Shown one piece after another: positions 1 to 64,000 of a stretch of 64,000 nucleotides of DNA (positions are counted from its first letter, which is position 1; every line of letters starts with the position of its first letter). This stretch comes from Eledone cirrhosa (taxonomy: Eukaryota): assembly GCA_964016885.1 (NCBI GenBank), contig OZ024751.1, positions 35,216,001-35,280,000 of the forward strand, read 5' to 3'. The notes under the pieces were generated by a model. That model was not told the DNA's origin, ran no database searches, and saw nothing but the letters and a program-made list of their open reading frames with translations. A program made the translations under genes and the position numbers.

Positions 1-12664: not shown

Positions 12665-14474
12665 TATCTATCTACCTGTCTGTCCATCTGGTCGCCAGAC
12701 TGCCTATCTATCTATCTACCTGACTGTCCATCTGGTCGCCAGACTGCCTATCTATCTATCTACCTGTCTGTCCATCTGGTCGCCAGACTGCCTATCTATC
12801 TACCTGTCTGTCCATCTGGTCGCCAGACTGCCTATCTATCTATCTACCTGACTGTCCATCTGGTCGCCAGACTGCCTATCTATCTATCTACCTGACTGTC
12901 CATCTGGTCGCCAGACTGCCTATCTATCTATCTACCTGTCCGTCCATCTGGTCGCCAGACTGCCTATCTATCTATCTACCTGACTGTCCATCTGGTCGCC
13001 AGACTGCCTATCTATCTATCTACCTGTCTGTCCATCTGGTCGCCAGACTGCCTATCTATCTACCTGTCTGTCCATCTGGTCGCCAGACTGCCTATCTATC
13101 TATCTACCTGTCTGTCCATCTGGTCGCCAGACTGCCTATCTATCTATCTACCTGTCCGTCCATCTGGTCGCCAGACTGCCTATCTATCTATCTACCTGTC
13201 TCTCCATCTGGTCGCCAGACTGCCTATCTATCTATCTACCTGTCTGTCCATCTGGTCGCCAGACTGCCTATCTATCTACCTGTCTGTCCATCTGGTCGCC
13301 AGACTGCCTATCTATCTATCTACCTGTCTGTCCATCTGGTCGCCAGACTGCCTATCTATCTATCTACCTGACTGTCCATCTGGTCGCCAGACTGCCTATC
13401 TATCTATCTACCTGTCTGTCCATCTGGTCGCCAGACTGCCTATCTATCTATCTACCTGTCTGTCCATCTGGTCGCCAGACTGCCTATCTATCTATCTACC
13501 TGTCTGTCCATCTGGTCGCCAGACTGCCTATCTATCTATCTACCTGTCTCTCCATCTGCCTATCTATCTATCTACCTGTCTGTCCATCTGGTCGCCAGAC
13601 TGCCTATCTATCTACCTGTCTGTCCATCTGGTCGCCAGACTGCCTATCTATCTATCTACCTGTCTCTCCATCTGGTCGCCAGACTGCCTATCTATCTATC
13701 TACCTGTCTCTCCATCTGGTCGCCAGACTGCCTATCTATCTATCTACCTGTCTCTCCATCTGGTCGCCAGACTGCCTATCTATCTACCTGTCTGTCCATC
13801 TGGTCGCCAGACTGCCTATCTATCTATCTACCTGTCTCTCCATCTGGTCGCCAGACTGCCTATCTATCTATCTACCTGTCTCTCCATCTGGTCGCCAGAC
13901 TGCCTATCTATCTATCTACCTGTCTCTCCATCTGGTCGCCAGACTGCCTATCTATCTATCTACCTGTCTCTCCATCTGGTCGCCAGACTGCCTATCTATC
14001 TATCTACCTGTCTCTCCATCTGGTCGCCAGACTGCCTATCTATCTATCTACCTGTCTCTCCATCTGCCTATCTATCTATCTACCTGTCTCTCCATCTGGT
14101 CGCCAGACTGCCTATCTATCTACCTGTCTGTCCATCTGGTCGCCAGACTGCCTATCTATCTATCTACCTGTCTCTCCATCTGGTCGCCAGACTGCCTATC
14201 TATCTATCTACCTGTCTCTCCATCTGGTCGCCAGACTGCCTATCTATCTATCTACCTGTCTCTCCATCTGGTCGCCAGACTGCCTATCTATCTATCTACC
14301 TGTCTGTCCATCTGGTCGCCAGACTGCCTATCTATCTATCTACCTGTCTCTCCATCTGGTCGCCAGACTGCCTATCTATCTATCTACCTGTCTCTCCATC
14401 TGGTCGCCAGACTGCCTATCTATCTACCTGTCTGTCCATCTGGTCGCCAGACTGCCTATCTATCTATCTACCTG
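12665..14474. repeat. 44/40-bp TATC-containing satellite (~42 units)
   Basis: Unit cctatctatctatctacctgtctgtccatctggtcgccagactg. Confidence 0.97.
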
Positions 14475-14727
14475 AGACTGTGAATCCTTCTTGGATTTCT
14501 TAACAGCAGCTGCGGCAGATTTCTTGGAAAGAAGGACGGTCTGGATATTTGCTAATACACCACCCTGGGCAATGGTGACACCCGACAATAGTTTATTCAA
14601 TTCTTCATCATTACGGATGGCAAGTTGCAAATGACGGGGGATGATTCGAGATTTTTTGTTGTCCCTTGCAGCATTGCCAGCCAACTCGAGCACCTCAGCA
14701 GCGAAATACTCCATCACTGCAGCCAAA
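14471..14727 (-). pseudogene. H2A: Histone H2A (H2A.X-like) C-terminal-half fragment
   Basis: [69 protein letters not shown]...SQSQ. N-terminal half absent; substitutions at conserved sites; extended tail ending SQ suggests H2A.X. Confidence 0.92.
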
Positions 14728-15700
14728 GACCGAGGGAAATGGGCGATTGGCACATCGAATGTGCTCAGGCGCTCACAGCCCTCTGGCAGGCGGACCCGGC
14801 GATCAGTGGAGACTCCATTTCGTCATTCTATAGAGGGTTGATCCGCAGCAAGTGCGACGACGCGCTCGGTGAAACTCTAGGCGTAGAGGAAGATGAACTG
14901 GCCAGTCTGTTCGGTAGGACCTTCCGCCCGGGACCGATGGACAACTTCCAAAAGTCCCTGGCTTGGCAGTGCTACCGAGGAGCTCTACCAGTTTGAGACA
15001 AGCTCTACAGACATGGGCGCCCGGGCAGGGACCCTGCAAAAAAGATCTGTCCGAGGTGCGTGCGAGACGAAGAAACCGTCGCGCACGCATTCATACACTG
15101 CCCGGGCGTCACTGACCTGTGGGGCTATGTAGAACGACTATTGTCGCGGGTGGGACCAATCCGGTTGACCACCGAGTCCATTGTCATGATCAAACCGCCA
15201 CCCTCCTTCAAAAACGAAGGAGAGGCGGTTTTCCTTTGTGTGATAGCTATGGCGAAAGAGGTTGTATGGTGGACAAGGTTGAAAGGGCTGAGGTCAGACA
15301 CCTTTCTCTCCGGCCAACAACCGATTCTTTTTTTCAAATACCACTTTGGAAGAAGAATCAGGATGGAGAGAGAGGTGCTGTACCCCAGCAAGTTTTATGA
15401 AAGGTGGGTGAAAGTGGCGAGAATGGCCCGACTGAATGGGCCTTCTCTCTATATCAGCCTGTAGGTTGAGGAAAAGAAGGAGGAGAGGAAAGGAGTACAA
15501 ACTCTTCGTACTCCTGGAGATGAGGGTTGCACATTTTTTTCGGGGGTATATGTTACCCATATAAACTGTCTCCCCCTATTGGGGAAAATCGACTAACTTT
15601 TTAAATTGCATTTGTGATAACATTTTACGTTTTTATTGTATGTAAACTTCCCCCTTTGTATGTGTCCCCTTCTTTTGTGCCCCTGTGGCTAATAAAGAAA
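14725..15700 (+). mobile_element. 5'-truncated L1/Tx1-type non-LTR retrotransposon (ORF2 C-terminal zinc knuckle + 3' UTR)
   Basis: LAWQCYRGALPV*DKLYRHG...ICPRCVRDEETVAHAFIHC (CCHC, zf-RVT-like), stop at 15464, 3' end gtggctAATAAAgaaa. One premature TGA at 14994-14996. Confidence 0.85.
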
Positions 15701-16092
15701 CATATCTATCTACCTGTCTGTCCATCTGGTCGCCAGATTGTCGGACTATTTCACTGTATATCTATCTATCCGACCGTATATATGTGTCTGCTTATCTACG
15801 TGTGTGTGTGAAATGTAGTCACTCAAACGTAAATGACCATAATATTAGTCGGTCACTATAAATAATAGTTGAGAAAAGCCAGGTAAAAATAACCCTGGGG
15901 ACGGGAGAAGAATTTAACAGGTGTCTGCGAGGAATCGAACCCTATATCTCTCGGATATCAGGTCAGCTCTCAAATATTATAGTGACCGACTACTATCATT
16001 TTAATCACTTACGTTGCGACTACTACCTTTCAGTCTTAAGTCAACCTGATGTTCACACACACACACACACATATGTATAAATATATATATAT

Positions 16093-16382
16093 AGAAAAAA
16101 AGATGAAATCGAAAATGCAATTGGAGTCTTATTTAAAAAATATATATATATATTTATTTGGTTCCTTTACTAGTTTCGCAGTTCTTCTGCTTTTCAAAAG
16201 TAGAGTTGAGATGGAGGGTCTGTGGTTTTTCCCACAGATGTGAGAAAAACCACAGACCCTCCATCTCAACTCTACTTTTGAAAAGCAGAAGAACTGCGAA
16301 ACCGGTAAAGGAACCAAATAAATATATATATTTTTTAAAAAAATAAGACTCCAGTTGCATTTTCGATTTCATCTTTTTTTCT
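16093..16382. repeat. ~290-bp near-perfect palindrome carrying hammerhead-like motifs on both arms
   Basis: Arms of about 143 bp centred near 16237. Motif TTGAAAA-GCAG-aagaa-CTGC-GAAA-CCGG-TA at 16278-16307 and its mirror at 16163-16202. Confidence 0.9.
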
Positions 16383-16442
16383 TTATACTTTCACTCGTGT
16401 AGGACACCTCGGTTATTTTTCATTTTGTAAAAAAAACCTCAC

Positions 16443-16475
<33 letters not shown>

Positions 16476-16859
16476 ACATAGATTTCACCTAGGCGTTACT
16501 CCGAGTTTCGCTACGAGTGCTTGTTATTAACTGCGTTATATATCGACACAGCTGTCTGTGTGTGTGTATATATATATACACACACACACACACATAAACG
16601 TGAGGAAGGTGTATTTGATACATCTCGCAGATAATGTGTATGTGTGAGTATGTACAATAAGTACATGTCGCTTCTTCAATGTAAGAATGTCAATAATATG
16701 TATGTGTATATATATATATATACAGACACACGTATATATAGCTGGAGAGAGAGAGGAGGGATGTCCAACAATATAGTGGGATTTGCTTCCAAAAGGGAAT
16801 TTCTTTATTCGGTTGTCACCCAATCTGACAACAAACGTTTATAACAAATATTATACACA

Positions 16860-17606
16860 AATATTGCATATATATATATTATACACAAATATATATATAT
16901 ATATATATACTACAGTATATATATATATATTACAGTATATATATATATATATATATATATTACAGTATATATATATATACTACAGTATATATATATATAC
17001 TACAGTATATATATATATATACTGTAGTATATATATATATATACTGTAGTATATATATATATACACTACAGTATATATATATATATACTGTAGTATATAT
17101 ATATACTGTAATATATATATATATATATACTGTAATATATATATATATATATATATACTGTATATATATACTACATATATATATACTACAGTATATATTT
17201 ATATATATATATATACTGTATATATATACTACATATATATATACTACAGTATATATTTATATATATATATATACTGTATATATATACTACATATATATAT
17301 ACTACAGTATATATTTATATATATACTGTATATATATACTACATATATATATACTACAGTATATATATATATACTACAGTATATATATATATATACTGTA
17401 GTATATATATATATATACTGTAGTATATATATATATATACTGTAGTATATATATATATATACTGTAGTATATATATATAAATATACTGTAGTATATATAT
17501 ATAAATATACTGTAGTATATATATATATACTGTAGTATATATATATAAATATACTGTAGTATATATATATATACTACAGTATATATATATATATATATAT
17601 ACTGTA

Positions 17607-17648
<42 letters not shown>

Positions 17649-17857
17649 ATATATATATATACTGTAGTATATATATATATACTACAGTATATATATATAT
17701 ACTACAGTATATATATATATATACTACAGTATATATATATATACTACAGTATATATATATATACTACAGTATATATATATATATACTACAGTATATATAT
17801 ATATACTACAGTATATATATATATATACTACAGTATATATATATATATATACTACAG
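16860..17857. repeat. (TA)n satellite punctuated by CTACAG/CTGTAG
   Basis: Seen directly. Confidence 0.95.
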
Positions 17858-18209
17858 GTATATCACGGACCTCTACAAACTATTATATGTAAGATATATA
17901 ATATACATGTAGGCCATTCTCTGTAGGCCTGGGATCGTTTCAAGATAAGCTATGATATAGTATGGATGTGGGCATTGAGCAATACTGCACCCTAAGACTT
18001 ATGATAGGGCTATGATTTGAGGGAGATTGGCAGTTATTTATAGTAGGTCGATTGACATTGCTAACTAAAGGAATCCATAGTTGACTCCTTTTCGTATATA
18101 TCAGTTGAGAAGGTGTTGGGTGTGTCATATTGGGAAGGAAAGAAAGGTGGAACTAATTACTTAACAGGTAGGCAATAACGACTGTCTTAGAGGTCTTTGT
18201 AAGGTAAAT

Positions 18210-20019
18210 TATCTATCTACCTGTCTGTCCATCTGGTCGCCAGACTGCCTATCTATCTATCTACCTGACTGTCCATCTGGTCGCCAGACTGCCTATCTAT
18301 CTATCTACCTGTCTGTCCATCTGGTCGCCAGACTGCCTATCTATCTACCTGTCTGTCCATCTGGTCGCCAGACTGCCTATCTATCTATCTACCTGACTGT
18401 CCATCTGGTCGCCAGACTGCCTATCTATCTATCTACCTGACTGTCCATCTGGTCGCCAGACTGCCTATCTATCTATCTACCTGTCCGTCCATCTGGTCGC
18501 CAGACTGCCTATCTATCTATCTACCTGACTGTCCATCTGGTCGCCAGACTGCCTATCTATCTATCTACCTGTCTGTCCATCTGGTCGCCAGACTGCCTAT
18601 CTATCTACCTGTCTGTCCATCTGGTCGCCAGACTGCCTATCTATCTATCTACCTGTCTGTCCATCTGGTCGCCAGACTGCCTATCTATCTATCTACCTGT
18701 CCGTCCATCTGGTCGCCAGACTGCCTATCTATCTATCTACCTGTCTCTCCATCTGGTCGCCAGACTGCCTATCTATCTATCTACCTGTCTGTCCATCTGG
18801 TCGCCAGACTGCCTATCTATCTACCTGTCTGTCCATCTGGTCGCCAGACTGCCTATCTATCTATCTACCTGTCTGTCCATCTGGTCGCCAGACTGCCTAT
18901 CTATCTATCTACCTGACTGTCCATCTGGTCGCCAGACTGCCTATCTATCTATCTACCTGTCTGTCCATCTGGTCGCCAGACTGCCTATCTATCTATCTAC
19001 CTGTCTGTCCATCTGGTCGCCAGACTGCCTATCTATCTATCTACCTGTCTGTCCATCTGGTCGCCAGACTGCCTATCTATCTATCTACCTGTCTCTCCAT
19101 CTGCCTATCTATCTATCTACCTGTCTGTCCATCTGGTCGCCAGACTGCCTATCTATCTACCTGTCTGTCCATCTGGTCGCCAGACTGCCTATCTATCTAT
19201 CTACCTGTCTCTCCATCTGGTCGCCAGACTGCCTATCTATCTATCTACCTGTCTCTCCATCTGGTCGCCAGACTGCCTATCTATCTATCTACCTGTCTCT
19301 CCATCTGGTCGCCAGACTGCCTATCTATCTACCTGTCTGTCCATCTGGTCGCCAGACTGCCTATCTATCTATCTACCTGTCTCTCCATCTGGTCGCCAGA
19401 CTGCCTATCTATCTATCTACCTGTCTCTCCATCTGGTCGCCAGACTGCCTATCTATCTATCTACCTGTCTCTCCATCTGGTCGCCAGACTGCCTATCTAT
19501 CTATCTACCTGTCTCTCCATCTGGTCGCCAGACTGCCTATCTATCTATCTACCTGTCTCTCCATCTGGTCGCCAGACTGCCTATCTATCTATCTACCTGT
19601 CTCTCCATCTGCCTATCTATCTATCTACCTGTCTCTCCATCTGGTCGCCAGACTGCCTATCTATCTACCTGTCTGTCCATCTGGTCGCCAGACTGCCTAT
19701 CTATCTATCTACCTGTCTCTCCATCTGGTCGCCAGACTGCCTATCTATCTATCTACCTGTCTCTCCATCTGGTCGCCAGACTGCCTATCTATCTATCTAC
19801 CTGTCTCTCCATCTGGTCGCCAGACTGCCTATCTATCTATCTACCTGTCTGTCCATCTGGTCGCCAGACTGCCTATCTATCTATCTACCTGTCTCTCCAT
19901 CTGGTCGCCAGACTGCCTATCTATCTATCTACCTGTCTCTCCATCTGGTCGCCAGACTGCCTATCTATCTACCTGTCTGTCCATCTGGTCGCCAGACTGC
20001 CTATCTATCTATCTACCTG
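18210..20019. repeat. 44/40-bp TATC satellite, duplicate copy
   Basis: Same as 12665-14474, offset 5545. Confidence 0.97.
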
Positions 20020-20272
20020 AGACTGTGAATCCTTCTTGGATTTCTTAACAGCAGCTGCGGCAGATTTCTTGGAAAGAAGGACGGTCTGGATATTTGCTAA
20101 TACACCACCCTGGGCAATGGTGACACCCGACAATAGTTTATTCAATTCTTCATCATTACGGATGGCAAGTTGCAAATGACGGGGGATGATTCGAGATTTT
20201 TTGTTGTCCCTTGCAGCATTGCCAGCCAACTCGAGCACCTCAGCAGCGAAATACTCCATCACTGCAGCCAAA
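20016..20272 (-). pseudogene. H2A: Histone H2A (H2A.X-like) fragment, duplicate copy
   Basis: Same translation as 14471-14727. Confidence 0.92.
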
Positions 20273-21245
20273 GACCGAGGGAAATGGGCGATTGGCACAT
20301 CGAATGTGCTCAGGCGCTCACAGCCCTCTGGCAGGCGGACCCGGCGATCAGTGGAGACTCCATTTCGTCATTCTATAGAGGGTTGATCCGCAGCAAGTGC
20401 GACGACGCGCTCGGTGAAACTCTAGGCGTAGAGGAAGATGAACTGGCCAGTCTGTTCGGTAGGACCTTCCGCCCGGGACCGATGGACAACTTCCAAAAGT
20501 CCCTGGCTTGGCAGTGCTACCGAGGAGCTCTACCAGTTTGAGACAAGCTCTACAGACATGGGCGCCCGGGCAGGGACCCTGCAAAAAAGATCTGTCCGAG
20601 GTGCGTGCGAGACGAAGAAACCGTCGCGCACGCATTCATACACTGCCCGGGCGTCACTGACCTGTGGGGCTATGTAGAACGACTATTGTCGCGGGTGGGA
20701 CCAATCCGGTTGACCACCGAGTCCATTGTCATGATCAAACCGCCACCCTCCTTCAAAAACGAAGGAGAGGCGGTTTTCCTTTGTGTGATAGCTATGGCGA
20801 AAGAGGTTGTATGGTGGACAAGGTTGAAAGGGCTGAGGTCAGACACCTTTCTCTCCGGCCAACAACCGATTCTTTTTTTCAAATACCACTTTGGAAGAAG
20901 AATCAGGATGGAGAGAGAGGTGCTGTACCCCAGCAAGTTTTATGAAAGGTGGGTGAAAGTGGCGAGAATGGCCCGACTGAATGGGCCTTCTCTCTATATC
21001 AGCCTGTAGGTTGAGGAAAAGAAGGAGGAGAGGAAAGGAGTACAAACTCTTCGTACTCCTGGAGATGAGGGTTGCACATTTTTTTCGGGGGTATATGTTA
21101 CCCATATAAACTGTCTCCCCCTATTGGGGAAAATCGACTAACTTTTTAAATTGCATTTGTGATAACATTTTACGTTTTTATTGTATGTAAACTTCCCCCT
21201 TTGTATGTGTCCCCTTCTTTTGTGCCCCTGTGGCTAATAAAGAAA
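20270..21245 (+). mobile_element. 5'-truncated L1/Tx1-type LINE, duplicate copy
   Basis: Same as 14725-15700. Confidence 0.85.
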
Positions 21246-21637
21246 CATATCTATCTACCTGTCTGTCCATCTGGTCGCCAGATTGTCGGACTATTTCACT
21301 GTATATCTATCTATCCGACCGTATATATGTGTCTGCTTATCTACGTGTGTGTGTGAAATGTAGTCACTCAAACGTAAATGACCATAATATTAGTCGGTCA
21401 CTATAAATAATAGTTGAGAAAAGCCAGGTAAAAATAACCCTGGGGACGGGAGAAGAATTTAACAGGTGTCTGCGAGGAATCGAACCCTATATCTCTCGGA
21501 TATCAGGTCAGCTCTCAAATATTATAGTGACCGACTACTATCATTTTAATCACTTACGTTGCGACTACTACCTTTCAGTCTTAAGTCAACCTGATGTTCA
21601 CACACACACACACACATATGTATAAATATATATATAT

Positions 21638-21927
21638 AGAAAAAAAGATGAAATCGAAAATGCAATTGGAGTCTTATTTAAAAAATATATATATATATTT
21701 ATTTGGTTCCTTTACTAGTTTCGCAGTTCTTCTGCTTTTCAAAAGTAGAGTTGAGATGGAGGGTCTGTGGTTTTTCCCACAGATGTGAGAAAAACCACAG
21801 ACCCTCCATCTCAACTCTACTTTTGAAAAGCAGAAGAACTGCGAAACCGGTAAAGGAACCAAATAAATATATATATTTTTTAAAAAAATAAGACTCCAGT
21901 TGCATTTTCGATTTCATCTTTTTTTCT
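21638..21927. repeat. 290-bp palindrome with hammerhead-like motifs, duplicate copy
   Basis: Same as 16093-16382. Confidence 0.9.
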
Positions 21928-21987
21928 TTATACTTTCACTCGTGTAGGACACCTCGGTTATTTTTCATTTTGTAAAAAAAACCTCAC

Positions 21988-22020
<33 letters not shown>

Positions 22021-22404
22021 ACATAGATTTCACCTAGGCGTTACTCCGAGTTTCGCTACGAGTGCTTGTTATTAACTGCGTTATATATCGACACAGCTGT
22101 CTGTGTGTGTGTATATATATATACACACACACACACACATAAACGTGAGGAAGGTGTATTTGATACATCTCGCAGATAATGTGTATGTGTGAGTATGTAC
22201 AATAAGTACATGTCGCTTCTTCAATGTAAGAATGTCAATAATATGTATGTGTATATATATATATATACAGACACACGTATATATAGCTGGAGAGAGAGAG
22301 GAGGGATGTCCAACAATATAGTGGGATTTGCTTCCAAAAGGGAATTTCTTTATTCGGTTGTCACCCAATCTGACAACAAACGTTTATAACAAATATTATA
22401 CACA

Positions 22405-23151
22405 AATATTGCATATATATATATTATACACAAATATATATATATATATATATACTACAGTATATATATATATATTACAGTATATATATATATATATATA
22501 TATATTACAGTATATATATATATACTACAGTATATATATATATACTACAGTATATATATATATATACTGTAGTATATATATATATATACTGTAGTATATA
22601 TATATATACACTACAGTATATATATATATATACTGTAGTATATATATATACTGTAATATATATATATATATATACTGTAATATATATATATATATATATA
22701 TACTGTATATATATACTACATATATATATACTACAGTATATATTTATATATATATATATACTGTATATATATACTACATATATATATACTACAGTATATA
22801 TTTATATATATATATATACTGTATATATATACTACATATATATATACTACAGTATATATTTATATATATACTGTATATATATACTACATATATATATACT
22901 ACAGTATATATATATATACTACAGTATATATATATATATACTGTAGTATATATATATATATACTGTAGTATATATATATATATACTGTAGTATATATATA
23001 TATATACTGTAGTATATATATATAAATATACTGTAGTATATATATATAAATATACTGTAGTATATATATATATACTGTAGTATATATATATAAATATACT
23101 GTAGTATATATATATATACTACAGTATATATATATATATATATATACTGTA

Positions 23152-23193
<42 letters not shown>

Positions 23194-24080
23194 ATATATA
23201 TATATACTGTAGTATATATATATATACTACAGTATATATATATATACTACAGTATATATATATATATACTACAGTATATATATATATACTACAGTATATA
23301 TATATATACTACAGTATATATATATATATACTACAGTATATATATATATACTACAGTATATATATATATATACTACAGTATATATATATATATATACTAC
23401 AGTATATATATATATATACTACAGTATATATATATATATACTACAGTATATATATATATATACTACAGTATATATATATATATACTACAGTATATATATA
23501 TATATACTACAGTATATATATATATATACTACAGTATATATATATATATATACTACAGTATATATATATATATACTACAGTATATATATATATATACTAC
23601 AGTATATATATATATATATACTACAGTATATATATATATATACTACAGTATATATATATATATATATACTACAGTATATATATATATATATATACTACAG
23701 TATATATATATATATATATACTACAGTATATATATATATATACTACAGTATATATATATATATACTACAGTATATATATATATATACTACAGTATATATA
23801 TATATATACTACAGTATATATATATATATACTACAGTATATATATATATATATATACTACAGTATATATATATATATACTACAGTATATATATATATATA
23901 TATACTACAGTATATATATATATATATACTACAGTATATATATATATATATACTACAGTATATATATATATATATACTACAGTATATATATATATATATA
24001 CTACACTATATATATATATATACTACACTATATATATATATATATATACTACACTATATGTATATATGTATATATTACAG
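22405..24080. repeat. (TA)n/CTACAG satellite, full-length copy
   Basis: Seen directly; extends about 0.65 kb beyond the duplicated segment. Confidence 0.95.
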
Positions 24081-24170
24081 TGTAGAATATATATTTCTCA
24101 ATATGGCTAAATAGTTTGGTAAAAATATCGACTGGCTATAGAATAGGAGAGTCAACGTGGATGAGTGGGT

Positions 24171-24218
<48 letters not shown>

Positions 24219-24220
24219 CA

Positions 24221-24320
24221 CAGTATGTTCCCTAAAAATGTATACACCCATTGATTACCTGTACAGGCAATATTTATTAGAATGCACAATCTTTGTGTAT
24301 ACATTTTTGGGACACCTTGT
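24221..24320. mobile_element. Tc1/mariner-type MITE
   Basis: TIR-like ends cagtatgttccctaaaaatgtatacac / gtgtatacatttttgggacaccttg in TA context. Inverted related copy at about 49193-49270. Confidence 0.6.
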
Positions 24321-24334
24321 GTGTGTGTGTATAT

Positions 24335-24833
24335 ATATATACAAACAAATACATTATATATATATATACAAACACATACATTATATATATATATATACAA
24401 ACACATACATTATATATATATATATATACAAACACATACATTATATATATATATATATATACAAACACATACATTATATATATATATATATACAAACACA
24501 TACATTATATATATATATATATATACAAACACATACATTATATATATATATATATACAAACACATACATTATATATATATATATACAAACACATACATTA
24601 TATATATATATATATACAAACACATACATTATATATATATATATATATATACAAACACATACATTATATATATATATATATATATACAAACACATACATT
24701 ATATATATATATATATATATACAAACACATACATTATATATATATATATATATACAAACACATACATTATATATATATATATATATACAAACACATACAT
24801 TATATATATATATATATATACACACACATACAT

Positions 24834-24869
<36 letters not shown>

Positions 24870-24872
24870 TTA
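24335..24872. repeat. (TA)n-caaacacatacatta minisatellite
   Basis: Seen directly; source of the YIYI ORFs. Confidence 0.93.
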
Positions 24873-25239
24873 TACCGATTTTTATTCGAACATTCGTTTA
24901 AAGACGAAGAACAAAACACATCGCAAGTCTTTGATATGCAAAAAATATATGGTAACATTATCCCACCAAACACAGAGAACATTTCTGGCGAATTCATCAG
25001 TGAATGAAACAGAACTAGTCCTGTAAAAGTCAAATACCCAAATTAATTAAAATAAACTAGCTTCTTTCTACCTGATTTTAGTTGTGGTTCCCTTCCGTTT
25101 TAGTTAACGGAACACCATTCTACTATTACTACCATCATATATACGTGTTAGTCCTTAACTACTGATTGGGTCGTAGGGGCGCCGATATGTCTTAAGCATT
25201 TAATCCATCTGGAGACCTTCCCTCTCTTTAGGCCATATA

Positions 25240-25506
25240 TATACATACACACACACACACACATAAATACATACTCACACACACACACACATAAATACAT
25301 ACTCACACACACACACACATAAATACATACTCACACACACACACATAAATACATACTCACACACACACACATAAATACATACTCACACACACACACACAT
25401 AAATACATACTCACACACACACACATAAATACATACTCACACACACACACATAAATACATACACACACACACATAAATACATACTCACACACACACACAC
25501 ATATAT

Positions 25507-25541
<35 letters not shown>

Positions 25542-25545
25542 AGAT
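25240..25545. repeat. (CA)n-taaatacatact minisatellite followed by (GAT)n
   Basis: Seen directly. Confidence 0.9.
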
Positions 25546-28500
25546 ATATATATATATATATCAGACCTGCCAACCTCTAAAAAACTAAACGGTGAGTACC
25601 ATGAAAAAAAGTGCCCCAAAACGGGGAGAAATGAGGCAAAATAGGGAGATTTTACATAATTGTTTCCACTTTAGGCACAAGGCCAGCAATAACCCAGTAC
25701 ATTACTGGTACTTTATTTTATCGACCCCGTATAATGAAAGCTATACCCATTTTCACAAGAGAAAACATCTCTCACCCACCCCAAAGGATGTAAGATCTTC
25801 CCGTCGGATGGGAAGAGTTGACAGGTCTATATATGTATGTGTATATATACATGCAGGCATAGAGCAGGTCTATATATGTATGTGTATATATACATGCAGG
25901 CATAGAGCAGTGACTGTGAGTGGGATGTGCAATTTATCAATGGATGTGATATATTTACTACGTATATGAACGTGTAATAGTACAGACATACAGTTGAACG
26001 GGAGAAAGGTTTATTAAGATTAGCAGTTCGATAGCATTATATAAACCTAAACTATAAGCAACGAAGATCGATATTACTCAGGTTATCTTGTAAGCATATT
26101 GATTGATAATGAATATTAAAAAGGTTAACTAATTTTTTTTTAAACCATTAAACGTTAATTTCTCTTTACGAACACTCACCCACCCACCCGTATTATTGAT
26201 CGGTTTTATTAGAGTACAGTGTGTGTGTGTGTGTGTGTATGTGTGTATGTACATATGTATACATACACACACATAATCGGGTGTAGACACGAACATATAG
26301 ATATGTCTTCTTTAAAACATTATCACTTCATAAACACACTATATATATATATATATATACAACACATGCCACGCTTTCATACACACCTACACGCATATTT
26401 CTATGTGAACAAGATCACACCCACACATATATATATATACACACACACACTCATCTATATACGCACATACATACATACATATAGCACATGTCAATATCAA
26501 GTTGACAAACGTACACACCCACCCTCATGTACATATACATACATACACTTACATATATACACAGCACATTAATATCAACGTCTTACATATACATACATAC
26601 ACATACATAAGTACATATATATATACATACACACATATATACATACACATACAGCACATGTCAATATAAACGCCTTTCAAATATACGAATATATTTCTTT
26701 CAGGAATTCTCAAACAAAATATTTTAAAATCTTACCAATTAAAAATGAGGATGGGAGAGAGAGATATGAGGCGTAATTAATGTCCGATCTGCATGTTAGT
26801 TTGTAGTTTAAATAATAATCTAGTGGAATGTGAGAGTGTTTCTATGTTAAGTCAATTGACTGCAATGTTAAAGTCTAACGACTGCCATTGATATGTGACA
26901 ACAACCAATCAACATCCGGGCTTTCTGCCACGCTGGGTATATCACAGCCGCTGTTTCGTACACAGTCAAAAAACAGAGTTTCGGCCCTTTATAGTTTTGT
27001 TTATTTATTTCATTTCACTGTCGTATACATTATATAGAGAAAGAAAGAGTGAGATATAGAGAGTGAGAGTCTCCAGGGCTGAGGCCGGATAGACCACTAA
27101 CCATGGGAGTACTCAATACATTGGAAAATGCAGAGAATACATCCTTGAAAGGCTTGCTGAACACACAAGCCGAAACTGCTTGGAGCTGTGATCGGATTCA
27201 TCTCTCTCTCTCTATATATATATATATATAGATATATATATATATATGAAAAGATTCAGAACCCCGACGGCTGAGCTCTGGCCATTTCAACAGCTAGATC
27301 TAACTGTCAAAACCGCTGGATCTCAGCCATCGAGGTCCTGAAAGTTTTCGTATTATCCACTCTACTACCCCAAGTATGGAGCACTCTGGTGGGTTATGGT
27401 CCAACTGGTTTTTTACCACACCCTATCTGATATATATATATATGCCTGTATGTGTACATATATCACCAATTTTACGTCAGCTTTCCATACTGGCATGGGT
27501 TGGACATGTCATTATGGCCTGAGACTTGACTGGTCTGGGAACCACGTCTTGACTCTAACGTTTCATTTTTGCCCTGATTCCTACAGCTAGATGTCTTTTC
27601 TAATAGCAACCAGTTTACAGAGTGTATTGGGTGCACTTTATGGTGGAACCAGCACTCAAGAAGTTGCCATGTACTCAGCAAGACTTAAGAATCTTCTTTA
27701 CACGTTGTCTGTTTGATAACCAGCCACTTCACAGAGTCCACTGGGTGCATTTTATCTAGCATCACCACTAGAGAGGTTTTCAATTCCTTGACAGGACTAG
27801 AGTGTTTCCTCTACATTGTTTAGGTTTGTTTATCCACTATGTTACTGGGTATTGAGTGCTTTCTATCATGATACCAACACTAAACAGCTGTCATGTCCAC
27901 TGCTGTCTAAAAGTCATCTCTCCACTCTATCTAACCTTCAATCTCTCATCACTTTTACTTTCAACTTCACAGTGCTTGTACTGCTAGGCAAATACAGTAA
28001 GTTGTCAATCAACTTAATCCTGTCCTTTGTGAGATTCAGTTTTTTAAGATCATTCATCAAGACTCCTTCCAAAGTCTTCCTTTGTCTCCTTTTTCTAGAG
28101 GTTCCATCTACTGCTTGACCCTTTTTTTAATACAACTTACGCATCATCTCTATAGCAGTGCAATTATCTCCCTGGTACACTACATCCAATTCCTCTTATA
28201 TTCAGTTTTTCCGTTCAGTTGTCACGTACACAAACACCTCTACTGCTAATGTGGTCACCTAGATAATAAAAGCTATATAACTACATCAAGTGAGCCATCT
28301 CAACATTTGATGGAGTTTATTTCTAAATGTTGACTGCTCCAGTGCACCTGTCATATATGAAGTCTACTGTTTCTGTTAGCTCGTGATCCCACTACATCTC
28401 TATACCTACTTAAAACATTCTCACATAAAATTGTGATAGGTTTTTAGATCAATATAAACATTTTCAAACAGGCAGTTCTGTATCGTAGACCCCAGGAAGG

Positions 28501-29280
28501 TTGGTATCAAACAAGTTCAATAAAAACCCTTTAAACTAAGTTAAAAGTGAAATGTAAAAAAGAATTAGACGACAGAGGTAATTCTTCCTCCAAGTTATCT
28601 TTATTTGTCTGTCTTTCATAAGAACAAATGAAATATCAGAGCTGTAATGAGGTGTTCCAATGAAGTTGAAATTCCAGTTAAAATGTTACAAGAACAGAAA
28701 AATAAAATTAAAATAAATTCTCTATTTAACTCTTAACATGCTGTAATGGTATAGCAGAAGTTTTTTATTCAAATGTTTCGAATATCTTTATTAGTGAACA
28801 GATTGTTGAGAAAATCTGCAGTATTTGGTTTCATATATTAATGTGATGCGGTCACAATGCTGTTTTATACTTTTCAAGAATGTCTTTCTCATGCTGTTTC
28901 ATGTGGAACAGAATGTTAAGAGTTAAAAAAAAAAAGATTTAAGTTACCTATCTTAAAAAAAACAAAATTAATTAATTAATTACTATTAGCCTCATTATCA
29001 GTTTTGTTTGAAATCGACATTCAGGATGTAGATTTGTTGTTTTTTACTTAATTAACAGAAAACAAATTAAAATATTGTTATTAATATGTTTAACAAAAAC
29101 AATTAATACTTTAGATGTAAATATATGTTTAGAATTGACAATAAGGAGTAATAGATAAGCAATAGTAACTGTTCTAATGTATGTGTATGTATATATATAT
29201 GTGTGTGAGTGTGTAGATCCCGAGTGAAATCGGGGGTAACCACAGTTTAAAAGGTACTCAATACATTAGTAAAGTGTAAA

Positions 29281-29384
29281 CATCATTATTTAATATAGAA
29301 ATGGCTTTTACAGGACTAGAACTATTTCATACGAATGAAACAGTTCTAGTCCTGTAGAAGCCATTTCTATATTAAATAATGATG
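29281..29384. repeat. ~104-bp hairpin element in the probable COPG 3' UTR
   Basis: catcattatttaatatagaaatggc...gccatttctatattaaataatgatg. Related copy at about 45100-45200, partial at about 25003-25032. Confidence 0.85.
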
Positions 29385-29412
29385 ATATATATATATATAT
29401 ATATATAAGCAT

Positions 29413-29444
<32 letters not shown>

Positions 29445-29557
29445 ATATTATATATATATATATATAATACATGTGTGAGTGTATGTATGCGTGTTTGTGT
29501 GCACACATGTCTGTGTATGTGTATGTAGTGAGTTTATAGTTGATTCTCTATTGTCCT

Positions 29558-32500
29558 TTAACCAACAGCAGAAACAAGGATTTCGGAGACAATTGGGTCT
29601 GAAGAACGGACAGTAAGCTGCATGGTAACGCCACCCTCAGTCAGAGCCAACTTAGCTCGGAGTAAAGCATCATGACCACCACGGAACACACCAGCCAGAT
29701 ACAGAATGTGAGAGTTCTTCCCTGCGGGAACTTTATCGGAGCGTTCACATGGCTGCATCCCAAGATATTGGATAATATTCTTAACCGCTTCTGCAAATAA
29801 TAAGAAAACAAACAATTGTATAAAGCAAATAACATGGAACCAAAGTCTGAAGAGAATTCTTTTGATATTTAAAGGTTCTTTTAATATTTGGAGTCCAAAA
29901 AACAGAAAATAACTGTAATACTCACCAATCACTTTAGATATTTGAGGAAATGGATAAATTACACTTAAAGATGGAAATAGAAATTTTTCTGACTAAGTAT
30001 AATTTACTCAATTTTCTTAACTATTATTTATAGTGATTGACTGTGATGATGGTTATTTTGTGCATTTGGGACTCTCACATTTTCAAATTTCAAACACTCC
30101 CAGCACTTTAATAATTCGTATGGTTTCTTATAATATATTTACCTTCCAGAGTTTTAACTGAAGATAGAGAAAACGTGTCTTCTAGTTCATTAGCAGGACC
30201 AACTTCTTCCCAGGAAGCACCAAAGTTAGGTTTCATCACACGTTGTACATGATCTGCTACGTTGATATCAATGTCTTCAAGCTAAAACAATAAAATATAG
30301 ATATAAATATACATGAAGGATCCATAGAAGTGGTTGATAGCTTCTGTTATCTAGGTGACCTAATGAACAGCGAAGGAGAGTGCTCTGAGAGTACAATAAC
30401 AGTTAAAAGGATAAATTTATGTGTAACATGTGTAAAGAAAAAGAAAATATGGCATAATCTCCTCAGAAGCCAAAATTAAATATATATAATATATATAATA
30501 CAAATTACACTGAAGTGAAGCCTTGTAAGGTAATTTGTAGGGAAGAATTAGATCTCCAAATAATATGTACGTTATAACCAAACACATCTCCAAGGTACCA
30601 CAGAATGCAATCTAAACTAAACAACTGCAAAATAAACTTCTTAACTACACAGCCATGTCTACTACATGTATGTCCATTTTACCAAGACAATGGTTGAAGT
30701 GTAAAATGCTAACTTACCACATATTCATCTGGGTAGCCATCATCATCTGGTTCTCCTGTGTTAGGATCACAGTCTTTGACTGTGAATTTTAAGCTGCAGG
30801 TGAATGTTGTTGTTACTGGAGTAGAAATAAGATCACAGTAAAATAAAATGAATTTATCATTAAATAAAAAAACATTTGAAAAGTTCTTAAAGAAACATTT
30901 TTTTTTTAAATAATAAAAATCGTTTTATGAAATTTTTTTATAACTTCATTGATTCAGATTTACAATTATTATTATTATTTTTTTTTCTTCAGAAAATAAA
31001 ATATTTGGGATTAGACGAGTCATAAAGTCTAATAAACTGAGACGTACCTATAGTCTCGTCCTCTGGCAGACGTACAAGAACATATGTTGTTCCGGGTTGG
31101 TCATAGGGTAAGTTATGACATGGTACAGCTTTTAATACCTCAAACGGATCTGTAGATTCTAAGTGGACTGTCACATTTTCAAGTTTCTGATCATTAAGGG
31201 TGTTAATACAATCAAACTGAAAGAAAGAAGTAACATGGTATATATATACACACACATATATATATACACACACATATATATATATTGATCAGATCAAAAA
31301 CAAAAGTACCCCAGTTACTTATATTACTAAATCTCTCCAAATTCTTGATTAACTTCTAAATTATTTGAAACACAAGGAAGTATTTTACATTAGAAATAAT
31401 GTAAGGAAAGGTTTAAATCTTATCAGAAACTTACCTGGAACACAATGTAATGAGCAAAGGTATGCTTGATACACCGTACAACATATTCTGTTTCTTCTTC
31501 AGTTAATTCTATTGGTTTAGTTGATGACTTGAATAATGGTCCAAGGTTACTAAATTCTGGAATGATACTCAATTGCTCTGTAATTAAACAAAAAAATATA
31601 TAAATGGATGTCTACATAGAAACAGTAAATGTCTACATAGAAATGGATGTCTACAAATAAATGGATGTCTACAAATAAGTGGATGTCTACAAAACTGGAT
31701 GTCTACTTATCCTGGTTTTATGTGGTGTTAGGTGACTAACAGGGCAAGATTTCACCCCTCAGATGAGGAGATACTTTTTCTCATGAATAAAACACCAATG
31801 ATAGAACTGAAAGACTGAGTGGCAGCTGAAAGTAGGTGTGTAAAACTGTCCTAACTAAATAGTCAATGAAATATATGCAGTAGATTTGAACCAAAGACCT
31901 CACAGCTGCTGGAAATGTGATAATAGAATATTACACAGAAAGAAACATAGAAATAGTCTTGGACTCACCAGCATAAACATCTTGTCGGGTTGAAGCAACT
32001 TTTTCTGGTTTATCTCTGATGGTTTCTCCTGGCTCCATAACTAAAAAGAAACATTAGGGCTTGGATGAGGTATATGGGTGACAAGGGTTTTGGTTTTGTC
32101 AGTTTGGGTACTGATAGTTGATCATGCAGTTAACTTTGGTATTTCAGGTCAAGACACTAGGGTATAAGTTGGAGATTATTTCTGGTAGTTTTGAAGATTG
32201 TATGAGTGCAATGCCAATCACATAATGGAGTTGTAGTCACTGCAGAGTAATATAGAAACTACATAATATGACAGCTGCAGCATGATGACATCTGTTATCT
32301 CCATACCAGTAATTAGAGTTGGTTACTGGTTTACTGGGAGGACTGGGGCTTGGTTCTTGAAGTCTGAATTTAATTCATGTCTTATGCAATATGTGTAAAG
32401 TGGGTGAGGTTGATAGGGTTATGGCCTGCATTTGCTTGAGTTTGTAGATAGGATGGGCTTGGTGTAAATTTGTTTACATTCTAGTTAAGGCAATTAGTTA

Positions 32501-35500
32501 TATATATATGTGTGTGTGTGTATTCTTACCAGTTCTTTGCTCCACAATCGGTTGGGTTTCCAGAGGCACAGTCTTCATGTCAAATGGTACATCTGATGGA
32601 TCAGTCTGACCGTATTGGACCAAAGCACGTTCCAGACCAACCACTGACACTTGTAAACCTTTCAGAAGAACATTGAAAGAAACAGTTATTTATTGATAAA
32701 CAACAGGTATTAAATGAGGTACTACAGAAAATATCTAGGGCTGTGTCTCTTTCATATAGACCGTAAAACCAGATTACTAACTCACCATTGAGAATGTAGG
32801 CAGAATTTAAGGCTTTCTGGTATTGTTTGAGGACATTGACATAGAAGGTTGCTCTATCTCTCACTTCATCATCACTGTCAAGTTGGCATCTGAAAGAAAC
32901 ACGTCAGAAACAGTTTACCAGAATAATAAAGGTTTCAAATTTAGGCACAAGGCCAGCAATTTTGTGGAGGAGGGGAAGTTGATTATATCGACCCCAGCAC
33001 GTGGCTGGTACTTTATATCAACCCCAGTACGTTCGTTAATTTTTTTATAGCAAACATATTGGTAACAATCTGCAGGAATGATATTGCTTACCTTTCTAAA
33101 AGCACAACACAGCTTGGTAGAAGGTCTTCACATTGGGCTCCAAACTTAGCAAGGGCTGTAACAGCAGCTGCAGGAAAGACAAGGAACATTTGTGAATATA
33201 GTTATTTGGTCATTTGGCAACTTAAGGAAAGAAGTTAACATCTGTTAACTTCTGTTCATAGAATTTGTAGTTTAACCCTTGTGTTGCCATATTTCTAACA
33301 GAAGACACTGCATGTGGTTTCCAATTGATTAAGAATTTGCAGAGATTTAGTAATATAACTAACTTTCTTCTTGTTAAGCTGGTCTTTGAAACATTTTACA
33401 GAGCGTCTTTTACTGTGGTAACAGCACTACCACTTTACAGATTGGACTGGGTAGATTCTATTGTGGCGCCAATACTACCACTTTACAGAGTATACCAGGT
33501 GCATTTTATCCTCCAATCATAAATATGGTAATGAAAGAGTTAAAATTGAAACAAATAACAAGACAGGAATAATTTCTGTTGAGACAGATTCTTTAACGCT
33601 TTAGCATTTAAACCGGCCATACCCGGCCAGAATTCTCTCACCTCTTTCTGTTCAAACTGGCTGTAACCAGCTGCTCATACTGATGTTAAGGTATTGTTCT
33701 CAAAATAAATAATGTAAAAATCTCATAGATTTGATATTATGTGAGGTAACGCCTTTATCACAAAAATACAGTAGTATATATATAGTAATGTAAATGCTAA
33801 TGCGTTAAGAGGAATATAATGATATTACCAGCTCTAACAGCAGCATTTTCTAGAATAACTCTATTGTAGATAAATCTGATGTATTTAGAAGGTGTTGGTG
33901 TACGAGGGCCTTCACGACCAAGGAGGTGAAGAATTCGGGTTGCCAAAACAGTATGTTCACAATCTTCAATGAATTCACACAAATGAGCCAAACCTGAGAA
34001 GATAAATGACAGATTGAATTATTGAGCATTAACATGTATGTGGAGTGTGTGTGTGTGTATGTTGAGTGTGTGGTGTGTGTGTGTGGAGTGTGTATATGTG
34101 TGTTGAGTGTGTGGCATATGTGTGGTGTGTGTGTGTGTTGAGTGTGTGCTATGTGTGTGGTATATGTGTATGTGTGGTGTGTGTGTGTGTGTGTGTGTGT
34201 TGAGTGTGTACCATGTGTGCGGTATATGTGTATGTGTGGTGTGTAAGTGTTGAGTGTGTGCCATGTGTGTGGTATATGTGTATGTGTTGTGTATGGTGTG
34301 TGTTGAGTGTGTGGATGTGATATTATAAAGGTGAGATCTACAAACATATAGAGTAGATAATACAGTAGACATACCAGCTTCTTTAGCATCTGGGTTCTCA
34401 TCAATAATAACAATAATATTGTTCACTATGGCTCGCTTGTAATCAAAGCCACCCTGAAATAGAGAAATATAATATTAGGGATATCATAGAATACTCAATG
34501 TAAATGTTGTAACAATTTGAAATATATTGTAAAATAGTTGGCATTAAGGACATCCAGCTGTAGAAACATGATGTCTAGGACAAGACAATCTCCCTAGTAC
34601 TGGAATCACAATAGAGCACCGAGTACACTCTGTAATATAGTTGGCATTAAGAAGGACATCCAGCTGTAGAAACATGATGTCAAAAGCTTAGCGATGACTT
34701 TTCAGTTATATGATCTCAAGGACGAGACAATCTCCCTAATGATGGAATCACAATAGAGAACCCAGTATAAAGACACATTGCCAAGATTAATATTATTATT
34801 ATTATTATTTACCTCATCTCTCAACATGGAAGAGAGAAAGTTCATCACAACATTGTGTTTGCGGGGGAATTTCAGACAAAGAGATCTAGAGGAAAGAAAA
34901 GGAAAAGAAACAAAGAATAGAAATTTACATTAATAAAGCAGAAGGATGATGATGGTGATGATGATGATTGTAGTGGAGATGATTAAGATGATGGTAATAT
35001 GTATAAAGAGATGATAAAAATGACACAATGTCTGTGACTCAATGAAGTTTGTAGAACAAACCTTATTGCTTGGACAACAACAATCTTGAACTCATCTGAA
35101 ATTTCATTCATGAAGTTTGAAATCTGTTTCATCAGACGATCAACACTGCTTTCACTTCCAGTCTAGAAGAAAACAGAACAGAAGATGTCTCGCTGTTTTA
35201 ACTGACACACTACAGACACAACACAACACACTACAGACATAACACACTACAGACACAACACATTACAGGTAGAACACAACACAACACATTACAGACATAA
35301 CACACTACAGACACAACACAACACATTACAGGTAGAACACAACACAACACATTACAGACATAACACACTACAGACACAACACAACACATTACAGGTAGAA
35401 CACAACACAACACATTACAGGTAGAACACAACCCAACAGACTACAGGTAGAACAGGTAAGAAAATAAATGAGGTTTACCTTAAGTAATGTTGTGATAGCC

Positions 35501-36990
35501 AGTGTTGCTATACTACGGTTGAGGTCTGTGATTAGATTCTCCAGATCCAGATTACAGGCAGTCACGGCTGCAGGATGTTTCATGGCTACCTAATAACAAG
35601 AAATACACAAATATACATTTACATTTCAACAGGTTTTTACAGTTATTCCTGTCAAAACATTTAGAAATATGTTTGTTGTGTCTGTTGTTTTGTCGAAACA
35701 AACAGAAAATACTTTTATTAACGTCCCTATATTCTCTGTCTCTTCCATTTCTTCTTCTTGGTTAATCAATATGTTGGTTCTCATCGATATCTCTTATTTT
35801 CAGTTACAGCTCATGGGTTAGTGGCAATGTTTCTCTTATTTGTAAATAGTTGTTAAGACTATCACCTCGTCCTTTGTCCATTTGTTACTGTACCTTGTGC
35901 ATTAGAGCTACTGTACCTTGTGCATTAGAGCTAGTTGTATTGACCTTAAAGCACTGAAACAACGTATCTCTTGCGGTCAACTGATGAGATGAGACTGCCT
36001 GTATTTGTTCATTTTCTTGTCTTCACCCCTATTCTTCATCCATTTATATGTATGTGTGTATATATATATATATAGATAGAGATAGATAGATGTATGCAAA
36101 CATGGAAAAGCAGCTGCAAAATGATGATGATATATATGTTGTAATAATAAAGTTACCAGTCCACACTGTAAAGTGGTAGTGCTGGTGCCACAAGAAAATG
36201 CTCCCAGTAAACACAGAGAAGTGGATGGGTCAAACTGAGATCTATGGTTAAGACGCTTGCCCAAGATTCCACATTGTGGGGTTGAGCCTTGGAACGCTTT
36301 ATAGCAAAGGGAACATTTTCAACTACTCAGCCATGTGTACTTTAACCCTTTAGCATTTACATTACTCTATATATACTATTGTATTTTTATGGTAAAGGCT
36401 TTATCTTATATATTTATCTTACATTAGCATTTACATTACTATATATATACTACTGTATTTTTGTGATAAAGGCGTTACCTCACATAATATCAAATCTATG
36501 AGATTTTGATATTATTTATTTTGAGAACAATACCTTAACATCAGTATGAATGGCCAGTTACAGCTGGTTTGAACAGAAAAGGTGAGAGAATTCTGGCCGG
36601 ATATGGCCAGTTTAAATGCTAAAGGGTTAAATCTTAAAAAAGACCAGAGCTACAACTAATTTAGAAATGAACCTTTCTAAAAGGTAATACATGTGTCTAA
36701 AAGGTAATACAGGTGTCTAAAAGGTAACCTACTTTATTGAGGGTTCTGACAGCAGCAAACCGAAGGGTAGGTTTGGGAGAACTACAGAACAACTGCAATA
36801 CTGAGACAGCAGGGGCCAGTTCTTTAGCTGGGGTTGTCTTCATATTAACAATAGCATGAGCAGCTTCATATATAACCATTTCACTTTTGTGTCGAAGACA
36901 ACTTTCAATGAATTCAAACAGCTGACTTTCAGCACTGAAATAAAAAGTTGAACAATAAATAAGTCTTCTAAATTATAATTTTTTCTGGAG

Positions 36991-37046
<56 letters not shown>

Positions 37047-37055
37047 TGTGTGTGT

Positions 37056-37148
<93 letters not shown>

Positions 37149-38622
37149 TGTGAGTGTGTGTGAGTGTGTGTATGTAGGTGTGTATATAATATGTGTGTGT
37201 GTATATGTATAACATCAAATTACAAATGACTTTATGAAAGAAATATTCTCAAATCAAGTAAGAATTACGTTCAATTAACCTTGTTATATTTTACTAATAT
37301 AAAACAGCGGCTTAATATATCTTAATTAATATTCTAATTAAAATTAACATTTACTAACCCACATTCTTCTTCCTCAATTAATTTGCTGGCAATACGAATC
37401 TGGAAACAAAAAAATAGATGATGTAACAAAATATTCTAAGGTTTTGGGAGTATTTTTTTATTTTTAAGACACAAAGTGTTATGTATATCTGGTTTAAGAT
37501 AGGTACATCATGTCCCTTGGTGTCATAAAAGGTGACTAAGATGGCTGGCACCAGGAAGAGCAACTGGCTCCACCAGTTTCTGTTTGGTTTTAGTCATGTC
37601 AGGAGTATAGCTGTACTCACCAAGCTTGACCAATTGCAGGTTGGTGAGGCTATTTAACCCACAGTTGGGGTGGATGACCATTAACTCTGTAGAGTTCATC
37701 CCCAACAACATACAATATATTTATTGCAATGTGAATAAAATAAAATAAAATACATTAGGAGGGAGAAAAGAAAGCAATCATCCTTACCAACAAACAATGT
37801 GCATATGGTGACCGCAGAGAATGTTTACTGAATTTGCTGACCAGTTTTGTCACAGCCAATTTATCACTTTTCCGAATGTGATACAACAGTCCCAGTGCAT
37901 GATACTGAAACACAAAACAATAGATATCGATATAGCAATATCATGTGAGAACTACCTATAAATATAGATTGATATTAATATAGCAACATCGTGTGATAAC
38001 TACCTATAAATATAGATTGATTTTAATATAGCAACAATTATGTGATAACTAGATATAAATATAGATTGATATCACTATAGCAACATCGTGTGATCATCAT
38101 CATCATCATTTTACCTCCGCTTTTCCCTGCTTGCAAGGGTGGGACGGGTCCTATTCAGCACAGCATCTCTCCACTTGTCACGGTCCTTCGTCATCTCCTC
38201 CGTTTGATTGATATCATTATAACAACATCGTGTGATAACTACATAGAATTTGAAGTTGGTGAAAATCCTTAAAATATTGACCCTGAATATAAGCACACAT
38301 CCCCATTTTACCATTTGTTTAGGTCGCATATTCCTCAGCTTATATTCGGGTAAACACAGTATTTACAATAAAGTGAAACAATATATAAAAGTGAGATACT
38401 AACCTGCACCATGACATTGTCACTGTTTACAGCCTCCTGGGCCTCATTTATCCATCTTTTGACAATTTCTTGGTTGCCTTTACATAAATGCTGCAAAAAA
38501 ATACCAATATATATATATATCTATCAATATACATATATATATATATATATCAATATACATACACATATCTATACATATACACATACATATATGTAAACAT
38601 ATCTTTATATATGTTTACATAT

Positions 38623-38669
<47 letters not shown>

Positions 38670-41315
38670 TACAAAGAATAGAAGAATAAAAGACTAGAAG
38701 CTCAACTCACCAAAGATGAAGTGAGAGCAGCACTGGAAACTGAGTGAACCTTGTCTACAATAGCCTGCTTCATGTAACGTTCAATAGCTTGTAACATACT
38801 GCCCTGCAAATAGTAAAAGGAAACAGATTGTAGAGAAATATATATATATGTGTGTATATATATAAATATATATTCATTTCATTTTCATTTCATTTCATTT
38901 TACGTCCACTTTTCCCTGCTTGCAAGGGTGGGACGGGAACTGATTCTGGCTTGATTTCTACAGCTGGATGCCCTTCCTAACACCAACCTCATTTACAGTG
39001 AGTGCTGGGTGCTTTTTTGCCGTGGCACCTCCACGACCACTTTGCAGTGGAATGATATGGACCCAAGTCCCTATCATCTCATTTCTACAGCTGAGTAAAC
39101 TGGAGCAATGTGAAATAAAGTGTCTTGCTCAAGGAAACAACACATCACCCGGTCCGAGAATTGAACTCACAACCTTTCGATTGCAAGGCCAATGCTCTGA
39201 CAACTAAGCCATGTGCCTCCACTAAGCCATGTGCCTCATACATATATATATATATATATGTATGTATGTAAAAGATAAACAGAAATAACAACACAATCGG
39301 TACAGTATATGGAAGGGATATATTAGGTTAATGCTTGATATAGCAGGAAGGGGTTTCAGACGCTAGTCTTTCATCAGAAGAAAGATTGAGAAATAAGATA
39401 GATTGAGGGGACAGGCGGCATGGAATTGGAAAAAAATGTCTTTAGATAAAAGTAACAGGTCCATTCATGTTGACATCTCTTGCAAAAAGGAAAGAAGCTA
39501 ATGAAGCTAATCTTAGATCAGATAATGGAAAAAATGTTTCTATTGATGATACTGTCTGTTGCAACTTTGCAACTCCTGAAATGTAGGGTTCTGCATTAAT
39601 TAATGCTAAGGTTTTGGTAAATTTTCAGCTAAAACCTTTGTCTGTCCCTCGTTATGAATGCAAGAGCAAGAAAAAACAATAAATGAATAAATCAAAGTTT
39701 ATTGAACTTACATCAGTGATAGAACAGAGAGCTCTGATAGCCGGGCCTCGGAACTGGTCTTCTCGCCCTGTCATATCTTTCATTAAACTGTACAAATGAT
39801 AAACAGTTTATTTATTATGACATAACACAGATCATCACCACCATCATAACCACCAACATCATCTACACCACCATTACCATCATTACCACCACAACAACCA
39901 TCATCTCCACCACCACTAGCATCATCTCCACCACCACTACCATTATCTCCACCACAACACCCATCATCTCCACCACCACTAGCATCATCTCCACCACCAC
40001 TACCATCATTACCACCACAACAACCATCATCTCCACCACCACTAGCATCATCTCCACCACCACTACCATTATCTCCACCACAACAACCATCATCTCCACC
40101 ATCACTAGCATCATCTCCACCACCACTACCATTATCTCCACCACAACAACCATCATCTCCACCACAACAACCATCATCTCCACCACTATCATCACCCTTG
40201 TTACCACTACCACTATCATATTTACACACACACACACACACACACATATACACTGTATACAATATATATTCACACACACACACATATATACACTGTATAC
40301 AATATATATTCACACACACACAGTCATAAAGATAGACAAACCTCAATAAAGGAAGTGAGACCCAGTAAGGGTTCAATGCTAAGAGTAGTGACACAGAAGT
40401 TCTGTTGTTTGTACCTAGCTGCTGGTAACTATGATAACATCATATTGTACCTACCTGCTGGTAACTATGATAACATCATCAGCAATATTGGACATTTCTT
40501 TAATGCCAAGGTAAACCAATCTACGCACTGTCATCTGAAGAACACAAAAATATCATTGAATAATAATAATAATAATAATTGTTTCTGATTTAGGTACAAA
40601 GCCAACAATTTTGAAGGAGGGGAAAGTCAATTAAATCGTCCTCAGTGTGTTACTGGTACTTTATTTTATCAGTAATAATAAAGATGGTCTTTTTTCCCTA
40701 CAGAGAGAAATGTTGACAAGATTAATCAAAAAAACGTATAGCTTTAGAACGTTCTAAGCTGAAGAACTTATATGAATTTAAAGACCTTTTCCAATAAATA
40801 TATAAAAAAGGGACAGAGATGTAATCATTTATAGCATATACAGTCTGTTCACTTTTTATGCAAAGATGGTCCGTGAACGCGTAAAGCAAAGTTGCGTGAT
40901 TCAAGTCTATATTTCAGATAAATAAAAAAATTAAAAACCACACAGGTTATTCATGCAAAGTAAATATTTAATATTTTTACATAAGGTGTTAAAGCGAATT
41001 CACATAAAAAGCAAAGAGTGTATTTACCTTTTCCTTGTTATTGATAGAAATATTTCTGAATTAAGCAACAATAAAAGAAAAGGTTAAAATAAAAAGCTAA
41101 AACTTACATCTTTTGACTGGAATAGTTTCGTCATGGCAAAAAAAGTTTCCGTTGCCTCTGTTCGACCAAAGTTTTCCCCCTGTAAAAATTAGTTAAATAT
41201 AACTGAATATTGTATATTAAGATAAAATGTTATGATAAAATAAACTACAATACAAGTTGAGAATCCTTTATCTAAAATATTTGGGAGGGAAGTGTTTCGG
41301 ATTTTGGATTATTTG

Positions 41316-41347
<32 letters not shown>

Positions 41348-64000: not shown

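Follow-up and report, generated by a model that had tools for sequence, protein, structure and literature searches.

A backward H2A.X fragment joined to a Tx1-like LINE in the cephalopod Eledone cirrhosa: a probable case of twin priming in trans

How the 5' ends of LINE insertions are joined to their targets is not settled, and a piece of host mRNA caught backwards at such an end, with a readable parent gene and intact overlaps at its joints, would be a clean record of priming at the second target end. The locus described here raises the question of how a histone fragment came to lie, in reverse, between a minisatellite and a truncated LINE. It is found in a 64,000-nucleotide stretch of the Eledone cirrhosa genome (assembly GCA_964016885.1, contig OZ024751.1, positions 35,216,001 to 35,280,000), hereafter the window, which reads at this point, from left to right, 44-bp minisatellite, antisense H2A.X piece, the 3' end of a sense LINE, and a final minisatellite unit (Table 1). 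A preliminary description, made from the letters of the window alone, had placed an antisense H2A and a sense LINE inside a satellite, and all three pieces are indeed present where it put them. It also had the satellite resume after the LINE, which is right for one more unit, but the array stops there. The minisatellite pattern is unique to this locus, with 38 of its 38 exact genome matches falling inside the window.

Table 1. Positions in the window of the chimera, its parts, its target and its tandem copy.
Feature	Position	Strand	Description
44-bp minisatellite, insertion target	12665–14474	+	42.3 copies, (TCTA)n in every unit
Apparent target-site duplication (TSD), left 14-bp copy	14461–14474	+	sequence TATCTATCTACCTG
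Microhomology CCTG, 4 nt	14471–14474	+	common to target and H2A.X antisense (CAGG, codons Q135–E136)
H2A.X coding fragment	14471–14727	-	codons 51–135 of 137; Pfam Histone and Histone_H2A_C
Microhomology CAAA, 4 nt	14724–14727	+	common to histone piece and LINE
5'-truncated LINE	14724–15702	+	ORF2 C-terminus, 3' UTR, AATAAAGAAA and CA, without poly(A)
Apparent TSD, right 14-bp copy	15703–15716	+	sequence TATCTATCTACCTG; begins 2 nt past AATAAAGAAA
Minisatellite, final partial unit	15703–15737	+	unrelated sequence afterwards
Tandem second copy of 12318–17857	17863–23407	+	5540 bp identical throughout; joined by a 5-nt filler
Second chimera copy	20016–21261		basis: tandem repeat of whole 5.5-kb unit

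A genome search identified the parent of the histone piece. Over its 257 bp, the piece is identical at 251 positions to locus L003 (on G000:C17), a single-exon gene of 137 residues whose end reads TCT CAG GAA TAT TAA. The parent thus closes on SQEY, an instance of the C-terminal SQ(E/D)-hydrophobic motif by which H2A.X is recognized, and has the continuation SQ-E-Y/F that had been predicted for it. Only this gene and the two copies within the window match the piece at more than 85% in the genome, and a source locus elsewhere that already carried the same joint is rejected on that ground; the remaining H2A matches show 74–84% identity, with canonical H2A genes at about 80%. The piece lies entirely within the transcribed region and close to the mRNA 3' end: it breaks off one base into the E codon, 57 nt before the histone stem-loop of the parent (L003 1810–1855). 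Six bases differ between fragment and parent, four of which alter residues (L58F, P109A and P117S, the last by two base changes) and two of which are silent. The P>A, P>S and L>F changes noted in the preliminary description are therefore real, but its A>T is not a change, since the parent already has Thr. The fragment does not encode a complete H2A.X, as codons 1–50, EY and the 3' UTR are absent. It lacks both the N-terminus and EY and is altered at two prolines that the intact H2A genes compared retain; it is thus very likely dead, as had been supposed, and its product is probably without function.

The LINE family is young and has many copies (2813 first-look candidates, with 98–99% for the best of them). 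Full-length copies of about 5.8 kb carry two ORFs with Exo_endo_phos (APE), RVT_1 and a zf-RVT zinc knuckle, and this two-ORF layout of APE, RT and C-terminal zinc knuckle is characteristic of Tx1 elements and is also found in the L1 clade. The copy at this locus is the terminal 0.98 kb, with a CCHC zinc knuckle, a premature stop at 14994–14996 and an ORF that ends at 15464. The 3' end of the family is AATAAAGAAA; as a rule CA or TA comes next, ahead of a tract of (TCTA)n or (TA)n. TATCT or TCTAT lies within 12 nt of the 3' end at 49 of 56 loci, a target preference of the Tx1 kind, and at none of the 56 does a poly(A) run follow directly. The '(ca)' that had been set outside the LINE is instead the family's own tail, with CA coming first after AATAAAGAAA at 37 of the 56 loci. 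Among named proteins, those closest to the LINE protein come from Argonauta (63%) and a cuttlefish (42%), in keeping with a cephalopod host; a match auto-named 'Transposon TX1 149 kDa protein' (30%) scores 281 bits versus 144 bits for human L1 ORF2p, a comparison between different databases that serves as a lead only. The ESM Atlas and cluster names gave no clade label for the protein. Judged from its sequence, the element fits a microsatellite-targeting Tx1 element of L1/Tx1 type. The window contains a further copy of this LINE 3' end at 48302–48669, which is older (73%) and likewise lies within a (TCTA)n/(TC)n tract.

Both joints of the chimera are marked by short overlaps. At the left joint, as had been pointed out earlier, CCTG belongs to the minisatellite and to the histone alike. 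At the inner joint, which the preliminary description had left to be fixed near 14725–14728 by alignment of the LINE, matches to the LINE begin at 14724 and the histone match ends at 14727, so that CAAA is shared. Sister copies run on at this position into LINE sequence, not histone, and the possibility that the H2A piece is part of the LINE is thereby rejected. Under a uniform-base model, overlaps of four or more bases at the two joints together have a probability of about 2.4e-4.

The preliminary description also saw a TSD of about 14 bp around both pieces. TATCTATCTACCTG does flank them, and the duplication has the length class and offset of clean family TSDs, being 14 bp long and starting 2 nt after AATAAAGAAA; in the six sister copies with partly unique TSDs (L059, L065, L074, L076, L099 and L197) the repeat is 14–17 bp and starts 0–3 nt after AATAAAGAAA. 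However, most of the apparent TSD is generic, since at least 12 bases of the right flank are also present at 22 of 56 sister loci, and within a 44-bp array a 14-bp duplication looks the same as the loss of 44n-14 bases, leaving only CCTG as specific. In normal truncated copies the left TSD sits directly at the 5' end, whereas in the chimera it lies beyond the histone piece. The histone piece differs from its parent at 6 of 257 bases (2.3%), and the LINE piece from the most frequent letter among 32 sister copies in 10 of 976 columns (1.0%; Fisher p 0.12); on these figures, the ages of the two pieces appear compatible.

Is capture or inversion a habit of this LINE family? We read 48 5' joints in a first set of sister copies (47 without the duplicate L035) and 16 in a second, 63 in all, a count that leaves out copies whose 5' end fell beyond the fetched stretch. 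An inverted LINE piece or a recognized foreign piece was seen at none of the 63 (upper 95% bound 4.6%); the flanks at L085, L090, L101 and L211 are without a TSD, and short captures there could be missed. Some sister copies have other irregularities: L085 and L086 contain internally rearranged pieces, with a 39-nt inverted piece in the L086 rearrangement (6923–7137), and L057 has an 11-nt foldback at its truncated 5' end. According to a report from 2009, 5' inversion is said to be confined to therian L1. In human and chimpanzee L1, 30.9% of copies are 5'-inverted, as given in the available part of Kojima 2010 (PMC2912911), and the absence of inversions and captures from our 63 joints, set against that figure, counts against routine twin priming in this family. 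Family sequence neither abuts nor interrupts histone sequence at 82 loci, nor at 52 further, partly overlapping ones. Targeting of histone genes is therefore rejected, and the chimera is a singleton. A search for further LINE copies with histone or inverted 5' additions had been suggested, and it yielded none in the 63 joints or the 82 and 52 histone loci; L161, L126 and L160, inspected as candidates for a second histone/Tx1 chimera, are not clean cases. Of the three observations that the preliminary description had itself named as speaking against it (a parent not of the SQ(E/D) type, the histone piece within the LINE consensus, and histone-gene targeting), none was made.

The preliminary description attached significance to the capture of a 'DNA-damage' histone. 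We consider this overstated, because fragments of H2A, H2B, H3 and H4 are also scattered in the genome (L120, L126, L143, L159, L160, L161, L249, L294 and others, without poly(A)). Among 19 dispersed fragments of H2A, H2B and H3 other than the chimera's, 12 break off 2–24 nt short of their parent's stem-loop, and the stem-loop is kept in none of the 19. For fragments with 92–100% identity, the distance to the stem-loop is 1 nt (L294), 2 nt (L249, L120, L126 and L161), 10 nt (L160), 12 nt (L023) or 15 nt (L159); in old copies the alignment may merely fade in the UTR before the stem-loop, and several other fragments end well within the coding region. Endings just before the mRNA stem-loop favour an RNA template, and histone mRNAs here are apparently copied with no poly(A) tail involved; since the parent is intronless, the piece itself does not prove that the chimera had an RNA template. 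The dispersed fragments that end at the stem-loop are likely to be tailless histone retrocopies in an invertebrate.

A clean TSD accompanies one of the 19 fragments, at L022, and most of the dispersed fragments may therefore be repair patches and not endonuclease-led insertions. L022 (1501–1581) is an 81-bp internal H2A piece, 97.5% identical to a canonical gene, enclosed by a perfect 20-bp direct repeat within a (TA)n tract and lacking a tail. Centres of long inverted repeats coincide with 2 of 30 histone fragments versus 0 of 250 control points (p 0.011), and histone fragments may patch breaks at palindrome centres. The two fragments are L294 1501–1578 and L123 1501–1690; L160 1946–2167 falls just outside the fixed criteria. 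A hammerhead motif suspected in L160 was absent by Rfam. At L020 1290–1707 (the same place as L125), the 3' parts of an H2B and an H2A are fused head-to-head, likely through deletion across a divergent gene pair. The H2B 3' fragment of L126 (1491–1648) has another sequence directly downstream, which we take to resemble a Penelope-type RT frame, and L126 is possibly a co-oriented chimera. At L161, a gap of about 60 bp containing an (AT)n tract separates an H3 3' fragment from a 3' piece, in reversed orientation, of a different and presumably RTE-like LINE family.

The 5.5-kb block at 12318–17857 recurs at 17863–23402, a repetition absent from the preliminary description; the two copies match throughout, including in the minisatellite and the AT-rich arrays. 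This block would either have been copied in tandem very recently, later than the chimera arose, or have been doubled in assembly; whether the duplication is real or not, both chimeras count as one event. In read-set X1, which may be the source sample, a 2.1-kb contig over the histone piece differs from it by one letter and shows the fragment's letters at 14526, 14528 and 14552, where organism B has those of the parent. The X1 contig may be the assembler's merge of gene and fragment, a hint that the fragment alleles exist in the reads. Among the contigs listed from four runs, none bridges either joint, and contig depth (11.8 for the gene contig, 15.3 for the right flank) is insufficient to judge the tandem copy. 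A (TTAGGG)n array of at least 11.5 kb (window 1–1492 plus L187 1–10000) lies at 35.2 Mb on a 53.9-Mb scaffold and is followed by minisatellite-rich sequence; this internal telomeric array is either a fusion site or a scaffold join. A long, near-perfect inverted repeat, MITE- or foldback-like, occupies about 16100–16385, with its centre near 16240.

We suggest that the chimera is probably the product of one insertion by twin priming in trans, in which the second target end would have primed reverse transcription on the H2A.X mRNA. The LINE endonuclease would have nicked the bottom strand in (TCTA)n, and the reverse transcriptase would have copied about 980 nt of the LINE RNA. A cut in the top strand about 14 nt away would then have given an end in CCTG-3', which could pair with CAGG of the H2A.X mRNA, 57 nt before the stem-loop, and prime a second cDNA that would have reached back to codon 51. 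The two cDNAs would finally have annealed via CAAA/TTTG, with host repair filling the gaps and the target being duplicated. We infer all four steps; the pieces, their orientation, both overlaps and the family's target and TSD rule are directly observed. The priming site CAGG has a mean unpaired probability of 0.46 in the H2A.X mRNA and is not predicted to be open, a value that is uninformative on accessibility. Twin priming in trans was also the mechanism put forward in the preliminary description, and orientation, geometry and microhomologies all fit it. The direction of synthesis and, with an intronless parent, the RNA template are left unproven, because the same joints would also be expected if the first cDNA had been extended on an antisense or DNA template.

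Several other routes could lead to the same arrangement. Host repair might have patched the gap at the LINE 5' end by microhomology-mediated templated insertion, from the H2A.X gene or from free histone cDNA, still within a single event but with no second target-primed reverse transcription by the LINE enzyme. This explanation predicts the same two microhomologies, and it suits a family without 5' inversions at 63 joints, the internal rearrangements in some sister copies (L085, L086), the lack of a TSD at most other histone fragments and the excess of such fragments at inverted-repeat centres. However, a DNA donor could have come from anywhere in 3 Gb, yet all of the piece is exon sequence from close to the mRNA 3' end, and an RNA source is suggested by the other histone fragments, which stop at the stem-loop. 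We therefore regard host repair as unlikely overall, although its free-cDNA form comes close to our best explanation. It is quite improbable that, in a co-oriented template switch, the LINE enzyme left its own RNA for an antisense H2A.X transcript; this would give the same orientation and a normal TSD, but antisense RNA is required, and no copy of the LINE family lies within 10 kb around the parent to drive it.

Tailless histone copies are common in this genome, copies of the LINE family accumulate and nest where (TCTA)n occurs, and nominally the histone piece has diverged further; all of this would suit a LINE copy and a tailless H2A.X retrocopy that arrived next to each other at different times. 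The inner joint, however, is a clean 4-base overlap and lacks the (TCTA)n or duplicated target that is nearly always present in 5'-truncated sisters, while the difference in divergence is not significant (p 0.12); we consider two events very improbable. An artefact of assembly could be suspected from a block that is doubled without any difference across unstable repeats, 13 kb from the internal telomeric array, but the piece differs from its parent at six bases and the X1 contig carries the fragment letters at 14526, 14528 and 14552, so that an artefact is extremely improbable. To return to twin priming in trans, a broader proposal would extend it beyond mammalian L1 to a cephalopod Tx1-type enzyme that is independent of poly(A) and targets microsatellites, within a genome-wide patching of free ends by histone cDNA, primed on stem-loop mRNAs, at LINE insertions and palindrome centres alike; this we put forward tentatively and regard as doubtful.

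The novelty claimed for the mechanism in the preliminary description was too great, since a model of twin priming in trans has already been published for mammalian L1 (PMC4476161, PMC13174262, both as excerpted). Antisense mRNA pieces are included in what has been proposed there, and only the host and the LINE clade look new. A limited literature search, covering titles and the openings of abstracts, found no Tx1 or invertebrate case of twin priming in trans, and in the excerpted text of PMC6895275 twin priming is mentioned for L1 alone. If the chimera is indeed a case from a Tx1-type element in an invertebrate, both twin priming in trans and tailless histone retrocopies would have a wider range. 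As a single dead insertion without sign of function, it adds an example and not a new system.

In their targets, the nearest parallels are the Tx1 elements Kibi, which inserts into (TC)n, and Koshi, which inserts into (TTC)n (Kojima 2015, PMC4494074, in part). They are likewise two-ORF APE and RT elements inserting into microsatellites; the LINE here targets (TCTA)n or (TA)n instead, and its placement in Tx1 is provisional. Tailless retropseudogenes, including 51 human histone copies, are described in the available portion of Noll et al. 2015 (PMC5322556). They share with our case the lack of a tail and, on our reading, internal priming on a non-polyadenylated histone mRNA; they stand alone and, among the vertebrates screened there, are given only for therian mammals and the anole, whereas the piece here comes from an invertebrate and is joined to a LINE. 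The 5'-inverted L1 copies, which arise by twin priming in cis, have 2–5 bp of microhomology at the outer joint and a short overlap at the inversion joint, as here, and their TSD lengths peak at 14–16 bp, in keeping with our apparent 14-bp duplication (PMC2912911, in part). In L1 the inverted part is the LINE itself; here it is host sequence, with no cis inversion in 63 family joints.

Other close parallels are chimeras of L1 with foreign RNA. For human L1, antisense 5S and tRNA chimeras and 2 of 17 mRNA/lncRNA chimeras have been ascribed to twin priming, in the part of Law and Burns 2026 available (PMC13174262), and as in our case the antisense piece sits at the LINE 5' end. The two antisense mRNA/lncRNA chimeras have no first exon and no splice features, according to the same excerpt. 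The chimeras of that study were placed in time by which mammals carry or lack them, whereas our case comes without an empty site and from another LINE clade and phylum. Inverted chimeras of U1, U2, U5 and U6 snRNA with L1 have likewise been ascribed to twin priming (Doucet et al. 2015, PMC4476161, as excerpted), and they share with the chimera a 3'-truncated foreign RNA opposite a 5'-truncated LINE, a single TSD (apparent in our case) and complementarity between RNA and target at the outer joint. Those chimeras are products of mammalian L1, and the captured sequence is an snRNA; here the LINE is a (TCTA)n-targeting element without poly(A) in a cephalopod host, and the captured sequence is a protein-coding histone that is additionally 5'-truncated.

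Follow-up and report, generated by a model that had tools for sequence, protein, structure and literature searches.

Does a palindrome that carries a hammerhead-like motif on each strand act as a self-cleaving element in its own right, or is it the remnant of an insertion that happened to bring two such motifs together? The question is raised by a locus in the genome of the octopus Eledone cirrhosa (GCA_964016885.1, contig OZ024751.1, forward-strand positions 35,216,001 to 35,280,000). This 64,000-nucleotide stretch is called the window below, and all coordinates are given within it. An original prediction, made from the letters alone, described the palindrome as the inverted pseudo-LTR (pLTR) of a Penelope-like element (PLE) or of a retrozyme. 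Following up this prediction, we estimate a probability of roughly three in four that the unit is a dead, 5'-truncated Penelope-like insertion whose terminal repeat carries a type I hammerhead with a U3:A8 core.

Anatomy of the palindromic unit

The inverted repeat and the motif on each of its strands are both present as predicted. The arms span 16088-16236 and 16239-16387 (149 nt each, 93% complementary), and the boundaries first proposed, 16093 and 16382, correspond to the ends of true homology, since the outermost arm bases are merely TA matches. The complete unit exceeds the extent given originally and covers 16093-16448 (356 bases). Along the locus, (TA)n is followed by the inverted arm, the junction and the direct arm with its 66-nt tail, and then by (TA)n again.

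The left arm (16093-16237, minus strand) mirrors 16238-16382 and represents an inverted, 5'-truncated and tail-less copy of the repeat end. The direct arm (16235-16382, plus strand) belongs to a repeat that is very abundant in octopus, probably a PLE pLTR, of which it forms the 3' part. Between them lies the inversion junction (16220-16255), where a perfect 6-bp fold-back (CTGTGG/CCACAG) precedes a short stretch that overlaps the direct arm; its two differing bases are absent among the family variants listed. The arms differ at these two junction bases, at a CG/TA pair, at one further site (16354/16121) and in an AT-rich run. Outside the junction and the AT-rich run there are thus only three differing sites, two of which make up a CCGG/CTAG exchange. 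The 66-nt tail (16383-16448, plus strand) is attached to the direct arm only. On the left, the (TA)n target flank occupies 16080-16093, and the same 14 letters occur again at 16448-16461; the right flank extends over 16449-16475. This 14-letter repeat lies inside a microsatellite, from which a target site duplication would be indistinguishable.

A second copy of the unit (21638-21993, offset +5545) is 100% identical and cannot be counted as independent, because it falls inside an exact 5,540-bp tandem duplication. The duplication itself (12318-17857 and 17863-23402, 100% identity) includes satellite and microsatellite arrays, and could be either an artefact of assembly or very recent.

A hammerhead motif on each strand

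The right-arm motif (16275-16310, plus strand) consists of the core TTGAAAA (16278-16284), a stem II formed by GCAG and CTGC around the loop AAGAA, GAA at 16298-16300, helix III ACCGGT at 16301-16306, and A17 at 16307, after which cleavage is predicted. The left-arm motif (16165-16200, minus strand) shows the same parts with the core starting at 16197, helix III ACTAGT instead, and a predicted cut after 16168. Both arms hold a Watson-Crick 3:8 pair in the form U3:A8, with every other core position canonical, and the type I boxes GAAA, A15.1-U16.1 and H17 are found in both motifs. Stem II has 4 bp, is closed by G10.1-C11.1 and reaches a pairing probability of 0.68 in the single-arm fold. As cautioned originally, stem I is short, with 3 bp that are followed by an A.G mismatch and one more pair. 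ACCGGT and ACTAGT are both self-complementary, and predicted dimers form an intermolecular helix.

The frequency of such motifs was assessed with a descriptor written post hoc (C3:G8 or U3:A8 core, stem II of at least 4 bp, palindromic helix III, stem I of at least 3 bp). It returned two matches in the de-duplicated window, the two arms counting as one independent match, compared with a mean of 0.013 in shuffled windows (2 of 150 shuffles had a match). A match is therefore rare per window, yet hundreds would be expected by chance in a gigabase genome, and for this reason the case also relies on the repeat context. An Rfam search of the whole window at gathering threshold gave no matches. At E≤10, the interval 16000-16520 yielded 27 sub-threshold matches with no hammerhead among them; we rejected these as hairpin artefacts, since they were mostly microRNA hairpin models fitting the palindrome.

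Two further hammerhead-like motifs were seen in the window, at 49774-49830 and 42396-42460 (both plus strand). Both combine a C3:G8 core with a 6-bp stem II and precede a TA run; in the one at 49783, stem I measures 5 bp and helix III is nearly palindromic. These are likely decayed copies of another PLE family. Separately, 16305-16402 (plus strand) resembles an intron: a GT lies at the predicted cut site, and a long run of pyrimidines ends in a TAG 98 nt downstream. The donor of this possible intron would overlap helix III. Introns at the 5' end are known from PLEs.

The arm belongs to an abundant repeat family

Part of the queried stretch is contained in 20 of the 23 listed Logan runs, under 17 organism labels, and at least half of its words in three of them. 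No RNA data set was listed among the holders, which is evidence in neither direction. The family was compared over 16203-16448 in four of the 23 listed runs (X1, X4, X5 and X7). In X1, 5,260 contigs out of 16,285,364 records matched, with 7, 11 and 7 matches in X4, X5 and X7, respectively. The arm repeat is thus very abundant, and relatives occur under three more organism labels.

Whether TTGAAAA is a family consensus had been set as a check on the original prediction, and it proved to be the majority core in all four runs. No variant of at least 3% was listed at 16275-16287 or 16289-16301, and U3 and A8 are both the family majority. Since no such change affects core positions 3 or 8, the U3:A8 core is not a private decay of this copy. 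Around the motif, X1 showed variants at 16255 (12%), 16270 (20%) and 16273 and 16274 (about 31% each), the last two being found as a pair in an X7 contig as well; given an unaltered 3' strand, the change at 16274 would bring stem I to 4 bp through an additional C-G pair. At G16288, which forms the loop-closing pair of stem II, X1 held about 5% C and 5% T (about 11% of depth). These changes break the pair, and a partner change was not among the variants listed.

Conservation of the core in X1 was indistinguishable from chance (5 variant sites in 52 nt; the probability of none in the 10 core nucleotides is 0.33). One X4 contig differs at five listed sites on the 5' side of the motif, while the motif itself is free of listed changes (post hoc P about 0.03). 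Neither covariation between C3:G8 and U3:A8 nor any other two-sided change was listed within the family in the four runs, a comparison of unphased variants that skipped 16307-16348, including the 3' strand of stem I; depth drops at 16302-16310.

On the 5' side, at least 45 contigs in X1 and one each in X5 and X7 extend beyond 16235 into one shared sequence that does not mirror the arm, and this continuation occurs under three organism labels. In X5 and X7 its length is at least 129-251 letters, and no match to it was seen elsewhere in the window at up to 3 mismatches. On the 3' side, among the contig ends listed, (TA)n follows 16383 (28 contigs), 16387 (52 in X1 and one each in X5 and X7) or 16447 (4 contigs), and depth runs on across 16388-16448 in all four runs. 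Both end points of the tail therefore recur in family contigs. All these end counts come from 16 rows of loose ends, next to which 100 further rows exist.

The mirror stub had a summed depth of 3,902-23,500, compared with about 1.56 million on the arm, figures that do not represent copy number. This shows that a palindrome centred as here is a small minority of the family. Alternative junction forms were also present among the family contigs, and some copies invert at other points. Exact-pattern scans gave no matches in metagenome contigs and none in genome contigs; two matches in viral contigs were rejected as chance, with agreement over only 20-22 nt.

Predicted folding of the arms and of the whole unit

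In the predicted fold of a single arm, stem I has a pairing probability of 0.001, and the minimum-energy structure pairs 16278-16288, that is the 5' core box and one strand of stem II, with 16353-16367. Such a pairing would be an inhibitory fold. RNA read across the entire unit is predicted to form one long hairpin (-222.9 kcal/mol) that buries both ribozymes and in which stem II has a probability of 0.0. On this model the present copy is therefore probably inert as a ribozyme. The two motifs form no dimer in cis either, because they lie on opposite strands. If transcribed, the palindrome hairpin would more likely be an ADAR substrate, and octopus is an animal with heavy A-to-I editing (PMC5625713).

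The exchange of CCGG for CTAG between the arms alters both bases of one CpG and retains the palindrome, which amounts to one compensatory pair in helix III. The other two CpGs of the arm (16297-8 and 16364-5) are identical in both arms. Pure CpG decay, which the original prediction had raised as a caveat, is not favoured by this single instance, because both CpG bases must change while the two others stay as they are. A compensated sub-lineage, with the arms derived from different templates, is possible, again from one instance. The predicted helix III energies of the homodimers are -8.3 kcal/mol for CCGG and -4.8 kcal/mol for CTAG, and a mixed CCGG and CTAG helix is predicted at -0.2 kcal/mol, i.e. 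the two variants do not pair.

These observations could be extended to a very high-copy octopus PLE family with an active U3:A8 hammerhead, with mutually incompatible ACCGGT and ACTAGT sub-lineages and with arms copied from two RNAs. We regard this larger picture as speculative and rather improbable. If true, arms copied from two RNAs would be evidence from the genome for a dimeric PLE protein that uses two templates to build head-to-head insertions, and a very high-copy U3:A8 family of octopus PLEs would have escaped CUGANGA-based searches.

Origin of the unit

Published PLE insertions are built from pLTRs with a truncated copy adjoining in inverted orientation, have palindromes at their junctions and may carry a tail (PMC3846280; PMC8557442). 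The unit has an inverted, 5'-truncated copy next to its 5' end with a palindrome at the junction, and a tail at one end only (16383-16448), though at 66 nt it is longer than the published tails of 30-40 bp. Of the two parent types put forward originally, the Penelope-like one is thus supported by the direct arm, the inverted copy, the one-sided tail and the (TA)n target. The retrozyme option was rejected: there is no head-to-tail array, and the sole same-strand copy is the exact 5.5-kb regional duplicate. When low-complexity pieces and this duplicate were left aside, none of 131 ORF pieces in the window (at least 60 aa) matched PLE reverse transcriptase (RT) or GIY-YIG. The present copy is without an ORF, as expected for a truncated one.

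A purified PLE protein has been found to nick AT-rich DNA and to extend both strands, with two start sites defining the tail (PMC11167929). By analogy, an RT/GIY-YIG protein of the PLE would have nicked the (TA)n target and copied the RNA 3' end twice, once from a start that includes the tail and once from a tail-less start. A fold-back or microhomology would then have served to join the two short cDNAs head to head. Joining cDNAs with and without a tail in this way would leave one motif per strand, which would make the presence of a motif on each strand a by-product. In the tandem transcript of the parent, by comparison, two same-strand motifs would pair through helix III, which is self-complementary, and their cleavage after GUA would probably be weak.

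Much of this would hold equally if the repeat were a short, non-autonomous, SINE-like PLE derivative, amplified in trans as a family of its own, with an ORF in no copy and the PLE protein borrowed. The extreme abundance and the lack of an ORF nearby agree with such a derivative, as do reports that most minimal hammerheads (min-HHRs) are solitary in the genomes studied (PMC4209133) and that mobilisation in trans requires no more than pLTR sequences (PMC3846280). Its mechanism would be the same as that of the Penelope-like insertion, only the parent being different, and the 5' continuation of the family in X5 and X7 speaks against it; we consider it improbable. A closer contender, although still unlikely in our view, is a PLE-derived unit whose ribozyme was already dead in the parent, the U3:A8 pair and the short stem I being a fixed relic. 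The 3-bp stem I and the non-significant core conservation fit this, and published work found hammerhead mutants to leave PLE insertion in vitro unaffected and, in Anolis, detected no RNA that ends at the cut site (PMC11167929). However, all core nucleotides are intact with the 3:8 pair kept, U3:A8 ribozymes are reported to be active in vitro (PMC3088659), and the X4 contig, whose motif is free of listed substitutions, points in the same direction.

The unit could also be a palindromic MITE, that is a DNA transposon with a TA target, whose arm resembles a hammerhead by accident. Such an element would account for a long inverted repeat with TA flanks and for the lack of a hammerhead match in Rfam, and palindromic DNA repeats occur in other animals (PMC5625713). 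Nevertheless, the family contigs largely refute this reading: the ends are asymmetric owing to the one-sided tail, the mirror stub amounts to about 1% of the summed depth of the arm, the family extends into non-mirror sequence, and junctions and centres vary. All core positions of a hammerhead, the compensated 3:8 pair among them, are also matched by the motif, and an origin as a MITE is very unlikely. We find it hardest of all to credit that the palindrome is a functional, self-propagating unit of the retrozyme kind with one working ribozyme per strand. One motif does lie on each strand, and both helix III variants remain self-complementary. Against this stand the missing head-to-tail array, the predicted single hairpin devoid of stem II, the failure of the two helix III variants to pair together, and the small share of the family that is palindromic, in which the centres vary.

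Genomic setting

ORF pieces of the window matched coatomer exons, histone H2A and parts of zf-RVT, and there were also weak membrane matches. Coatomer subunit gamma is represented by exons at 29561-37940 (minus strand); the last one found is 99% identical to the Octopus bimaculoides protein, the next named match being cuttlefish at 90%. The palindromic unit is located about 13 kb beyond this exon.

Several other features were noted in the window. At 14463-15461, between a 44-bp satellite and the palindrome, a histone H2A fragment (minus strand) abuts the 3' fragment of a zf-RVT retroelement (plus strand), a pair which we take to resemble a Tx1-type end. At 1-1692 there are about 250 copies of GGGTTA on the plus strand, followed by a 200-N gap; because the G-rich strand points into the window, this array is an interstitial or misjoined telomeric repeat. 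Four further palindromes, from other repeat families, occur at 29281-29384, 45096-45196, 49055-49145 and 57597-57797, most of them beside TA runs. The last is made of a repeat of roughly 200 bp that has many copies in the window.

Comparison with known systems

The core is not novel, as it is already in print: U3-A8 with the same UUGAAAA is described in the Cercyon PLEs of S. mansoni, where this variant has about 1,300 matches (Cervera & De la Peña 2014, PMC4209133). Natural U3/A8 covariants were also reported by Perreault 2011, with in vitro activity cited (PMC3088659), and opposite-strand hammerhead pairs 100-700 bp apart are on record (PMC4209133). Our literature search, whose scope did not extend to most subscription papers or to repeat databases, found no U3:A8 hammerhead family reported in octopus. 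The octopus or cephalopod hammerhead reports that it did find were Hydra-1_Obim, with a C3:G8 core (Craig et al, 2021), and an Rfam count in giant squid; the main text of the O. vulgaris repeat paper does not mention hammerheads. The family may already be catalogued in Repbase, Dfam or the O. vulgaris repeat library.

Among published hammerheads, the present motif shares its type I layout, U3-A8 core and UUGAAAA with the Cercyon min-HHR family Sm4. Stem II is 6 bp in the Schistosoma example, where A9 is followed by an additional nucleotide and helix III lacks an insert; the present motif, in contrast, has a 4-bp stem II, no extra nucleotide and a helix III that is a 6-nt palindrome. In this last respect it resembles the PLE hammerheads of Marsupenaeus, Drosophila, Aedes, Chlamys-2_cBra and the Hydra clade, in which GAAA, a palindrome and UH follow each other. 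The Marsupenaeus example has a 4-nt helix III insert and a UA cut site, and Chlamys-2_cBra has the same ACCGGT as our right arm (PMC8557442 supplement). In contrast to the present motif, the listed examples with a palindromic helix III all have a C3:G8 core. Small palindromic helices III in flies, shrimp and mosquitoes are reported in PMC4209133, as is low cleavage, seen only with multimers.

With regard to the insertion, the Hydra-clade PLEs (Hydra-1_Obim, Penelope-13_HM; Craig et al, 2021, PMC8557442) share the (TA)n target and include an octopus member; according to the supplement of that work, octopus Hydra and Naiad PLEs both target (TA)n. In Penelope-13_HM, an inverted 5'-truncated copy places the same hammerhead on both strands, as here. 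None of four exact window words was found on the sense strand of that supplement, in which line breaks may hide a word, and the Hydra-1_Obim hammerhead differs in sequence from ours. For these reasons, and as far as sequence can tell, the family appears to differ from the published octopus Hydra and Naiad consensus. The EN+ PLE insertions (Arkhipova et al, 2013, PMC3846280; Frangieh et al, 2024, PMC11167929) have in common with the unit a head-to-head inverted copy, a junction palindrome, a tail at one end and an AT-rich target, and they differ from it in tail length, as given above, and in that the present copy lacks an ORF. Animal non-LTR retrozymes (bioRxiv 10.64898/2026.07.22.740005) are likewise non-coding, with a type I hammerhead and a proposed PLE origin, but the head-to-tail tandem units that define them are absent here.

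Taken together, this is likely a new host and a new family for a known kind of element, each feature stressed in the original prediction being already in print. Octopus is thereby added to the hosts of U3:A8 PLE-type hammerhead motifs, with a very abundant family that Rfam and a CUGANGA-only descriptor both miss. Given an assembly, its size would make two matters testable, namely selection on the hammerhead cores of PLEs, and whether one or two templates give rise to inverted arms.
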